Source of the DNA: an uncultured virus (IMG/VR IMGVR_UViG_3300022921_000003)
Lineage: Duplodnaviria; Heunggongvirae; Uroviricota; Caudoviricetes
Direction: 5' to 3' (one strand)
Length of the DNA: 64,000 nt
IMG/VR virus record: IMGVR_UViG_3300022921_000003
A program made the translations under genes and the position numbers. Under the pieces are notes generated by a model, which searched no databases, had not been told where the DNA came from, and was given only the letters and a program-made list of their open reading frames with translations. How positions within the stretch are numbered: position 1 is the first letter of the stretch; each line of letters starts with the position of its first letter. Of the stretch, positions 1-64,000 are shown piece after piece.

Positions 1-1116
1 CATGTCGAGAGTGCCAGTCTTGGCAGTAGCAGCACGAGCATACTGGTCAGCAGACTTCTTCATCTCAAATTCTTTTACCATATAACCGACAGTCTTTTTA
101 GAAGCAGCCTTGAGTTCAGTTACTTCCTCAAGAGTCGAGGAGTAGAAGAGTTCGTTAGAAGAACCATCATAGTTCGCACCAAGTTCCTCAAGACAGGTCT
201 TGAAGGAAACAATGGTGTCTGCCGGAACAGGAGCAATACGACCATACATGCGGTCCTGAGCAGTCTCATCACGCAACTTGTCAATTGCATTGTTCGAGTC
301 TGTGTCAGTCTTGACAGGAACATCACCAGTACCGTCAGACTCGACACCACCCTCAGTGTTACCTACTTCAGTTTCACCATCACCAGTTTCGGAGTCATCA
401 TCACCGTTGTTGCCAACAGGAGCAGGGCTGTTACCGTTACCATCTTCTTTACCTTCACCTTTTGATTCTTCAGACTTACCTTCACCTTCTTCAGAAGAAG
501 AGGACATTCCCTCAGAGGACTCACCAGTGTCACCAGCAGAACCATCTTCACCCTCAGAGTTTTCTTCCTCAGTGGAACGCTCTTCCATCCACTTGTAGAT
601 TTCTTCTGCGAGAGTCAGAACGTCCTCAGTGGTTTCGAGTTCGTTGGTCTTCTTGACAAACACCTTCTCTTCATCAGAGAACGTCACACCCTTCTGCTTC
701 TTGAAGAACAGGTTGATGCGGTCAATGACAGTGAGTTTAGAAATGTCCTCACCCTCGACATCGAAGAAGTTCTTCGCACCGAGTTCTGCGTATCCACGAT
801 TGAAGATACCGACAGAGCCGGGATACTTCTTCTGGACCATCTTCTCAATGCGAGCATCCTCAAGAATGTTCACAACACCCTTGTTGAGATTGCGAGAGAT
901 AACCTCTTCCATCATCTCCAGAGGCGTCCAGAGTGCGTGAGCAATCTCATGGCACACCATCAGGTCATAGATGTTGTTAGTCATCTCCTCATCTTTCCAG
1001 ATAGGAAGACCAAGTTCACGACGCTTCACGTCAAAGTAAGCAGTAGGAGTCTGCTTGTGAACTACGAAGATATCCTCTTCTGCGAGGAGTTTTGCAAGTG
1101 TGTCTTTTTTCATCAT
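1..1116 (-). CDS. CobT-like / metallopeptidase-domain protein of marine T4-like phages (3'-truncated by the window edge)
   Basis: Not in the ORF track; translated by hand: MMKKDTLAKLLAEEDIFVVHKQTPTAYFDVKRRELGLPIW...HEIAHALWTP (HExxH)...NILEDARIEK, an acidic linker, then DQYARAATAKTGTLDM at the edge. These motifs match the peptidase usually next to cobS in cyanophage-like myoviruses. Confidence 0.8.
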   Translation of the reverse strand, partial: MMKKDTLAKLLAEEDIFVVHKQTPTAYFDVKRRELGLPIWKDEEMTNNIYDLMVCHEIAHALWTPLEMMEEVISRNLNKGVVNILEDARIEKMVQKKYPGSVGIFNRGYAELGAKNFFDVEGEDISKLTVIDRINLFFKKQKGVTFSDEEKVFVKKTNELETTEDVLTLAEEIYKWMEERSTEEENSEGEDGSAGDTGESSEGMSSSSEEGEGKSEESKGEGKEDGNGNSPAPVGNNGDDDSETGDGETEVGNTEGGVESDGTGDVPVKTDTDSNNAIDKLRDETAQDRMYGRIAPVPADTIVSFKTCLEELGANYDGSSNELFYSSTLEEVTELKAASKKTVGYMVKEFEMKKSADQYARAATAKTGTLDM

Positions 1117-1122
1117 GTTTAT

Positions 1123-1151
1123 ATTCTACTCGATTCCCTCAACATTGTCAA
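1123..1151 (-). promoter_or_regulatory. sigma70-type early promoter TTGACA-N17-TAGAAT, 6 nt upstream of an ATG
   Basis: Minus strand reads TTGACA atgttgagggaatcgag TAGAAT ataaac ATG. Confidence 0.75.
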
Positions 1152-1263
1152 GAAGTTTTTTAGCATTCCACTCTTCTGTCTCAAAGAAACGGATATCTGC
1201 ATCCGTGGTAAACGGGTCAGTGTTTTCGGCAATCGCCTTTTCAATAAGTTCTTCGAGCGTCAT
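1126..1263 (-). CDS. small acidic hypothetical protein (45 aa)
   Basis: MTLEELIEKAIAENTDPFTTDADIRFFETEEWNAKKLLDNVEGIE*, with an AAGGA SD and a promoter upstream. Confidence 0.6.
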   Translation of the reverse strand: MTLEELIEKAIAENTDPFTTDADIRFFETEEWNAKKLLDNVEGIE

Positions 1264-1293
1264 GTCTTTTTCCTTATTTCTCATCATATATAC

Positions 1294-1322
1294 ATAGTAC
1301 ACTATAGAACTAAATCTGTCAA
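1294..1322 (-). promoter_or_regulatory. sigma70-type early promoter TTGACA-N17-TACTAT
   Basis: Minus strand reads TTGACA gatttagttctatagtg TACTAT, just downstream of a terminator. Confidence 0.75.
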
Positions 1323-1325
1323 ACG

Positions 1326-1351
1326 AAAAAACGCCCTTTCAGGCGTTTTTT
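1326..1351. terminator. intrinsic terminator, possibly bidirectional, ending the gp55-47-46-MTase-def unit
   Basis: AAAAAACGCC-ctttca-GGCGTTTTTT hairpin with A and T runs on either side. Confidence 0.75.
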
Positions 1352-1390
1352 GTATTATTTATGAAATGTGTGACATTTTTGCAACTACTA

Positions 1391-1897
1391 TCACGATATC
1401 CGTGACGCACGTTTCCTAACCTTCTTTGACCTCTTCTGTGCCATATTGAGTTTCAATCTACTGACACGGCGAGTGAAATTGGTGCCTTCCATGTGGTCGT
1501 ATTCATGTTGGAAGATACGAGCCTCAAGTCCATGCATCGTACACTGCACATGCTCTCCTGTCTCATCCTCATAACTACACACGATACCCTCTGGTCGTTC
1601 TACGAGTAACCAGACACCAGGCCAAGTCAAACAACCCTCATCCATCTTGATTGTTTCCTTGGAATACTCTGTGATGAATGGATTGAAGCAGGCGATAATC
1701 TCCTTCTCCTTCACATCCGAATACATCACGAAGGCACGTTCAGAAATACCCACCTGATTCGCAGAGAGTCCAACTCCGTTGTTCTTCTCCATGCAGTCAA
1801 TCAAATCATCCTTTAGTTTCTGTCTATCCAAGTCTTCACTGCAAACCTGTAGTCTTTGTCTCAATGAAGGGTCATTATTTGGTAGTAGTTCCATCAT
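1391..1897 (-). CDS. def: peptide deformylase
   Basis: All three PDF motifs are present: GVGLSANQVG, EGCLT and QHEYDH. Confidence 0.93.
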   Translation of the reverse strand: MMELLPNNDPSLRQRLQVCSEDLDRQKLKDDLIDCMEKNNGVGLSANQVGISERAFVMYSDVKEKEIIACFNPFITEYSKETIKMDEGCLTWPGVWLLVERPEGIVCSYEDETGEHVQCTMHGLEARIFQHEYDHMEGTNFTRRVSRLKLNMAQKRSKKVRKRASRIS

Positions 1898-2415
1898 GTT
1901 CTCCCATGAAAAATAGTAGCGTAATTCATATTTGTTTCAAATCTATACCAAGCACAGTTGTCTTTGCCTGTCATATTACCAAACCATTTGATTCGTCCAA
2001 CACTCACAATCTTCGAACAATACTTTATATATTCAGACGATTGTTTGGTGTGCATCCAATCTGCGTCAAACAATAACCATGTAGTCTTCAGTGACACAAA
2101 ATGCTCAATCATTGGGTGCAGTAGTTTTCTGTCCCAAGGTGGATTTGTAATAATGAAGTCTGACTCGTATAGTTCTTTGTTACCAATATCACTGTAATCG
2201 TTTCTTGCGATACCATGTAACTGTGGTTCGATATCACTGGCCCACATGCAAGTACCACCAAAGTGTTCTAGATGTCTGCATAATTGTCCATCACCAGCAC
2301 AAGGTTCTGCAAACGTGAACCCCTTTGGTAAATGGTCGATTAGAGGTTCTACCGCCGCAAATGGTGTGGGGTAGAAGTCTCTAGGTTTTCTCTCAAAATC
2401 TGAACGTTTACCCAT
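1894..2415 (-). CDS. small amino (likely N6-adenine) DNA methyltransferase
   Basis: DFYPTP, EPCAGDG (SAM-binding) and ITNPPW (catalytic motif IV). Start moved to MGKRSDF, which overlaps the gp46 stop. Confidence 0.75.
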   Translation of the reverse strand: MGKRSDFERKPRDFYPTPFAAVEPLIDHLPKGFTFAEPCAGDGQLCRHLEHFGGTCMWASDIEPQLHGIARNDYSDIGNKELYESDFIITNPPWDRKLLHPMIEHFVSLKTTWLLFDADWMHTKQSSEYIKYCSKIVSVGRIKWFGNMTGKDNCAWYRFETNMNYATIFHGRT

Positions 2416-4120
2416 TTGAAATATGACTAAAGTTTTTAATCTTCTCAAATTTAATGGTGCTTCGGAACTTGTCTGCGAGTGCATCCTGTTTGTGACTAAT
2501 CACAAATACGTTCTCATCACCAAGTGTGTTTAGAATCTTTAGGAACTCATCTGTCCCTGTACCGTCCAAAGAACTATCGAAGATTTCATCAAGTATCAAC
2601 AGGTTCGTGTTCGTACTGTTCTTCATCTTTGCAACGGCTCTCCAAGTAAAGAGTAGTGCAAGGTCAATACGCATCTTCTCACCTTCGGAGAATGATGCAT
2701 ATGTAAACTCATCCCGATATCGTGACTTTATGGTTTCGTTGAAGTTCTCGTCCAGTGTGAAGTTCACATAGAATTCCATCGACGTTAGATAGGTGTTGAT
2801 GAGTTTGTTCATTACTGGAAGATACTGTTTGATAATCTTTGTCTTGATACCACTATCCTGTAGCATGTTACGAACTGCATCAGAATACGTCTGGTCTTCA
2901 CGCAACTTACTTCTCTGTTCGTCAAGTCCCTTCATCTTTTTGTTTAGACGTTTCAACTTGTCATAGTCAGACTTACTCAGTTCTTCATCTGCAAGTTGTG
3001 CGACCTCTGTAGATAGTGTGGCATTGAACTTCTCTAGTTGCACGATAGATTGATTGTTCTTTGCAACCTGTACTTCGTTCTCTCGTATCTTCTCAACAAT
3101 ATCATTGATAACACTCTGTCGGTTCTTTGCATCTGAAATCTTGTCCTCAAGTTCTTCCAATGCAGAAGAGAACTTGTCCACCTCAAACATCTTGTCTTCA
3201 ATCATACCAGACTTGAACGCCTCGTCAATGTGTTGTTGACAGGTAGGACAGTCTTCGTTGTTCTCAAAGAACGATACCACACTAGAGTGTGACTTGTGTT
3301 TCTCACGAAGAGTGGACTTCAGATTGTTTAACTTACTCATCGTTGAGACAATCTTATCCTTGTCTGCAATCTCAGTGAGCCAGTTGTCCTTCTGTTGATT
3401 TAGTTTCTCATTCTCAGAGTTACGACTGAATACTTCTTCCTCATTACTTGAAATCAGAAGTGTCTTCTCTTCAATCAACTTGTCCTTATTCTGTTTCACC
3501 TCAGAGATATACTTCTCCTGTAGAGAAATCTTCTCTCTGTTTAGTTCGATGTTGTAGTCCATCTCTCGTATGTCTTCAGAAATAGTCTTCATTCTCTGTT
3601 TGACCAACAGGTTCATCAGCGAGAAGATTTGGATGTCAAGGATTTCCTCAACAACCTCACGGCGGTGTTTTGCCTTCAACTGCATAAAGGGAATGAATGT
3701 TGAAGAGCCGAGAATAACAACTTGTGTGAAACTCTGGTAGTTCAACTTTAAGATTTGTTGTTCTAGATATTTCTGGTAATCACGGGCATTCGCATCCTGA
3801 TTGTACATCTTACCATTGATGTAAATCTCAAACTTGTTTGGTTTGATACCACGAACAACCTTGATTTCTTTCTTACCGATATTGAACTCTACCTCTACTT
3901 CGCAATTACCGTTATTAATTGAGTTAAGTAGTTGGGGTTTATTGATATTACGAAAAGGCTTACCAAACAAACCGAAACATAGAGCATCAAGAATAGTAGA
4001 CTTACCCGCACCGTTCTCTCCAATAATGAGTGTGGTAGAACTTCTGTCTAACTGTATCTCTGTAAAATTATTACCTGTGGATAGGAAGTTTCGCCAACGT
4101 ACATATTTAAAATGAATCAA
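2408..4120 (-). CDS. gp46: gp46 recombination endonuclease ATPase subunit (Rad50/SbcC-like)
   Basis: Walker A GENGAGKS, CPTC zinc hook, FSEGEK signature, LILDE Walker B. Confidence 0.96.
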   Translation of the reverse strand: MIHFKYVRWRNFLSTGNNFTEIQLDRSSTTLIIGENGAGKSTILDALCFGLFGKPFRNINKPQLLNSINNGNCEVEVEFNIGKKEIKVVRGIKPNKFEIYINGKMYNQDANARDYQKYLEQQILKLNYQSFTQVVILGSSTFIPFMQLKAKHRREVVEEILDIQIFSLMNLLVKQRMKTISEDIREMDYNIELNREKISLQEKYISEVKQNKDKLIEEKTLLISSNEEEVFSRNSENEKLNQQKDNWLTEIADKDKIVSTMSKLNNLKSTLREKHKSHSSVVSFFENNEDCPTCQQHIDEAFKSGMIEDKMFEVDKFSSALEELEDKISDAKNRQSVINDIVEKIRENEVQVAKNNQSIVQLEKFNATLSTEVAQLADEELSKSDYDKLKRLNKKMKGLDEQRSKLREDQTYSDAVRNMLQDSGIKTKIIKQYLPVMNKLINTYLTSMEFYVNFTLDENFNETIKSRYRDEFTYASFSEGEKMRIDLALLFTWRAVAKMKNSTNTNLLILDEIFDSSLDGTGTDEFLKILNTLGDENVFVISHKQDALADKFRSTIKFEKIKNFSHISNG

Positions 4121-5172
4121 AGTTCTAAGTCCTGTGCCTCAGTATATAGTGAACGCATGGTGTTCTTAAGTCTGTCCTTACTCAAAGTAACATCCAGTTC
4201 ATCTATATATTTCTCCAACAGAGTCATCGTGTCCTCTGTATTCTCAACAATGTCATCTGATACATTCTCTGCATCCAGTTCAGAGAAGTCCTCTACAATC
4301 TTCACCTCATGTGCGTCAGCCTGTAGGAGTTTGTCTACAAACTTATCGAACTGGTAAAGGTCTTTCTTGTTTACGACAATCACCTTTACATACATGTCCT
4401 TGAACTTGGACATGTCGTAGTCTGTGTAATCCGTTGTAGTGTCGTCATAGTAAACCTTCTCAAATAGATGATATGGGTTTACGATACGTTCTAACTCTCT
4501 CGTCTCTGTATCGAAGATATGAAAACCTCTAGGGTCTTCAAAATCGCTCCAGTAAATTTCGTATGGTGTGCCGAGATAATAGATTTGTCCATCGTCTGAC
4601 TTGTGATGAAAGTGACCACTCATCACGATATCAAATCTACGAAACAGTTCTCTATCGTATGCACCATCGGCAAAGTGACCTTTGTGCATCTCAAATCCGT
4701 TTACCTCAAGATGTCCCATTGCAATCTGTGCTGGGGACTTACTCAGTGCAGACATAGACTCTTCGTAGTTGTTTGCATTGATCCAAGGAATGAACTGAAT
4801 AGGAACACCATCGAACTCCACAACCTCTGGGCCTGTGTAGATGTTGCACCTGTCTCTACCGACAAGTTCTTCCATAGAGTTTACTTCGTTTGTATTCTTG
4901 TAGTAGGTATCATGATTGCCAATAATAATATGTAAGTCGATACCCAACTCTGCAAAGCGATTGATGAACCGATTACGGAAATCATTGGCAATCTTAAAAC
5001 TGATAAACTTACGTCTATCGACTACATCCCCAAGATGCACACACGTCTTGATACCTCTCTTTTCCAACTCTGGAAAAAAGACGTTATCGTAAAATTTGTA
5101 GAAGTAATCATTCACATTCTGGTTATCATTACGAGCACCAAAATGTGTGTCAGTCACAAGTGCGATTTTCAA
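4117..5172 (-). CDS. gp47: gp47 recombination nuclease subunit (Mre11/SbcD-like)
   Basis: DTHFG, GDVVD, GNHD and GHFH phosphoesterase motifs; adjacent to gp46. Confidence 0.96.
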   Translation of the reverse strand: MKIALVTDTHFGARNDNQNVNDYFYKFYDNVFFPELEKRGIKTCVHLGDVVDRRKFISFKIANDFRNRFINRFAELGIDLHIIIGNHDTYYKNTNEVNSMEELVGRDRCNIYTGPEVVEFDGVPIQFIPWINANNYEESMSALSKSPAQIAMGHLEVNGFEMHKGHFADGAYDRELFRRFDIVMSGHFHHKSDDGQIYYLGTPYEIYWSDFEDPRGFHIFDTETRELERIVNPYHLFEKVYYDDTTTDYTDYDMSKFKDMYVKVIVVNKKDLYQFDKFVDKLLQADAHEVKIVEDFSELDAENVSDDIVENTEDTMTLLEKYIDELDVTLSKDRLKNTMRSLYTEAQDLEL

Positions 5173-5754
5173 TTAATCGTATCCTCTAACTGCATCTGTT
5201 TCATCCTCATCCATGAAACGCTCTAGACCATTCTTTGTTGTTGACTTCTTCTTTTCTTCTGTCTTTTTATTCTTTGGTTTGTAGACATCTTCATTAGGAA
5301 GATTTTCTATCGCAAAAGAATATGGAATACTGTAAGACCTGTCATCATAACTCATCGTGGTCCATGACTGATGGTCTGTTTCCTCAACAATTTTGTTTTT
5401 GACGTGGGTTTGCTTTTTCTCTTTTTGAATTCTACGCAAAAAGGCGTAGTAGATAATTTGCGTGAAGTATGCGAAAGGGTTCTTTGACTTTTCTGGATTG
5501 AAGTTTGAAGCATATTGTAAGCAGTTTTCGATGCCATCTGAAATCATTTCTTCTTTGTAAGTATAATTGATAAAATTAGGACGATAGGAAAGGTGCGTTG
5601 CAATCTTTAGAAAACACTCACCGATATAATTCGTAACAGGTGGTCTGTCTTCTCCTGCCTCTTCTGCAAGAGCACACTTCTCTTTCCATTCAACCATTGC
5701 TTGGAGAAACACCTTATTATCTACATAATGTTCACCCTTTTGACGTTTAGCCAT
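5173..5754 (-). CDS. gp55: gp55 late-transcription sigma factor
   Basis: HYVDNK...IGECFLKIA..LSYRPNFINYTY.EEMISDGIENC...NPFAYFTQIIYYAFLRRI. Confidence 0.95.
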   Translation of the reverse strand: MAKRQKGEHYVDNKVFLQAMVEWKEKCALAEEAGEDRPPVTNYIGECFLKIATHLSYRPNFINYTYKEEMISDGIENCLQYASNFNPEKSKNPFAYFTQIIYYAFLRRIQKEKKQTHVKNKIVEETDHQSWTTMSYDDRSYSIPYSFAIENLPNEDVYKPKNKKTEEKKKSTTKNGLERFMDEDETDAVRGYD

Positions 5755-5781
5755 AATTACTCCTTAACTAAAACTTTCACT

Positions 5782-5810
5782 ACAATAACATATGAGTTAT
5801 TATTTGTCAA
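5782..5810 (-). promoter_or_regulatory. sigma70-type promoter for gp55 (TTGACA-N17-TATTGT, TGn extension)
   Basis: Minus strand reads TTGACA aataataactcatatgt TATTGT, upstream of the AAGGAG SD of gp55. Confidence 0.6.
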
Positions 5811-5824
5811 GTACCCTAAGTGAC

Positions 5825-5852
5825 TTGACAATGCTGAAAAAATCTGTATAAT
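5825..5852 (+). promoter_or_regulatory. divergent sigma70-type promoter TTGACA-N16-TATAAT, antisense to the upstream late genes
   Basis: Both hexamers are perfect consensus; it sits back-to-back with the gp55 promoter. Confidence 0.5.
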
Positions 5853-5868
5853 AGACTATGTTGAGTCT

Positions 5869-6264
5869 TCAGTGATATACCTTATCTTCACTATTATCTA
5901 GTTCTTCTAGAAGTTCATTATGATCTTCTTCTTCGATTTCTTCTAGTTCCTCATGAGTGGGCTCTTCATGTATCCATTCGTCATGAGCCTGCAAACACTT
6001 TTCATAATAGATTGATAATCCAACGGATGCATTTGCAGTGAGGATGATTTTTGATTTTTCAATCTCAAAATATTTTTGTTCTGTGAAGGGTTGAACCCAC
6101 CTTGTCAATGCAAGGGATTCAGACATTCCTTCTCTTCTCATACGAGGAATCACATTCATAAGCAAAGGATTACAGATTTCATAATGTTTGCCATGATCAG
6201 TTACTTCACAGATGATATTCTCACCACTAACTAACTTTACGATTTTATATTCTGTATCTAACAT
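5869..6264 (-). CDS. conserved hypothetical protein found between uvsW and gp55 (Sm-like N-terminus, acidic tail)
   Basis: KIVKLVSGENIICEV motif and a ...KVYH ending; typical position. Start moved to MLDTEY. Confidence 0.7.
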   Translation of the reverse strand: MLDTEYKIVKLVSGENIICEVTDHGKHYEICNPLLMNVIPRMRREGMSESLALTRWVQPFTEQKYFEIEKSKIILTANASVGLSIYYEKCLQAHDEWIHEEPTHEELEEIEEEDHNELLEELDNSEDKVYH

Positions 6265-6275
6265 TTGATTGTATC

Positions 6276-7196
6276 CTACCAAAGTTCTTTTCCCCAAGTT
6301 TCTGTTTGAACTTCTGTGATACTGGGGACTTTATGTTTACTTCCCTTCTTCCAAATCTTTAGTTGTTCTTCCCAAGTCATTGTATCTTCATAATCCCATT
6401 TTCTTGTATCTTCATTCAATCGAATGGGTGCTTCGTAATCAAGAACATACTTGCCTAGTTCTGCATCATAATGAGCTGGAATCTTAATTCCAACTTCTTC
6501 ACTATATGGAACAACTCTACTTAACCAAATCTGCCGCATCTCGTCATTCGTTCCACCACGAATTCTATAAGTCTGTTGGTCAGTTCTTGTTTTATGTTCA
6601 TCAGGCAAACCAAACCATGCAGCACATAGAGGAAAATAAAAGTCAACGCACTCCTGTACTCTTTGTCTGCTTTCGTCATTCTGATTCCAAAAGAACTTTG
6701 TCCAGCGTTCTCCGTGTGCAACATGAAAGGTTTCTTCAAAGTTTACCTTACGCAATCCACGAGCAAGTGGCGCATAACTACAATGTTGTTCTAGGTCCAC
6801 AGTTGTGATATAACCAGCCCTGTCGCCGTAACACATACTCACAACAGTTTCAATGTAATCCTCATGAGGAAATTCTAACATTTGGAATGTACGCCATTCC
6901 TCTGGGTCACGCTCAAATAAAAACTCATGAGTATCATATCCAAAGTCTTCTAGCAGTCTGTACATAACCTGTGCATGTCCAAGTTCATCCTGACAGGCAG
7001 AAGACACTGCAATCTTGTCTTCAAGTGTTGGTGAGTTTTTAATAGCAGGAAAATAAGTTGGTAGAGTAACAACCTCTAGGTCTGCGGCGATATGAATAGT
7101 ATTTACCAAAACATCACGATAACGTGGAGTCATCTCATCAGGGTCTTCAATCTTATATCCTGTTGCGAGTTTTTCTTGTAGTCCTTGTTCATTCAT
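6276..7196 (-). CDS. PaaA-like ferritin-fold di-iron oxygenase subunit (phenylacetyl-CoA epoxidase family)
   Basis: KIEDPDEMTPRYR, SPTLEDK..QDELGH and YAPLARGLRKVNFEETFH; candidate ligands E41, E71, H74, D125, E155 and H158 have PaaA-like spacing. Confidence 0.8.
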   Translation of the reverse strand: MNEQGLQEKLATGYKIEDPDEMTPRYRDVLVNTIHIAADLEVVTLPTYFPAIKNSPTLEDKIAVSSACQDELGHAQVMYRLLEDFGYDTHEFLFERDPEEWRTFQMLEFPHEDYIETVVSMCYGDRAGYITTVDLEQHCSYAPLARGLRKVNFEETFHVAHGERWTKFFWNQNDESRQRVQECVDFYFPLCAAWFGLPDEHKTRTDQQTYRIRGGTNDEMRQIWLSRVVPYSEEVGIKIPAHYDAELGKYVLDYEAPIRLNEDTRKWDYEDTMTWEEQLKIWKKGSKHKVPSITEVQTETWGKELW

Positions 7197-8668
7197 TTGA
7201 GTTTTACCTTGCTGATTTCATAATCGAACTGTTCACTGTTGTAAATATTTAGTCGTTCTGTAAAATGGTTCAATGTGAAGTTGGGTTGATTACGAAATGT
7301 CATATCGTCAGCAATATCAAAAATCAAAACGGAATCTTTATTGTCCCCCTTACGCAGTCCACGTCCAATTGATTGGAGCACTCTAATCTTACTTTTAGAT
7401 GGGCTGGCGAGCACGATGTTGTTAATGTTGCGAATATTAACACCAGTACTAAAAGTCCCATAACTCGCAATAGTGATAGAGTTTTTTTCATTTTCGACAG
7501 TTGCCCTAATATTCTCTCTTTCTTCAGTACTAGTATTACCATAGATAAAGAATATCTTTCTCATTCTATCGTCAAAGAAACCATTATCTCTGGCATCAAT
7601 TACTTTGTCGTATAACAGTTGTCCTTGATTTTCTACCAACTGAAATAGACAAAGTGTGTTGCCTGGAATGTGAAAAAGAAGATTACTGATAAACTCATTG
7701 CGTATTTCAGATGTGCCAAGATACTTTAGTTCATCTGCATATGTCATTCTCTCACGAATATTCGGATGTTTGAGAACCAGACATTTTATTTTCAAGTCTG
7801 CCAGTGACTTATTATCCATCAACTCCTTTGTTGTCGTAACTCGTTCTACAGGACCAAACAATCCCTCCAATACAAGTCGATGAGTCTCTGTCCCATCAAG
7901 TGTCCCTGTAAAACCAAAACGATGCTTACAACTATGTAGTTTACTCATAATCCCTGTGAGTGACTTTGCCTTGAATAAATGTGCTTCGTCACCAATCACA
8001 CAACCGAAATCATCAAAGTATTTCTTTGGCATCTTGTATAGAGATTGCCAAGTTGATATCACCACATCCTTTGTAACTTTTGTATCATGTCCCTGATAAA
8101 CTCTTTGACAGTATGTGCCGGGTGACCAACCATAGTCTTCGAAGTCACTGTACATCTGTTCTACCAGTGAGGTTGTAGGAACAAGAATGAGCGTCTTGAG
8201 TCCTGCCATGTGGTAGTAACGAACCAGTGAATAGATTATAAGTGACTTACCAGAAGCAGTAGGACTAAGAATAAGGGCACGATCATTTCCCACGGCATGA
8301 GAGAAAGCCTGAATCTGATAATCTCGCACCTTGATGGATTTTCCTTGCGACCTAGGCTTGAGACTTTTGATAAACCCTCTTGCCACAGAACCCACAACAT
8401 TCCGTTCATTTTTTACTCCTTCTTCTAACTCATATGATACATTATTATCATCACAATACTTCGTGATGTAGTCAAGTAGTCCAACGTATATCTCACCATT
8501 TGCGGGTGAGAATAATCTTATCTTACCATCCCAAATACGTTTGCGATACATGGGCATGAACTTTGCACCAGGCACCTCAAAGGTAAAGAATTCTGTGAGT
8601 TCACGCCTTGTGGACTCAGACATGTCTTCCAGTAGTAGATATACTTCATTCTTCTTAGATATACGCAT
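7193..8668 (-). CDS. uvsW: UvsW SF2 helicase
   Basis: SPTASGKS, DEAH, TGT and QSIGRGLR motifs. Start moved to MRISKKNEVY. Confidence 0.95.
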   Translation of the reverse strand: MRISKKNEVYLLLEDMSESTRRELTEFFTFEVPGAKFMPMYRKRIWDGKIRLFSPANGEIYVGLLDYITKYCDDNNVSYELEEGVKNERNVVGSVARGFIKSLKPRSQGKSIKVRDYQIQAFSHAVGNDRALILSPTASGKSLIIYSLVRYYHMAGLKTLILVPTTSLVEQMYSDFEDYGWSPGTYCQRVYQGHDTKVTKDVVISTWQSLYKMPKKYFDDFGCVIGDEAHLFKAKSLTGIMSKLHSCKHRFGFTGTLDGTETHRLVLEGLFGPVERVTTTKELMDNKSLADLKIKCLVLKHPNIRERMTYADELKYLGTSEIRNEFISNLLFHIPGNTLCLFQLVENQGQLLYDKVIDARDNGFFDDRMRKIFFIYGNTSTEERENIRATVENEKNSITIASYGTFSTGVNIRNINNIVLASPSKSKIRVLQSIGRGLRKGDNKDSVLIFDIADDMTFRNQPNFTLNHFTERLNIYNSEQFDYEISKVKLK

Positions 8669-9212
8669 TTTGTAGTGTTCGAGGTTCACCGTAGTGTCCT
8701 CTGACCAATATGTTCCATGCAATACTTATGCGTTCATTTGGAGTGGGTGGAACCCAATGCATAAGCCATGATGGAAAGAATAATGCAGTGTCTACAACAG
8801 AGTTAAACTGCAACATACCAGAGTTGTCCCAATCTGGCGTATTTCTAGGTTTGAAGATTGTCGCAGATGGTCTGGGGTCGAAGAACTGAATAGGAGCACC
8901 ACTCTGTAGATAATAGACACCAGACAGAACATTATTGGAGTGCGTGTGGGGTGGGTGCGAGTTTCCTTCTGAAAGAAGGTTTCCCCACATATTAGTAATC
9001 TCTACGTCCTCAAACTCGTATCCACTGTTTGTTAGAATGGTCTTTGATGTCTTCAGAATCTTTTCTGCAAGAGGACGAAAAAAAGAAGTGTTGTGTAACT
9101 CATCATCCTTACTGCCATTCTTGATATGAATTAACATATTCTTCTGGTCAAATCTATCAACATCCATTTTGACTTCATGAATAGATGTAGGAAAACACTT
9201 GTATGTTTTCAC
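8655..9212 (-). CDS. 2OG-Fe(II) oxygenase (TIGR02466-like)
   Basis: HPPHTHSNNVLSGVYY...FFPSWLMHWV...RISIAWN; probable GTG start overlapping the upstream stop. Confidence 0.8.
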   Translation of the reverse strand: MKTYKCFPTSIHEVKMDVDRFDQKNMLIHIKNGSKDDELHNTSFFRPLAEKILKTSKTILTNSGYEFEDVEITNMWGNLLSEGNSHPPHTHSNNVLSGVYYLQSGAPIQFFDPRPSATIFKPRNTPDWDNSGMLQFNSVVDTALFFPSWLMHWVPPTPNERISIAWNILVRGHYGEPRTLQNAYI

Positions 9213-9754
9213 ATCAACCACGATACAATACTCCAACGTGTTCCCTTAGTGACAACTTCTGCTTCGTGTGGATACATAAAGTTTGATGGGAACACTACGG
9301 CAGACCTAGCCTTAGGTTTCATAGTTTTCGTTGCAACTGTGAACTTACCACCCTCGTAGTCATCATTCAGATACAACAGAACTGTTGCATGTGGGTATCC
9401 ATAGTGTTGTCCGTGACTGTGATGAATGCTGTCGTAGTGTTTAGACATGAACCCACCTTCTGAATATCTATTGATACGAAAGTCTGTGAGATGTTGAACA
9501 GAGAAATATGGATGGTCTGTCATATACATGTTGATGGCATTCACGAAACACTTCTTGAGAGGTTCATAGAGTTCGTGTGTGTTGCGAATCCAGAACTCAT
9601 CCATGTTTACTCGTTCGTCTGAATTGTCCACCTCACCTGTCTTATTTGCATATGTTGATTTCTGGTAATCTAGGTTTGCGACCATAATCTGATCAGTCAA
9701 ATCTTTGGAAACCATATTCGAGTATTCCATAATATATTTTTCAATGTCCATCAA
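9209..9754 (-). CDS. 2OG-Fe(II) oxygenase, prolyl-4-hydroxylase-like
   Basis: HYD...LYLNDDYEGG...FPSNFMYPH...GTRWS. Confidence 0.85.
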   Translation of the reverse strand: MMDIEKYIMEYSNMVSKDLTDQIMVANLDYQKSTYANKTGEVDNSDERVNMDEFWIRNTHELYEPLKKCFVNAINMYMTDHPYFSVQHLTDFRINRYSEGGFMSKHYDSIHHSHGQHYGYPHATVLLYLNDDYEGGKFTVATKTMKPKARSAVVFPSNFMYPHEAEVVTKGTRWSIVSWLM

Positions 9755-10107
9755 ACGCCTCTTTCGATAAATGTCTTTTTGATTTCTTTGGGTTCAAAGA
9801 ATTCGTATATCACTCTCTGTGCAACATTAACGTTATACTCTTTACAACTAAAGATATCAATGTAGAAATCACCTGTCGCATCCACAAAGTGTCCTGTAAC
9901 ATTACTTGTCTCAATCATCTGACAAAAACTAAAACCACCAATCTTTGGGTCATGTTCAGCAAAGTGTTCTATTAGTAGAGGTCCATAAGCTTTCATATTA
10001 ATTTCAAAAATAAGTTCTCCTACAAAATAACTAATATTTCCTTCACTAGAAATCTTTTCGATGTTGCCAGACTTACAATCAAACAGTGTGTGATAACCCC
10101 AAATCAT
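9751..10107 (-). CDS. speD: pyruvoyl-dependent S-adenosylmethionine decarboxylase-family proenzyme
   Basis: WGYHTLFDC...QMIETSNVTGHF...YIDIFSCK. Confidence 0.8.
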   Translation of the reverse strand: MIWGYHTLFDCKSGNIEKISSEGNISYFVGELIFEINMKAYGPLLIEHFAEHDPKIGGFSFCQMIETSNVTGHFVDATGDFYIDIFSCKEYNVNVAQRVIYEFFEPKEIKKTFIERGV

Positions 10108-10535
10108 ACCATCCCAGCCTCAAACTTCTTCCAATCAGTTGCATTACGAATGTCCCACCCACGATTGTCAATAGACTTAATGATACCCTTGCAGTAATCC
10201 ACACAGGTTTCATAATATCCAATCTTGTTCTGTAGGCGTAAAATATCCTCATCTGACTGCACATACATTTGCAAGTCAGTTTTCATTACCTTTATGTCAA
10301 AGGGTTTTGCAGCATAGACCTTTGCATCTGCCTTACCACCATAGTACTCCCACTTCTCACGATAGAGTTGTTGGTGGTCTGTCCGTGCTTTGATGAGCAT
10401 CAGTTCGAAGTCGGATTTAAAATCTAACCACTTCTGTTTGATTACTTGGTTCTTGTAGGATTCTTGATCAATGTGTTCATCATTTGTAACTGGAAGGTCT
10501 TCTTTTGCAATACGCTTCAATTCATCTAAATTCAT
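10104..10535 (-). CDS. uvsY: UvsY recombination mediator
   Basis: KWEYYGGKA...PFDIKV.K.D...RGWDIRNATDWKKFEAG. Confidence 0.9.
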   Translation of the reverse strand: MNLDELKRIAKEDLPVTNDEHIDQESYKNQVIKQKWLDFKSDFELMLIKARTDHQQLYREKWEYYGGKADAKVYAAKPFDIKVMKTDLQMYVQSDEDILRLQNKIGYYETCVDYCKGIIKSIDNRGWDIRNATDWKKFEAGMV

Positions 10536-10549
10536 GTTTATCCCATATT

Positions 10550-10672
10550 AAAAAAAGTGAGCAGAGTTGATTATACTCTCTTTGTATATATTGACCCTAG
10601 TGAGGCTTGCCGAGGTGTCACTAGAAATTAAGTCTCAGATTTAATAAATGTTAAAGTTTATCGCATCTGCTC
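10550..10672 (-). ncRNA. candidate structured small RNA (~114 nt plus U-tail), rod-shaped with a central bubble
   Basis: Begins 5 nt after TATAAATA. 5' GAGCAGA pairs with 3' UCUGCUC, followed by a U7 run; apical stem CUAGUGA/UCACUAG; no ORF. Confidence 0.6.
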
Positions 10673-10677
10673 GTTTT

Positions 10678-10685
10678 TATTTATA
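10678..10685 (-). promoter_or_regulatory. T4-type late promoter TATAAATA
   Basis: Exact gp55 consensus in an intergenic region. Confidence 0.75.
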
Positions 10686-10689
10686 TTAA

Positions 10690-11307
10690 TTATTTTTTGA
10701 CAAGTTCAATATTGAAAGCGATACTGATTCTTTTATTTTCATCCTGTTGCGGCATCACCCCATGCATTAAATGACTTGGAAACATCACCATATTACTCGT
10801 TTCAGTTCTCACATAAATGTATGGAGTATTACGAGCACTGAGTTTTTTCAGTGGTGGTTGTTTCATCACATCTGCAATTGGAGATTTGAAAACTAAAGGA
10901 CCATCCAACTCATTTGATGTTGGGTAATATATACCGCTTATATCTGAGCCTGGATGATTATGAGTCTCCTGAGTATTTCCCTTTTCATAAGCATTTAACC
11001 AACAGTCTCGAATCTTTAACCTGTAATTCTCTAAATCATAATCCATGTGTTCACAGAGAACTTTTGCATTTTCAAGTATCGGTTTCTTGAGTTCTCTAAA
11101 CTCTTTCCTGTTCAACAAATTATCATGAATACCTGATACATACAATTCACAAGACCAGTTCACTGGTTTTTTATTTTCATTCTCTTTCATAAAAACATCT
11201 ATGTTATCAACGATGCTTTTATTAAAGTCTTCCATATTTTCAATCTTTTTTTGTAACACTGGAATTGTAAAAAATCCATTTATATTCAAACGTGTTCCCA
11301 TATACAT
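10690..11307 (-). CDS. 2OG-Fe(II) oxygenase (TIGR02466-like)
   Basis: QETHNHPGSDISGIYY...FPSHLMHGV...RISIAFN; paralog of 8655..9212. Confidence 0.8.
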   Translation of the reverse strand: MYMGTRLNINGFFTIPVLQKKIENMEDFNKSIVDNIDVFMKENENKKPVNWSCELYVSGIHDNLLNRKEFRELKKPILENAKVLCEHMDYDLENYRLKIRDCWLNAYEKGNTQETHNHPGSDISGIYYPTSNELDGPLVFKSPIADVMKQPPLKKLSARNTPYIYVRTETSNMVMFPSHLMHGVMPQQDENKRISIAFNIELVKK

Positions 11308-11320
11308 AATCTAAAAACTC

Positions 11321-11548
11321 CTAATCTGGAACCCTCCCAAAATTATTACTGTAATTTTCAAGAATATAATCATATGCCTCATTCATTGCAGTATTATATT
11401 CATCTTCCGTGTATGTATCACTAAAATTATCCATTGCAGCCTGTCTTGCATCAAAAATTGAATTATCAGGTGTAAAGTTTGGATTTGGTAAATTTTCTTT
11501 GCCAATCTCAATGTATTTTGCTAGTAAAAAGTCATACGGTTCAGCCAT
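11321..11548 (-). CDS. hypothetical protein (75 aa)
   Basis: ORF with an AAGGAG SD, in the same operon as the upstream gene. Confidence 0.65.
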   Translation of the reverse strand: MAEPYDFLLAKYIEIGKENLPNPNFTPDNSIFDARQAAMDNFSDTYTEDEYNTAMNEAYDYILENYSNNFGRVPD

Positions 11549-11558
11549 GATTTACTCC

Positions 11559-12872
11559 TTAATAAAATGCATTTTCAATGTAAGCCCACTGAGCGGTATC
11601 TTTATGCCAAATGCCGAGATCGCGATTGTTTGCCATGAACACTGGGTAGACGGTAGTATCTGATGTTGAGGTAAATGTATGTATTGCTTCTCGTTTTTTT
11701 GTCACAGTATGGCTGCCATCTGAATTTGAAAAGTCGATTGTAATAGTATCCATTGCAATATCTGAACCACTTGTATAAAGTCTTACTGTTCGATATAAAT
11801 CCTGATTTTGTCCACTTCTATCTTGACCGCAAGTATACTTTGAAAAGTTGAGGCTCTTCCTCATGCCATCCAACCCTACAAGGAAACATTCTCCCGCTGG
11901 TATAGATGTTCCACCATCAAAAGCTACTGAACTGCCAACGGTTGCTGTACCACCTGACCATGTAATTGGAAATACTGCTGAGTTAGCTGGATTTGCTGTA
12001 TCCAGATGTATTAAAACATTACCCCAAGTTGTGGACAGTAAAACAGGTCTTGCAGTACTACCAGTATGTGTTGGTAGAGTTACTGCACTGTCATTATCTG
12101 TTTTTGTTATTGCACCGCCCGCCGTACCTGTCCAAGACATATGGTTGATGTCAACTCGTGTCGTTGCATCAGTAAATGTGTTTGAGTCAGTATAATTTGT
12201 GTATATAAACTCATTTGTCGTTCCGACATTTGCATATGCCTTCCCAGAACTGCCTGGTGATGATATATCATCATGGTAGTGTGCAGTTGAGTTAGAGGTT
12301 ATGGCTGATACCGTAGTACTTGCACCGCCTTGGTACGTCCCCATAAGAAATTTCTGGCGATTAGAGTTTGAACCATGTACACCTTGCGTATCATTTATTC
12401 GCACACCACCGTTATATACTTCTACTTCGGTGTATACGTTGACATTGTTATCAAAACTCTCAAGGTCGGCAGCAAGGTCGGTATAATACATTCTTGCCGT
12501 AAAAGCACCAGCAGCAGAACGCATACCCCATACACCTTGTTCTCGTCGCAGCTGCATCCCAGAACCAGAATGAGATGTGGACCCTAGATTATACATTGTC
12601 CAATCAGATGCAAGTTCCGTAAATGTATGAGTCGAAGTATTATAAGAAATTGGTGTTGTTGCATAAAGGTTGGTATTGTATGGTGCGACCATCATCAACC
12701 AATTATCTGCGGCAGTTACAGAATCAGTTTCACCAACATCATAAACCCAATCACCACCAACTGCCCAAATACCCTGATCAGATGAACTTGTAAGTGTTGT
12801 TGTATGTACTTTAGCTGTCGGGACTGCGCCGCCAGAACCAAACCCTGCCATGGTATATCCAAAATTTGCCAT
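11559..12872 (-). CDS. putative virion adhesin / beta-rich Ser-Thr-Gly protein
   Basis: N-terminal FGYTMAGFGSGG peptide, S/T/G-rich composition, follows gp3 in a late unit. Function inferred only. Confidence 0.5.
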   Translation of the reverse strand: MANFGYTMAGFGSGGAVPTAKVHTTTLTSSSDQGIWAVGGDWVYDVGETDSVTAADNWLMMVAPYNTNLYATTPISYNTSTHTFTELASDWTMYNLGSTSHSGSGMQLRREQGVWGMRSAAGAFTARMYYTDLAADLESFDNNVNVYTEVEVYNGGVRINDTQGVHGSNSNRQKFLMGTYQGGASTTVSAITSNSTAHYHDDISSPGSSGKAYANVGTTNEFIYTNYTDSNTFTDATTRVDINHMSWTGTAGGAITKTDNDSAVTLPTHTGSTARPVLLSTTWGNVLIHLDTANPANSAVFPITWSGGTATVGSSVAFDGGTSIPAGECFLVGLDGMRKSLNFSKYTCGQDRSGQNQDLYRTVRLYTSGSDIAMDTITIDFSNSDGSHTVTKKREAIHTFTSTSDTTVYPVFMANNRDLGIWHKDTAQWAYIENAFY

Positions 12873-12883
12873 ATCCCTTTTCC

Positions 12884-13471
12884 TTATATACTTTCAATCT
12901 CGTAAAGTGAGTATGCGAACGTTGCACTCACAACAATATAATCAACGTCAGTTGCAGCCTGAGTAAACTCTAGTGCGTCTAGTGAAGTTGGGTAGAGGTC
13001 ACGAAAGAATACATTAACCACCGGATTATTCTTGTTTGATAGAATACTCAAGGATGCATCAGAGAACATTGCTCTTGCAGCAGTTGCGGGTTGTACATCA
13101 CCAATATCTCTACTTGATCCTCTTGTAGAAGATGGAGTTGCAGATGTTGATGCACGAAAGTTCTTGAACTGGTCTGTGCTTTTTGGAAAACCAATCGCGG
13201 TAATCCACTCATGTAATGACAGATAGTTCTCTAGATACTCATCACATATAAACGATATTGTGAGGGGGTCATAGGTCACCTTATCACCCATCATTGGAAG
13301 GTCTGTGAGTCTTGTTGGCATAACTGCATTACCCATACTGATAGATGGAATAGACGCAGATACAGTGAAAAACTCCACCTTTGGAAGTTGGTGAATGTTA
13401 AACTTAAATTGAGTTGGACTTAGGTAGTCTAACTTCTCAGGTTGTCTGTCTATTGTTCTTGTTGTTGCCAT
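12884..13471 (-). CDS. gp3: gp3 tail completion / tube terminator protein
   Basis: YLSPTQFKF...PKVEFF...DEYLENY..LHEWI...YPTSL..L.F; downstream of gp23. Start moved to MATTRT. Confidence 0.88.
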   Translation of the reverse strand: MATTRTIDRQPEKLDYLSPTQFKFNIHQLPKVEFFTVSASIPSISMGNAVMPTRLTDLPMMGDKVTYDPLTISFICDEYLENYLSLHEWITAIGFPKSTDQFKNFRASTSATPSSTRGSSRDIGDVQPATAARAMFSDASLSILSNKNNPVVNVFFRDLYPTSLDALEFTQAATDVDYIVVSATFAYSLYEIESI

Positions 13472-13476
13472 GTAAG

Positions 13477-13484
13477 TATTTATA
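13477..13484 (-). promoter_or_regulatory. late promoter TATAAATA, 5 nt upstream of the gp3 ATG
   Basis: TATAAATA cttac ATG. Confidence 0.75.
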
Positions 13485-13486
13485 AG

Positions 13487-13517
13487 AAAAAGGGAGACAC
13501 CCTTTCGAGTGTCTCCC
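13487..13517 (-). terminator. intrinsic terminator after gp23
   Basis: GGGAGACAC-tcgaaagg-GTGTCTCCC followed by TTTTT. Confidence 0.85.
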
Positions 13518-13549
13518 AAGTTTGATCACAAACTTTCTTTTTCTTATTA

Positions 13550-14890
13550 TTACATAAGGTTTGTGACTTTAACGCGACGATACCAAGCGTTGGTGTTTGC
13601 GTCGAGTGAAGCGTCAGTATTGACGGTATCACCAGCAGCAACGGCACCAGCAGCAGCAAATGGGTTAGCAGCCATTCCATAGCGTGTCTTGAACCCAATC
13701 TTTGGCTGGAAGGAACTCTCACCAACGGCGCGGACCATCTGTAGTGGAACATATGGGCAATAGAAGAACCCAGCGTCGTAAGGTGATGTACCCTTGTAAC
13801 CAACAACGTAGTACTGAGAAGCAGCAACGTTAGCAGAATATGGATCAACATATACCTTATAACGACCGTTCATTGTACCAGCGAATGTGTTGGCAGTGTC
13901 ATCAACGTTTAGTGAGTTGTTGAGGGCAGGGGTGTAATCGAGAACACCAGCCATCTGTAGGGCAGAAGCAACGTCTGCGGAACAGATGATTGTGTTACCC
14001 TTACCGCGACGTGTCTGCTGACCAATTGCGTTAGCATCACGTTCGATCTGGAACATTAGACCCTTGAACTTCTCAACTGACCAACGACCGTTTGAGTCAG
14101 TGTCTAGGTCGAAGATACCAGCAGTAGTTGTGTTAACTGCGGCACCCTTGACAGCGGTCACATATAGTGAACGGATGACTTCACGGTTGATTTCAGCAAG
14201 AATTTCTGTGCTGAGAATGTTGGAAAGTTCTGTCTCGGCGTCAAGACCGTGGATTGCCTTAAGGTCTTGTGCAAGTTCCATTGTGTACTCGGCCTTTAGA
14301 GCACGGGACACAGCAGTAACGGTTGACTTCTCAATGGAGAAAGCCATCTCACCGAAAGCATTTGCACCACTGTCACCAAGAGCTTCTGCCTGTGAGCGTG
14401 TCATACCAGTTGCTGATGTGTATGTGCCTGGGGAAGGTGAGTCGTTAAGAACAGCAGGGTTAGTTTCTGTTGCACCAACGTCGCCACCACCGATTGTACC
14501 AGCAGCGTTCTGGTTTGAGATGTCTGGCATTGCTTCATCAACGAGAGCTTCTGCACCATCCTGAGAGGTGAATGAAGAACGCATTGCGAAGATTAGACCA
14601 GTTGGACCTGTCATTGGCTGAACACCGCAGACATCATAAGCAATGAGGTTTGGCATTGCGCGACGAACTAGGGAAATTAGAATTGGATCCCATGTGTCCA
14701 TCTGTCCACCACCCATGCTGTTGACAGGGGCGGTTTCTGCGAGGAAACCCTTGTCCTCACGGAGAGCCTTCTCTTGGTTCTCTAGGATAATTGTAGTAAC
14801 AGCGCGCTTGTAAGAATCTTTGATCTCTGGAAGATCAGAGTGATCTAGGACGGGCTGCCACTTTTCTTGTAGATGTTCTGTCTGAAACAT
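13550..14890 (-). CDS. gp23: gp23 major capsid protein
   Basis: DPILISLVRRAMPNLIAYDVCGVQPMTGPTGLIFAMR, SRALKAEYTMELAQDLKAIHGLDAE, FQPKIGFKTRYG. Confidence 0.98.
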   Translation of the reverse strand: MFQTEHLQEKWQPVLDHSDLPEIKDSYKRAVTTIILENQEKALREDKGFLAETAPVNSMGGGQMDTWDPILISLVRRAMPNLIAYDVCGVQPMTGPTGLIFAMRSSFTSQDGAEALVDEAMPDISNQNAAGTIGGGDVGATETNPAVLNDSPSPGTYTSATGMTRSQAEALGDSGANAFGEMAFSIEKSTVTAVSRALKAEYTMELAQDLKAIHGLDAETELSNILSTEILAEINREVIRSLYVTAVKGAAVNTTTAGIFDLDTDSNGRWSVEKFKGLMFQIERDANAIGQQTRRGKGNTIICSADVASALQMAGVLDYTPALNNSLNVDDTANTFAGTMNGRYKVYVDPYSANVAASQYYVVGYKGTSPYDAGFFYCPYVPLQMVRAVGESSFQPKIGFKTRYGMAANPFAAAGAVAAGDTVNTDASLDANTNAWYRRVKVTNLM

Positions 14891-14929
14891 TTGTTTCTCC
14901 TTATTAATTAATTACATCTAAGTGGTTTA

Positions 14930-16204
14930 TTATGAATTATTGGCGCGAGCCTTAGTCTTTGTGATTGCAGTCATGTACTTAGCCATGCTGTCACTAACAC
15001 TAATGTCCTGTGCTGCGCTGTCATGTACTTCATTATCAATAACTTGTTCTGTGATCACTTCTTCACGAACCTTGGGGAAATAATTTTCCTTAAGAGTGTC
15101 GAGTTTTGCACGGAATGCGTCTTCGTCAACGAAGTCAACATCCTCTACAAGTGACTTGAACTTTTCAACTTCTGTGTCGGTTAGGTCTTCAGAGACTTCA
15201 ACGACAACGTGTTCGCGAACAAGTGAACCGTTCTTTTCTTTAAGAGCGATATTCTGTTCAAGAACCTCATTTACCTTCTCTTCTAGGTCTGCAATCTTAT
15301 CAGACTGAGCACCTAGTACGTCATACTTCTCGTCAGGAACGTCAATGTAATGATCCTCGAAAAGTTGCTTAAGACCAGAGATGAAGTCTTCTGCGATTTC
15401 ACCCTTGAGTCCACGCTCGATTGCGAGTTCATTTTCCTTTGTCCATTCCTCAACAACGTAGTTAAGATAGGTATCAATTTTGTCAGTCATTTCGTCCTTT
15501 GCTTCTTCAAGCTTGGCGTCGAACTCATCGACTGTTGCCTGATATAGACGGGCGATTTCTTCGCGGGTCTTGGACTTAACGGCTGCTTCGAAGATTGTGG
15601 ATGCCTTTGTCTTGAAGTCTTCAGAAAGGTCTTCACCTTCCATAAGTGCATCTACGTCTTCCTTGACGTTGATGGACTTGATCTTCTCTTCAATGGCCAT
15701 CTTTGCAGCTTCGAGTTTCTTAATCTCTTCCTGCATTTCCTTATCTTCTTCATCATCTTCTTCATCTGGGTGCATCGCGGACATGATTTTCCCATATGAA
15801 GCTTTGAGGTCTTTTGCCTTCATGGTTTCCATTTTATCATACATCGCCTTCAACATTTCCATCTTTGTACGGGGGGCGGCGGCTTCTTCAATTACCTCGT
15901 CTTCATCACTTTCGTGATCTTCTGAAACCTTTTTGACCTTTTTCATAGGCTCGGCGGGTTTCTCGCCTTTCTGTTGTGCATCACCACCAATTTCCTTTGC
16001 ACCTTTTGCTGCAACATCTGTTGGGGATGACTTGGCTTCTGGATCGACTACAGGTGCGCCACCATCTTGGACTTCACCATCAACCTTCTTGCCCTTTTCT
16101 GCTGGGACGGCACCCTTTTTCTGGGGGTCGCTTTCATTCGCTTCTTCAAGCTCAGCAAGGACTTCCGCCTCCAACTCTTCAATTGTTTGTTCTAGTTCTG
16201 ACAT
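14930..16204 (-). CDS. gp22: gp22 prohead scaffold / core protein
   Basis: Acidic coiled coil, LSEDFKTKASTIFEAAV, YLNYVVEEW..EN.LAIE.G; lies between gp21 and gp23. Confidence 0.92.
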   Translation of the reverse strand: MSELEQTIEELEAEVLAELEEANESDPQKKGAVPAEKGKKVDGEVQDGGAPVVDPEAKSSPTDVAAKGAKEIGGDAQQKGEKPAEPMKKVKKVSEDHESDEDEVIEEAAAPRTKMEMLKAMYDKMETMKAKDLKASYGKIMSAMHPDEEDDEEDKEMQEEIKKLEAAKMAIEEKIKSINVKEDVDALMEGEDLSEDFKTKASTIFEAAVKSKTREEIARLYQATVDEFDAKLEEAKDEMTDKIDTYLNYVVEEWTKENELAIERGLKGEIAEDFISGLKQLFEDHYIDVPDEKYDVLGAQSDKIADLEEKVNEVLEQNIALKEKNGSLVREHVVVEVSEDLTDTEVEKFKSLVEDVDFVDEDAFRAKLDTLKENYFPKVREEVITEQVIDNEVHDSAAQDISVSDSMAKYMTAITKTKARANNS

Positions 16205-16243
16205 AGGATGCCTCCTTTTTGCAGTAATAAAATTACTAATATT

Positions 16244-16251
16244 TATTTATA
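16244..16251 (-). promoter_or_regulatory. late promoter TATAAATA for gp22/gp23
   Basis: Exact consensus upstream of an AAGGAGG SD. Confidence 0.75.
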
Positions 16252-16253
16252 AA

Positions 16254-16913
16254 TTATAATCTTTGTAGAAATTTTGCAAAGGCAAGTGCCTTCCGATTTT
16301 CCGAAAGTCTTGCCTGTTTTGCATCAAATTCCCGTTTCATCTCAACCAATTCTGCTTCAAGTAGAGCACCGTTGTTCCAAACCCACTCCTTACCTTCCAT
16401 GATACCTTCTACGAAAGCATTAGGAGCGGATGGATCAGCAACGATATCAGCGGCCGTTGCGAGGTAGAAGTCGTCACGAACGTAGTTTGCACCACCTTTT
16501 TGTTCTAGACTACCCATGCCCCGTGAGGAAACGCCGAGTTTAGCACCCTCGTCCATGAGATTCTTTACGATTTCACCCATTGGTGTGGACATAATCTTTG
16601 CCTCACCAATAAAGTTCTTACCGTCTTGTTCCAGACTTGTAATCATGTGTGAAACTCTTTCAAGGTTCACAGTTGGTCCGTCTGGGTGACCTAATTCACC
16701 AAAGGCACGATTCTCCTTGATGAAATTCTTGTTGTACTTTGCAACTTCCTTTGCAAGTACCTGTTCTGGATAAACACGGCCATTTCGGTTCTTGATGTCC
16801 GATTGCATGAAGATACCACGAATCTTGTAATTCTTCTTACCGTCTTCTTTTTCTTCGCAGATGTATTCTACTTCTTCTACTTGTTCTGAGAACAATTTGA
16901 CCGTGTTAGACAT
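16254..16913 (-). CDS. gp21: gp21 prohead protease
   Basis: NRNGRVYP, GELGHP, GVSSRGMGS and DIVADPSAP motifs. Confidence 0.96.
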   Translation of the reverse strand: MSNTVKLFSEQVEEVEYICEEKEDGKKNYKIRGIFMQSDIKNRNGRVYPEQVLAKEVAKYNKNFIKENRAFGELGHPDGPTVNLERVSHMITSLEQDGKNFIGEAKIMSTPMGEIVKNLMDEGAKLGVSSRGMGSLEQKGGANYVRDDFYLATAADIVADPSAPNAFVEGIMEGKEWVWNNGALLEAELVEMKREFDAKQARLSENRKALAFAKFLQRL

Positions 16914-16924
16914 TTTTCTTATCC

Positions 16925-17581
16925 TTAATCTGATACACTATACTTAATTGGTTGTTTCTTTTGAACTGGAAAGGTGAAATCCCTAATGTGATGCCGACGA
17001 CGATTTACCCCCTCTTGAGGAAATCCTACGCCCATCAACAATGATGGTTCTTCTCTTAACAGTGCAATCTCTCTGATTGCTTTTGTGTCCATACACTGAC
17101 AACACCCTGTTCTATATCCCAGAAGTGATGCAGTAAGATTAAGATAACCAGAAGCAATACCTAGTGCAATGTTTTTATCACGCATAATATCTTGATAAGT
17201 TTCTTCACACCATTCGCCATTCTTCAGATATTCTTTTGCTTTCTGTCCTCTTGTTTTCTTTGTTACTTGATCAACTAACTCTTCATAACTATAGTCTTCA
17301 AAAATTACCAACAAATTAGCAAGGGTTTGCGGATTTGACTCGATATCTTTACCATTATTAAATCCATAAGTATTTTCATGAATTTCTTCAATAAGATCAC
17401 GATCCTGTATAAAATGTACCTTATAAAACGCAAGATTTTGTTTACTAGGACAATTAGTTACAGCATGAAGTAGTGTATCAATATCTTCCTTTGGTAACTT
17501 TTTGTTCAAGTTGAAATTTCTCTGAGTATGTTGGCTTCGAATAACACTCTTTTCAATTTCAATATTTGTATGTACATCCAT
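16925..17581 (-). CDS. nitroreductase-family flavoprotein
   Basis: RSQHTQRNF...CPSKQN...IALGIASGYLNLTASLLGYRTG...LMGVG. Confidence 0.75.
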   Translation of the reverse strand: MDVHTNIEIEKSVIRSQHTQRNFNLNKKLPKEDIDTLLHAVTNCPSKQNLAFYKVHFIQDRDLIEEIHENTYGFNNGKDIESNPQTLANLLVIFEDYSYEELVDQVTKKTRGQKAKEYLKNGEWCEETYQDIMRDKNIALGIASGYLNLTASLLGYRTGCCQCMDTKAIREIALLREEPSLLMGVGFPQEGVNRRRHHIRDFTFPVQKKQPIKYSVSD

Positions 17582-17591
17582 TGTTATATCC

Positions 17592-17972
17592 TTATACTAG
17601 GTTATCGTAACCAGCGACTTTTCTTAACTTGAGAATTAGAGTCGTTGCACCAGCAGAGGTTGCACGAATATCGCCAGTGGAACCAGTTGATGTTGGGTTG
17701 ATTGCAAGAGTTGGTAGTCCATCTGCAAAACCCAACTTACCATTTCCGACAAGAGCAAGTGCAGTATCATCTGTGTCTGCATCAAACTCAATAAGTAGTG
17801 TTCCGCCAGTTGTACACCATGCAACACCCACAATATCTAGTGCAGGACTTGAATCATGACCATCCAGTGCAGATGCATCAAGAATGGTTGCTTCTGTCTC
17901 TGCTGCGGTACAAGTTGCTTTGACTGTCACTTCAAAGTCTTTATCCGATAGAATTTGTGTTGCCCAAGCCAT
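17592..17972 (-). CDS. hypothetical protein in the head module (probable virion protein)
   Basis: 126-aa ORF with an SD, located between gp20 and gp21. Confidence 0.6.
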   Translation of the reverse strand: MAWATQILSDKDFEVTVKATCTAAETEATILDASALDGHDSSPALDIVGVAWCTTGGTLLIEFDADTDDTALALVGNGKLGFADGLPTLAINPTSTGSTGDIRATSAGATTLILKLRKVAGYDNLV

Positions 17973-17982
17973 ATCTTAGTCC

Positions 17983-18231
17983 TTAAATGTTTAGCATTTC
18001 TCGTTCAAAGTAAGACATTAGTTCTTTTTCCGACACTTTGAACCGTTTTGAAACGTCTTTTATTGTTTTTTCAAAACTATTTAGGAAATCTGAAGGTTTG
18101 GAATCCATAACACTGAAAATGGAGTCAACAGCGTCCTTCATCTTAGGAGAAAGTTTCCGATACTCCTTAGACTTACGGTGTTCATCCTTCTCTAGAACTG
18201 TCTGTTCGTAGATGTCCTCAATCTTCCTCAT
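17983..18231 (-). CDS. hypothetical protein (position of a gp68-like prohead core gene)
   Basis: 82-aa ORF overlapping its neighbour; synteny only. Confidence 0.55.
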   Translation of the reverse strand: MRKIEDIYEQTVLEKDEHRKSKEYRKLSPKMKDAVDSIFSVMDSKPSDFLNSFEKTIKDVSKRFKVSEKELMSYFEREMLNI

Positions 18232-18412
18232 TTACGTCAACTTCCTGATCAACATATTCAACAGGTGACTTGACAAAACTATTTGCAACGTCTCTGCGTT
18301 GCATCTCTAGTTTGTCACCCACTCTATTTGCCATATCGTCTTGAAAAATTCTTTCTGCCTCAATATTATTTCCTGAGACAATTGCGTTTAGTAAATCTTT
18401 TGTGGTGTTCAT
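18218..18412 (-). CDS. gp67-like prohead core protein
   Basis: Small acidic ORF right after the portal: DLLNAIVSGNNIEAE..F...M..RV...LE..R..VA.SF. Confidence 0.6.
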   Translation of the reverse strand: MNTTKDLLNAIVSGNNIEAERIFQDDMANRVGDKLEMQRRDVANSFVKSPVEYVDQEVDVNEED

Positions 18413-20061
18413 TGTTCATCTCCTTCATCACCAAATGCGTCATCATCAGATGGAATACCATCTTGTTCTGGGTCTTCGTAATCAGGCATTTCGTCTGGTG
18501 CAATAATACCACCAGCACCATCCTGTGGATAACGAGTTACACCATCGGAACCATCTGGAATATCGACGCCACCTTCTAATGGGTCCATATCACGTTCTTT
18601 CGCAATCTGATCCCGCATCTCTGAGATTTCTGCATCATTCATGTTCAATACACGTTTGAGAACATACTCTTTTGAGAAGAATGTTCCAATGTATGACTGA
18701 ATGCTATCAAGTGTTTGAATTCTGTCGTTAAGTAGTTCTGCCTCTTTCAGTTCTGCGAAGTGACCATCTTCTAGGAAGTCAAACTGAATATGCTCTTGCA
18801 TATTTGGCCAGTCTTCTGGTGAAATTACTCCCTTCAATAGAAGGTTTGTCTTTAATAGGTCTACGAAGAGGGGGGTAAACTTCTTACGAATACGTTGTAC
18901 GAATTTTGTAAATTTAAGTTCGTCTCTAGTAATTTCTGAGGTTCGTCCAAGACTAAATCCGTTTTCAGCTTCAAGTCTTGAAATCGGCACGTTAAGTGAA
19001 CGGTATAGTTTCCGTTGGAAATATACGATGTCATCAATCTCTCCTAGATTAGAACCGCCGGGAAGTGTGGTAATCTCTGTACCTCTACCACCTTCTCTTC
19101 GTGGAAGCCAAAAGTCTTCCAACATACTCATGTGGTTGCGGTCATCACGAATCTCACCTGTGCTTGCATCGTACACTAACTTGTTACGATAACGGTTCAT
19201 AACGTCTTTTAGATACTGTTCTGCTTTAACCTTTGGTAGATTACCAACGTCAATATAGAAAATTCTACGTTCTGGCGCACGAGAGATACGATAAATGACC
19301 AACGCATCCTCAATCATACGCAACTGATTAACAGGTTTGATTGCTTTGTGTAGATAAGAAAGAACCCGTCCTGATGAACTGTCGATCAAACCAGAAGGAA
19401 CATAACAAATTGCATCCTTGGAAATACGAATACCCTGTGATGTTGAGTTTGACATACCGCCGACACTTGAGTATCCCTTTTCATTATACACAAAATATTC
19501 TTCTACCTTTTCGATCATGTCAACTTGCGTCTTCTGATCTTTGTTCTTCTTTACTTCTCTGACCTTCTTAATCTTCATAGGGTCGATATTACGAATTTGT
19601 GTAATACCACGCCGAGGATTATTAACGTCAATAACTTTGTGATAGTAGATGCGACCGTCAACGTACCACCGTCTAAAGATATCGTGTCCCTTGACACTAA
19701 AATCTAATAGACGAAGGATTTCGTTGAACTCGTCACGAATTCTTTTTTTAATCTTCTCTGGATAGGGTAGATTGTCTAGTGTGATTTGTACTGCAACGTC
19801 ATTCGTATTTGCTACGATTGATTCGTTTACAATATCCTCAACTGCGGCATCACACTCTGATTGTAATGCAATATCTCTGTATCTTCGAATAAGGTCAATG
19901 TCTGACCTTTCACGCCCGTCTGTGTTGAGTACAGACGATAAAAAACCACCGCCAGCAACGTCAATTGCGCCGTCATCAGGAGTAGGGGTGGTGAATGTCT
20001 TTTCACCACCCTCTACTTCTTTGGTTGCTCTTTGAATTTGGAACCCAAAAAGTTGTGCCAT
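18409..20061 (-). CDS. gp20: gp20 portal vertex protein
   Basis: YLHKAIKPVNQLRMIEDALVIYRISRAPERRIFYIDVGNLPK and EDFWLPRREGGRGTEI. Confidence 0.98.
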   Translation of the reverse strand: MAQLFGFQIQRATKEVEGGEKTFTTPTPDDGAIDVAGGGFLSSVLNTDGRERSDIDLIRRYRDIALQSECDAAVEDIVNESIVANTNDVAVQITLDNLPYPEKIKKRIRDEFNEILRLLDFSVKGHDIFRRWYVDGRIYYHKVIDVNNPRRGITQIRNIDPMKIKKVREVKKNKDQKTQVDMIEKVEEYFVYNEKGYSSVGGMSNSTSQGIRISKDAICYVPSGLIDSSSGRVLSYLHKAIKPVNQLRMIEDALVIYRISRAPERRIFYIDVGNLPKVKAEQYLKDVMNRYRNKLVYDASTGEIRDDRNHMSMLEDFWLPRREGGRGTEITTLPGGSNLGEIDDIVYFQRKLYRSLNVPISRLEAENGFSLGRTSEITRDELKFTKFVQRIRKKFTPLFVDLLKTNLLLKGVISPEDWPNMQEHIQFDFLEDGHFAELKEAELLNDRIQTLDSIQSYIGTFFSKEYVLKRVLNMNDAEISEMRDQIAKERDMDPLEGGVDIPDGSDGVTRYPQDGAGGIIAPDEMPDYEDPEQDGIPSDDDAFGDEGDEQ

Positions 20062-20099
20062 AATATCTCCTACTGTATCTTCTATTTAGTAGGTTTAAA

Positions 20100-20633
20100 T
20101 TAGAAGTTCACGCCTGAAGCTTCAAAGTGTTGATATCTCCATGTTACTTCAAATTCTTCAATCGCATCTGCTGTGTCAGATGTTAATTCGATTGCAGAAA
20201 TTGTTGTTGGCCATGCACTTCTAAAGATATATGTCTTTAGCACTGTATCATCACGATCAAGTTGTTCCACTGTGAGGTCCGTCTGATAATCAGCAGGAGC
20301 AACAACACCAGTATTGTTTGCAAGATCGTTGATACCGTTACTCCAACGTTCCATCGCATTGCGGATCATGAAGTCTGTGTCATTCATGAACGTAGTTGTC
20401 CATGTTTCTTCAAAAGTTCTGTCACCAGCAATGTAGATGTTCCTGCCTCTGAATGGGATTGCAATCTCACCCAAAGTTTGTGCAGGAAGGTTGGAGGCAC
20501 GAACTAGAAATGAGGTTCTACGAACATCAAGTCCAATTGCAATGCCGGGTGGTGGAGTGACCGTTACACGAAACTGGTTCGCACGAGCACCACCACCGAG
20601 TAGGTTAGCTTTGAAATCGTCAATATTAGCCAT
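20100..20633 (-). CDS. gp19: gp19 tail tube protein
   Basis: GGGARANQF...FRGR.IYIAGDRTFE..W...IEEFEVTW.Y. Confidence 0.93.
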   Translation of the reverse strand: MANIDDFKANLLGGGARANQFRVTVTPPPGIAIGLDVRRTSFLVRASNLPAQTLGEIAIPFRGRNIYIAGDRTFEETWTTTFMNDTDFMIRNAMERWSNGINDLANNTGVVAPADYQTDLTVEQLDRDDTVLKTYIFRSAWPTTISAIELTSDTADAIEEFEVTWRYQHFEASGVNF

Positions 20634-20635
20634 GA

Positions 20636-22639
20636 TTAACCTCCTACCTCACTAAACGATACGCCCGTTCTTACGGCAATAAAGTTCAGTGTAATAAAGT
20701 TAATGGAACGAGCAGGTTTGATGTAAATATCACCAATAAACTCGTTACGGTCAATCACCTCACCAGTGTTGTTTGATGCGTCACAAACTACACGGAAGTC
20801 GGTAATACCTCTACGACCTTGGACATCACGAAGGAATGGTTCAACTAGGTTACGGAACTGTGCCCGAGTGAACTCATCGTTGAATTCGAAGAGTTGGAAC
20901 TTAGCAGCAGTTGCGATTGCCTTCTCAAGAACCAAGAACAACCGACGCACGTTAATGCGGTCAAATGCACTTGGTTTTGAAAGTGCAGTCTTATCACCGA
21001 ATAGAACCACACCTTGGCCTGGGAAGTCCGTTACAGGATTAACTCTTGCACGGTATAGACGATCTCTCTCTGCCTTCGTTGGATTGAAGGAGAGTTTGAT
21101 TGCACCACGGACATTACCACGATTGAAACCAGCAGGTGAGAACCAAGGGTCTGCAACACCATCTGTGTATGCACAAAGACCAGCAGTATCACCATTTAGA
21201 GGAACGAAGCGATACACATCGTTGTACTTGTCGTAAATGTACTTGTATCCACTGTCGTAAACCATGTAAGATGATGATGGGCAGAGGTTAAATGCATCAA
21301 TCACATTGTCTGCCTGTGTGATGTTAGATGTAACATTCACTGTAGCAGCACGATATGGTGATACGAAACCAACACAGTCTTTTCTCAACTCAACTAGGTC
21401 TGTAATCATGGTCACATGAGTGTCCTGTGCAGAAGCACTATCTGCAACCGCTGAACTAGGACCACCTAGAACTAGGTTGATGTCAAGTGATTCTGTGTCT
21501 GCAAACTTGTCGTATGCAAGAGCAAGTTCACCAGCAGTTACTGCATAGTCATCTGTACCACTTGTAAGAGTAACCACAACAGGTGCATTGACAGCAGTGT
21601 ATGCTGAAGTTGTATCCGTACCCCAGTTTGTACCAGCAGATGTGTGATCCATCCAGTAAATGTAGTTAGACTGACGGAAGATAACGTCTGGATAGTAGTT
21701 ACCACCCCCCTGTGCAGTCTTTGCAACAGGGTTCTTAGACAGGTTGGCAAACACTTCAATAATACCGTTTGTACGGTTACCAGCAACATCTACGTCGAAA
21801 CCAGTGATATCACCAGTTGTGTCATAAACACAAACATGGAGTTCATCACCAGTACCACGGCCGTTTGCAGTGGCCCAATCTGATGTGCCTGGGGCAGCAT
21901 CAAACAGGTCATAGAAACGCCAACGTCTGCGAATGAAACTGTTATCAGGAATGATTGCCTTAACACCAGAACCGTTTGGATCGTCTTTTAGACGAACTGT
22001 AAGGTCATTTGAAGAAATTGCAGTAATTTCGTACTCGTTTCCTTCGTCACCAGTGTTAAATGTGAATAGTGTTGCGTCTGAAGATGCATCTGCACTTGAG
22101 AAGGAGATAAGATCACCAACACTAAAGGCAGTACCGTCATCAACACCGATTGTTGTTGAACCAGCAGCATCTTCACCAGTTGTCTGGTTAGAAGAACCGA
22201 GGTTCTCTTCGAATGCGGTAGCAGATGGGCAGATGGAAACACCGATACCATTTGCCCAAGCACCGGCAGTTCTTGCAGCCCACTCACCAACAGTTGCCTG
22301 TCCAGTGGAATATGCGTTAAGATAATGGTCTGTGTCCCGAATAAGGACCGCAGAACCAGATGCAACAGCGTTTACAATACCTGATTCTGCACGAACTACT
22401 CGTAGTGCATCACCGTATTGTAGAAAGCTTGATGCAGTAAACCAAAATTCAAAATTTGAACCATTAGGTTTACCAAAGACTTGTACCAATTCCTGTTCAG
22501 ATGAGATTGCCGTTACAGTAGAAACTGGTCCTCTTTCAAAAGGACCGGCAATAGCACCGATAGAAGTTGATACAGCGGGAACGACATTCGTAAGATCAAT
22601 TTCTCTTACATGAACGCCAGGTGAAACTAGAAATCCCAT
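20636..22639 (-). CDS. gp18: gp18 tail sheath protein
   Basis: SPGVHVREID...PWFSPAG.NRG...FDRINVRRLF...YIKPARSINFI. Confidence 0.97.
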   Translation of the reverse strand: MGFLVSPGVHVREIDLTNVVPAVSTSIGAIAGPFERGPVSTVTAISSEQELVQVFGKPNGSNFEFWFTASSFLQYGDALRVVRAESGIVNAVASGSAVLIRDTDHYLNAYSTGQATVGEWAARTAGAWANGIGVSICPSATAFEENLGSSNQTTGEDAAGSTTIGVDDGTAFSVGDLISFSSADASSDATLFTFNTGDEGNEYEITAISSNDLTVRLKDDPNGSGVKAIIPDNSFIRRRWRFYDLFDAAPGTSDWATANGRGTGDELHVCVYDTTGDITGFDVDVAGNRTNGIIEVFANLSKNPVAKTAQGGGNYYPDVIFRQSNYIYWMDHTSAGTNWGTDTTSAYTAVNAPVVVTLTSGTDDYAVTAGELALAYDKFADTESLDINLVLGGPSSAVADSASAQDTHVTMITDLVELRKDCVGFVSPYRAATVNVTSNITQADNVIDAFNLCPSSSYMVYDSGYKYIYDKYNDVYRFVPLNGDTAGLCAYTDGVADPWFSPAGFNRGNVRGAIKLSFNPTKAERDRLYRARVNPVTDFPGQGVVLFGDKTALSKPSAFDRINVRRLFLVLEKAIATAAKFQLFEFNDEFTRAQFRNLVEPFLRDVQGRRGITDFRVVCDASNNTGEVIDRNEFIGDIYIKPARSINFITLNFIAVRTGVSFSEVGG

Positions 22640-22679
22640 TGTTTTACTCCTTAGTTAAAGAGTTGTTATTCTCTGAAAT

Positions 22680-22687
22680 TATTTATA
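22680..22687 (-). promoter_or_regulatory. late promoter TATAAATA for gp18
   Basis: Exact consensus upstream of an AAGGAG SD. Confidence 0.75.
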
Positions 22688-22730
22688 AAAAAGTCGATTT
22701 GCAAACCGTCAATTTATAAGTGTTATATCA

Positions 22731-22738
22731 TATAAATA
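22731..22738 (+). promoter_or_regulatory. late promoter TATAAATA (plus strand), 5 nt upstream of an ATG
   Basis: TATAAATA acatt ATG; divergent from the gp18 promoter. Confidence 0.65.
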
Positions 22739-22743
22739 ACATT

Positions 22744-23043
22744 ATGAATGAACATTACGAAAAATACAAAGAAACCATCAAAAAGGTATCTAGGAGAAAC
22801 TACCAGAAACGTAAGATACTTCTGGAAGAGTTTCTAGTTGATAAATCTTGTAGACACTGTGGTGAGTCTGAGCATGTGTGTCTCAAGTTCTATCCTCATG
22901 ATGCAGAGATACGCAAGGTATCAAAGAGAGTTGGAACAAGTGATGATAGCCGAAAGGAAGTCTTTCATCTCATAGATCAGTCAACCATCCTCTGTTACAA
23001 CTGTTATATCAAGAAACATCATGATTTAATCGAATTTATTTGA
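22744..23043 (+). CDS. HNH-like zinc-binding protein, catalytic residues apparently degenerate
   Basis: CRHC...LKFYPH...LCYNCYIKKH; two CxxC pairs, with Tyr where His is usual. Confidence 0.6.
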   Translation: MNEHYEKYKETIKKVSRRNYQKRKILLEEFLVDKSCRHCGESEHVCLKFYPHDAEIRKVSKRVGTSDDSRKEVFHLIDQSTILCYNCYIKKHHDLIEFI

Positions 23044-23087
23044 CCTATATATAATTATAGTGATTTGAGTCATAAAGGAGTATCATT

Positions 23088-24056
23088 ATGAAATCATTAA
23101 TTTATGGGGTATTTACCCTACTACTATGCATGTCTTCAGTTCATGCATCAACACCCGCAAAATTTATTATCGACACTGGACCCCTTGGAGTCCACAGTTG
23201 GTTTCTGAAAGGCATCAAAGACGGTGCATTTTCTAAACGTGGACTAGATATTGAATTTGTAGGAAAGGGTCCAGGCAGTTATAAATCTGGTCTGACGCTC
23301 GCAACTGGAAGAGCAGATATTGGATATCATGACTATAGTGGTGTAGTTCTTGCTAATAGTAAATCAGATGACCCTAAAGTTTTAGCAATCTTTGTCGTTG
23401 ATGACAAGTTACAAAATGCAGTACTTACACTTAAATCATCAGGTATTAAGACATTCGATGATTTAAATGGACGTAAACTTGGTAGTCATCCCACTAGTTT
23501 TACCAACAAGGCACTTTCTACTGTAACATCTGCCAAATGGGTGGATGTTCCTACACACATGCCTGCCCGTGTCCCTGCACTTATTTCTGGACATGTTGAT
23601 GCTATCGGTGGGTTTCCGACATCTGTTCTTTTCAATCTGGAAAAGGCAGGGGTTGGTGTTGACGAGTTAAACATCCTTAAACTTAGTGACCACTTTCCAA
23701 TGGCAGTAAGTCGAGTAATTTCTGTAAATGCAGATTGGGCATCAGAAAACCCACAAGCAGTGAAAGTTCTTCGTGAAGTGTCACGAGAACTGTTAAATGA
23801 TTTTATTAAAAATCCTGCGGCAAGTGTGTCTGCATTGGAAGGTCCAATTGTATCCACAGATAAAAAAGTGAACACTGAAATCAGAAGGGCTCAATACGGT
23901 ATTGACGAACTTGTTATGACACCATTTGTACAGAAGAATGGAATTAGTAATGCTGGTGCGGTTAGTCCTCGTTTAAGTGAATATACAAATCTACTAGTGG
24001 AAAAATTGAATTTACCAACTCGTCATCCAGACAACAAGTATTTTGTTCTAGATTAA
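23088..24056 (+). CDS. ABC transporter substrate-binding protein (NMT1/THI5-SsuA/TauA type) with signal peptide
   Basis: Signal peptide ending VHA; G.F...GLDIEF..G.GS, SGIKTFDDLNGRKLG, ALISGHVDA, WASENPQAV. Confidence 0.85.
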   Translation: MKSLIYGVFTLLLCMSSVHASTPAKFIIDTGPLGVHSWFLKGIKDGAFSKRGLDIEFVGKGPGSYKSGLTLATGRADIGYHDYSGVVLANSKSDDPKVLAIFVVDDKLQNAVLTLKSSGIKTFDDLNGRKLGSHPTSFTNKALSTVTSAKWVDVPTHMPARVPALISGHVDAIGGFPTSVLFNLEKAGVGVDELNILKLSDHFPMAVSRVISVNADWASENPQAVKVLREVSRELLNDFIKNPAASVSALEGPIVSTDKKVNTEIRRAQYGIDELVMTPFVQKNGISNAGAVSPRLSEYTNLLVEKLNLPTRHPDNKYFVLD

Positions 24057-24790
24057 TGAAACACACATTTGTAACTATTTCTGTAGTTGTACTAACATGG
24101 GAACTATTGATAAAGGGTGGTTATATTCCTGGCTTATGGGATATAACCACCACCTTCTTTGCGTTATCAGTTGATCCTAATTTTCTTTATAACCTATGGA
24201 TTAGTTTGTTGAGACTCGTTGTAGGTTGGTCAATTGGAATGTTGATTGGAACTACCATCGGCATCTTCATGGGCAGTAACATCCATGTAAAGAAACTTAC
24301 AATGCCATTGGTCAGTTGTTTGTTTCCCATTCCAAAAATCGCACTATTACCTCTGTTCATAGTTCTTCTAGGAATAGGGGAATTGAGCAAGATAACAACT
24401 ATCTTCATTGGTGCGTTCTTTCCAAGTATATTGAACGCATACAATTCTGTCATAAGAACACCCACCATCTATGTGGAAGCATCTCGTTCTTGTGGTGCGG
24501 GTTATTGGCCCACTTTGCGGAAAATAGTTTTACCATATAGTATGCCGACGATAATCGCAGGATTTAGGACAAGCGGTAGTTTGTCATTGGTTTTGTTGGT
24601 TGCAGCAGAAATGTTAGGTGCAAAATATGGTTTGGGAAACTGGATATTCATGACCGGCGGAGAAATGGATTTTGCAGAAATGTTTGCTGGAATAATCTGG
24701 CTCAGTCTAATTGGTTTAGGAATTGGTTGGGGTACAGAGTTTTTGAAACGTAGATTTTGTAATTGGAGCACATATGGTGAGGGTGTTTGA
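24056..24790 (+). CDS. ABC transporter permease (SsuC/TauC/NitT type)
   Basis: SLLRLVVGW, PIPKIALLPLFIVLLGIGE, EAA loop YVEASRSCGA, LVAAEM.GA..GLG; translationally coupled to the binding protein (TAATG). Confidence 0.9.
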   Translation: MKHTFVTISVVVLTWELLIKGGYIPGLWDITTTFFALSVDPNFLYNLWISLLRLVVGWSIGMLIGTTIGIFMGSNIHVKKLTMPLVSCLFPIPKIALLPLFIVLLGIGELSKITTIFIGAFFPSILNAYNSVIRTPTIYVEASRSCGAGYWPTLRKIVLPYSMPTIIAGFRTSGSLSLVLLVAAEMLGAKYGLGNWIFMTGGEMDFAEMFAGIIWLSLIGLGIGWGTEFLKRRFCNWSTYGEGV

Positions 24791-26434
24791 TTACCAATCA
24801 CTCTCATAGTTTCTGACAATAGGTGACCAACGAGTTCCATACTCGTCAACCATCTCACCAATATTCTCGTCTTCTAGTCCTGTGACTACAAAACCAAACG
24901 GAGCCATATCCTGTTCTAGTGCGTCCTGTTGTTCTCGCATCATAGTTCTACGAATGTCATTATCAGTGAGTTCTTTGAAGTACTGTTGGTCTGTCATCCA
25001 TGCAAAGATGAACAGACATGCAACCAAGTCATCGTTACATCCATCGTCTGCTTCATGGGAGTGTCCCTTTACGATGAATGTAGACAGTTCGTTGATACAG
25101 TCGTAATCTTCTATGATGAGTTTATTATCCTCTACCAACTGTTTTAGGTTTGAACACCCAATCTTCTTGACTGCCTTGGTTGTTCTCACACCCAACTGAG
25201 CCCTACCACCAGAGAACCCACCACCAAGAACCTGTCCTGCTCGTCCACGCATGGATGCCATAACTAGGTTATCATACTCTAGGTCAAACTGCATTGCGTT
25301 TGCGACCTGTTCACCAATGTCATTGACCTCAATCAATACGAATGCTTGATTGTATGCCCTTGCAACATCGTATATCTTTGAGGGAAAGATAAGAGGTTTC
25401 AGTTCGTTGTCTCTAAACTTTGCAACCAACTTGTATGGCATCTGAGTTACATCAAACACACAGAATGCAGAATAGTCGTTTGCAGTACCTCTAGAAACGT
25501 CTGCGGTGAGGACGTAGGTGTGTCCTTGTTGTGGGGGTATGTGAACATCCAACCCTGCGTTAGACTGTTTGGGTTCTCTGTAAGTCATCACACGAAGTTT
25601 GGATGGTGAGATAAGTGTGTCAATAGAACCAAGAAACTCACACTCAAACTCTGTGTTGAACTGCGCCTCTGACGTATTCTTGATTGTCTCTGCCTTCCAT
25701 GCCTCGTCTCTACCAGGCACTTCTGACCAGTGAACCTCAATAGGAACGTATGTGTTACGTCCCTCTTCTGCATCCACCCACAACTTGTAGAACATATTCA
25801 TACCGTGTGGTGTAGAAACAATCATTACCTTCGTTGATTTACCTGATGAAATTGTGGGGTACACAGAGGAAAAGAACTGCTCAGCAACGTTGGCCGGAAC
25901 ATAAGCAAATTCATCAAGAAATATGATGTTATAAGACCCACCACGCACAGCACTAGCACTAGTAGATGAAGCGAGTATCTTTGAACCATTTTCCAACTCC
26001 AAGGAACCTTTGTTCCATGCCATAACACCTTGTTGCAACCATTTGGGCAAATGTTCGTATGCCAACTGCAAACGACCAAGAAGGTCACGAGCAGTTGCGG
26101 CCTTGTTCGCAAGGATTGCAACGTTCACACTATCGTTAAACAGAACGTAATGTAAAAGGTATGAGATAATTGTTGTGGACTTACCAGACTGTCTAGGAAG
26201 TTTGCAGATGGTAAAACGATTACTATGGAAGGTTCCCACCATCTCCTTCTGAAAATCATACATCTTAAACGGTACAAGTCCCTCGTCAAGAGAAACAATC
26301 CTGACGTAGTTCTGAATGAAGTACAGGGGGTCTTCCATGCACCTCTGATATTCTTGGAGTTCTTCTTTCGTCCAAGACTGTGCAACGTTAGCTCGTTTGA
26401 GGTTTGGGTTTCCTAGATAGACTTGTTCAGTCAT
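24791..26434 (-). CDS. gp17: gp17 terminase large subunit
   Basis: YLGNPNLK, PRQSGKST, IFLDEFA, STPHG and NDDLV motifs. Confidence 0.97.
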   Translation of the reverse strand: MTEQVYLGNPNLKRANVAQSWTKEELQEYQRCMEDPLYFIQNYVRIVSLDEGLVPFKMYDFQKEMVGTFHSNRFTICKLPRQSGKSTTIISYLLHYVLFNDSVNVAILANKAATARDLLGRLQLAYEHLPKWLQQGVMAWNKGSLELENGSKILASSTSASAVRGGSYNIIFLDEFAYVPANVAEQFFSSVYPTISSGKSTKVMIVSTPHGMNMFYKLWVDAEEGRNTYVPIEVHWSEVPGRDEAWKAETIKNTSEAQFNTEFECEFLGSIDTLISPSKLRVMTYREPKQSNAGLDVHIPPQQGHTYVLTADVSRGTANDYSAFCVFDVTQMPYKLVAKFRDNELKPLIFPSKIYDVARAYNQAFVLIEVNDIGEQVANAMQFDLEYDNLVMASMRGRAGQVLGGGFSGGRAQLGVRTTKAVKKIGCSNLKQLVEDNKLIIEDYDCINELSTFIVKGHSHEADDGCNDDLVACLFIFAWMTDQQYFKELTDNDIRRTMMREQQDALEQDMAPFGFVVTGLEDENIGEMVDEYGTRWSPIVRNYESDW

Positions 26435-26607
26435 TGTCTACTTTTCCAAAAATGCGTTCCGTAGTAATGATCTTTTGTATACGGTGTTTTTCTATTGTAC
26501 CCCTGATTTGCCTTGTAAATTTTTGTTCCATCGTCATCATATTCCCAGACTCTTTCATCGGGATTATGACTCTGTATTGGACCTTCTTTTATATCATCTT
26601 TTTTCAT
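26431..26607 (-). CDS. small hypothetical protein (58 aa), coupled to gp17
   Basis: MKKDDIKEG...; ATG is 5 nt after TATAAATA (26613-26620); stop overlaps the gp17 ATG. Confidence 0.55.
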   Translation of the reverse strand: MKKDDIKEGPIQSHNPDERVWEYDDDGTKIYKANQGYNRKTPYTKDHYYGTHFWKSRQ

Positions 26608-26611
26608 GTTT

Positions 26612-27613
26612 CTATTTATATCTAACAAATGTGCCGTCCTCATATACAATACTATTAAGAACATAATGACCTTGATCAACACCTAGATATCGTGATTGTT
26701 TCTTATATACTAAAGGAAAAGAACTCTCTTTTTGTTTTGTGTTTAGATATTCCTCATTTTTATCATAGTCATATATGTATTTTTTCATTGGCCACTTATA
26801 TGTTCCATAGTCACCATTATGTCCAGCATATGGATTAGATAAAGACCACTGTTCAAAATAGTCTGTGTAGAAAAATGCACGCTCTAGGTGGTGTGTAGAG
26901 GGGTCTTTTAAAAATCTTAGTGAGTGATGTCTTGTAGACAAATCATCTATACTTCTAGCAAGCCACCAAAGTAACTCCCAACATGTCTCTGGCACATATG
27001 GAGATGTATCAATATATTTCTCAATAGTGTTTAAAATATCAGAGTCTTTTATAATATTAATCCAATCACTATCTTTAATCTTAAAGAATTCTTCCATAGA
27101 CATTGTTGATGATATTGCAAGAAATAATTCGTCTCCACCGTTACCATTCACATTAATTGATTGTCCATTCCACAACTCAATATTATCGTAGATATAGTTC
27201 TTATGAGAATGCCACTGTAAATTAATTTTCTTATTCACCAACAAATCATAAAAACGTGGATTTTCTTGCACACTGTTTGTTGATAGATAAACTGTAAGAC
27301 TTGTATCCAACCTTCTAGTTTTCAATAGACTTACCAATGCACATGTGCTGTCTATACCACCAGACCACCATAATCGTATTGGTTTACCAATATCCCATAA
27401 TTCTACAGCCCTGCGATTAGTCAACTCTTCAAATGTACCTACAGGTTTTGGTGAGATATTATCTGGTAATGGGTTCTCTACCAAATCTAGTTGATTATCA
27501 AACCCATGTCTAAAACGTGGAGAGTGTAAACCAAAACTAGTTGCTAATTTATACTCATCTCTTGCACTTATTTCTGGAAAAGAATTTAGATGATAATATA
27601 TAATCTTACTCAC
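26612..27613 (-). CDS. PP-loop (adenine nucleotide alpha-hydrolase) protein, asparagine-synthase C-domain-like
   Basis: WWSGGIDST and NGNGGDELF motifs. Confidence 0.7.
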   Translation of the reverse strand: MSKIIYYHLNSFPEISARDEYKLATSFGLHSPRFRHGFDNQLDLVENPLPDNISPKPVGTFEELTNRRAVELWDIGKPIRLWWSGGIDSTCALVSLLKTRRLDTSLTVYLSTNSVQENPRFYDLLVNKKINLQWHSHKNYIYDNIELWNGQSINVNGNGGDELFLAISSTMSMEEFFKIKDSDWINIIKDSDILNTIEKYIDTSPYVPETCWELLWWLARSIDDLSTRHHSLRFLKDPSTHHLERAFFYTDYFEQWSLSNPYAGHNGDYGTYKWPMKKYIYDYDKNEEYLNTKQKESSFPLVYKKQSRYLGVDQGHYVLNSIVYEDGTFVRYK

Positions 27614-28269
27614 TTTTCCCCCTCAACATATCAACAATCTCTGCTTCGTCCTTGGTCATACCCCAAGTCGGCGGGATTTTGAGATACTCTTCTTCTTCCG
27701 CCGTGTTCTCTCTTCCCAGAACCTTGTTGCGATGGGGGAACCGGCCGAACCGGGCGATTACATCACGGTGATCAATCGATGAGGCAAGCGACTTTTCGTC
27801 GTCAAACGCTTTGTATTTTTCAACCGCAATGTCCTGATCGCTCAGTTTCTCGCTATGTACCAGCGGCAGGTAAAAGAATTTGCGCGCCTCGAGACTTATA
27901 GCAGCATCGAAGTCCTGCGCGAGGGCGTGATGCGACAAATTGCAGGCTTTGGCATCCGTGTGAAACGCCTTGCCGGTGCCTCGGTAGATATTGCGCGGGA
28001 ACTGGTCGAGTGAAATTACCAGTGCCAAGCATTCCGAGGGTGTTTCTTTCAGATGGTCCAACTCACCCGCAGCAGCACATTCATGCACGGAGGCAAACCG
28101 GGCGATCAATTCTGCATCGAATTCGGGCGTAGATTTAAACCAGATACGTCGTTTTTTCACACTCTCAGACATATCGGATGTGCCGAACCAGAACTTCAGG
28201 ATGTCTTTGGCAATGGAGTCCATTAGGTCTTTGGTGTAGTTATTCTTACTCACTTTTACCCTTCAACAT
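27604..28269. repeat. 26-bp imperfect direct repeat (27604-27629 and 28244-28269) flanking the DUF924 gene
   Basis: tcttactcacttttCccCctcaacat versus tcttactcacttttAccCttcaacat, 24/26 identical; they encode MLRGKSE* and MLKGKSE*. Confidence 0.75.
27606..28253 (-). CDS. DUF924 family protein of bacterial type
   Basis: ILKFWFG...WF...FDAE..RF, LDQFPRNIYRG, FFYLPLVHSE, RFGRFPHRN..LGR; visibly richer in GC than its neighbours. Confidence 0.9.
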   Translation of the reverse strand: MSKNNYTKDLMDSIAKDILKFWFGTSDMSESVKKRRIWFKSTPEFDAELIARFASVHECAAAGELDHLKETPSECLALVISLDQFPRNIYRGTGKAFHTDAKACNLSHHALAQDFDAAISLEARKFFYLPLVHSEKLSDQDIAVEKYKAFDDEKSLASSIDHRDVIARFGRFPHRNKVLGRENTAEEEEYLKIPPTWGMTKDEAEIVDMLRGKSE

Positions 28270-28671
28270 TTTTTGTAACTCAGCGGTGCTACCAACAAAC
28301 AATGCATTAGTTACACTCTTAGGTCCGTGGTCTGGAACCTCTTTGAGTTTCTTCATCTTCTCTTGTAGGTCACCTAGTTTCTCAGTGACCTCTGCAACAT
28401 TCTTAATTAACTGTCCTGCAACCTCGTATGCTCTTGGATGCTCACCCTCTCTTGCAAGTTCAAGGATACCCTCAATCGCAGTGGAACCCTGTTCAACCAA
28501 CCGATAGAAATTCTCTCTTTGGTATTTGTAGTCAGCATCAATATCTTCACCACCTTCTATCTCTACTGGATAACGGGAAACATCAGACATTTTAGGCTTT
28601 TGGTTTAAAGATGACTCTGGTGGAATAACATCCCCAACCACTCCAAGTGCTTTCTCTATTTCATTTACCAT
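28246..28671 (-). CDS. gp16: gp16 terminase small subunit
   Basis: DYKYQRENFY, HPRAYEVAGQLIK, NALFVGSTAELQKML. Confidence 0.95.
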   Translation of the reverse strand: MVNEIEKALGVVGDVIPPESSLNQKPKMSDVSRYPVEIEGGEDIDADYKYQRENFYRLVEQGSTAIEGILELAREGEHPRAYEVAGQLIKNVAEVTEKLGDLQEKMKKLKEVPDHGPKSVTNALFVGSTAELQKMLKGKSE

Positions 28672-28689
28672 ATTAATTCCTCTGTATAT

Positions 28690-30069
28690 TTATGATGGGG
28701 CCCAAGCTTTATATGGAAGTTTTATTTCTCTATCGCGTAAATATTTTTTTTGAAAAACTTTGGGTGTTTGATTTTTAATCCATGGCATAACATGCAACCA
28801 TTCTTGTACGAACTTTTTATCATAAAATACATTTCTATTCTCCAATCCATAGGCCAATGACAAAGTTTCAAACAGGTCAAGTAAACGTCTTGCTTGTCCT
28901 CCATAAAAGTGTTGCCACGGAAATACTGTTGATAAATCCTCTGGCCAGATAGAAAAACCAGCTGGGTTTTTATTCATAATGCCGTTGTACTTCAAAGGAT
29001 ACCCAGCTGGTAACGCTGGATAATTATCAAAAATTTCATCTCCTCCGTTTCCAGTAAATATAACTTTACTGTTAAATTCAGAAATACATTTTTCTCTCAT
29101 TACCCACTGAGCTCGCAGACGTAAATTTGCAGACACTAATCTGTTTCTATTATTACTCCATTTGGATTTTGATTTTTTTTCATCCCAATTGGGGGGACAA
29201 TCGGTGGGGAAGCTTTCTATCTTAATATTTTTATTATATGTGTCTGTATATTTAATAATTTGATTCAATGATTCAATATCTTCGTTCCACGGACTTGCTA
29301 AACAAGTTACACTGTTAAAATGTTTTTTATGGTCAGATAAACACAATGCAATAGGTGAACTATCTAAACCACTACTGAGAAGTATAGTTAAATTTTCTGT
29401 ATAGCGTTTAAGAACTGCTTCTTCGAAGGAATTGGTAAGATCATCCAAATTATCTTTATACTGATTTAAATCCCATTTATGAAGTTCTGTATTAACTGGT
29501 TTCAATATACCAGTTTTTACATTATAATTATGATGGCTATTATGTGGAATTCTATAGAATGTGTTATTCCATTCAGTATCGTTGTACATAGCAAACTTGA
29601 GATCAAAGGGTTGAGACACGCCGGGCGGACCAAATCTTCCACCTTTAGGGTCTGTCATTGGAAAAGTACTGAAATAGAAATAATCATCAATTTTATAATA
29701 AAATGCTTGTCTTGTACTCCACGGATCAGTAAATAAATCTATATTATTAGTTTTCTCATCATAAATTATGAACAAGAATTCGCCATCTAAATATTCTGTA
29801 AATTTGTCACCATATTCTAAATATTTGTCAATGCAAAAAAAGATACTACTGAATAATGGATGACGATTATAAATTTCTCCAATCAATATATAATACTTGT
29901 TATTATGTTTGAAAGGTTGTACAACATCTTTTCCAGTAATACTTGATAGGTGGTGTGTTATATAAACACCGTTAACATCTATAGTATTACTAGCATCTGG
30001 TCCACCCAACTTCAAATAATCATCAATTAATATTGAGTTTGGGTTGTTAGTTATTTTGAAAGTAGACAT
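28690..30069 (-). CDS. asparagine-synthase-like protein (Ntn-like domain plus PP-loop)
   Basis: GEIYN, LDGEF, LSSGLDS and GNGGDE motifs; Ser instead of Cys at position 2. Confidence 0.75.
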   Translation of the reverse strand: MSTFKITNNPNSILIDDYLKLGGPDASNTIDVNGVYITHHLSSITGKDVVQPFKHNNKYYILIGEIYNRHPLFSSIFFCIDKYLEYGDKFTEYLDGEFLFIIYDEKTNNIDLFTDPWSTRQAFYYKIDDYFYFSTFPMTDPKGGRFGPPGVSQPFDLKFAMYNDTEWNNTFYRIPHNSHHNYNVKTGILKPVNTELHKWDLNQYKDNLDDLTNSFEEAVLKRYTENLTILLSSGLDSSPIALCLSDHKKHFNSVTCLASPWNEDIESLNQIIKYTDTYNKNIKIESFPTDCPPNWDEKKSKSKWSNNRNRLVSANLRLRAQWVMREKCISEFNSKVIFTGNGGDEIFDNYPALPAGYPLKYNGIMNKNPAGFSIWPEDLSTVFPWQHFYGGQARRLLDLFETLSLAYGLENRNVFYDKKFVQEWLHVMPWIKNQTPKVFQKKYLRDREIKLPYKAWAPS

Positions 30070-30072
30070 AAT

Positions 30073-31350
30073 CTATTTATACCGTTTACGGTTGCTTTGG
30101 AGGTTGCCTTGGAACCCAAATCCAACATCGGGGTTAGACCATTCGAATATACTACATTTTCTTAGATACTCTTTAGTAATATGTTTGTATTCTATATTTT
30201 TATAATGCGGTTTCATATTTAACCAATCTTGTGCGAGTTGTTTATCATAAAAAACGCTTCTTACTTCTTGTCCAAAAAAACAACAATATGTGTAATGATA
30301 ATCTATGGAATTTATATAACCATATAATTCTCTTTTATCTTCATACAATCTTCTGTATGGAAAGATTTCATTTTGATTTTCAGGCCATAAATCAAAATCA
30401 GAATTAGTTTTACTCCTATACATATCAATAGTTTCATCACTACCGCTACCCATAAGAATTACCTTACTACCAAAAGACAATGCAAGTTTTCTTAGTTCAG
30501 ATGATATTGTATGTTGTTGAGTCGGATAATAATTTTTATCTCTCATATGTTCCTCTGTTACATAAGTATGGTTAATATAATCCCCACAATACTCAACTAC
30601 TTTGTTAATTGCTTTTTGATTTTCAAAATTCTTAACAATGGATGTGAGTGCATTAAAATTTTTCTTGTTTTTTGCTAAACAACATGCAACAGCCAAACTA
30701 TCAACTCCGCCGCTCATAAAAAGTGTAGAATTGGGATACCATCTTTTATTTACAGCATCTTCGAATGACATGATAACATTATCAAGGTTATCACTATTCT
30801 GTTCTAAATTCCACTTGTGTAAATGATCATTTACAATATTAAATTCTTTTATATCAATATCAAATACAACATGTGAATTTGCAGGCAATCTGTAGTGACC
30901 TTCCAAATTTTTAAAATATTTGAAAATGTCTGGTGTTTTGTTTATTAGAGAAGTAAAATAAAAATTATCACCATCTTCAAAGTAATATGCTTGTTTTGTA
31001 GAAAATGGGTCAGTGAAAAAATGAATTTTTCTATTATCAACAACAATGAATAGGAATTCACCATCTAAATGTTCTGTAAATTTATCACCATACTCATTGT
31101 ATTTTTCAATACCAAAATAGATATCACTTGGCCAAGAATCATCGTAATTATAAATCTCACCGATTAATATAAAATATTTCCCACCGTGATAAATTGGTTG
31201 TGGTGTTATTTCACCAGTAATATTTAACAAGTGATGTGTTATGTAGATACCGTTAAGTTCTACGGTATTTGATTTTGTAGGACCACCATCTCTCAGATAT
31301 TGATCTACAAAAATTTCATTTGAGTCATTAGTTATTTTAAAAGTACACAT
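30073..31350 (-). CDS. asparagine-synthase-like amidotransferase
   Basis: N-terminal MC, GEIYN, LDGEF, MSGGVDS and GSGSDE; tandem paralog of 28690..30069. Confidence 0.8.
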   Translation of the reverse strand: MCTFKITNDSNEIFVDQYLRDGGPTKSNTVELNGIYITHHLLNITGEITPQPIYHGGKYFILIGEIYNYDDSWPSDIYFGIEKYNEYGDKFTEHLDGEFLFIVVDNRKIHFFTDPFSTKQAYYFEDGDNFYFTSLINKTPDIFKYFKNLEGHYRLPANSHVVFDIDIKEFNIVNDHLHKWNLEQNSDNLDNVIMSFEDAVNKRWYPNSTLFMSGGVDSLAVACCLAKNKKNFNALTSIVKNFENQKAINKVVEYCGDYINHTYVTEEHMRDKNYYPTQQHTISSELRKLALSFGSKVILMGSGSDETIDMYRSKTNSDFDLWPENQNEIFPYRRLYEDKRELYGYINSIDYHYTYCCFFGQEVRSVFYDKQLAQDWLNMKPHYKNIEYKHITKEYLRKCSIFEWSNPDVGFGFQGNLQSNRKRYK

Positions 31351-31353
31351 TTC

Positions 31354-32127
31354 TCATTCATAAATTAAGTACGGCAATTTTCCGTCCTCATTTCGACCCC
31401 TATACATATAAGTTTTTGGGTCAGCTTCATGTCTCCAAGGACCATAACTGCCGTGTTTAGCACAATACAAATCAAAATCTCTTCCTGTCTTACCCTCACT
31501 GACGAAAGTTTTATAGGTTCTCCAGTATGCAATCTCACGGCCGCTACGAGACTTTGAATGTCTAATACACAAATCTCGCAACTCTTTTGGTAAGAATTCA
31601 TATTGTTCAAACCGACCCATCATATGTTTTGCGACCTCATCATAGTTAAAATCATCACCAATTGATACTGGAACTAATTCTTTTACACCCGCTAAATATA
31701 TATCAACTCCGGCGCTCTCAGGATATTTTCTCAACACATCGTACCCGCAAGTTGAAGTATTTTCTAATGATATACCAATTGATATTGCGTCAACACAAGT
31801 TTCTTTAATCCATATTGGATAACCTTGAAATCGTGGTTTAATAGAACCAATATCATAAGTTCCTTTTATGAACCCCTGTCTTATAGGAACACGTTCTTTG
31901 ACGTAATTATTTGGCCAGTTTATACGCTCAAAATTAAAATCTCTAGTTTCAGATTTTAGAAAAAGAATAATGTTTGTAAGTTTATTAGACTGTTTTGAGT
32001 TGTACTCTTTACTTTCAAATTCTTCATAAGAGTATCGTGCAACAATATCAGCGTCAGTTTCAGTTAACCAACGATAAAGTGAATAAGTTGAGTTTATACC
32101 ACCTGAGAATGGTATGAGTATTTTCAT
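31354..32127 (-). CDS. QueC/ThiI-like PP-loop protein
   Basis: Starts MKILIPFSGGINSTY; paralog of 35597..36400. Confidence 0.6.
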   Translation of the reverse strand: MKILIPFSGGINSTYSLYRWLTETDADIVARYSYEEFESKEYNSKQSNKLTNIILFLKSETRDFNFERINWPNNYVKERVPIRQGFIKGTYDIGSIKPRFQGYPIWIKETCVDAISIGISLENTSTCGYDVLRKYPESAGVDIYLAGVKELVPVSIGDDFNYDEVAKHMMGRFEQYEFLPKELRDLCIRHSKSRSGREIAYWRTYKTFVSEGKTGRDFDLYCAKHGSYGPWRHEADPKTYMYRGRNEDGKLPYLIYE

Positions 32128-32128
32128 A

Positions 32129-32953
32129 CTAATCCCACAAATTTGTGTTTACCTTCACAAGAAAACAGTCTTTACCAAAACAATCTTCCATATAAGAACT
32201 ACAATGAATTCTTGAAGTCTCAAACATTACAACTTGACCAATATTCCAAGGAACAGATTCCGCAAAACTAAATCCATGTAACATCTCAATTGGATGGTGT
32301 TGCAAATGTTTTTCCCAAATTTCTACATCAAAGGGTTCATCGGTATATCCAACTAAATCGCTATAATCATAACCAAATTCCCATCCTTTTGCACCATGCT
32401 TTCTATAGAATTTTTCGTCGTCATTTTCGGGTTCAATTCCAGACTTTGCAGACCAAGGAGTTTTTTGATGAAAATATACAGTCTCAGTTGTTCCCGCACT
32501 TCCATCTTCTTTGTAACATCTTAGTGGAAAGAATACTGTTGTGTTTGCGGGTCTTGGCATTTGTCCTGTTTTGTTGTGTGATTTCCAATCATCACCTAGA
32601 TAATTTTCACCATCATTGTGTATATGAATTGGTTCTTTGTAATACCCATACCTACCTTGAGTATTTGGTTCAAACCCAATAATTGGTTTTAGAATTTCAT
32701 TAAAAAGATTACAAGCTTTGGTTCTTTCATCTTCAGTGAAAATTTCGAAATTAGTATGACCTTGCATAGAATCACTTATCTCATCTATTGGCAACCCACT
32801 ATCGGATATTTTTCTATATCCCAAATAATTTTCGTTAATTTCATACGCGAATTTTCGAACTCGTTCTAAAACTTGTAACTCTTCTTCTAAATTTATTAGA
32901 TTATCAATTACCGATAAAGGCACATCTGCATAATGAAACATGTTATCACTCAT
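32129..32953 (-). CDS. putative 2OG-Fe(II)/cupin-fold oxygenase
   Basis: IHIHND...FFPL...WNIGQVVMFETSRIHCS. Start moved to MSDNMF, which overlaps the gp15 stop. Confidence 0.55.
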   Translation of the reverse strand: MSDNMFHYADVPLSVIDNLINLEEELQVLERVRKFAYEINENYLGYRKISDSGLPIDEISDSMQGHTNFEIFTEDERTKACNLFNEILKPIIGFEPNTQGRYGYYKEPIHIHNDGENYLGDDWKSHNKTGQMPRPANTTVFFPLRCYKEDGSAGTTETVYFHQKTPWSAKSGIEPENDDEKFYRKHGAKGWEFGYDYSDLVGYTDEPFDVEIWEKHLQHHPIEMLHGFSFAESVPWNIGQVVMFETSRIHCSSYMEDCFGKDCFLVKVNTNLWD

Positions 32954-33746
32954 CACTTCCTGTTTCTGGATTAAAGTTCTTTGCATCCTCAAAGAATGAT
33001 GTTGTCTCACTGAAACCAAAATCATCATCAGCATCAGCACTCGTTGGGTTTGGTGTAACTGTGTATCTCTGTTCCCTCTTAGGTGACTGATCAGGTAGGT
33101 CTGTATACTGGTCAACCTGTACAGTCTTAATAACCTTACTAGAGGTAACAGGTCCGTAGAGATGGAACTTAGCAGTAAAAGAGAGAGTGTAGATAATAGC
33201 TCTACGGTTTGCAAAGTCACCCTGATAATCGTCTTCGTAACCAATACTATTCAGAACAACAGGGACATCTCTCTTGATACCCATGTCTGTGTTGTCATTG
33301 ATTGTGACTGTATAATCAGGTTGGAAGTATGGTAGAATCTGTTCTACAATCTGCAACGCATCATCTGACTGTTTTGAGAGAATGTAAAGTTCAAAGTCAA
33401 TGTTGTATGGAACAGGCATGTACTGCGTGTCCAACTGGTCAGACTTTGCACCCTTCACCTTCTTGAACTTCTGCACACGTTGTAGTTTGCGTGATGGGTC
33501 ATATGTCATACCAGTAATCTCAAACCCAATACGAGGTAGAGTTACAGCAGTCTGATTAGACAAAGATGGATCATCATTCAGACGGACAAGGAACTTCTGC
33601 CGTGGACCATATGCAAGAGGAACCTTCATAGACTGTTGAATAGTTCCACTGTTGTCCTTACGAACAAGATGAATATCATTGAAAAGTGAGCCGAAAGAAA
33701 CGACCACCTTACGAATTGTTTCGTGGTAGAACTGCTGTCCTAACAT
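32946..33746 (-). CDS. gp15: gp15 tail sheath stabiliser / completion protein
   Basis: FYHETIRK...FG.LFN, VPLAYGP..KFL, QIVEQILPYFQP. Confidence 0.95.
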   Translation of the reverse strand: MLGQQFYHETIRKVVVSFGSLFNDIHLVRKDNSGTIQQSMKVPLAYGPRQKFLVRLNDDPSLSNQTAVTLPRIGFEITGMTYDPSRKLQRVQKFKKVKGAKSDQLDTQYMPVPYNIDFELYILSKQSDDALQIVEQILPYFQPDYTVTINDNTDMGIKRDVPVVLNSIGYEDDYQGDFANRRAIIYTLSFTAKFHLYGPVTSSKVIKTVQVDQYTDLPDQSPKREQRYTVTPNPTSADADDDFGFSETTSFFEDAKNFNPETGSDE

Positions 33747-34741
33747 TACGATGGTTCTCCTGCATCACCGAATGGGTTTGATTCGCTGAAGTCTAGGATA
33801 GTATCATCCAGACTGTCGAATAGTTCATTCTGATTGACCTTATCCGTTGATTGGTCACCTACTATATAGTCCTCATTGATAAAGTATGATGGATCACCAG
33901 TATCAGCAGAACTTTCAATTAGGATAGACTCACCAACAGAACTGCTGTCGTCTTCACCAATGATGTTGTCTCCGTCTGTCTCCTCAAGAAGAAGACCAGA
34001 GTTATCTTCGAGTCTGATATTCTCATTGACTGCACTTGACTGTTCAAGTGTGAACTGATAAGTGAGTGCATCCATTGAGTCTGCATCTTCGATTGCATCA
34101 ATTGCAGCAATGTCTGTGTCGAGAACTTCTGAACCATAATCAAATGTGCGACAACGCATTTTGTATACTGGGTTGTTGTCGAGTTGATGGAATGGCTCAT
34201 CGTGGTCAACGAAGTTAATCTCAAACAATTTACCGAGGATGGGGTGGTAGATTGCATCACCCTCTTGTGGTCTATCTGCGTCTGTAGAAGATGCCTCTGA
34301 GATTAGATACCCACTCTCGTATGAGGATGGAATGTCAACCTCGTCACTGTCTAGTGTTCCATCCTCAAGTAGAATAGAACCTGTGAGTGTATCTGTACCA
34401 CTCTCAATCGTGAACTGTTTGGTGATGTCTCTAAATCTACTCTTACTGACAACGAAGGTGACTTCACTGAGGTTCTGCAAACCAAACTGAGTCATCAATT
34501 CTCGTTCACCAGCATACCCACCACCAGAGTTCTCAACATACATTTCAATCTTTGACTGAGTGTTGAACTTGGATAGAGAGTCTTCACCAAGGAACGTGTC
34601 CTCAGCCACAAGTGTGCGGTCAAGATAATAAACATCGTGACCGTAAATCTGAATTGCTTCTGCAATCAAATCTGCATACAGATTTTTTTCTGTGGTAAGT
34701 GCATGTTGATTGCTTGTGTGAAATGCTTTATTGACTGCCAT
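33746..34741 (-). CDS. gp14: gp14 neck protein with acidic repeat insertions
   Basis: E.IQIYGHDVYYL.R, RPQEGD.IY, FEI.FV....PF.QL, LDFSESNPFG. Confidence 0.9.
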   Translation of the reverse strand: MAVNKAFHTSNQHALTTEKNLYADLIAEAIQIYGHDVYYLDRTLVAEDTFLGEDSLSKFNTQSKIEMYVENSGGGYAGERELMTQFGLQNLSEVTFVVSKSRFRDITKQFTIESGTDTLTGSILLEDGTLDSDEVDIPSSYESGYLISEASSTDADRPQEGDAIYHPILGKLFEINFVDHDEPFHQLDNNPVYKMRCRTFDYGSEVLDTDIAAIDAIEDADSMDALTYQFTLEQSSAVNENIRLEDNSGLLLEETDGDNIIGEDDSSSVGESILIESSADTGDPSYFINEDYIVGDQSTDKVNQNELFDSLDDTILDFSESNPFGDAGEPS

Positions 34742-34743
34742 GT

Positions 34744-35565
34744 TTATCCAATCATGTAGTTAACTGGTAGTTCGAACGCAAGTTTCATCTCTTCTTCAAG
34801 TCTAATAATCTCTTCTTGCGCCTGAGTGTAAATTGTTTCACCGTTCATCGTCACACCACCGAGCATCTCTACGCCACTAAACTTGGAAAGGTTTGCACCC
34901 CACTGTCTCTTAATCAGTGCGGTTGCGTACTTCTTTAGATACATGTCATTGTATAGGTCTGTGAATGTGCCGGGATCAAGTTTACGATAACAATCAATGA
35001 TAATATAATCAACGTCAGCAGTTACCTTATTCTCCCAATCCATGTCAATATACAAACGGTTTTGATGTTGATTAAAACGAAGTGGTGTCTCCCCAACAAG
35101 AATATGTTCTAGTAGGTCTAGGTTATCCATAGCCATCTGATATTGAATAACAGATGTAGATGAGAGGTCAAATAAATCATTTAGTCGTAACTGATAACGT
35201 AGATCGAACATACTTGAACCACCACCTGTATCACTAAATGGAAAAACTTGCATTACTGCAAGTACTGAATCGGGAACAGGAATCCAGTTCTTACCTTCGT
35301 ACCACACGGCAGTTGTTGAACCATCAACATCAGTTACAGTTGATAGTGTCTCGTTAGACCTTGCCCGTGTAACGTCTGCGGTTGTGATAAGATGTTTAAG
35401 GTACATCCTTTCACATCCATCGTAGTGATATTCTGCAAAGAATTGTAGTGCCTCGTCAATACGGTCATCAACTTGGTCATCTGACACGTTAATGTCGATA
35501 ACCCCATATCCAAGGTTCCGTAGACAATAATTCTTGAAGTCTGCTCTGGTAGAAGGTATTGCCAT
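34744..35565 (-). CDS. gp13: gp13 neck protein
   Basis: YCLR.LG..VIDINV.DDQ.DDRIDEA, LKKYATALIKRQWG.NL.KF. Confidence 0.95.
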   Translation of the reverse strand: MAIPSTRADFKNYCLRNLGYGVIDINVSDDQVDDRIDEALQFFAEYHYDGCERMYLKHLITTADVTRARSNETLSTVTDVDGSTTAVWYEGKNWIPVPDSVLAVMQVFPFSDTGGGSSMFDLRYQLRLNDLFDLSSTSVIQYQMAMDNLDLLEHILVGETPLRFNQHQNRLYIDMDWENKVTADVDYIIIDCYRKLDPGTFTDLYNDMYLKKYATALIKRQWGANLSKFSGVEMLGGVTMNGETIYTQAQEEIIRLEEEMKLAFELPVNYMIG

Positions 35566-35585
35566 TAGAAGATTCCTTTTTTATA

Positions 35586-35593
35586 TATTTATA
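35586..35593 (-). promoter_or_regulatory. late promoter TATAAATA for gp13
   Basis: Exact consensus upstream of an AAGGA SD. Confidence 0.75.
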
Positions 35594-35596
35594 ACA

Positions 35597-36400
35597 TTAT
35601 GTATTGTGAGGTTTCGTTGGTAGTATTTTCTGAGAGGTTAACTCCGGCGTATAGTTATGAGTTCGATTCCAATAGGGATAACTTTTGCCTCTAAATTTAT
35701 GACCCACATAAGCAATGTGTCTTGTTTCTGGATTACTTTCTTTTGTGAAATATTTCCCGTATTTTCCCTCTTTCATAATCAGATCATCAAGTTCCTCTGC
35801 ACCAAAACCCTCTTTTTTCTTTTCATTATACCATTCCCAACATTTACATTTAGAGCATTCTCCACAAGGACAGATAGATACTAGTTTTTGAAGCTCTTTT
35901 GGTATCAACTCCCAAGTTTCCCATCTTCCTATAGGTTTATCATTACGACTCATTAGAGGCCAGTCAATAGTAATATCTGTATAATCCCTAAGAATAGAAT
36001 GATCTAACCTAGTATATGAATTATCCTTTTCATAAAACTTTCCAATAGGGTCTGTAGTTTGAAAATACCAGTTAGAGGGACTCCAGTTATATGTATTATA
36101 TCCCATACATATCAAATCTACACCATGCATTTCTGATAACAGTGCAATATTATAAAATTTTGACCTTATGGTTTCTAACTTGATATCACTAGCATGATCT
36201 TCAAACTCTGCAAAACCAAAATCAAAATCACGAACGTTTTCTCTCAACCAATTGCAGACAATAGGATATTGTTCTAAGTCCTGATCGGATGCGTCAAGGT
36301 GAAGTATTCTTGATATTACATGATCCCTAGTTTCAGTGAGAAGTTTATATAAAAGATATGTACTATCTGAAGAGGAACTAGATGCTGCGAAAATTTTCAT
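35597..36400 (-). CDS. QueC-like protein with a degenerate PP-loop and a Cys cluster
   Basis: MKIFAASSSSSDSTY and C-terminal CPCGECSKC; shares several motifs with 31354..32127. Confidence 0.55.
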   Translation of the reverse strand: MKIFAASSSSSDSTYLLYKLLTETRDHVISRILHLDASDQDLEQYPIVCNWLRENVRDFDFGFAEFEDHASDIKLETIRSKFYNIALLSEMHGVDLICMGYNTYNWSPSNWYFQTTDPIGKFYEKDNSYTRLDHSILRDYTDITIDWPLMSRNDKPIGRWETWELIPKELQKLVSICPCGECSKCKCWEWYNEKKKEGFGAEELDDLIMKEGKYGKYFTKESNPETRHIAYVGHKFRGKSYPYWNRTHNYTPELTSQKILPTKPHNT

Positions 36401-37079
36401 AGTCTTTCCACTCATGTGGCTTGTTTAGTCGATTGGTGAAATGGACATATTTAATATCTGGATGAAACTCTCCGCCCATGTATATGTAGTCATTACCCGT
36501 GAGTTGTTCATACTTCTGTGTCATGTTATAGTTCCATCGATTAACACTACCCGATATTACATCGTCACTGACAACCCATCGTGTGAACCACTCGTTTGGT
36601 AATACCACAAGGTCCAACTGTTCCCTGACACTATCCTCTACAAAATACTGCTCTCCGTTCACTGGTCCTGTTGTTGTTCCATTCTCAATGTAGAACTTCT
36701 GCCAGTAATGAATGTCACTCATAAACTTGTCGTAGATATATCGACAGTCCTTCGGATAGTATTTGAAGAACCCACCATTGATGTGATACTCGTTGACATC
36801 GTTTCTCCACCATCCCGGCATCGCAACAAACTGACCTCGTTCAATTGGGTAATCAAAAATTTTCTCGTAGTCGTTGATGAGAAGAACGTCAATGTCCATC
36901 ACACAGATAGGTTCGTCAGTCTCCATCTGCATACCCCACATCTTATTCCACTGTAGAGTTACCTTCTCATGATATGGCTCTCGTATCCAGATGATGTTAT
37001 GCTTCGATAACTTTCTCTCTAGGTATTCTTCGTACTCTGGTCCATATTTGTCACCGATACGAACACATACTATATCCAT
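36378..37079 (-). CDS. GT-A-like glycosyltransferase
   Basis: IVCVRIGDKYGPEY, WNK, MDID (DxD), GEQ.F, VHF...KP. Confidence 0.65.
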   Translation of the reverse strand: MDIVCVRIGDKYGPEYEEYLERKLSKHNIIWIREPYHEKVTLQWNKMWGMQMETDEPICVMDIDVLLINDYEKIFDYPIERGQFVAMPGWWRNDVNEYHINGGFFKYYPKDCRYIYDKFMSDIHYWQKFYIENGTTTGPVNGEQYFVEDSVREQLDLVVLPNEWFTRWVVSDDVISGSVNRWNYNMTQKYEQLTGNDYIYMGGEFHPDIKYVHFTNRLNKPHEWKDYENFRSI

Positions 37080-38356
37080 TTATCAAATCTCTGTTTTGTT
37101 GGAGTCCATCCTCGTAAGTAAGCACCATCAGCGTGTTTCAAAACGTCCAGTAAGTTATTAAATGAATCAACCAATTCATCTAGAGTATAATATGCATGTG
37201 ACATATGATAACTGAAGATGTTAGTTGCATCAAAAAACACAGTTTTCCCTTTAATTTTTTCGGAGATTCTATCATAGTCTGGTGATATTAAGTCCATCAA
37301 CCAATATTCAATGTCATAATCATCGTGCATTTTTTGTTCTAATTTTCTCAAATCTTCAAATGCAGGCATATCTTTCTTTGCGTTTTTAGATGAAATAGAA
37401 TCCGGCATTACCATATTGTGAGTGAGTCTTTTACTATAATAATTAATTTCCTCTAAAGACATGTTCATCTCTACAATCATTTGTTTTATGTCTAGATTTT
37501 CTTGACAATAATCAAACAACACAATCTCACCGTCAAACTTCAATCTGTCTACAATCAACGCAGCACGTTGACCCGCCGTAGTAGAAAATATAACATCGAA
37601 TTTTTCGGTGGGTAACTCTCCAACACTTTCTGTGTTCTCTATATAAAACTGTTTCGTTATCCTTGTCATAAATCTACTAAAATAGTAGTCATTTAAATCT
37701 ACATTATCAAGGTCTTTCCAAGATTCAGTTTGATGATCTCTATAATATGAGAACGACTTTCTTGATCTTTCATCATTAGTAAAATTTGTGATAGTAGGCA
37801 TACCCTCTACATCAATCCACGGTGGGGTGTAGTCATCATGAAAATTATCAGGGGATCGTTTAACAACATCATATCTCTCTGACATGTCGGGAGCTCCAAT
37901 TTCTCTCCATATCTTCAAATTCAAATTCATATGTTGGTGATGGAAATACGCTTTACGGTTTGGTCTAGCCATTATGTGAGCTTTGCAAAACTCACCACTC
38001 TCTACAAAATCGTAAAAGTCTGTTATTGATGTTTCTCTTTTCTCTGGACCACCAGATACCATATCAAATACCATACCAACTGATACAATCATAGCATGAG
38101 TATGATCACAACTTAAAAGAATATCATGAACTTCACTTCTATAACAAAAACGGACATCATGTCCAGTACCAGAACCAGTTGCACCACCAGAAACCATAAA
38201 TGTTGTGGTTTGAGTTTGTTTCTCTATTCCAAAATCCCACTTTAGTTTATCTGGATAAACTACCAGAAATAACATATGTTCAAATCTTTTGTATATTTTT
38301 TTATTATATGATTCACCTACCCACAAGGTAACAAACTCATCAAAACTATTCATCAA
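37070..38356 (-). CDS. hypothetical protein (428 aa) within the tailoring operon
   Basis: Long ORF overlapping both neighbours; no motif recognised with confidence. Confidence 0.6.
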   Translation of the reverse strand: MMNSFDEFVTLWVGESYNKKIYKRFEHMLFLVVYPDKLKWDFGIEKQTQTTTFMVSGGATGSGTGHDVRFCYRSEVHDILLSCDHTHAMIVSVGMVFDMVSGGPEKRETSITDFYDFVESGEFCKAHIMARPNRKAYFHHQHMNLNLKIWREIGAPDMSERYDVVKRSPDNFHDDYTPPWIDVEGMPTITNFTNDERSRKSFSYYRDHQTESWKDLDNVDLNDYYFSRFMTRITKQFYIENTESVGELPTEKFDVIFSTTAGQRAALIVDRLKFDGEIVLFDYCQENLDIKQMIVEMNMSLEEINYYSKRLTHNMVMPDSISSKNAKKDMPAFEDLRKLEQKMHDDYDIEYWLMDLISPDYDRISEKIKGKTVFFDATNIFSYHMSHAYYTLDELVDSFNNLLDVLKHADGAYLRGWTPTKQRFDKWI

Positions 38357-39050
38357 TCTCTCTCAATACATCTTTACCAAACTGTTTTACAAGAGACTTT
38401 CTCATCAACTCTTCACGTTCTTTATTGAAACCACCATGCATAATAAAGTGATATCTGTTCTCATTTGAACTGTTTAGTGCTTCATGTTCCACACCGTTAT
38501 CAAACCAGAAGCCAGTGCAGTTCTCAAAAGGCAATTCTTCTTTTGTGTCTGCTCGTCTTAGGTAACAGTTCTCTGGTTGATAGAATGCAATGTTAATTGC
38601 ACCAGCAATGTTTCTAATTCTGTTCTCTCTTATTCTCTGTGGACTTGCATCATTATGTGCGTCAATACCAGCACCAGGCTCTAACAACATGAAACGTAAA
38701 CGTCTATAAGTTTTGTGGGGGAAGTCCTCCAACCACCTCTTTGTCTCTGGACAGACCTCTGCAATCTCTGTCCAGCCCCACTCAACATCTTCCTCTTTCA
38801 GTCCATGACCTTCTGGGTTTTTGGTGTGAAACCACCCAAGAGAAATATCACTACCTTTCTCCACAAAACTGTGAATGGATGCAGACTTCCAACCGCCATG
38901 TCCACCGTCACCAAAACGATGCTGTACAAAGAACCCCTCGTCGTACACTGCTTGTGCCTCTTGAATGCAAACCTCTGGTATCTCTATGTCCATCTTGAGA
39001 TACCAGACATCATTATCTCTGCACCAATCTACAATCTGTTTATGACTCAT
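38346..39050 (-). CDS. Asp/Asn beta-hydroxylase-family 2OG-Fe(II) oxygenase
   Basis: RLRFMLLEPGAGIDAHND...HEALNSSNENRYHFIMH. Confidence 0.75.
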   Translation of the reverse strand: MSHKQIVDWCRDNDVWYLKMDIEIPEVCIQEAQAVYDEGFFVQHRFGDGGHGGWKSASIHSFVEKGSDISLGWFHTKNPEGHGLKEEDVEWGWTEIAEVCPETKRWLEDFPHKTYRRLRFMLLEPGAGIDAHNDASPQRIRENRIRNIAGAINIAFYQPENCYLRRADTKEELPFENCTGFWFDNGVEHEALNSSNENRYHFIMHGGFNKEREELMRKSLVKQFGKDVLREIDE

Positions 39051-39685
39051 TTGCCTATCACCATAAACCTTTCCATACCATTTGCCAGTTTCTTTGTCCC
39101 ACTATACATGATGTCCACAAACTCAGCCTGCTCTGCAAGTTCTTCTGGACCACTCACACAATTAATGTGATCCTCATATTTATCTTCATTTGTTGATTGT
39201 AAAACATAGACAGCATCATTGAAGAAACCTCTATTGAGTTGTTTAAATCTAGTCATTGGAAACATGTGTTCACAAGACGTATTGATAATAAGATTAAATA
39301 CAGGCTCCGTTTTCTTTTGTTTGTTCCATATAGGATCAAACATCGTGTTTACAATATCACACTTATATTGTTTTTTATCTTTATATGTCTTGTTAAATTT
39401 ATAACCAATTGTCTTTGCATCCTCATCAATCTCAAAATTATGAATGAACTCGACGCCGTGTTCTATCAACAAGGGAACAATATAGTTTGCATACCAACCA
39501 CCAAGAAGAGCAACTGACTTTGGAAACAACATAAGTTCTGACAACTCATTTACAATCCACAACTTACTTTCTAATTGAGATTGGTTCATAGAAACCATTA
39601 CTCTTTTGTACAGATATGTTTCTGATGATGATAATGCGTTTTTCCAATCGTGAGCCAACTCTGGAGTAAATTTCAAATATTCCAT
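39047..39685 (-). CDS. class I SAM-dependent methyltransferase-like protein
   Basis: SQLESKLW, VALLGGWY, FEID, IINTSCEHM, RFMVIG. Confidence 0.6.
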   Translation of the reverse strand: MEYLKFTPELAHDWKNALSSSETYLYKRVMVSMNQSQLESKLWIVNELSELMLFPKSVALLGGWYANYIVPLLIEHGVEFIHNFEIDEDAKTIGYKFNKTYKDKKQYKCDIVNTMFDPIWNKQKKTEPVFNLIINTSCEHMFPMTRFKQLNRGFFNDAVYVLQSTNEDKYEDHINCVSGPEELAEQAEFVDIMYSGTKKLANGMERFMVIGK

Positions 39686-40386
39686 AAAGATTTCATCTCC
39701 TCAACATCATTATTTTCTGCACTATTGTTAAACAAACAAATCTTATGATCAGTCCTAAGTTTATTTTTCTCCATATCATCTGGAAACACATTACCCTTAT
39801 ACCAAGAGTAAATATCTCCTTGTGGGAATCCTTGAACATAACCACTATCTTCCCAAGGATTATACCAGTGGTGAGCAAAGTAATTGTCTAAACTAGGATA
39901 TGTGAAGAAGATAACCTCTGCATTATCTTTAACGTGTTGTAACACGGGTTTCATCTGCCCTCTGTTCCATCGAATGACAGAGGAATTTAGTGGAGTTGAA
40001 CTATGCTTTGCATAGTTCTTCTTGACTGTTTCCATGTCATTCCACCACCCACGGACAATCCAAGGTTTGTTCATAGGCAACTCAAAGAAGTATTTTAGGT
40101 CTTGATGTATGACCACATCTAGGTCAACAAAAAGAAACTTGTCACCTTCCACATAATCATCACTGAACATATAACACTTACGCCAGGCCCAGAAGAAGTT
40201 CTTACTTGGAATGTAGTGGTGGTCAAGATATGTTGGGAGTTTAATATCGTATTCATGGGTCGGTTTGTCAGTAAAACAATAGAAGTTGAAATCAACAGAA
40301 CAGTTTTTTTCGCACTGCTCTTTTAGTTTCTCCACATAACTATCGTCGTACTTATCACCCCACTTAATACACAGTATGTTGTTCAT
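39673..40386 (-). CDS. GT-A-like glycosyltransferase
   Basis: ILCIKWGDKY...YV..L, FYCFTD, LFVDLDVVI (DxD), NSSV..W. Start moved to MNNIL. Confidence 0.7.
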   Translation of the reverse strand: MNNILCIKWGDKYDDSYVEKLKEQCEKNCSVDFNFYCFTDKPTHEYDIKLPTYLDHHYIPSKNFFWAWRKCYMFSDDYVEGDKFLFVDLDVVIHQDLKYFFELPMNKPWIVRGWWNDMETVKKNYAKHSSTPLNSSVIRWNRGQMKPVLQHVKDNAEVIFFTYPSLDNYFAHHWYNPWEDSGYVQGFPQGDIYSWYKGNVFPDDMEKNKLRTDHKICLFNNSAENNDVEEMKSLWNI

Positions 40387-41614
40387 AATATGGTTTCCAC
40401 TCAGGAGCAAGGTCAAGCAAACATGTACCTCTATGTAGGTCACGACTCTTAACGTCTTTGAGCATCTCGTACATCAGCTCTTCATCATAAGGGACAGTTT
40501 CCAAATAGTCAACGATCTTTTTGAAATCATCGTTGTACTCACTCTTCCAATTAGAAAAATATAAGTTGATGTATTCTTCTCGTATCTCTGGTGGTACGGT
40601 TGTTATAACATACTCCTCACCCTGTCCCCAAACGAGACTTCCAGTTGAAAATGGAAAAAACTTGCCTGGATATTTTTCCATGAGTCCACCTAAACCGTGT
40701 GCAATCTCCCATAGATACCCTATATTTAATGCATTGATTGTAGATACAAATAACACTTTTGTGTTAGGCAGAGAAGCATATCTTTCAGAATTCTTATAGA
40801 TTACATCCCACTTAGATGGGTATCTAAGATACTGATTACGTTCTCCCCATCCCTCAATAGAAATGTTTATCAGACACTCCTTGAACTCTGGAATATAATC
40901 GAAGATATTCTTACCATCATACTTAGGAGTGAGGGTTCCGTTAGTGGTAATTCTGAGGTCCATGTCCTTTGCTAGCCCACGGTCAACAATACGTTTCATC
41001 AAATCATAATTATATTTGATTGCCAGTGTCTCACCACCAGTTAATTTCAGTTCTACTAGATTGTCGATTACAAAGTCATCACACTCTTGTATGAAACTCT
41101 CTGCTTTCTCGTCGTTCTTGTATAGAGTATGATTACCAAGAAATTTAGCATTAGAACGCCCTATGTGTTGGTTCTCACGAGCAATACTAGATGAGTTTGC
41201 AGACCCACACATATGACAACGAAGATTACAGAAGTTGGATGGTGCAATCCACTCCATAGTACGAACAAAAGGAGTATCCATATCTGTTTCAAGATACTCT
41301 TCCAGTTCTTCCTTGAGTTCTGGTTTGTTATACTCTAAGTATTTGTTGTAAGTTCTACGATGGCTCTCTGGTGAATGTTTTTCTTGTTCTATACAAACCT
41401 CACAGTTGGATTCAACTAATGGACCACCACCCGCCATCATCTCCTTACGAAACTGTTTAACTTTATCAGACTGCCAATAATCTTTGATTGTTCTTTTTGT
41501 ATCCACTGACTCTTTAATAACACAACATGGTTTTATACGCCCAGAAACATCTGTAACAATATTCATGAAAGGTTGTGGACAGAACCAAGGATAATCTTCA
41601 ATCTTCTTCTTCAT
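40364..41614 (-). CDS. radical SAM enzyme with an N-terminal twitch/SPASM-like Cys domain
   Basis: CPQPF...PCC...CEVC, then CNLRCHMC (CxxxCxxC), GGE and TTNGT. Confidence 0.88.
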   Translation of the reverse strand: MKKKIEDYPWFCPQPFMNIVTDVSGRIKPCCVIKESVDTKRTIKDYWQSDKVKQFRKEMMAGGGPLVESNCEVCIEQEKHSPESHRRTYNKYLEYNKPELKEELEEYLETDMDTPFVRTMEWIAPSNFCNLRCHMCGSANSSSIARENQHIGRSNAKFLGNHTLYKNDEKAESFIQECDDFVIDNLVELKLTGGETLAIKYNYDLMKRIVDRGLAKDMDLRITTNGTLTPKYDGKNIFDYIPEFKECLINISIEGWGERNQYLRYPSKWDVIYKNSERYASLPNTKVLFVSTINALNIGYLWEIAHGLGGLMEKYPGKFFPFSTGSLVWGQGEEYVITTVPPEIREEYINLYFSNWKSEYNDDFKKIVDYLETVPYDEELMYEMLKDVKSRDLHRGTCLLDLAPEWKPYYEQHTVY

Positions 41615-41699
41615 AGATAAAATTATGTTCCTTATGTTCGTATTTTCTAAAACGAGATAAGAAAAATCTCACCCTGTAAATAAATTTCTTAATTTTCAT
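41598..41699 (-). CDS. micro-protein (33 aa), basic N-terminus and FIYEEED tail
   Basis: MKIKKFIYRVRFFLSRFRKYEHKEHNFIYEEED*; overlaps both neighbours and fills the gap between them. Confidence 0.55.
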   Translation of the reverse strand: MKIKKFIYRVRFFLSRFRKYEHKEHNFIYEEED

Positions 41700-42531
41700 T
41701 ATATATCTCTTTGTATTTGTCGTATAAAAAGTCTGCAATAAATTTATGTCCCACAGCATTCGGGTGGGGATCAGTTTTAGAAATCCTAAATTCGCCGCCG
41801 CCCTTGCGCTGTTGTGACCATCTGCCGGGTTTATTATGTGGGGATGCTTCATCAAGAATATGATCAATACAATATCCACCAATTTCATTCATTATTGGCC
41901 AACCTATAAATTTGTTTCCTATATTTTTTTCAATGTAATTGATATAAGGACTTTCAATTATTTCTTTTGCAGCCATTATACGACTGTCGTTTACTTTATA
42001 AAAATCGAGGGTTTCATTTGGACCTCCTACAGAACAATCAATAGTTTCTAATTCGGTTGTGCTATAAAGGGACATATTAAAAGTTCCTTGAATAAAAATA
42101 TAAGGTAAATCTTTCAAAAGTTTTTCAGCATGTATAAATGTTCTCAGGGTGTTGCGAGTTGCATGAAAAACATTTTGGTTTTCTAAAATAAATTTATTCA
42201 AACCCTCTGTATCACGAGGATTAACATGACGCCATTTATTCCAACTTTTACGGCGTTGAAATCCTATTCTCTGCCATTCACTCCACATCAAAACAATAAG
42301 ACCAATGTTCTTTTCGTTTAATACAACATCAAGAGTTTTTGCTAAAATTTGGTCATTACCAGAACCAGATTTGCCAAGATTTACACATTCCATATCAAGC
42401 ATATTTGAAAGATGTTCCGGCCATCTTGGAAAGTCGAAGTTTACATCAGGACTTTGTTTGGAGAACAAATTGTGTTCTGTGTAACTACATCCAATGGCAA
42501 TGAGTTTTTTTCTAGAAGACTTGAACACCAT
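41689..42531 (-). CDS. SGNH/GDSL hydrolase-like protein
   Basis: IGCSYT (block I), NLGKSGSGN (block II) and DPHPN..GH (block V). Start moved to MVFKSS. Confidence 0.7.
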   Translation of the reverse strand: MVFKSSRKKLIAIGCSYTEHNLFSKQSPDVNFDFPRWPEHLSNMLDMECVNLGKSGSGNDQILAKTLDVVLNEKNIGLIVLMWSEWQRIGFQRRKSWNKWRHVNPRDTEGLNKFILENQNVFHATRNTLRTFIHAEKLLKDLPYIFIQGTFNMSLYSTTELETIDCSVGGPNETLDFYKVNDSRIMAAKEIIESPYINYIEKNIGNKFIGWPIMNEIGGYCIDHILDEASPHNKPGRWSQQRKGGGEFRISKTDPHPNAVGHKFIADFLYDKYKEIYNEN

Positions 42532-43834
42532 ACTTCTCAATAAATCTAGTAGCGTCACGGGGTGAGTCAACCATTGGTTCACCCTTGATATTTAGTGATG
42601 TATTCAAAAGCATTGGACAACCTGTTGCATCGTACCACTCTTCTAGAATAGGACGAATGACAGACTTACAGTTCTTCTTTACAACCTGCACTCTCGCAGT
42701 TCCATCAACATGAGTGACAGACTTGTAATCGTGTTTTGCAGTGGCAACAAACTGCATGTATTCGTTCATTGGTCCTTCGAAGTATTCGTCTGCATACTCC
42801 TCTAGTATTGATGGTGCGAAAGGACGAAACCTCTGTCGTCTCTTGATGTCATTTACTGTGTCTTTGATGTCATATCTTGGGTCGCCTAGTAGAGAACGAT
42901 TACCCAAGGCTCTAGGTCCAAACTCTGCTCGACCATGTGCAATACCGCATACTCTGTTATTCAGAAGTTCTTGAATGACACCACGAACCCATATTGGGCG
43001 GTCTATGTCAGTTCCAAGATATGGACCTTCCCACTGCAACTTCTTTTTTTGTACAAGTGCTGCTGCACCTAGAGCAGACCCCGCATCACCAGGCGACGGC
43101 ATAATCCATATGTTCTTGTCTTGTATCTTACTGTTTGCAACACAGTTCAACGCACACCCACCCATCAGAATGATATTCTTCTTGGGACACATATTAACCA
43201 GTTCTAAAAGTTTTTTCTCGTATAGAGATTGCACAGATGCAGCAAGGTCTTCTGGTCTTGCGTCTTTCCAGACATCACCAACTCCACGATGATTGTTCAT
43301 CAACAGAAGGGGTTCCAAGTCATACAAAGGTTCACCAAACGCAGACATACCCATCGTGATATATTCATCCTCGTTGGGTTTCAGTCCTATACGTTGTGTG
43401 ATTGCCGAGTACAGAAGTCCTAGTGAGTATGGATACTTCCACGACTTCACCTTCTTCATGTTATCCCAAATGGATATAGTGTCCCACTCACCGATTGCAT
43501 CTACAACAATAATGTTGCAGTCATCGAATGGTGCAGTGTAATACCCTGCCGCAGCATGAGACTCGTGGTGACGAAAACTCACATCATACCTGATGCGAGG
43601 TTTCTTCCACTTCTGTCCAGCGTAAAGTCGTCTTAGATTTTTGGAAAATGGTTTCTCATAGTATGCAACTACTGCGTCACGATTATCTCTTATCTTTGAC
43701 AGTTGATACCAGTGAAGGTATTTGTCACCTTTTTTTCTACTGTGTCTCTCTGCATGAGATGCAAAAATAATCTTATTATCTTCTAGGACACAAATAGCAG
43801 CATCATGAAAACCTTCTGATATACCTATAATCAT
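42512..43834 (-). CDS. O-carbamoyltransferase (NodU/CmcH/TobZ family)
   Basis: HDAA, ER.SRKK, HHESHAA, VDAIGE, GGCALN, EFGPRALGNRS, RPFAP, LLNTSLN. Confidence 0.93.
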   Translation of the reverse strand: MIIGISEGFHDAAICVLEDNKIIFASHAERHSRKKGDKYLHWYQLSKIRDNRDAVVAYYEKPFSKNLRRLYAGQKWKKPRIRYDVSFRHHESHAAAGYYTAPFDDCNIIVVDAIGEWDTISIWDNMKKVKSWKYPYSLGLLYSAITQRIGLKPNEDEYITMGMSAFGEPLYDLEPLLLMNNHRGVGDVWKDARPEDLAASVQSLYEKKLLELVNMCPKKNIILMGGCALNCVANSKIQDKNIWIMPSPGDAGSALGAAALVQKKKLQWEGPYLGTDIDRPIWVRGVIQELLNNRVCGIAHGRAEFGPRALGNRSLLGDPRYDIKDTVNDIKRRQRFRPFAPSILEEYADEYFEGPMNEYMQFVATAKHDYKSVTHVDGTARVQVVKKNCKSVIRPILEEWYDATGCPMLLNTSLNIKGEPMVDSPRDATRFIEKYGVQVF

Positions 43835-44403
43835 GTAAAGGGAACGAATACTCCTGTGATGTTACCCTCATCATCTTTATGAATTTCTGTATTTTCATTT
43901 CTAAAAACTTGATAAAGTGCAAGAATTTCAATTGGACTACTTGCTTTTCTGATAGCAGTCTTTGCATTCTTTGACCTTTCAGATGTGTCAGAATCCTTAA
44001 CTTCATCTTTTTCGAAAATACTAAGTTTTAATGAGAACAATCTCTCTTTGTCTTCTGCACTCTCAAAATCAAAATTACTAAAGAACCTAAAGACTTCTGC
44101 ATTCCTTTCTACTGGGTCACCTACTGGGTCACTACCACTATATAAACCAGAACGTTCTGCATAACGATCAAAAGCATCCTTAAATTCTTGACGAATAATA
44201 TCATTTGCGGCCTTAGTGCGACCTTCAATGTCCTCATAAGAAGTTACTTCTAGAAGAGCCTGAAACTGTTCATCTTCTTCATCTACCTTAAGATAGTGTT
44301 CACGGTAGATGTTCATATCATCTTTCCAGAGAATCTTTACAGTATCCAACTCTGAATTTGTGTAAGTAACATCTGCGATTTTGTCTTCCCAAAAATATGC
44401 CAT
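43831..44403 (-). CDS. hypothetical protein linking the fibre genes to the tailoring operon
   Basis: 190-aa ORF with an AAGGA SD; its stop overlaps the carbamoyltransferase start. Confidence 0.65.
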   Translation of the reverse strand: MAYFWEDKIADVTYTNSELDTVKILWKDDMNIYREHYLKVDEEDEQFQALLEVTSYEDIEGRTKAANDIIRQEFKDAFDRYAERSGLYSGSDPVGDPVERNAEVFRFFSNFDFESAEDKERLFSLKLSIFEKDEVKDSDTSERSKNAKTAIRKASSPIEILALYQVFRNENTEIHKDDEGNITGVFVPFT

Positions 44404-44414
44404 TTTAGTATTCC

Positions 44415-45374
44415 TTATACCTGTGTAATCTTGAAGGTGTATGTTGAGATGGTTGTGGGTGAACCATCTGGAAATTCCTGTGCCCGATAATCATCAAGAC
44501 CAACCTGTAGAGTCTGATAGTTACCACTGCCATTAAGTCTTGTATCAACCATTGCCGTACCTCTGGAGTTACCAGAACCATTAATGTTATATGATAATTT
44601 ATTCCCTGCCGTATCTTCTGCTGCATAGTGACGAATATCATTCTTTAGAATTGCATTAAAAGAACTCGTATCAGAAGTCAAATCAACCTGATTTAAGTTA
44701 CCATCTGTGTCTACAAGAAGAAGTGCTTGTGATGGAAAAGACCTTGCATCACTACGTCTCTGTAGATAATAACTCGTGATGGTAGTGGGTTGGTCAAGTG
44801 TTTCTGGAATACCAGCAGCAGTATACAAAGTTGTATCTGCTCGTGTATCAAGAAAGATTGGAGTGGACGAACCAGATACTTCAGTATAGTTTGCAACTGA
44901 TGCAGAGGTAGAGATCGTATATGTTCCGTTAGTATACGCACTCTCACTAGCGGCAACCATTCCAGTTAGAGTTGCATAGATAAAGGTGTCCACATAGTCT
45001 GTGGCAGACATTGCAACAATATCATTACCATCATAGTATGCAGGGAATGCAACGTTGTTTGTATCACCAGTTGCACTGAGTGCCGTATTATATGTTGGTC
45101 CTGTAACCTTGTCGTAGTTGACAGTCACAGTTGAAGGTTCTGCTGTTGTTGCCTCATTAGGAAATGCAGATGCATTAGTTGAGTATGCACCAGCCTGTAG
45201 TCTGGTATCTGCCATTGTTGGGGATAAAGTACCACTAGAAGCAACGACACTTACCGTTACAGAAGGAGCTGTGCCGTACAGATACGCAATGTACTGTTTC
45301 CACTCGTTAATCTGAGTGGCATTCATCTCTTGAATATCTGTTCCATTATAGTATATTGGTGTTCTTACAGTCAT
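44415..45374 (-). CDS. putative virion protein with three internal repeats
   Basis: TPIYYNGTDIQEM / FPAYYDGNDIVAM / LLLVDTDGNLNQV, each followed by a DTR motif (MADTRL, FLDTRA, MVDTRL). Confidence 0.65.
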   Translation of the reverse strand: MTVRTPIYYNGTDIQEMNATQINEWKQYIAYLYGTAPSVTVSVVASSGTLSPTMADTRLQAGAYSTNASAFPNEATTAEPSTVTVNYDKVTGPTYNTALSATGDTNNVAFPAYYDGNDIVAMSATDYVDTFIYATLTGMVAASESAYTNGTYTISTSASVANYTEVSGSSTPIFLDTRADTTLYTAAGIPETLDQPTTITSYYLQRRSDARSFPSQALLLVDTDGNLNQVDLTSDTSSFNAILKNDIRHYAAEDTAGNKLSYNINGSGNSRGTAMVDTRLNGSGNYQTLQVGLDDYRAQEFPDGSPTTISTYTFKITQV

Positions 45375-46282
45375 TATCCAATTCCATTAATTGTTTTAAG
45401 TGTTGTGCCGCCTGAGTTTTTAACTAACAGAGTTGCAGTTGCTGTTGCGGCAATTGTTCCAGTAAAAGTTGCATTACCATTTGATGCAAACGTTAAAGCA
45501 TTTGTTGTGGTTGCAGGACCAATCGTACCAGTGTCATCAACAATCAATCCACCTACTCTAGTTGATCCAGGCGTAATTGTCAAGTCACCTGATGATGCAC
45601 CAGTTGCGGTTGTTGTACCAAAGATAACTTGGTCTGCACTTTCATCCCAACCAAGGAACACATTGTCACCAGTAGAACCACGTTCAATTACAATACCAGC
45701 ATCACTGGATGCAGACGTAGTGCCTGTTCCAAGTTCAATGAGGACATCTTCAATCGTTGTATTTGTTGCACTATTTGTTACTGTTGAACCGTTAACTGTG
45801 AGGTTACCTGTGATTGTAACATCGTCTGGGAGTCCGATTGTGATTGTACCAGAAGACTCTGATACCTCAACTTCGTTTGATGTACCAGCAAAAGTAACTG
45901 TACCACCAAGTGATGCAGAGGTTGATGTTCCACCACTTGCACCAAATGTAATACCACTGTTTGTTAGAGAAGAGTTACCAATATTACTTAGAGTATTAGA
46001 TGCACCACTTATTGTTTTGTTTGTAACTGTTGCAGTACTATCTGAGGTAAGAACAGTACCACTAGCATCAGGTAGAGTAATAGTTCTATCGGCGGTTGGG
46101 TCTGCTGCAACAAGAGTGGTTTCGAAATCATCTACTGTAGCACCCTCAAAAACAACACCGTCAGAGAAACCTAGTGATGCAAGAGTAACACTACTTACAT
46201 CTGATCTAAGAGTGTTAAACTGTTCTTTGAACTGTTCAAGAGAACTATCAAGTGAAAGTTCTGTTGCTGTTACTGTTGCCAT
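45374..46282 (-). CDS. tail fibre-like protein
   Basis: T/S/G-rich; VFEGAT.DDFETTL...PTADRTITLPDA and DAGIVIERG....FLGWDES fibre motifs. Confidence 0.7.
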   Translation of the reverse strand: MATVTATELSLDSSLEQFKEQFNTLRSDVSSVTLASLGFSDGVVFEGATVDDFETTLVAADPTADRTITLPDASGTVLTSDSTATVTNKTISGASNTLSNIGNSSLTNSGITFGASGGTSTSASLGGTVTFAGTSNEVEVSESSGTITIGLPDDVTITGNLTVNGSTVTNSATNTTIEDVLIELGTGTTSASSDAGIVIERGSTGDNVFLGWDESADQVIFGTTTATGASSGDLTITPGSTRVGGLIVDDTGTIGPATTTNALTFASNGNATFTGTIAATATATLLVKNSGGTTLKTINGIG

Positions 46283-46504
46283 TTACTTATCCTCTACCAG
46301 TTTCAATAACATATTCTTAATTTCATGCATTTCGGATTTAAGACTATTTAGTTCTCTTGTAGTCTCACGAATTTCATCACGTTGTCTTTGAGCCTCTTCT
46401 GCACGTTTCTTTGCAATGAGGTATGCAGACTTGTTTGTGTTCACAATTGCATTTGATCTTTCATCACGAACCAAATCATTATGTCCTTCAACTTGTATTC
46501 TCAT
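46283..46504 (-). CDS. conserved small coiled-coil protein following the large virion protein
   Basis: VEGH.DLVRD..S.AIVN...E.NSLKSEM.EIK.ML. Confidence 0.75.
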   Translation of the reverse strand: MRIQVEGHNDLVRDERSNAIVNTNKSAYLIAKKRAEEAQRQRDEIRETTRELNSLKSEMHEIKNMLLKLVEDK

Positions 46505-46505
46505 C

Positions 46506-49500
46506 TTATGTTGCCAGTGCTAGAATTCTAAGGTCTTTAATCCTTGGTGGTCTTGCAGAGTTTGTTGCTCGCATTACAATCTTAATCTGGAAAGCAATGA
46601 ATTCATCAAGTGGTGTACCGATACCGTCATCTGTTACACCCGCCGTAAACTCATACTCATTAAACTGACCAATACCAAGTGATGGAGAAACACTTACGTC
46701 TGGTCCACCAGAACCGGAAACGGTCCCATCATCATTGAAGAACCTAAAGTCTAGTTCATCAAAGTCATTTGCATCATCAGTTCTTAGAATTTTATAGAGA
46801 ACCTTGATGTCAGCAGTGTCCTCTCTATTTGCATCAAAGATAACTCTAAGTGATGTTGCAGGATTTTCTAGTGTTGCACGTTTTGTCAAATAGATTGCAT
46901 CGTGGTCATCACCAGATGGGTCTGTCATTGGATCGTAGATTGCTGTAGGATATACATCAGCAGATGAGTCAATCTCATTAATTCTGTTTGCAATGGCCAA
47001 GAACGTCATTCTCTTCAAGTCGATAACTGGAGATACATTACTATTTGTTGAAGAGAGTGTCAATGGCATAATCAAAGACTTACTACCAGACAGTTCGTTT
47101 GTCTCGTTAATCTCAGAGGCAACCATATATGGTTCTTCATAGTAGTAGTTATCATTCAATGGAATTGTCTCTGCATTAGCAAGAGTAGACTGTGTGAATG
47201 AAGTTTGAGAACCACTAGAACTTGTTGCGGTGGTAGGTCTAATCTTTGAAACAATATCACACTCTGGTGGAATGAGAGTTCCAATGATTGTACTACTCAC
47301 ATCATACATTGCATTTTCTGTTGCAGTCACAGAACTTCCACCAAATGTAGAGTCACCACTACTTGCAACAACTGGTGTTGTTGAAAGAGAAATTGTGTAG
47401 TAATCCGTAGATGGATTTGCAATCGCAGTATGTGTTTTATTGATTTCTGTAAATGGAACTTTGTGTAACATGTACAATTCTACTGTTGCACCATTTGAGT
47501 GAGCTGCAGCAGTTGTTCCACCAACACCTCTTGTTGCACCAGTAATATTATTACCTGTGATTGAGGTGTAAGAAATAATCTCGTCATCAATCTTGATGTA
47601 GTAGATACTACCAGATGCAGTTGGTGCATACTTACCTGTGGTATCATCAAAGTTTGTACCAGAGGTTAGTGTGATTGCAGTTGCATCACTTGCAATAGCA
47701 CCATTCAGTGTAGTCTCCGCACCAGACACCACACCACTAATCGTCACATTATTTGATGTAGAGTGCATCTGGTTATCAAAGTGATTTACCTTTAGAGTGG
47801 TACTACTATTTGTCATCACCAATGGATTTTTACCAAGAGTAAGTGTTGGTACTGCATCATTAGTAAGAGTGACTGCACCATTAGCACTTGTATCAAATTC
47901 TGCAGCACGAAGAGTAAACTTCATATCTTGTGACGGTGCTGGAGCCCAAGTCCTATTATTATGTCCCTTGAAAAGAACACCAACATGTGGTTGTTCTGAA
48001 ACAAGATTACCATCTGAATCTTCTTGACCCAAATCAGAAATCCATGCAAGATAATCTGTGGTCGAGGCTTGAACAACAAAACAATACTCAGCCATAGATT
48101 TAAGATATACAGGTGATGGGAAATTAAATGTTGTTGCAGTCTTACCATCAGAAGAGGTATTGACTTGAGACGGTTGTAACGTAACTCTACTAAATGGCAC
48201 AACTCTTGGGCCCGGATAACCATTTACAACGTTTCTAATTTCAACCATAATTGGTAATGTTTCTGATTTTGCAGAAAAGAATAGGTCAATAGATGTAACA
48301 AATCTACCAGCATCTTCATCTGATCCAACAGCATCAGATATAAATTGTTTATCTTCATCTGCAATAATAAATGTTTGTGCAAGAGGATCATCCATACCGT
48401 CGCCGTCGCCGTCGCCGCCGTCGGTGATGATCTCATGAGCTCGTTCAATTGCTCTTGATTGACTCACATTTTCACGGGCAAGTCTACCATTACGAGTTGC
48501 AATAATAGTTTCTTGATTTGTTTCAAGAACGCCTTCAGCAAAATAGAAAGTTGTTCCTCTAGTATCAGTATTTCTTTCATTCGTTGAACTTGATGTTAAT
48601 ATAAACGGGATAGTTCCTGTTGAGAACTGTGGGTTACCAGAAATTTTTGGGTCTGGAATTGCAAATGTACCACCACATTGACTATTTGCCTTAACAATCA
48701 ATGGACTTCCTGCAGCGGGTGTTGAGTCTGTGGTTGAATCTGCATCTGGTGTAATATATGAACTTATTGACACACCATCAAAAAAACCATATATTCTACT
48801 AAAGGGTTTCATTCCCAAAACGTCAAATCGAATATTCCTTGCACGAACAACAGGAATTGCAACTCTAGAAATTGTTCTGAAACCCTGACTCTCTCTTTCA
48901 ACAGATTCTTCAACAAACGTTCTTGTTCCACTTCTTCTTGAAGTGCCGGTTTCAACTGTGCGAACGGTAACGCCGAAGTCCTTGTTACCTTCGGTCCAGT
49001 CCCATGGCGTTCTGGTAGTATTAATTCGACCACTCCAAGTATCCTGCCATGCATTCCAAACAGTTCCTAACTGGTTTCTGTTTGCATTCACAACTGCATC
49101 AAAGTTACCTTCGACATTGATAACAAGTTCTGGTGCAACCTCTGTCTCAAACCAAGAGTCTTGGTCTGGGTCAAGTTCTATTGTACCCTGCCATGAAGCA
49201 GTTAGAAATGGTGTAACCCTCTCAACACTCGTTGCAAAAGGTTGCTCTGTGAGAACTACCTCTGTATAAGGAAGTGTAAGTAGATCGCCTGTCTTCTGAT
49301 AACCAGCAGTAGTTCTTGCACTATCAGTTGTTGCCTGTTCAAGAAGATCAATACCCTTTGTCTTATGAACTGGACGTAACTCACCGAGTTGCGTATCCAT
49401 AGAATTTCTGTAGTCTGGATGTCTAGAATCACCAACAGAGTGTCCACGGAATGGGTCAACGATGAAACCAGACTTAAATCTGTTTAATCCATTTGCATCA

Positions 49501-52500
49501 GTGACCTCAAAAGACTGTGCATCTTTCTCAAGTAATGAAAGTGTGGTAACTCTTTCAACATTAGTAAGTCTTTGTTCAATTCTACCAATGTCACGCATCG
49601 TAAATCTTTGAGTTCTTTCTCTGGTCAAAAGTACATCTTGTGGTTTGAACGTAAATGCGGGTAAAGAAAGGTCTGCAAGTTTCATTGCATTATCAACAGG
49701 AGTTGGTAACCGAGGTCTTTCAGAAGACGCCCCTTCTCTTACAATAATATTACCTCTATCATCCATGAAGATAGATGCACGTTTTGGTAAATAGTACTCA
49801 AGGTCTGACTGAACGTTAGAAGCTGGTTTACCAAAGTTAGAGTATGATGAACCTGTACCAGTGTAAACTCTAGAGGTAAAGTCAAAAGAGTTTCCAGTGA
49901 TTTCATCTACTGTTGAAAGTGTTGCACTTGCACCAGCAACGTCAGCAACTCTTGGTCTAAAGTCGTATGTTTCATATAGTGGAAATAGACCTGTTGGTTC
50001 TGGATCATCTGGGTCAACTCTTGATGCATTATATGATGGAATGTCTTCGTAATCCATCTGGTTTGCAACATCAGTATATGAGTCAACTGTCATTACATCA
50101 CCAGTACCATGTTCCATGTAGTCATAAACTACAAGGAGTCTACCCTGTGGTGTGGGAACACTTGGTTTTCTGATGATACGAGAAATGTCATAGAAGTTAT
50201 CACGTTGTCCTGTATCAAGAAGGAAGTCTGAGGTGATAACAACATCACCAGCCGTCACTGCACTTACTGTTGCAGTTGCGTCAGAGGATTCACCTGTAAT
50301 AACATCACCTACAGCAAAGTCTGTTGCTGATGTCAGAACATAACTAAATGGTGATGATGTGTCAATAATTCTACCTGTTGCACCACTTGTTCCACCAGTA
50401 ATCTTTTCACCTCTGGTAAATGTACCAGTAATTGCACCTGTGGTTAGTTCTGGTGCAACAGCATCTGTTGATGTGTCTTCTGAGTCAAACACCGCAACAA
50501 GTTTGAATGCATCTGCACGTCCAAGAGAAATATCTCTATCAGTTGGGCGTGTACCATATGCATCCGTTGTGCCTGGTGTTACCTTTACCTGTTTCATCAA
50601 CTGAACAGTTTTATTCTTTTGTGTAACAGAAGTCTTCGTTGTGGTTGCAAGAAGTTTTACTTTTGATGCATTGAAGTTGGAGTCAGTAATTGTAATTGTA
50701 CCAGAGCCAGTTCCAGTAATATTACCGTCAATACTTACAATGTCACCAGTTGCGTGAGTAGCACCACTACCGATATCAAGAACAGATAATGTGTAGTCAG
50801 CTTCTGTGAAACCATTGAAGGTTTCGTTTGTACCAGCAGTAAAGGATACCACACCAGATGCATCTGTTGTACCAACGAACTGTCTGCGAATGGTGAATTG
50901 TGTATCACTTGCACCACCGTTTGCAGTTGTTAAGTGAGTTTTTACAACTCTATGTGATGGTTTGAATAGTGCGATATTTTTTTCTGGGTCTTTTAGCTGA
51001 GCACGTTTACGAATAACGTTTGCGGTTGTAATTGCATCAGTTGATGGTGCAGCAGTAAATGAGATTGCAGTTGAGGTAATACCGTCAACAATTCTTTCTT
51101 CAGTTGCACCGGCAGTACCAGTAGGAATTTCTAGAACGTCACCAACCTTGACTTCACTCGTATCATAACCAGACACACCAATAAGGTTGTCTGTACCAGT
51201 TGTCTCTGTACGATATGTGCCACTAAGTGTTAACTGATTATCAAGAACAATATCAGCAGTGAAGTCTTGGTTAGCATCTGCATCATTCATAAAGATTTGT
51301 TTGAAGTCTTGGAATGAATATGTTGTGATTGATGAGATTGTAATGTCTACATTACCAGATGTCTCAACAATACTATCCGTTTCAGATGAGTCTGAAGCTG
51401 TAATCTTTTCACCAGCAGAGAATGTTCCGATAACGTTTGTTAGGTTGACATTAGTTGTTGATGTACCTTCACCAAATACAAGACCAGTTGCACCACTCGT
51501 TACACCTGTAACAAGAACACCATCAGTGTGGTTTGCCGTGAGTGTTGGACTTGGTGTACCACTCAGAGTTAGAACTGTAAATGGTCTTAGGTCAAACAAG
51601 AACAACTTGTACTGTGAGGTTGTGTTAGAAGAAGTTGCACCCGCCGTACCACTATGATAAGACATAGAACGAGAACGTCCTACACCAACCAGTGTTCCGT
51701 TTGCGGCGCCACGAGATGAGTTTCGTGTATCATAGAACTGACACTCTTTGAAAGGAGTTGCCTCACTGGTTACTTCTGAGATGTCTGGTGAGTTGTAAAT
51801 ATTTGTGATAAGTGCATAGTTACCAGTATCAAAAACTGTAATGTCAGCATTCTTAGTTTCAAAGTCACGAGCCTTATTGATGTCCTTGAATGATGGAGTA
51901 TTTTTTAATATTTCATATCCATTAACGTATGCCTTGCCCGGAGAAACTCTAATTGAAAGTAAATCTGAACTTGCGGTATTACCATCCTCTGTAGTTGCAC
52001 CAACGGCAAATCTACCCGTGTTTTCATTTACAGTTACGGACTCTTCAACCTTAAATTGAAATGGTTTAACAGTATAGTTACCAGACTCATCAAATGTGCG
52101 CCTTGCAAATTCCTGAGATAATACAGAATACTCTGTCTCTCTACCCATTGCAACAACCGAACCATTCTTAATCTGTGCAAGTTGAACGAAGTTTGCATTA
52201 GTTACAGCTGTTTTCTTGGCAAGAGTAAGAGAAATCTGAAGACGATGAGCACCCTTTGCAGCAAAGTTTGAAGACCCCTGTGCATTGTCTAGAAGTGATG
52301 ATTCATCCTCTGGAGTAACTAGTGTCTCTGTAATATCAAAACCAACAAATCCATTAAAATTGATATCATATGGATCAAGTGTAATTTGTTGATTACCAGA
52401 AGCAACAAAAAAACCTCTTATAAAATAAACACCAGCTCGAACATAGTAAGCAATACCTGTTCTAGATGCTGGTCCTGTTGCACTTGTTGCATCAGTAGAA

Positions 52501-53021
52501 GTTGCAGTAAAAGTAGTTGCTGAAACAACATCAGCATCATAAGAAATCGTATCATGTTGAATTGCAACATCAGCAGTAATATTCTCGCCATCTGCAAATA
52601 CCGCAGTCGCATTGTCTGTTCCTGCTCTTAAATAGTTAATAAAAAGAAGGGGTTGTTCTGTAGCACTACCTGCCTGATATCCAATAACCTCTGCTTGAAT
52701 ACCAGTAGTTGCACCAGTGATAATAACTCTTGTGTTTTCATTAAAATATTTTGATGGGTCTACGTTTTCTCCACCAAATTGTGTTGCAAGTTTTAGTGAA
52801 TAATATCTATTAATACCAGACTGGCCAGGAACAACGGCAGCACCTTCTTTAAAAACATGACTACCATGTGTCTCAATCTGATACTGCAACTGACTCTGTA
52901 ACTGAGTAAGTTCTCTTGCCTGAACTGCAAAACCAGGCCGAAAGAGTGTGCGAACATAATTATTGTCCTCACTAAAGTCGTCGTAATAAGGTGCAGCGTT
53001 AAGATTTGTTTTTTGTGCCAT
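46506..53021 (-). CDS. large virion structural protein (DUF4815/VrlC-like baseplate or tail protein)
   Basis: NLN..PYYDDF, LFRPG.AVQARELTQLQS, ARRTFDESG.Y, NRFKSGFIVD.F, DPLAQTF, PPRIKDLR.LAL. Confidence 0.85.
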   Translation of the reverse strand: MAQKTNLNAAPYYDDFSEDNNYVRTLFRPGFAVQARELTQLQSQLQYQIETHGSHVFKEGAAVVPGQSGINRYYSLKLATQFGGENVDPSKYFNENTRVIITGATTGIQAEVIGYQAGSATEQPLLFINYLRAGTDNATAVFADGENITADVAIQHDTISYDADVVSATTFTATSTDATSATGPASRTGIAYYVRAGVYFIRGFFVASGNQQITLDPYDINFNGFVGFDITETLVTPEDESSLLDNAQGSSNFAAKGAHRLQISLTLAKKTAVTNANFVQLAQIKNGSVVAMGRETEYSVLSQEFARRTFDESGNYTVKPFQFKVEESVTVNENTGRFAVGATTEDGNTASSDLLSIRVSPGKAYVNGYEILKNTPSFKDINKARDFETKNADITVFDTGNYALITNIYNSPDISEVTSEATPFKECQFYDTRNSSRGAANGTLVGVGRSRSMSYHSGTAGATSSNTTSQYKLFLFDLRPFTVLTLSGTPSPTLTANHTDGVLVTGVTSGATGLVFGEGTSTTNVNLTNVIGTFSAGEKITASDSSETDSIVETSGNVDITISSITTYSFQDFKQIFMNDADANQDFTADIVLDNQLTLSGTYRTETTGTDNLIGVSGYDTSEVKVGDVLEIPTGTAGATEERIVDGITSTAISFTAAPSTDAITTANVIRKRAQLKDPEKNIALFKPSHRVVKTHLTTANGGASDTQFTIRRQFVGTTDASGVVSFTAGTNETFNGFTEADYTLSVLDIGSGATHATGDIVSIDGNITGTGSGTITITDSNFNASKVKLLATTTKTSVTQKNKTVQLMKQVKVTPGTTDAYGTRPTDRDISLGRADAFKLVAVFDSEDTSTDAVAPELTTGAITGTFTRGEKITGGTSGATGRIIDTSSPFSYVLTSATDFAVGDVITGESSDATATVSAVTAGDVVITSDFLLDTGQRDNFYDISRIIRKPSVPTPQGRLLVVYDYMEHGTGDVMTVDSYTDVANQMDYEDIPSYNASRVDPDDPEPTGLFPLYETYDFRPRVADVAGASATLSTVDEITGNSFDFTSRVYTGTGSSYSNFGKPASNVQSDLEYYLPKRASIFMDDRGNIIVREGASSERPRLPTPVDNAMKLADLSLPAFTFKPQDVLLTRERTQRFTMRDIGRIEQRLTNVERVTTLSLLEKDAQSFEVTDANGLNRFKSGFIVDPFRGHSVGDSRHPDYRNSMDTQLGELRPVHKTKGIDLLEQATTDSARTTAGYQKTGDLLTLPYTEVVLTEQPFATSVERVTPFLTASWQGTIELDPDQDSWFETEVAPELVINVEGNFDAVVNANRNQLGTVWNAWQDTWSGRINTTRTPWDWTEGNKDFGVTVRTVETGTSRRSGTRTFVEESVERESQGFRTISRVAIPVVRARNIRFDVLGMKPFSRIYGFFDGVSISSYITPDADSTTDSTPAAGSPLIVKANSQCGGTFAIPDPKISGNPQFSTGTIPFILTSSSTNERNTDTRGTTFYFAEGVLETNQETIIATRNGRLARENVSQSRAIERAHEIITDGGDGDGDGMDDPLAQTFIIADEDKQFISDAVGSDEDAGRFVTSIDLFFSAKSETLPIMVEIRNVVNGYPGPRVVPFSRVTLQPSQVNTSSDGKTATTFNFPSPVYLKSMAEYCFVVQASTTDYLAWISDLGQEDSDGNLVSEQPHVGVLFKGHNNRTWAPAPSQDMKFTLRAAEFDTSANGAVTLTNDAVPTLTLGKNPLVMTNSSTTLKVNHFDNQMHSTSNNVTISGVVSGAETTLNGAIASDATAITLTSGTNFDDTTGKYAPTASGSIYYIKIDDEIISYTSITGNNITGATRGVGGTTAAAHSNGATVELYMLHKVPFTEINKTHTAIANPSTDYYTISLSTTPVVASSGDSTFGGSSVTATENAMYDVSSTIIGTLIPPECDIVSKIRPTTATSSSGSQTSFTQSTLANAETIPLNDNYYYEEPYMVASEINETNELSGSKSLIMPLTLSSTNSNVSPVIDLKRMTFLAIANRINEIDSSADVYPTAIYDPMTDPSGDDHDAIYLTKRATLENPATSLRVIFDANREDTADIKVLYKILRTDDANDFDELDFRFFNDDGTVSGSGGPDVSVSPSLGIGQFNEYEFTAGVTDDGIGTPLDEFIAFQIKIVMRATNSARPPRIKDLRILALAT

Positions 53022-53022
53022 A

Positions 53023-54522
53023 TTAGAATTCCACTATGATTTTGATGTCTTCTGTTTGGTCGGTTGCCCGAGAGATAGGTGACCTGTTCTCATTATATAT
53101 GATGTCTCCACTATCGGGTTGTAATTCTGGATTTGCATATCCATCAGTAAAGGTAATTGTGTTACCACCAGAGAGTGTTACTGCACTATCTGCGTCAGCA
53201 TCTGGTGTTCCTGATGCAGATGAGTCTGCACCACTTACAGAATTTGCACCAGAGAATGCAACTAATCCACCAGTAGTTGAGTTTGTACCATAGTCACCAT
53301 AACGTTCCTGTTGGTAATACAAGATACTTAAATCTGAATCCCACTCTACAACTTTACCAATCGCACCTGTTGATGTCTGAGTAATCTTCTCGTCAGCAGT
53401 AAATGTTCCACTTACACCTGTAAGTTTAAGTGCAGAGGTCTGACGAATTGTTGCATCTGTTGCAACTGTGGAAGTTCCATAGTTAGTTGGGTCAACTACG
53501 ATTGCAATGTTTCTAAAGTCGTTACCTGTGAGAAGGTCATCACGTTCTGCACCGATAAAGAGTGTATTCAACATAACATAGTGACCACCAAGTTGGTCAA
53601 CGGCATTTGAACCATGACCACCTTTTGGACTAATCACAACACGAATGGAACCACCAGAACCACCGATTGGAGATGAACTTGTTAGGGCTGCATCTGAGAA
53701 TGTATAACCTGATGCAAGATTTACAGTTCCGAAAGTATATCCAGAACCGCCCGCATAAACAGTTGTGTCTGTTCCATCTGTTAGACCGAATGCGTTGAGA
53801 ACACCGTCTCCGTCCACAACGATCTTTACGATTGCACCAGAGGCAGTCCCTTGGTTTGCACCGTCACCATAAACTGCCGCATAGTATGTTCCCGCTGTAT
53901 AACCAGAACCACCAGTAACAACGAGTGATTCGATTTTACCATCAGTTGCAGCAGAAGAAACAGTTGAGTTTGTACGAACAGGCATAAAGTCCGTTGTTAG
54001 AAACTTAACTTGATCAGATGCACTGATGGTATACATGTACTTAAGAATGTATCCACCAGAAGCAAAGGGCGTATTTGATTCGGAAGTTGGTTCTGTGCCA
54101 GAATATGCAGTACCAGCATTATTGTCTAGAACCATGTACACTCTGTTATCTGATGTTCTAAAGTAAAATGTTGAGTCATACAGATTTGTTGCACCAGATG
54201 TAGAAGTATTTGATGCACTAACAGTGTCGTCATACATGTCATATGTTGTTGCGTTTGCCCAATCTCTACGGGGAATAACATACTGAACATCAGTAGTTGC
54301 AATATTCTTACCAGCAATGGTCTGATCCCAAACATAGAACTCACTGGACACATCATCAACAGGAGTTGGTGGTGCAGAGTCAGTTCCACCACTGGTTCCA
54401 GCAGTAAATGAAGTTGCCTTACCAATCAACATGTAATATGTTGACTTTGCAGTCTCTGAGAATGACTCATAAAACTGTTCGGCGTTATGTTGTCTGAATT
54501 TTTGTGTGATGATTGCAGTCAT
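53023..54522 (-). CDS. gp8: gp8 baseplate wedge subunit
   Basis: AIIT..FR..NA..F, IPRRDW, GY..KYMY.I, ISP.GGHG, ENR.PI.RA.DQTEDIKIIVEF. Confidence 0.9.
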   Translation of the reverse strand: MTAIITQKFRQHNAEQFYESFSETAKSTYYMLIGKATSFTAGTSGGTDSAPPTPVDDVSSEFYVWDQTIAGKNIATTDVQYVIPRRDWANATTYDMYDDTVSASNTSTSGATNLYDSTFYFRTSDNRVYMVLDNNAGTAYSGTEPTSESNTPFASGGYILKYMYTISASDQVKFLTTDFMPVRTNSTVSSAATDGKIESLVVTGGSGYTAGTYYAAVYGDGANQGTASGAIVKIVVDGDGVLNAFGLTDGTDTTVYAGGSGYTFGTVNLASGYTFSDAALTSSSPIGGSGGSIRVVISPKGGHGSNAVDQLGGHYVMLNTLFIGAERDDLLTGNDFRNIAIVVDPTNYGTSTVATDATIRQTSALKLTGVSGTFTADEKITQTSTGAIGKVVEWDSDLSILYYQQERYGDYGTNSTTGGLVAFSGANSVSGADSSASGTPDADADSAVTLSGGNTITFTDGYANPELQPDSGDIIYNENRSPISRATDQTEDIKIIVEF

Positions 54523-54549
54523 TTGTTATTCCTTTAACCCTACAGTTAT

Positions 54550-55095
54550 TTATGCGAAACTCTTAACAGTTTTTAATGTTGTTCCCGCTGAATTTTTAAT
54601 TTCAAAGTCTACTGTTCCTACAGCAGCAACTGTTCCAGAAAATGTAACGTTACCATTTGCAGCGATTGTAATTGCACCAGTGGTTGTTGCAGAACCAATC
54701 GTTCCTGCATCTGGAATTACGATATTACCACCAGTGGTAATAGCACCAGCAAAAGTTGCAGTTGAATTATCAAGTTTAAGTCTTTGAGTGCCGCCGGTCG
54801 TAAATGCGACTTCATCTGCTGCACTAAAATAGATACCTGTATTTGTATCCCCTGTTTTTGTGATTGAAGGGGCAGCAGCAGAACCAGCAGCAAAAGAAGC
54901 AACACCAGTAACAGTAGGACCAGCAAGAGTTACGACAGAAGAAGTTGCACTTAAACCAGTAGTTAGTGCGGTTCCAGTTCCAAGTAGAGTGTAAATCTCA
55001 TTGAAGTTGTCATTTATCTTATCGCCGCCGGTGCGGATAGGATCACCAGTACCATCGTTTACTGTCGTTCCCAGAGAAAGTGATTGTTTTGCCAT
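54550..55095 (-). CDS. short fibre with a gp9/gp10-type N-terminal attachment domain
   Basis: MAKQ..LGT..NDGTGD.IR.GG.KINDNFNEIY; C-terminus shared with 45374..46282. Confidence 0.7.
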   Translation of the reverse strand: MAKQSLSLGTTVNDGTGDPIRTGGDKINDNFNEIYTLLGTGTALTTGLSATSSVVTLAGPTVTGVASFAAGSAAAPSITKTGDTNTGIYFSAADEVAFTTGGTQRLKLDNSTATFAGAITTGGNIVIPDAGTIGSATTTGAITIAANGNVTFSGTVAAVGTVDFEIKNSAGTTLKTVKSFA

Positions 55096-55117
55096 AATAG
55101 TTCCTTGTTACCTTCTA

Positions 55118-56119
55118 TTACGCATCATTAGTGGCGTCTGTAGTAAAGAATATCTTTACACCAATAAGTCTTGCATCTTCTGTCATGTCATCATTTGCAT
55201 CAGAGACATCTCTAAAAATTCTGAAATAACATATGTCACCAACAGCAGGAGTTCCAGCAATTGTAACAGCACTACTCTCTGCCGTCACACACTGATCTTC
55301 TGCAGCACCTAAAGCATCATCTGTTACTACAACAGCAGTTCCATATGCAACATCAATGGTATCGTTATCTGAAACTGCAACACCCTGTAGTCCCCATGCA
55401 ACACCATCAGTATCGGTTGCGGTTGTAGTCCAATAAACTTGGAATGTAATTGTTCCCTCATTCCAACTCTTAGGGAATGCAATAGAGAACTGTGCATGTT
55501 CATCAGAACCATCATCGAAGTCTAGAACTTGCATGTCTGGACGACCAGAGGTTGTTTCGACTTCAGTAATTGGAGCACAACCATTGGAAACTGTTGGACG
55601 CATTGCTCCAGCGGGAACCCAGATTGTGTCTGTACCAGCAGTTTTAATTGTACCAGTAAGTCCATCCAGTAAGTTTAATTCTGCGGCTGTAGAAGTTAAA
55701 TCATTTGACCCATCATTGAGTGTTGCGTAAGTAAGAGTTCCCGTAAATGTTGGTGATGCTAGGGGCGACTTTGAGTCTAACTGAGTTTGAATTGCAGATG
55801 TTACGCCATCAACAAAATTAAGTTCTGCAGCACTAGATGTGACGAGAGTTCCACCAAGTTTAAGTCCGTTTGAACCATCATGACTGGCAACATCAAAATC
55901 AAATGCACCATCAGCAAACACTGTATTACCAGTAATGCTTGGGCTAGTTAGAGTGATTTGTGTTGCATCGGAACTAATGCCAGATGAAAGGGCAGAACCA
56001 TCTCCAAGTGCAGTATAGATTTCATCAAAGTTATCATTAACTTTGTCCATACCATCTCGTAGATTATCACCTGTACCATCGTCAGCAACTGTACCGATAC
56101 CTACTGTTTGTTTTGCCAT
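55118..56119 (-). CDS. fibre with a gp9/gp10-type N-terminal domain and a C-terminal beta-sandwich
   Basis: MAKQ..IGT..DDGTGD.LR.G..KVNDNF.EIY, TSSAAELN repeats, TIWVPA...FPKSWNEGT...DARLIG. Late promoter at 56142-56149. Confidence 0.7.
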   Translation of the reverse strand: MAKQTVGIGTVADDGTGDNLRDGMDKVNDNFDEIYTALGDGSALSSGISSDATQITLTSPSITGNTVFADGAFDFDVASHDGSNGLKLGGTLVTSSAAELNFVDGVTSAIQTQLDSKSPLASPTFTGTLTYATLNDGSNDLTSTAAELNLLDGLTGTIKTAGTDTIWVPAGAMRPTVSNGCAPITEVETTSGRPDMQVLDFDDGSDEHAQFSIAFPKSWNEGTITFQVYWTTTATDTDGVAWGLQGVAVSDNDTIDVAYGTAVVVTDDALGAAEDQCVTAESSAVTIAGTPAVGDICYFRIFRDVSDANDDMTEDARLIGVKIFFTTDATNDA

Positions 56120-56154
56120 GACTTTTCCTCTATTATTCTTATATTTATAAAGTT

Positions 56155-59100
56155 TTAACTACCTGTCTGGTCAAAAGTCTCACTTGTATCATCATATGTA
56201 AAGTCTGTTTCATCATATGTTGCCGCAGATGCACCAGCAGCAGGTGGTGGAGAAGGTACACCAGCATCCCAAGTTGTACCACCCGTATCAAACGTTGTTT
56301 CTCCATCAGAGAAATAAAATCCACGAGGAATAAACCCATATACTGATTCAATGCAACTCGCATAAGTTCCAGATTCCAGAAGTACGTTATTTCCACCAAT
56401 GTTAGTTCCTGCTGCATCTGTGGTTGCAGTTTCATATTGAATTTGTGTATCACCTTGATCAATCTCTGGTTCGTAATACAACCTACCAATTTGTGCAACA
56501 TACACTTCAGCAGAACGAGTAAATCTTGGAACAACCGACTGACTTGAATACACTTCGACAGGTGTATGTCCAATAGAAGTCTCATCTTCAAGTGCAATGA
56601 CTTGACTTTCTAAAGAAAGTTTTCCACCAATTGTTAAACCAGTACCTTGCTCAAGAAGTATTTCATCACCATGTGTTGTCGATACTGTAGTACCATCCTC
56701 TTGCATGATAGAGCCAGGAGAACTGTCCTCTAACAAAATATTAACAGTGTCGAACTGATCAGTTATATTTAACTTATCTACAACACTCAAATCACTTAAG
56801 TTAAATCCTTCCGTTACTCGACTGTAATCGTTAACAGAAATGCCTTGTCCAATATTGACATCTTCAACAGTTTCCAAAAGTATTCTATCACCAACATTAG
56901 CAGTACCAACGTCTGCCGTATTGTCAAGAAGAAGGTCACCAATCATACCATCAGATTCAAATTCACTACCATACTCTAGAGCAAGTGTATCACCAAGAAT
57001 ACTCTCTTGAGTTACATTACTAATAAATGATATTCCATTAGCAATGTCACTGATACGGTTTGGTTTTACACTAACCTGTACTTGGGTTTTTCTAATAACT
57101 CTGAGTTCATAATCTTCGGTTGGATTTGCAACATCACCCTCCTCAAGAATCATTCTCTCATTGTTTTCACTGAGAACTGTACCACCGATTGAATCTTCTA
57201 GAAGAATATCAGGAGAAACTTGATCAAATACTTTGTGTCTTCTTCTTATAACCTCATCAAAGAGAACTTCGAATGTGGATGCAAGAATTGGGCTAAACGT
57301 ATTTGTATCTGCAACATACTCGTCCCCAAGTGTTGCACCAGTTGGTGTAGAGATACCCGCATACACAGCAGTAGATGACTTAACCTTACTGAATACGTTA
57401 AACCCAGATGGATGTACAGATTTCTTCAGTGGGTTTAGATATGATCCAGAACCAGATGCAGTTTGAACTTCGTATGAGAACTGTTGATAATAATAAGAAT
57501 CTTGAATACGAATAAGGTCTTCACCAATAAGACTTTCGATATCTGGATATCGTCCAAATCTGTCAGCAGTCATTCCTACATTAAGATTTCCTTTTGCAAT
57601 GTCTGCATTTACAATCGTTGCACTGGCTGATGAAGTTGTAATAGAAACATCTTTACCAGAGAAATCAATTGCATCTTCATATACAAGATAGTCACCAGTA
57701 TCAAAACTGCCTGTTGGGTCTGTACCATCAAGGACAATATTATCAAAGGTTCCGTCTTCACTAACAATTCTTTCGATGTCAGAAAATGAAACTGTCAGAA
57801 CTTGTGTTCCTGTTTCAAATGCACGAACTGTTCCAACGTGACTTGTAAGTGCATCTCCAACACCAAAGGTTCCACTTACATCCTTAACGACAAAGTTTGC
57901 ACGGAACTCAGCAACGGGAGCAACCTGATAATCAAACCCAACTGTTCTTAGATTTACATCTTCAATTCTACCAATGTCACTTGTTGTCGCAAGAAGCTTC
58001 GCACCACTACCAAATTTTGAAGTAATCGTGATAGTAGGAAGTTTGGAATATCCAAATCCACCGTCCTGTAGAAATACTTTTGTGATATCACCAGAACCAG
58101 ACTCTAGAATAAATGTGTCATCATCTCTTTTTGACACATCCACTCTTTCTTCAAAGATAGATGCCTCTGCTTGAATTCTGTTACCAAGTGTTGCCTCTGT
58201 GTTGATACCACCAACTTCTACTGCGGCATTACCAGACTCAAAGAATAGTTCTCCACCATCCTCCTGTACGATATTGAAATACTCAACCTCTCTATTGGTT
58301 GCACCTTCTTGAAGAAGTGTCTCACCATCCTCAAGGAGAATAGAACCATGTACAACAGCAACACGAGCGGTAGCAGACTGAACAAGTCCTGCTTCTGATG
58401 TATTGTCAGTAAATGTTAGAACATCACCAATCTCGTAATCTGTACCGGCATCATCTACTTCAACACCACTAACAGAACCAGTTTCAACTTGCCCCACAAC
58501 AGCATCAACATCGCCACTACCGATTACTGTATCTGTCTCAACATCAATTACATCATTTGTAGAATAAAGAATTCCATCATTAGATACTGTTGCAGAACTT
58601 ATAATTTGTCGTATATTATATTTGTAGACTACATCAATAACACCAGAGACGCCATGTATCTCTTCATCCTTTGTAAACGTCCCGTTAATATCACCAATAG
58701 TAATTTCTACAATTGTAGCAGAGTCAGTTGGGTCAACAAACGTTGCACAAGCCTCAACTCTTGCAGTTGCACCAGATGTCTGTCCAGTAATCTTTTGTCC
58801 TTCCAACTCACCATGAATAGGAGTTCCAATTGGACTTGCACGAATAATTGTTGGTTGATCCCAATCACCACCAGACACACGAAGCATTCTTGTGTTGGGG
58901 TAAAATACTTCGGCTTCCTCGTCAAGAAGAATACGAATGAAAAGTTTGATACCTTCTTGTGTTCCCTTCCTACGATAGAGTTCACGAATATTCTTTGTAA
59001 GATTTCTTTTGTCCAATCCAGTAGCCAGACTACTTGGAATTGCATTCATGAATGACTTACGAAACTCTTCTAGGAAGTCGTAGATAGTATTGTCAACATC

Positions 59101-59589
59101 TGCGTATGCAAGAAGTTGTTGAATGTTCTGTACAGGACTTGCACGATAACTCGTTACTGTGCCAGTTGCACCAGAGGTTGCACCAGTGATTGTCTCACCA
59201 GTTATAAACTGTTGTTGAGATGTGATGAATAGTCTTGGCCTTTCATCATTACCCAAGTCATCAACAAGAACCTCGGCAGTAGCTTTGGAAGTAGACCCAG
59301 TGATAATCTCACCAACGACAAACTTACCTGTAGTACCAGTTCCCTTCTCAAGAACGATACGATCTGCATTCTCATCAAGAAGTCGAGTGGTTGTTTCTAC
59401 CTCAAGAAGTAGATTATCAATTGTTGCAGAGACGACAAGTTCACCAGACTCCAGATACTTGTAATAACTCTGAAGAAAGGACGAGAATACAGGATGGTCA
59501 TCTGCCACAAAGTCGGGAAGTTGACCATCAATCTGTGTGCTGACCTTATTAATAAGGTCTGGTGAATATCTGCCGTCAAAAGGTGCCAT
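56155..59589 (-). CDS. gp7-like baseplate wedge initiator
   Basis: QLPDFV...F..FL..YY.YLE, KNI.ELY..KGT, IQDSYYYQ.FSY, HPSG..VF; follows gp6. Confidence 0.8.
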   Translation of the reverse strand: MAPFDGRYSPDLINKVSTQIDGQLPDFVADDHPVFSSFLQSYYKYLESGELVVSATIDNLLLEVETTTRLLDENADRIVLEKGTGTTGKFVVGEIITGSTSKATAEVLVDDLGNDERPRLFITSQQQFITGETITGATSGATGTVTSYRASPVQNIQQLLAYADVDNTIYDFLEEFRKSFMNAIPSSLATGLDKRNLTKNIRELYRRKGTQEGIKLFIRILLDEEAEVFYPNTRMLRVSGGDWDQPTIIRASPIGTPIHGELEGQKITGQTSGATARVEACATFVDPTDSATIVEITIGDINGTFTKDEEIHGVSGVIDVVYKYNIRQIISSATVSNDGILYSTNDVIDVETDTVIGSGDVDAVVGQVETGSVSGVEVDDAGTDYEIGDVLTFTDNTSEAGLVQSATARVAVVHGSILLEDGETLLQEGATNREVEYFNIVQEDGGELFFESGNAAVEVGGINTEATLGNRIQAEASIFEERVDVSKRDDDTFILESGSGDITKVFLQDGGFGYSKLPTITITSKFGSGAKLLATTSDIGRIEDVNLRTVGFDYQVAPVAEFRANFVVKDVSGTFGVGDALTSHVGTVRAFETGTQVLTVSFSDIERIVSEDGTFDNIVLDGTDPTGSFDTGDYLVYEDAIDFSGKDVSITTSSASATIVNADIAKGNLNVGMTADRFGRYPDIESLIGEDLIRIQDSYYYQQFSYEVQTASGSGSYLNPLKKSVHPSGFNVFSKVKSSTAVYAGISTPTGATLGDEYVADTNTFSPILASTFEVLFDEVIRRRHKVFDQVSPDILLEDSIGGTVLSENNERMILEEGDVANPTEDYELRVIRKTQVQVSVKPNRISDIANGISFISNVTQESILGDTLALEYGSEFESDGMIGDLLLDNTADVGTANVGDRILLETVEDVNIGQGISVNDYSRVTEGFNLSDLSVVDKLNITDQFDTVNILLEDSSPGSIMQEDGTTVSTTHGDEILLEQGTGLTIGGKLSLESQVIALEDETSIGHTPVEVYSSQSVVPRFTRSAEVYVAQIGRLYYEPEIDQGDTQIQYETATTDAAGTNIGGNNVLLESGTYASCIESVYGFIPRGFYFSDGETTFDTGGTTWDAGVPSPPPAAGASAATYDETDFTYDDTSETFDQTGS

Positions 59590-61496
59590 TAGTTATAACT
59601 CGATGGTGTGGTTACACTAGATGTTGTTGTGAATAAAGTATTGCCTGAGTCATTACCTTGGGCAACTGTATCAACAGATGCAGTCACAGTGGTATTCACC
59701 AAATCAATTTCAAGTAACTGATTTCTCTTTGGAACAATATCAAGTGAGTCTGGTGTAACAGTAATACGAATTTGTGTAGAAGTTACACCATCAACATTAG
59801 AAACACTATTAATAGATATCGGATTTATAGAGATAATACCACTCGTGTAGTCAATTGTTCCTGCCGTAGAATCAAGATATGTTCTTACACCAGAAACTAG
59901 ATAATAAACTCTAATATTGCCGTTCCCATCATCATCAAAGAAAAATTCTGTGTTTCCCTGACCAACAATACCAAACCCTGTTGATGCAACGATACCACCA
60001 GCACCAGCATTATGTCCAGAGTGTGGGTTATATAATCTGTTGTTGAAATAAACTTTATAAGATTTTGATTCTGCTAAAGTTGGTATAACGTATTTTGCCA
60101 GAGTAACATTCAATGAGTTACCAGTAATTGATGTATCTGTATCATCAATCAACCCCGTCAACTTAGAGTGTCTAAACAAACCATTAAAGGTATTCAGATT
60201 GTCTGCGTTATAATTTGTAATTGTACTACGAACATTGGATTCAATAGTTGCCTCACCCTTTGTTGTTGCATTTGGATTGAACTTGACATTTGACTGAAGT
60301 ATAAGGAAGAGCGTTTCTGGATCAACGATTACAGGAGTAATTGAAGCAACTGTATATTGTTGTAAGTTTCTCTTCAAAATTTCTTTCTGTGTCTCAGTTA
60401 GATTTTCACCAGTAGTTGATTTAACACTAATAAAAACTTTACCAAATTCTGGTGTAGAAGTCACACCAATACTTGTGTCGAAAGAACCTGTCTCCCCACC
60501 AAAGACTGCGACGGCTTGAGTCTGTGTGAAGAGCTGTCTTACGAGAGTCTTATAATCCTCTGTCGTTACAGCTCTACCCTGTGAAGCATAATCCAAAGGT
60601 GCATTGAGTTTGATAGATTCAATTGACTCTGCTTCAGAACCTCCAGAAGAACTATCAATCGTTGTGACAATCACACTTGAAACGGTATCAATCGCACCAG
60701 CAGATGTAAATACTGAAGCACCATTTCCGTCTTCCTTATTGGACACAACATACTGAAGAATTACAATGTTGTCATCTGACAATGCACTACCAAGAACACC
60801 GTCACCAAAGTATACCTCAAATTTACCAACCTCAACTTCTTGCAAAAAGTATACATGGCTTGTGTCAGTGATTTGTGAAATGTCTGTTGCAAGAGTATAA
60901 GTTGTTGTGGTGGAATCAGATGCAGAGTTCTGAACCTTAACAGTAAGTGTACGAGTATCTACTCTATTGTCATTAATTAAGAATCTCTGCTCGACATTAG
61001 ATGTGTCTACCGTATATCTGGAAGTGACAAACGTTCCCTCATAAAGAACAAGGTTAGGGAACACAATACTGTTACCAATATTTGCCGCAGTTTTTTCTAT
61101 TGGATTGATAAAGGTATATGCATCACCTTCAATCGTTGTATTAAACACAGTTCCTGCATCCATCGTTGCAGTTGCGTTTGTGGTGTTTAGTGCAACCTCG
61201 ACAGTTGCAGTTGCAGCCCTTGCAGACTGTGGAACATATCCAAGTGTTTTTGCATGTGATACAACAGATGAACGCAGAGAAGAACTGTCAAGAAACATTT
61301 CGTTTGCGAGCATGTTCGCATTGAACGCAAGATAGTGAGTATTATATGCTAGAGTGTCGAGAAGAATATTCATACCAGAACCTTCAAAGTCGTAATCAGT
61401 AAACTCTGTCTGTCCTTTAAGGAATATTTTTAGATTGTCTTTGATATCATCAAAGTCTAACTCTGTTACATTCAGTCGTCTTGGATTTGCGGCCAT
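59589..61496 (-). CDS. gp6: gp6 baseplate wedge subunit
   Basis: LDFDDIK.NL..FL, DYDFEGSG, LAYNTHY, Q.RAVT.EDY. Confidence 0.95.
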   Translation of the reverse strand: MAANPRRLNVTELDFDDIKDNLKIFLKGQTEFTDYDFEGSGMNILLDTLAYNTHYLAFNANMLANEMFLDSSSLRSSVVSHAKTLGYVPQSARAATATVEVALNTTNATATMDAGTVFNTTIEGDAYTFINPIEKTAANIGNSIVFPNLVLYEGTFVTSRYTVDTSNVEQRFLINDNRVDTRTLTVKVQNSASDSTTTTYTLATDISQITDTSHVYFLQEVEVGKFEVYFGDGVLGSALSDDNIVILQYVVSNKEDGNGASVFTSAGAIDTVSSVIVTTIDSSSGGSEAESIESIKLNAPLDYASQGRAVTTEDYKTLVRQLFTQTQAVAVFGGETGSFDTSIGVTSTPEFGKVFISVKSTTGENLTETQKEILKRNLQQYTVASITPVIVDPETLFLILQSNVKFNPNATTKGEATIESNVRSTITNYNADNLNTFNGLFRHSKLTGLIDDTDTSITGNSLNVTLAKYVIPTLAESKSYKVYFNNRLYNPHSGHNAGAGGIVASTGFGIVGQGNTEFFFDDDGNGNIRVYYLVSGVRTYLDSTAGTIDYTSGIISINPISINSVSNVDGVTSTQIRITVTPDSLDIVPKRNQLLEIDLVNTTVTASVDTVAQGNDSGNTLFTTTSSVTTPSSYN

Positions 61497-61951
61497 TATC
61501 GTAGTCTCTCTAATAGAACTGTGGTATCAACTAATTCTGTAGGAGCATTCTGTACATAGAATTCAATGGTGATTTCATAAGAATTGCGGTCCAAGTCAGG
61601 GTTTGCCCGCACACCAACTAGTCTTGCTCTTGGTTCAAAGTTCTCAATTACATCTTCAACCTTCTGTGATAATACAAATGCAGTGATAGGACTTAGTGGT
61701 TCGAATAATAGATCACGAATACCAGAACCTATCTCTGGATGAAAGGGTTTCTCATAGATATTGGTGAGAATAAGATTTCTCACAGACCTCTTGATTGCCT
61801 GAATACCATTTACCTTTGAGATATCCTTGGTTGCACTCTTTCTACCAAAGAACAAGTCTAAGTCTTTATATACCTGTGCATCCCTATCAAGATTGATATT
61901 TCTGGACTGTGCATCAGAATAAGTTGTGTTTAGAGATGCTCCGTGGGCCAT
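61496..61951 (-). CDS. gp25: gp25 baseplate wedge subunit
   Basis: YKDLDL.F, AIKRSVRNL.LT...EKPF.PE.GS, I.NFEPR. Late promoter at 61970-61977. Confidence 0.93.
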   Translation of the reverse strand: MAHGASLNTTYSDAQSRNINLDRDAQVYKDLDLFFGRKSATKDISKVNGIQAIKRSVRNLILTNIYEKPFHPEIGSGIRDLLFEPLSPITAFVLSQKVEDVIENFEPRARLVGVRANPDLDRNSYEITIEFYVQNAPTELVDTTVLLERLR

Positions 61952-61978
61952 GAGTAATCCTTTTTATATTATTTATAC

Positions 61979-62251
61979 TCACTCACTCGCAGTTTGTTTC
62001 ATAATATACTTCTTGGGTGAACCCCATACGTCTTTCGCATTAACTCGAATGAATCTTTTGTTTGTTTCTTGTTCGTTGGGATTAGGAATAGTCAACATGA
62101 CATTCTTACCCTTCAACCAAGCATTTCTTTTGTTAGTTGTCATCTGCAATAGAGTCGTATCATTACGAACTGCATTGAGTAGTTTCTTGTTCACATTTGA
62201 ACCCTCTCCCTTAGATACTTGGTGGGCTCTTTGCTTCTTCCTCTTAGCCAT
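61979..62251 (-). CDS. basic hypothetical protein (90 aa)
   Basis: AWLKGKNV.LTIPNPN..ETNKRFIRV; overlaps its neighbour. Confidence 0.7.
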   Translation of the reverse strand: MAKRKKQRAHQVSKGEGSNVNKKLLNAVRNDTTLLQMTTNKRNAWLKGKNVMLTIPNPNEQETNKRFIRVNAKDVWGSPKKYIMKQTASE

Positions 62252-62480
62252 TAATAATCTCCTTCACTGGCCTGTATGATGTATCATACTCATCGCATAA
62301 AAGAACTTCTGATATAACTGCATCAATGTTCTCATGCCAAAAATTTAAAAACTTGTGTACTCTTGGATAGTCTGGTTTAACATCCTGTGTCTGCCAAATA
62401 AACTCTTGCAGAATGTCCTTATAATCAGGCATCCAATAAAGTATATTTAGTGTGACTATAGATTTTCTTTTTAGTATCAT
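62244..62480 (-). CDS. Usg-family protein
   Basis: ILYWMPDY..ILQEFIWQT.D..PDYPRV.KFL.FW...I matches the Usg pattern (YxMPD..LLQ...WQ..D..P..P.L..FL.FW). Confidence 0.75.
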   Translation of the reverse strand: MILKRKSIVTLNILYWMPDYKDILQEFIWQTQDVKPDYPRVHKFLNFWHENIDAVISEVLLCDEYDTSYRPVKEIING

Positions 62481-63742
62481 GTTGATGGGCCTGGGTCATA
62501 ATTTTCTAGATACTGATACTCTATGATTGCAGCATAACCACCAAATGCTTTGTTGCCTTTCTCGTTAACCAGAAACCTTCCTGGCCCAAATACACCATCT
62601 TGTACAGATTCAGGGAATCGTCCAAAACATCGAAACGTGCCTTTTATGTTGAGAATTTCATTATCAACAGCAACAATATTGCCGGGGTGATCTTCCAACA
62701 ATGATCCCGGCATAGAGAATATCAATTCTTTCCCATTAATTTTTACGTTTTGAGAACCTGTACCACCCGCATCTGTCTTTATCCACAAATACATATGTGG
62801 TCCGTAATAACTATTATAATGTGTACCGATAATTTTTTGATTAGTCGAACCTTCCTCTGGTACTACGAGAGCATTTTTCATATTATCTCCAAGGTATAAA
62901 GAAATAGCAACCATGCCTGTTGGTTCATTCTTTAATGTAACTTTCAATGCGAATAGTTCACCAAAGTTCCCATCTTTACCAAGTTTTGTTATTTGAGACA
63001 AACTAAATTTTTCTAATCTTTTTGATTTTCTATTGGTCATACCCCCGTCAGGAGTAAAGGTTTTTCCTGATCCGGGCTGAACAACTTTTGCCTCTCCTCC
63101 TGATGGAGTCTTAATTGTTTTTTCTGCCTTTACAACTTTTATCGCACCTCTATCCTCAGTTGGTGCTTGATTAGAAACCGCATAAGATTCTACCTTTGCT
63201 TTATTTTCTGTAACTGTCTTACTAACGGTTGCATTCTGTGTTACAGTAGACACAGTTTCCGTTTCTGGTGCAACTGCTGCCTGCAAAACGTTTGTTGCTT
63301 TCTCTGTTGCTGGATTTGTACTACCCGCTTCCTTTTCAATGTTAGGAACCACATTACAGATATTACCACCAGAGGTAATTGCAGATAGTCCATCACTGAC
63401 CAGTGTACCCAAATCCTTACCCGCAGCCTCAAGGTCTGCACCAAACTCTTTTGTAATTGTTGCAAGAGAAGATAGATATGCGGGTGTGCCTGGTATAAGT
63501 TCAGACAATGCTTTAATTTCTGCCTGTAGATTTAGTTTTGGTAGTTGTGGAATCTCAATAGACTGCAATTTTGCAGTTAATGTGTTAAGTTCATTCTGTG
63601 CAGATGCAAATGCACCGGCTGCTTCAGATGCTGCAGCATCAATCTTTGATTCAATATCTGCTGCAGCCTCGTCCAACTTCTTGAACAAATCGTTCATCTC
63701 TGGACTTGCACCACATAGATTTGAATTTGCAAAATCTACCAT
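62477..63742 (-). CDS. hypothetical protein (421 aa) downstream of gp5
   Basis: Helical Ala-rich N-terminus with ICNVVPN; AGGAG SD. Confidence 0.65.
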   Translation of the reverse strand: MVDFANSNLCGASPEMNDLFKKLDEAAADIESKIDAAASEAAGAFASAQNELNTLTAKLQSIEIPQLPKLNLQAEIKALSELIPGTPAYLSSLATITKEFGADLEAAGKDLGTLVSDGLSAITSGGNICNVVPNIEKEAGSTNPATEKATNVLQAAVAPETETVSTVTQNATVSKTVTENKAKVESYAVSNQAPTEDRGAIKVVKAEKTIKTPSGGEAKVVQPGSGKTFTPDGGMTNRKSKRLEKFSLSQITKLGKDGNFGELFALKVTLKNEPTGMVAISLYLGDNMKNALVVPEEGSTNQKIIGTHYNSYYGPHMYLWIKTDAGGTGSQNVKINGKELIFSMPGSLLEDHPGNIVAVDNEILNIKGTFRCFGRFPESVQDGVFGPGRFLVNEKGNKAFGGYAAIIEYQYLENYDPGPST

Positions 63743-63751
63743 CGTTTACTC

Positions 63752-64000
63752 CTATGCCACGGGTGCGTCAGTGTTAACCTCAGAATCACCATCAGAATCA
63801 GCACCCTGAGAGTGAACGTGAGTAGTGAGAGATATGTTTGTTGAACCACCATTCTTTGCAGTAACTTCACTACCAGCACCCTGTAGGTCTATAGTACCGA
63901 CACCTGTAGATGTATGGTTCCAAGTTGTTCCTGTAGTTGAAGTCCATGCCGTACCAACGGTTTGCGTAAGTGTTGTCTCTGGATTGATGGTCATTGCAGA
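63752..64000 (-). CDS. C-terminus of the gp5-like baseplate hub/spike (5'-truncated by the window edge)
   Basis: Thr-rich 8-residue beta-helix-like repeats ending ISLTTHVH (HxH apex motif); upstream of gp25. Confidence 0.65.
   Translation of the reverse strand, partial: SAMTINPETTLTQTVGTAWTSTTGTTWNHTSTGVGTIDLQGAGSEVTAKNGGSTNISLTTHVHSQGADSDGDSEVNTDAPVA

What the first reader, a model, noticed from the sequence alone, without database searches (positions are those of the whole stretch)
10550..10685. Late-promoter-driven rod-shaped ncRNA with an AU-rich central bubble (possible phage 6S-like RNA polymerase decoy)
Seen: a ~150-bp gap in an otherwise tightly packed region reads TATAAATA-aaaac-GAGCAGA...TCTGCTC-ac-TTTTTTT on the minus strand. 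The stem starts 5 nt after the promoter, the same offset as the ATGs of three leaderless genes here, so the RNA 5' end would coincide with the stem. By-eye pairing gives a closing stem (GAGCAGA/UCUGCUC, GAU/AUC, ACUUU/AGAGU), an AU-rich two-sided bubble, then GACU/GGUC and CUAGUGA/UCACUAG. Known: 6S RNA has this stem-bubble-stem shape and sequesters sigma70 holoenzyme. Inference: a late RNA that titrates host sigma70-RNAP would favour gp55 transcription. It is shorter than typical 6S RNAs and contains a TATAAT that could instead serve uvsY.
Basis: partly seen in the sequence, partly recalled or inferred. Interest (0 to 1): 0.8.

Follow-up and report, generated by a model that had tools for sequence, protein, structure and literature searches.

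The report
Miniature 6S-like RNA in marine phages
Many marine T4-like viruses carry a small, conserved folded RNA, switched on late in infection, that is shaped like an opened promoter and probably traps the host's RNA polymerase, a trick so far known from bacteria's own 6S RNA; the trapping itself is untested.

Summary
The element is real. It is a 114-nt RNA (10672-10559, minus strand) behind a T4 late promoter. It belongs to an 82-119-nt family (126 distinct sequences) lying between gp3 and the uvsY operon, found in 154 of 160 uvsY-selected marine phage loci and in cultured phage Melnitz. Its bubble matches real 6S RNAs in size and register (stem then AACA in 54 of 66, versus 30 of 33 6S RNAs). 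The 3' strand carries a sigma70-type A-11/U-7 box (65 of 66), not a gp55-type one (1 of 66). Best reading: a minimal 6S-like decoy of host sigma70-RNA polymerase (about 0.6). Against: no match to Rfam 6S in either direction, no -35 arm, no universal terminator, always ahead of a start codon, no expression or binding evidence. The TATAAT is not conserved. A 51-nt candidate upstream of UvsY in Fremin 2023 may be a fragment of it.

The parts
10678..10685 (-). T4-type late (gp55) promoter TATAAATA; predicted +1 at G10672
   Evidence: TATAAATA 105, TCTAAATA 19, TATATATA 2 of 126 members, 5-nt spacer in 108 (members were collected with a promoter-like filter, raw unfiltered view); box numbered -13..-6 from the gp55 pockets at A-12, A-9, A-8 (PMC7892883)
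10559..10672 (-). 114-nt structured RNA (family 82-119 nt), rod with central bubble
   Evidence: covariance model R1 scores it 80.9 bits on this strand, 18.6 on the other
10653..10672 (-). 5' strand of the closing and downstream helices (GAGCAG, GAU, ACUUU); predicted pRNA template
   Evidence: pairs with 10579-10559; U-A/G-C/A-U at columns 25:106, G-C/A-U at 6:130 and 16:116, C-G/U-A at 7:129
10635..10652 (-). 5' strand of the central bubble (18 nt), starting AACA; C10650 is the predicted pRNA start template (+1), A10649 the -1 purine
   Evidence: C 66 of 66, A 65 of 66; AACA after the stem in 54 of 66 phage RNAs and 30 of 33 6S RNAs
10593..10634 (-). apical arm (GAC/GUC plus CUAGUGA 10624-10618 / UCACUAG 10603-10597); variable in the family
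   Evidence: 10-22 nt in 50 of 66, 41-42 nt in 16 of 66; base of arm covaries at 5 of 5 pairs; extension G-C/A-U in 22/11 of 36
10580..10592 (-). 3' strand of the central bubble (13 nt) with sigma70 -10-like box: A10592 = A-11, U10588 = U-7
   Evidence: A-11 65 of 66, A-10 66 of 66, U-7 66 of 66; 12-14 nt to the duplex; nAnnnU 65 of 66, gp55-type AnnAA 1 of 66
10559..10579 (-). 3' strand of the downstream and closing helices (AGAGU, AUC, CUGCUC); holds the non-conserved TATAAT at 10575-10570
10550..10556 (-). U7 run after the closing stem; possible weak terminator or processing boundary, not family-wide
   Evidence: 5 or more T in 56 of 126, 3 or fewer in 53 of 126; not called by the terminator scan
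10104..10535 (-). uvsY, first gene downstream (GGGA at 10544-10541, ATG 23 nt after the RNA)
   Evidence: phrog_231 E 3.5e-44; downstream gene in 122 of 126 members
12884..13519 (-). gp3-like tail tube/completion gene; directly upstream of the RNA in most relatives, separated here by three inserted ORFs
   Evidence: phrog_45; upstream gene in 121 of 126 members
5173..5754 (-). gp55 late sigma factor, inferred to transcribe the RNA
   Evidence: phrog_234 E 6e-64

Best explanation
A phage-encoded, minimal 6S-like RNA. Shown: it is a conserved RNA rod with an open-promoter-sized bubble that starts at the +1 of a gp55 late promoter. Inferred: late in infection it is made as the 5' end of the uvsY-operon transcript and ends at the U-run or is trimmed out. 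Host sigma70-RNA polymerase binds the bubble as if it were an open promoter. The 3' strand presents a -10 box (A-11, U-7) nearer to consensus than that of host 6S RNAs, which may offset the missing -35 arm. The 5' strand puts a C three bases from the helix into the active site, so a short G-initiated product RNA (5'-GUUAAAG... here) could be made and release the enzyme. The effect would be to damp host and phage-early sigma70 transcription and favour gp55 transcription, a job that T4 gives partly to the AsiA protein, which was not found in Melnitz.
For: Rod conserved with 29 two-sided compensatory events on a uvsY tree of 53 of the 66 members, 0-2 in four slid controls. Bubble sizes: 3' strand 12-14 nt versus 12-15 nt in 33 real 6S RNAs; 5' strand 14-21 nt versus 16 in the Rfam consensus. 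AACA directly after the helix in 54 of 66 versus 30 of 33; an identical run of 5 nt or more with some 6S bubble start at exactly this register in 54 of 66, against 39 of 5818 other start positions. E. coli pRNA starts at U44, third base from the helix, with a conserved A45 (PMC9670815); a -1 purine and G initiation favour pRNA synthesis in Bacillus (PMC3753640). nAnnnU in 65 of 66, gp55-type AnnAA in 1 of 66 (PMC7892883). A 78-nt 6S-1 without the -35 arm still cycles (PMC8876501). A 3' hairpin like the E. coli release hairpin can form in the Melnitz-like subgroup (median -2.7 kcal/mol, 13 of 31 beyond shuffles). The RNA body does not pair with the downstream ribosome-binding region (4 of 66) and stays in place when the downstream gene is exchanged (3 of 126). 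No AsiA in complete Melnitz, T4 positive.
Against: No RF00013 hit at E up to 10 for the window element, L329 or five records, and the phage model hits none of the 6S genes in 30 loci. Profiles of three 6S core segments score phage RNAs little or no better than shuffles (0, 2 and 8 of 66 at p<0.05). The 6S motif CACCU is replaced by (C/U)AAUAU. The -35 arm is absent; in E. coli its loss abolishes binding, and mutating A131, U135 or G136 causes no binding defect (PMC8876501), so the -10-like bases may matter less than argued. The AACA match is mainly to Bacillota 6S RNAs; E. coli has GAUA, and no 6S of a likely marine host was compared. The rod is the majority predicted fold in only 27 of 66 (0.15 for the window). 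No family-wide terminator; a start codon follows within 14-30 nt in nearly all. The 3' release hairpin is missing in the other subgroup, which includes the window (2 of 35). Mosig and HTVC008M lack both AsiA and the RNA, so the substitution argument is weak.
Confidence: 0.6

Rival explanations
1. A cis-acting 5' leader of the late uvsY-uvsW operon mRNA: the clamped 5' end stabilises the transcript, and the bubble binds a protein (UvsY, gp32, RegA or an RNase) or elongating RNA polymerase to set read-through or translation.
For: Always at +1 of the operon promoter and mostly 14-30 nt before a start codon; uvsY downstream in 122 of 126; no strong U-run in 53 of 126. One metatranscriptome contig runs unbroken from uvsY into the RNA (X5 record 20; could be DNA). 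Fremin 2023 lists a 51-nt marine candidate within 25 bp of 26 UvsY genes.
Against: No predicted pairing of the RNA body with the ribosome-binding region (4 of 66). The downstream gene is exchangeable (L007/L134, L109, L191). It does not explain bubble lengths fixed at 12-14 nt, the helix-anchored AACA or the A-11/U-7 spacing. Co-transcription with a gene is normal for ssrS (fau follows it; processing from a longer precursor, PMC9670815).
Confidence: 0.2
2. It is a polymerase decoy, but for gp55 holoenzyme or core enzyme (negative feedback or storage), since gp55 needs no -35 element.
For: Short apical arm; T4 late promoters have no -35 conservation (PMC7892883); A-10 and A-6 are conserved as in TATAAATA.
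Against: gp55 pockets take A-12, A-9 and A-8; an AnnAA pattern occurs in 1 of 66. Inhibiting its own late transcription is of unclear benefit (inference).
Confidence: 0.08
3. A two-state switch (rod versus cloverleaf with 5' and 3' hairpins) that senses a ligand or protein and controls termination at the U-run.
For: Rod within 2 kcal/mol of the MFE in 54 of 66 but dominant in only 27; a 5' hairpin is stronger than shuffles in 17 of 66.
Against: The closing stem and the ribosome-binding region are predicted unchanged in either state; U-run often absent; no riboswitch family hit; the alternative hairpins are patchy, while the rod is universal.
Confidence: 0.07
4. A counterpart of T4 ori(uvsY): a promoter plus an unwinding element whose transcript primes replication as an R-loop.
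For: T4 oriF is annotated at the start of uvsY, primed by the uvsY transcript.
Against: The promoter here is late-type. Conservation is of RNA pairing (102 G-U versus 7 A-C cells), which would oppose R-loop formation (inference). The element can lie 2 kb from uvsY (L007).
Confidence: 0.03

Closest known systems
Bacterial 6S/SsrS RNA (Rfam RF00013; E. coli 6S, Bacillota 6S-1 type)
   Same: Closing helix, asymmetric bubble of the same size, apical helix; helix followed by nn-pyrimidine-A (mostly AACA); paired C then A opening the 3' strand; co-located ahead of a protein gene.
   Different: Half the length (82-119 versus about 180 nt); no -35 arm; (C/U)AAUAU in place of CACCU; phage-encoded behind a gp55 promoter; no covariance-model match either way.
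Engineered 6S78 / 6S82cp truncations of B. subtilis 6S-1 (Ganapathy et al. 2022, PMC8876501; passages and Introduction read)
   Same: Bubble flanked by two short arms, 78-82 nt, no -35 region; these still bind, template pRNA and release.
   Different: Artificial and about 10-fold weaker binders; the phage RNA is natural and its binding is untested.
DNAVirus_2338 (Fremin et al. 2023, PMC10690425, supplementary tables)
   Same: Marine Caudovirales candidate structured RNA within 25 bp upstream of UvsY in 26 of its 27 instances.
   Different: 51 nt, one covarying pair, no function given in the rows seen; its alignment could not be opened, so identity with part of this RNA is likely but unverified.
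T4 AsiA anti-sigma70 protein (function recalled)
   Same: Would serve the same end, disabling host sigma70 transcription.
   Different: A protein acting early on sigma region 4; not found in Melnitz, Mosig or HTVC008M.
T4 oriF / ori(uvsY)
   Same: Promoter-linked element at the start of uvsY.
   Different: Here a late promoter and a conserved RNA fold.

Membership tests
6S RNA (RF00013) | Covariance-model score above the gathering threshold | tested here: not met
   No hit at gathering or at E up to 10; reciprocal search with model R1 over 30 6S loci also negative
6S RNA (RF00013) | Rod with closing stem, central bubble and apical stem, supported by covariation | tested here: met
6S RNA (RF00013) | Bubble of open-promoter size (3' strand about 13 nt, 5' strand about 15 nt) | tested here: met
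   12-14 nt and 14-21 nt versus 12-15 nt in 33 6S RNAs and 16 in the Rfam consensus
6S RNA (RF00013) | pRNA start site: pyrimidine three bases from the helix followed by a purine | tested here: met
   C 66 of 66, A 65 of 66; AACA 54 of 66 versus 30 of 33; anchored test. Positional only; the parse used this motif, but only one true member (L382) failed the parse and it carries the motif
6S RNA (RF00013) | CACCU motif at the start of the 3' bubble strand | tested here: not met
   Phage hexamers are CAAUAU 29, UAAUAU 14 and variants of 66; segment profiles no better than shuffles
6S RNA (RF00013) | About 180-200 nt with a long apical arm carrying the -35-like region | tested here: not met
   82-119 nt; arm 10-22 or 41-42 nt; pattern scans for longer-armed Melnitz-type forms gave 0 viral hits and 2 chance metagenome hits
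6S RNA (RF00013) | Release structure (3' hairpin in gamma-proteobacteria, or collapse helix) | tested here: inconclusive
   3' hairpin beyond shuffles in 13 of 31 Melnitz-like and 2 of 35 other members; 22 of 33 6S RNAs
6S RNA (RF00013) | Specific binding to housekeeping holoenzyme and pRNA synthesis | not testable with these tools
   needs biochemistry
6S RNA (RF00013) | Abundant discrete transcript | tested here: inconclusive
   Only assembled contigs were available; they cannot show ends or level
Known riboswitches, ribozymes and phage RNA motifs in Rfam 15 | Covariance-model match | tested here: not met
tRNA / tmRNA | ARAGORN call | tested here: not met
   0 genes in the window

The most novel reading that the evidence does not exclude
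Marine T4-like phages of streamlined heterotrophs encode a natural, half-size promoter-mimic RNA that they switch on with their late sigma factor to capture host sigma70-RNA polymerase: an RNA anti-sigma factor, the first viral use of the 6S mechanism that I could find, with a -10 box near consensus in place of the -35 arm, and possibly an NTP-sensing release by pRNA synthesis that ties the late switch to host nutrient state.
Probability: 0.5. Interest if true: 0.92.

Novelty: new variant of a known kind. Interest (0 to 1): 0.8.

Why it matters
Phage takeover of RNA polymerase is described as the work of proteins. [quoted passage not shown] An RNA decoy made from a late promoter would give a direct, testable answer, add a class of phage non-coding RNA weapons, and supply over a hundred natural variants showing the minimum a promoter-mimic RNA needs. 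A cultured phage-host pair (Melnitz on OM43 H5P1) carries it, so the test is within reach. Even if the decoy idea fails, this is a well-supported RNA family absent from Rfam 15.

Tried and rejected
Single-sequence folding: weak and favours another fold; RNAalifold on the close clade also chose the 5' hairpin, and the rod emerged only with diverse members. TATAAT as uvsY promoter: rejected (1 of 126 at that place; not called by the sigma70 scan). Anti-Shine-Dalgarno switch: rejected on predicted pairing. Expression: 24 runs listed, 4 laid, all contigs; two have pieces over the element, with no sign of a discrete or enriched RNA, which contigs cannot show. Sequence homology to 6S by segment profiles and reciprocal models: negative; by-eye likeness of some members to the Rfam consensus 3' strand is therefore not counted as evidence. 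Cellular copies: one exact-pattern scan of genome contigs gave 5 hits; only L507, a 5.6-kb contig in a Vicingus MAG, scores (65.5 bits) and is probably a binned phage fragment (not checked further). Cultured phages: blastn found the RNA only in the four Melnitz records; the model found none in whole Mosig and only a weak hit inside a coding sequence in HTVC008M, and none near uvsY in S-WAM1 or P-SSM4 (local loci only). The loose pattern gave mostly chance hits, dropped for lack of a closing stem. Of 150 candidates, 24 failed the parse: 23 lack the core and none of these elements sits at a gp3-uvsY junction (one is a second, unrelated match in L331), and L382 is a true member added by hand. L409 is a chance match in coding DNA. 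A pair count of the alternative fold on alignment A1 was not obtained. No 6S RNA of OM43, SAR11 or another marine proteobacterium could be fetched. Literature searches for a phage-encoded 6S-like or polymerase-decoy RNA listed none; the library omits most subscription papers.

Full report
Setting. The window is a marine T4-like phage: gp3-like tail gene at 12884-13519, uvsY at 10104-10535 and gp55 late sigma at 5173-5754, all on the minus strand. Its best uvsY matches among cultured phages are Melnitz, cyanophages and pelagiphages at about 40% identity. The host is unknown.

Observation. The promoter motif is enriched in the window (10 versus 3.3 expected), and three other copies have an ATG after five bases. 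Folded alone, the RNA is only marginally stable (z -1.9, -1.7) and the MFE is not the rod. Rfam 15 has no match at gathering score and no 6S hit at E up to 10.

A family. Of 80 viral loci picked by the window's uvsY, 75 matched a motif search and L080 carries a variant. Cultured Methylophilales phage Melnitz has an 83-nt homologue in the same place, as do the loci picked by its uvsY. Together, 154 of 160 uvsY-selected loci hold it; four of the six misses end within 90 nt of uvsY and two stop inside an inserted gene. There are 126 distinct parsed sequences of 82-119 nt. gp3 is directly upstream in 121 and uvsY directly downstream in 122; genes are inserted on either side in a few, the window included. 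A covariance model finds one copy in Melnitz and in the nearest record, none in Mosig, and only a weak coding-region hit in HTVC008M.

Structure. The innermost pair of the downstream helix is U-A, G-C or A-U in different clades. On a uvsY tree (53 of 66 rows; 13 had no full uvsY in the fetched DNA) parsimony counts 29 two-sided events against 0-2 in slid controls, with 33 pair-breaking events. G-U cells outnumber A-C 102 to 7, so it acts as RNA on this strand. The apical arm is free to vary from 10 to 42 nt. A competing fold with 5' and 3' hairpins is close in energy: the rod dominates in 27 of 66 predictions and lies within 2 kcal/mol of the MFE in 54.

What the bubble conserves. The 3' strand is 12-14 nt from its first A to the duplex and reads A-11 (65 of 66), A-10 (66), U-7 (66); the 5' strand is 14-21 nt, with C as third base (66) and A as fourth (65). 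The parse used these motifs, but only one true member failed it and that one carries them. I fetched 33 real 6S RNAs (31 Bacillota, one verrucomicrobial MAG, E. coli). Their 3' strands are 12-15 nt, and 30 of 33 begin the 5' strand with AACA, as do 54 of 66 phage RNAs. An identical run of five or more bases with a 6S bubble start occurs at this register in 54 of 66, and at 39 of 5818 other positions. In E. coli the third base is U44, the pRNA start, followed by conserved A45 (PMC9670815, passages); in Bacillus G initiation and a -1 purine favour pRNA synthesis (PMC3753640, passages). The nAnnnU spacing fits the sigma70 pockets for A-11 and T-7 (recalled) in 65 of 66, whereas the gp55 pockets at A-12, A-9, A-8 (PMC7892883, passages) fit 1 of 66.

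Against the 6S reading. Covariance models do not connect the families in either direction, and 6S segment profiles do not beat shuffles. The 6S motif CACCU is absent. The -35 arm is missing: a 78-nt Bacillus construct without it still cycles at ten-fold lower affinity, but in E. coli such truncation abolishes binding, and A131, U135 and G136 mutants bind normally (PMC8876501, passages and Introduction). A U-run of five or more follows the stem in only 56 of 126, and a start codon follows within 14-30 nt in nearly all, so the RNA is at least sometimes a 5' leader. The 3' release-type hairpin is seen in the Melnitz-like subgroup (13 of 31) but not the rest (2 of 35). The comparison set lacks marine proteobacterial 6S RNAs. 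Metatranscriptome contigs neither show nor exclude a discrete RNA.

Mechanism. Shown: late promoter, RNA rod, fixed bubble geometry, 6S-like initiator register, sigma70-type -10 spacing. Inferred: gp55 makes it late; it ends at the U-run or is trimmed from the uvsY transcript, as 6S is trimmed from a longer precursor; host sigma70 holoenzyme binds the bubble; sigma70 transcription falls and gp55 transcription gains; pRNA synthesis may release the enzyme when NTPs are high. I put this at 0.6. The main rival, a cis leader of the uvsY operon (0.2), fits the position but not the bubble constraints, and the RNA body does not pair with the ribosome-binding region (4 of 66). A gp55 or core decoy (0.08), a conformational switch (0.07) and an ori(uvsY) counterpart (0.03) are weaker. 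AsiA is not found in Melnitz, but also not in Mosig and HTVC008M, which lack the RNA.

Prior art. The Melnitz paper mentions neither 6S RNA nor uvsY in its main text (PMC9004378, passages). Fremin et al. 2023 list DNAVirus_2338 (51 nt, 27 marine sequences, one covarying pair) within 25 bp of 26 UvsY genes, and DNAVirus_3475 (98 nt, 158 sequences) next to one. Either may overlap this family; the alignment files were too large to open, so that stays unverified and bears on the novelty of the RNA itself, not of the 6S-like reading. A 2026 preprint on intergenic clustering has no uvsY, T4-like or gp55 mention in its main text (supplements not seen). Six searches listed no phage-encoded 6S-like RNA. 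Earlier notes of this scan gave nothing by sequence or place; the word search listed other phage RNAs on other genomes, which I did not use.

Verdict. A real RNA family absent from Rfam 15. It is not a member of RF00013 but most likely works like 6S. New variant of a known kind; interest 0.8.

Noticed in passing
window 6276-7196 (-): A PaaA/PaaC phenylacetyl-CoA epoxidase-family gene (PF05138, E 1.2e-49) with no PHROG match, between uvsW and gp55: an unusual candidate auxiliary metabolic gene.
   Followed up: partly
window 11559-12872 and 11321-11548 (-): A 437-aa Gly/Ser/Thr-rich ORF and a 75-aa ORF with no Pfam or PHROG match inserted between gp3 and the RNA; L134 and L109 carry a similar-looking 456-aa ORF on the other side of the RNA, so this junction is an insertion hotspot.
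   Followed up: partly
window 8655-10107 (-): S-adenosylmethionine decarboxylase and two 2OG-Fe(II) oxygenase genes between uvsY and uvsW; a related contig lacks exactly the decarboxylase gene (skip 9751-10106).
   Followed up: no
L083:2403-2485 (HTVC008M, before uvsY): A TATAAAT late-promoter-like motif followed by a different long hairpin (16-bp stem, small internal loop, z -1.9) that the family model does not recognise; possibly an unrelated or degenerate counterpart.
   Followed up: partly
window 13471-13484, 26607-26620, 30069-30081 (-), 22731-22746 (+): Late promoters with an ATG 4-5 nt downstream: leaderless late mRNAs, including gp3; L409 shows the same arrangement.
   Followed up: partly
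L014, L015, L017-L076 (promoter of the RNA): Many relatives use TCTAAATA, overlapping the gp3 stop codon, and two use TATATATA in place of TATAAATA.
   Followed up: no
L507:3636-3747 (-): A family member on a 5.6-kb contig binned in a Vicingus (Bacteroidota) MAG; probably a mis-binned phage fragment, not a reliable host call.
   Followed up: no
window 13492-13517 (-): Strong intrinsic terminator between gp23 and the gp3 late promoter.
   Followed up: no
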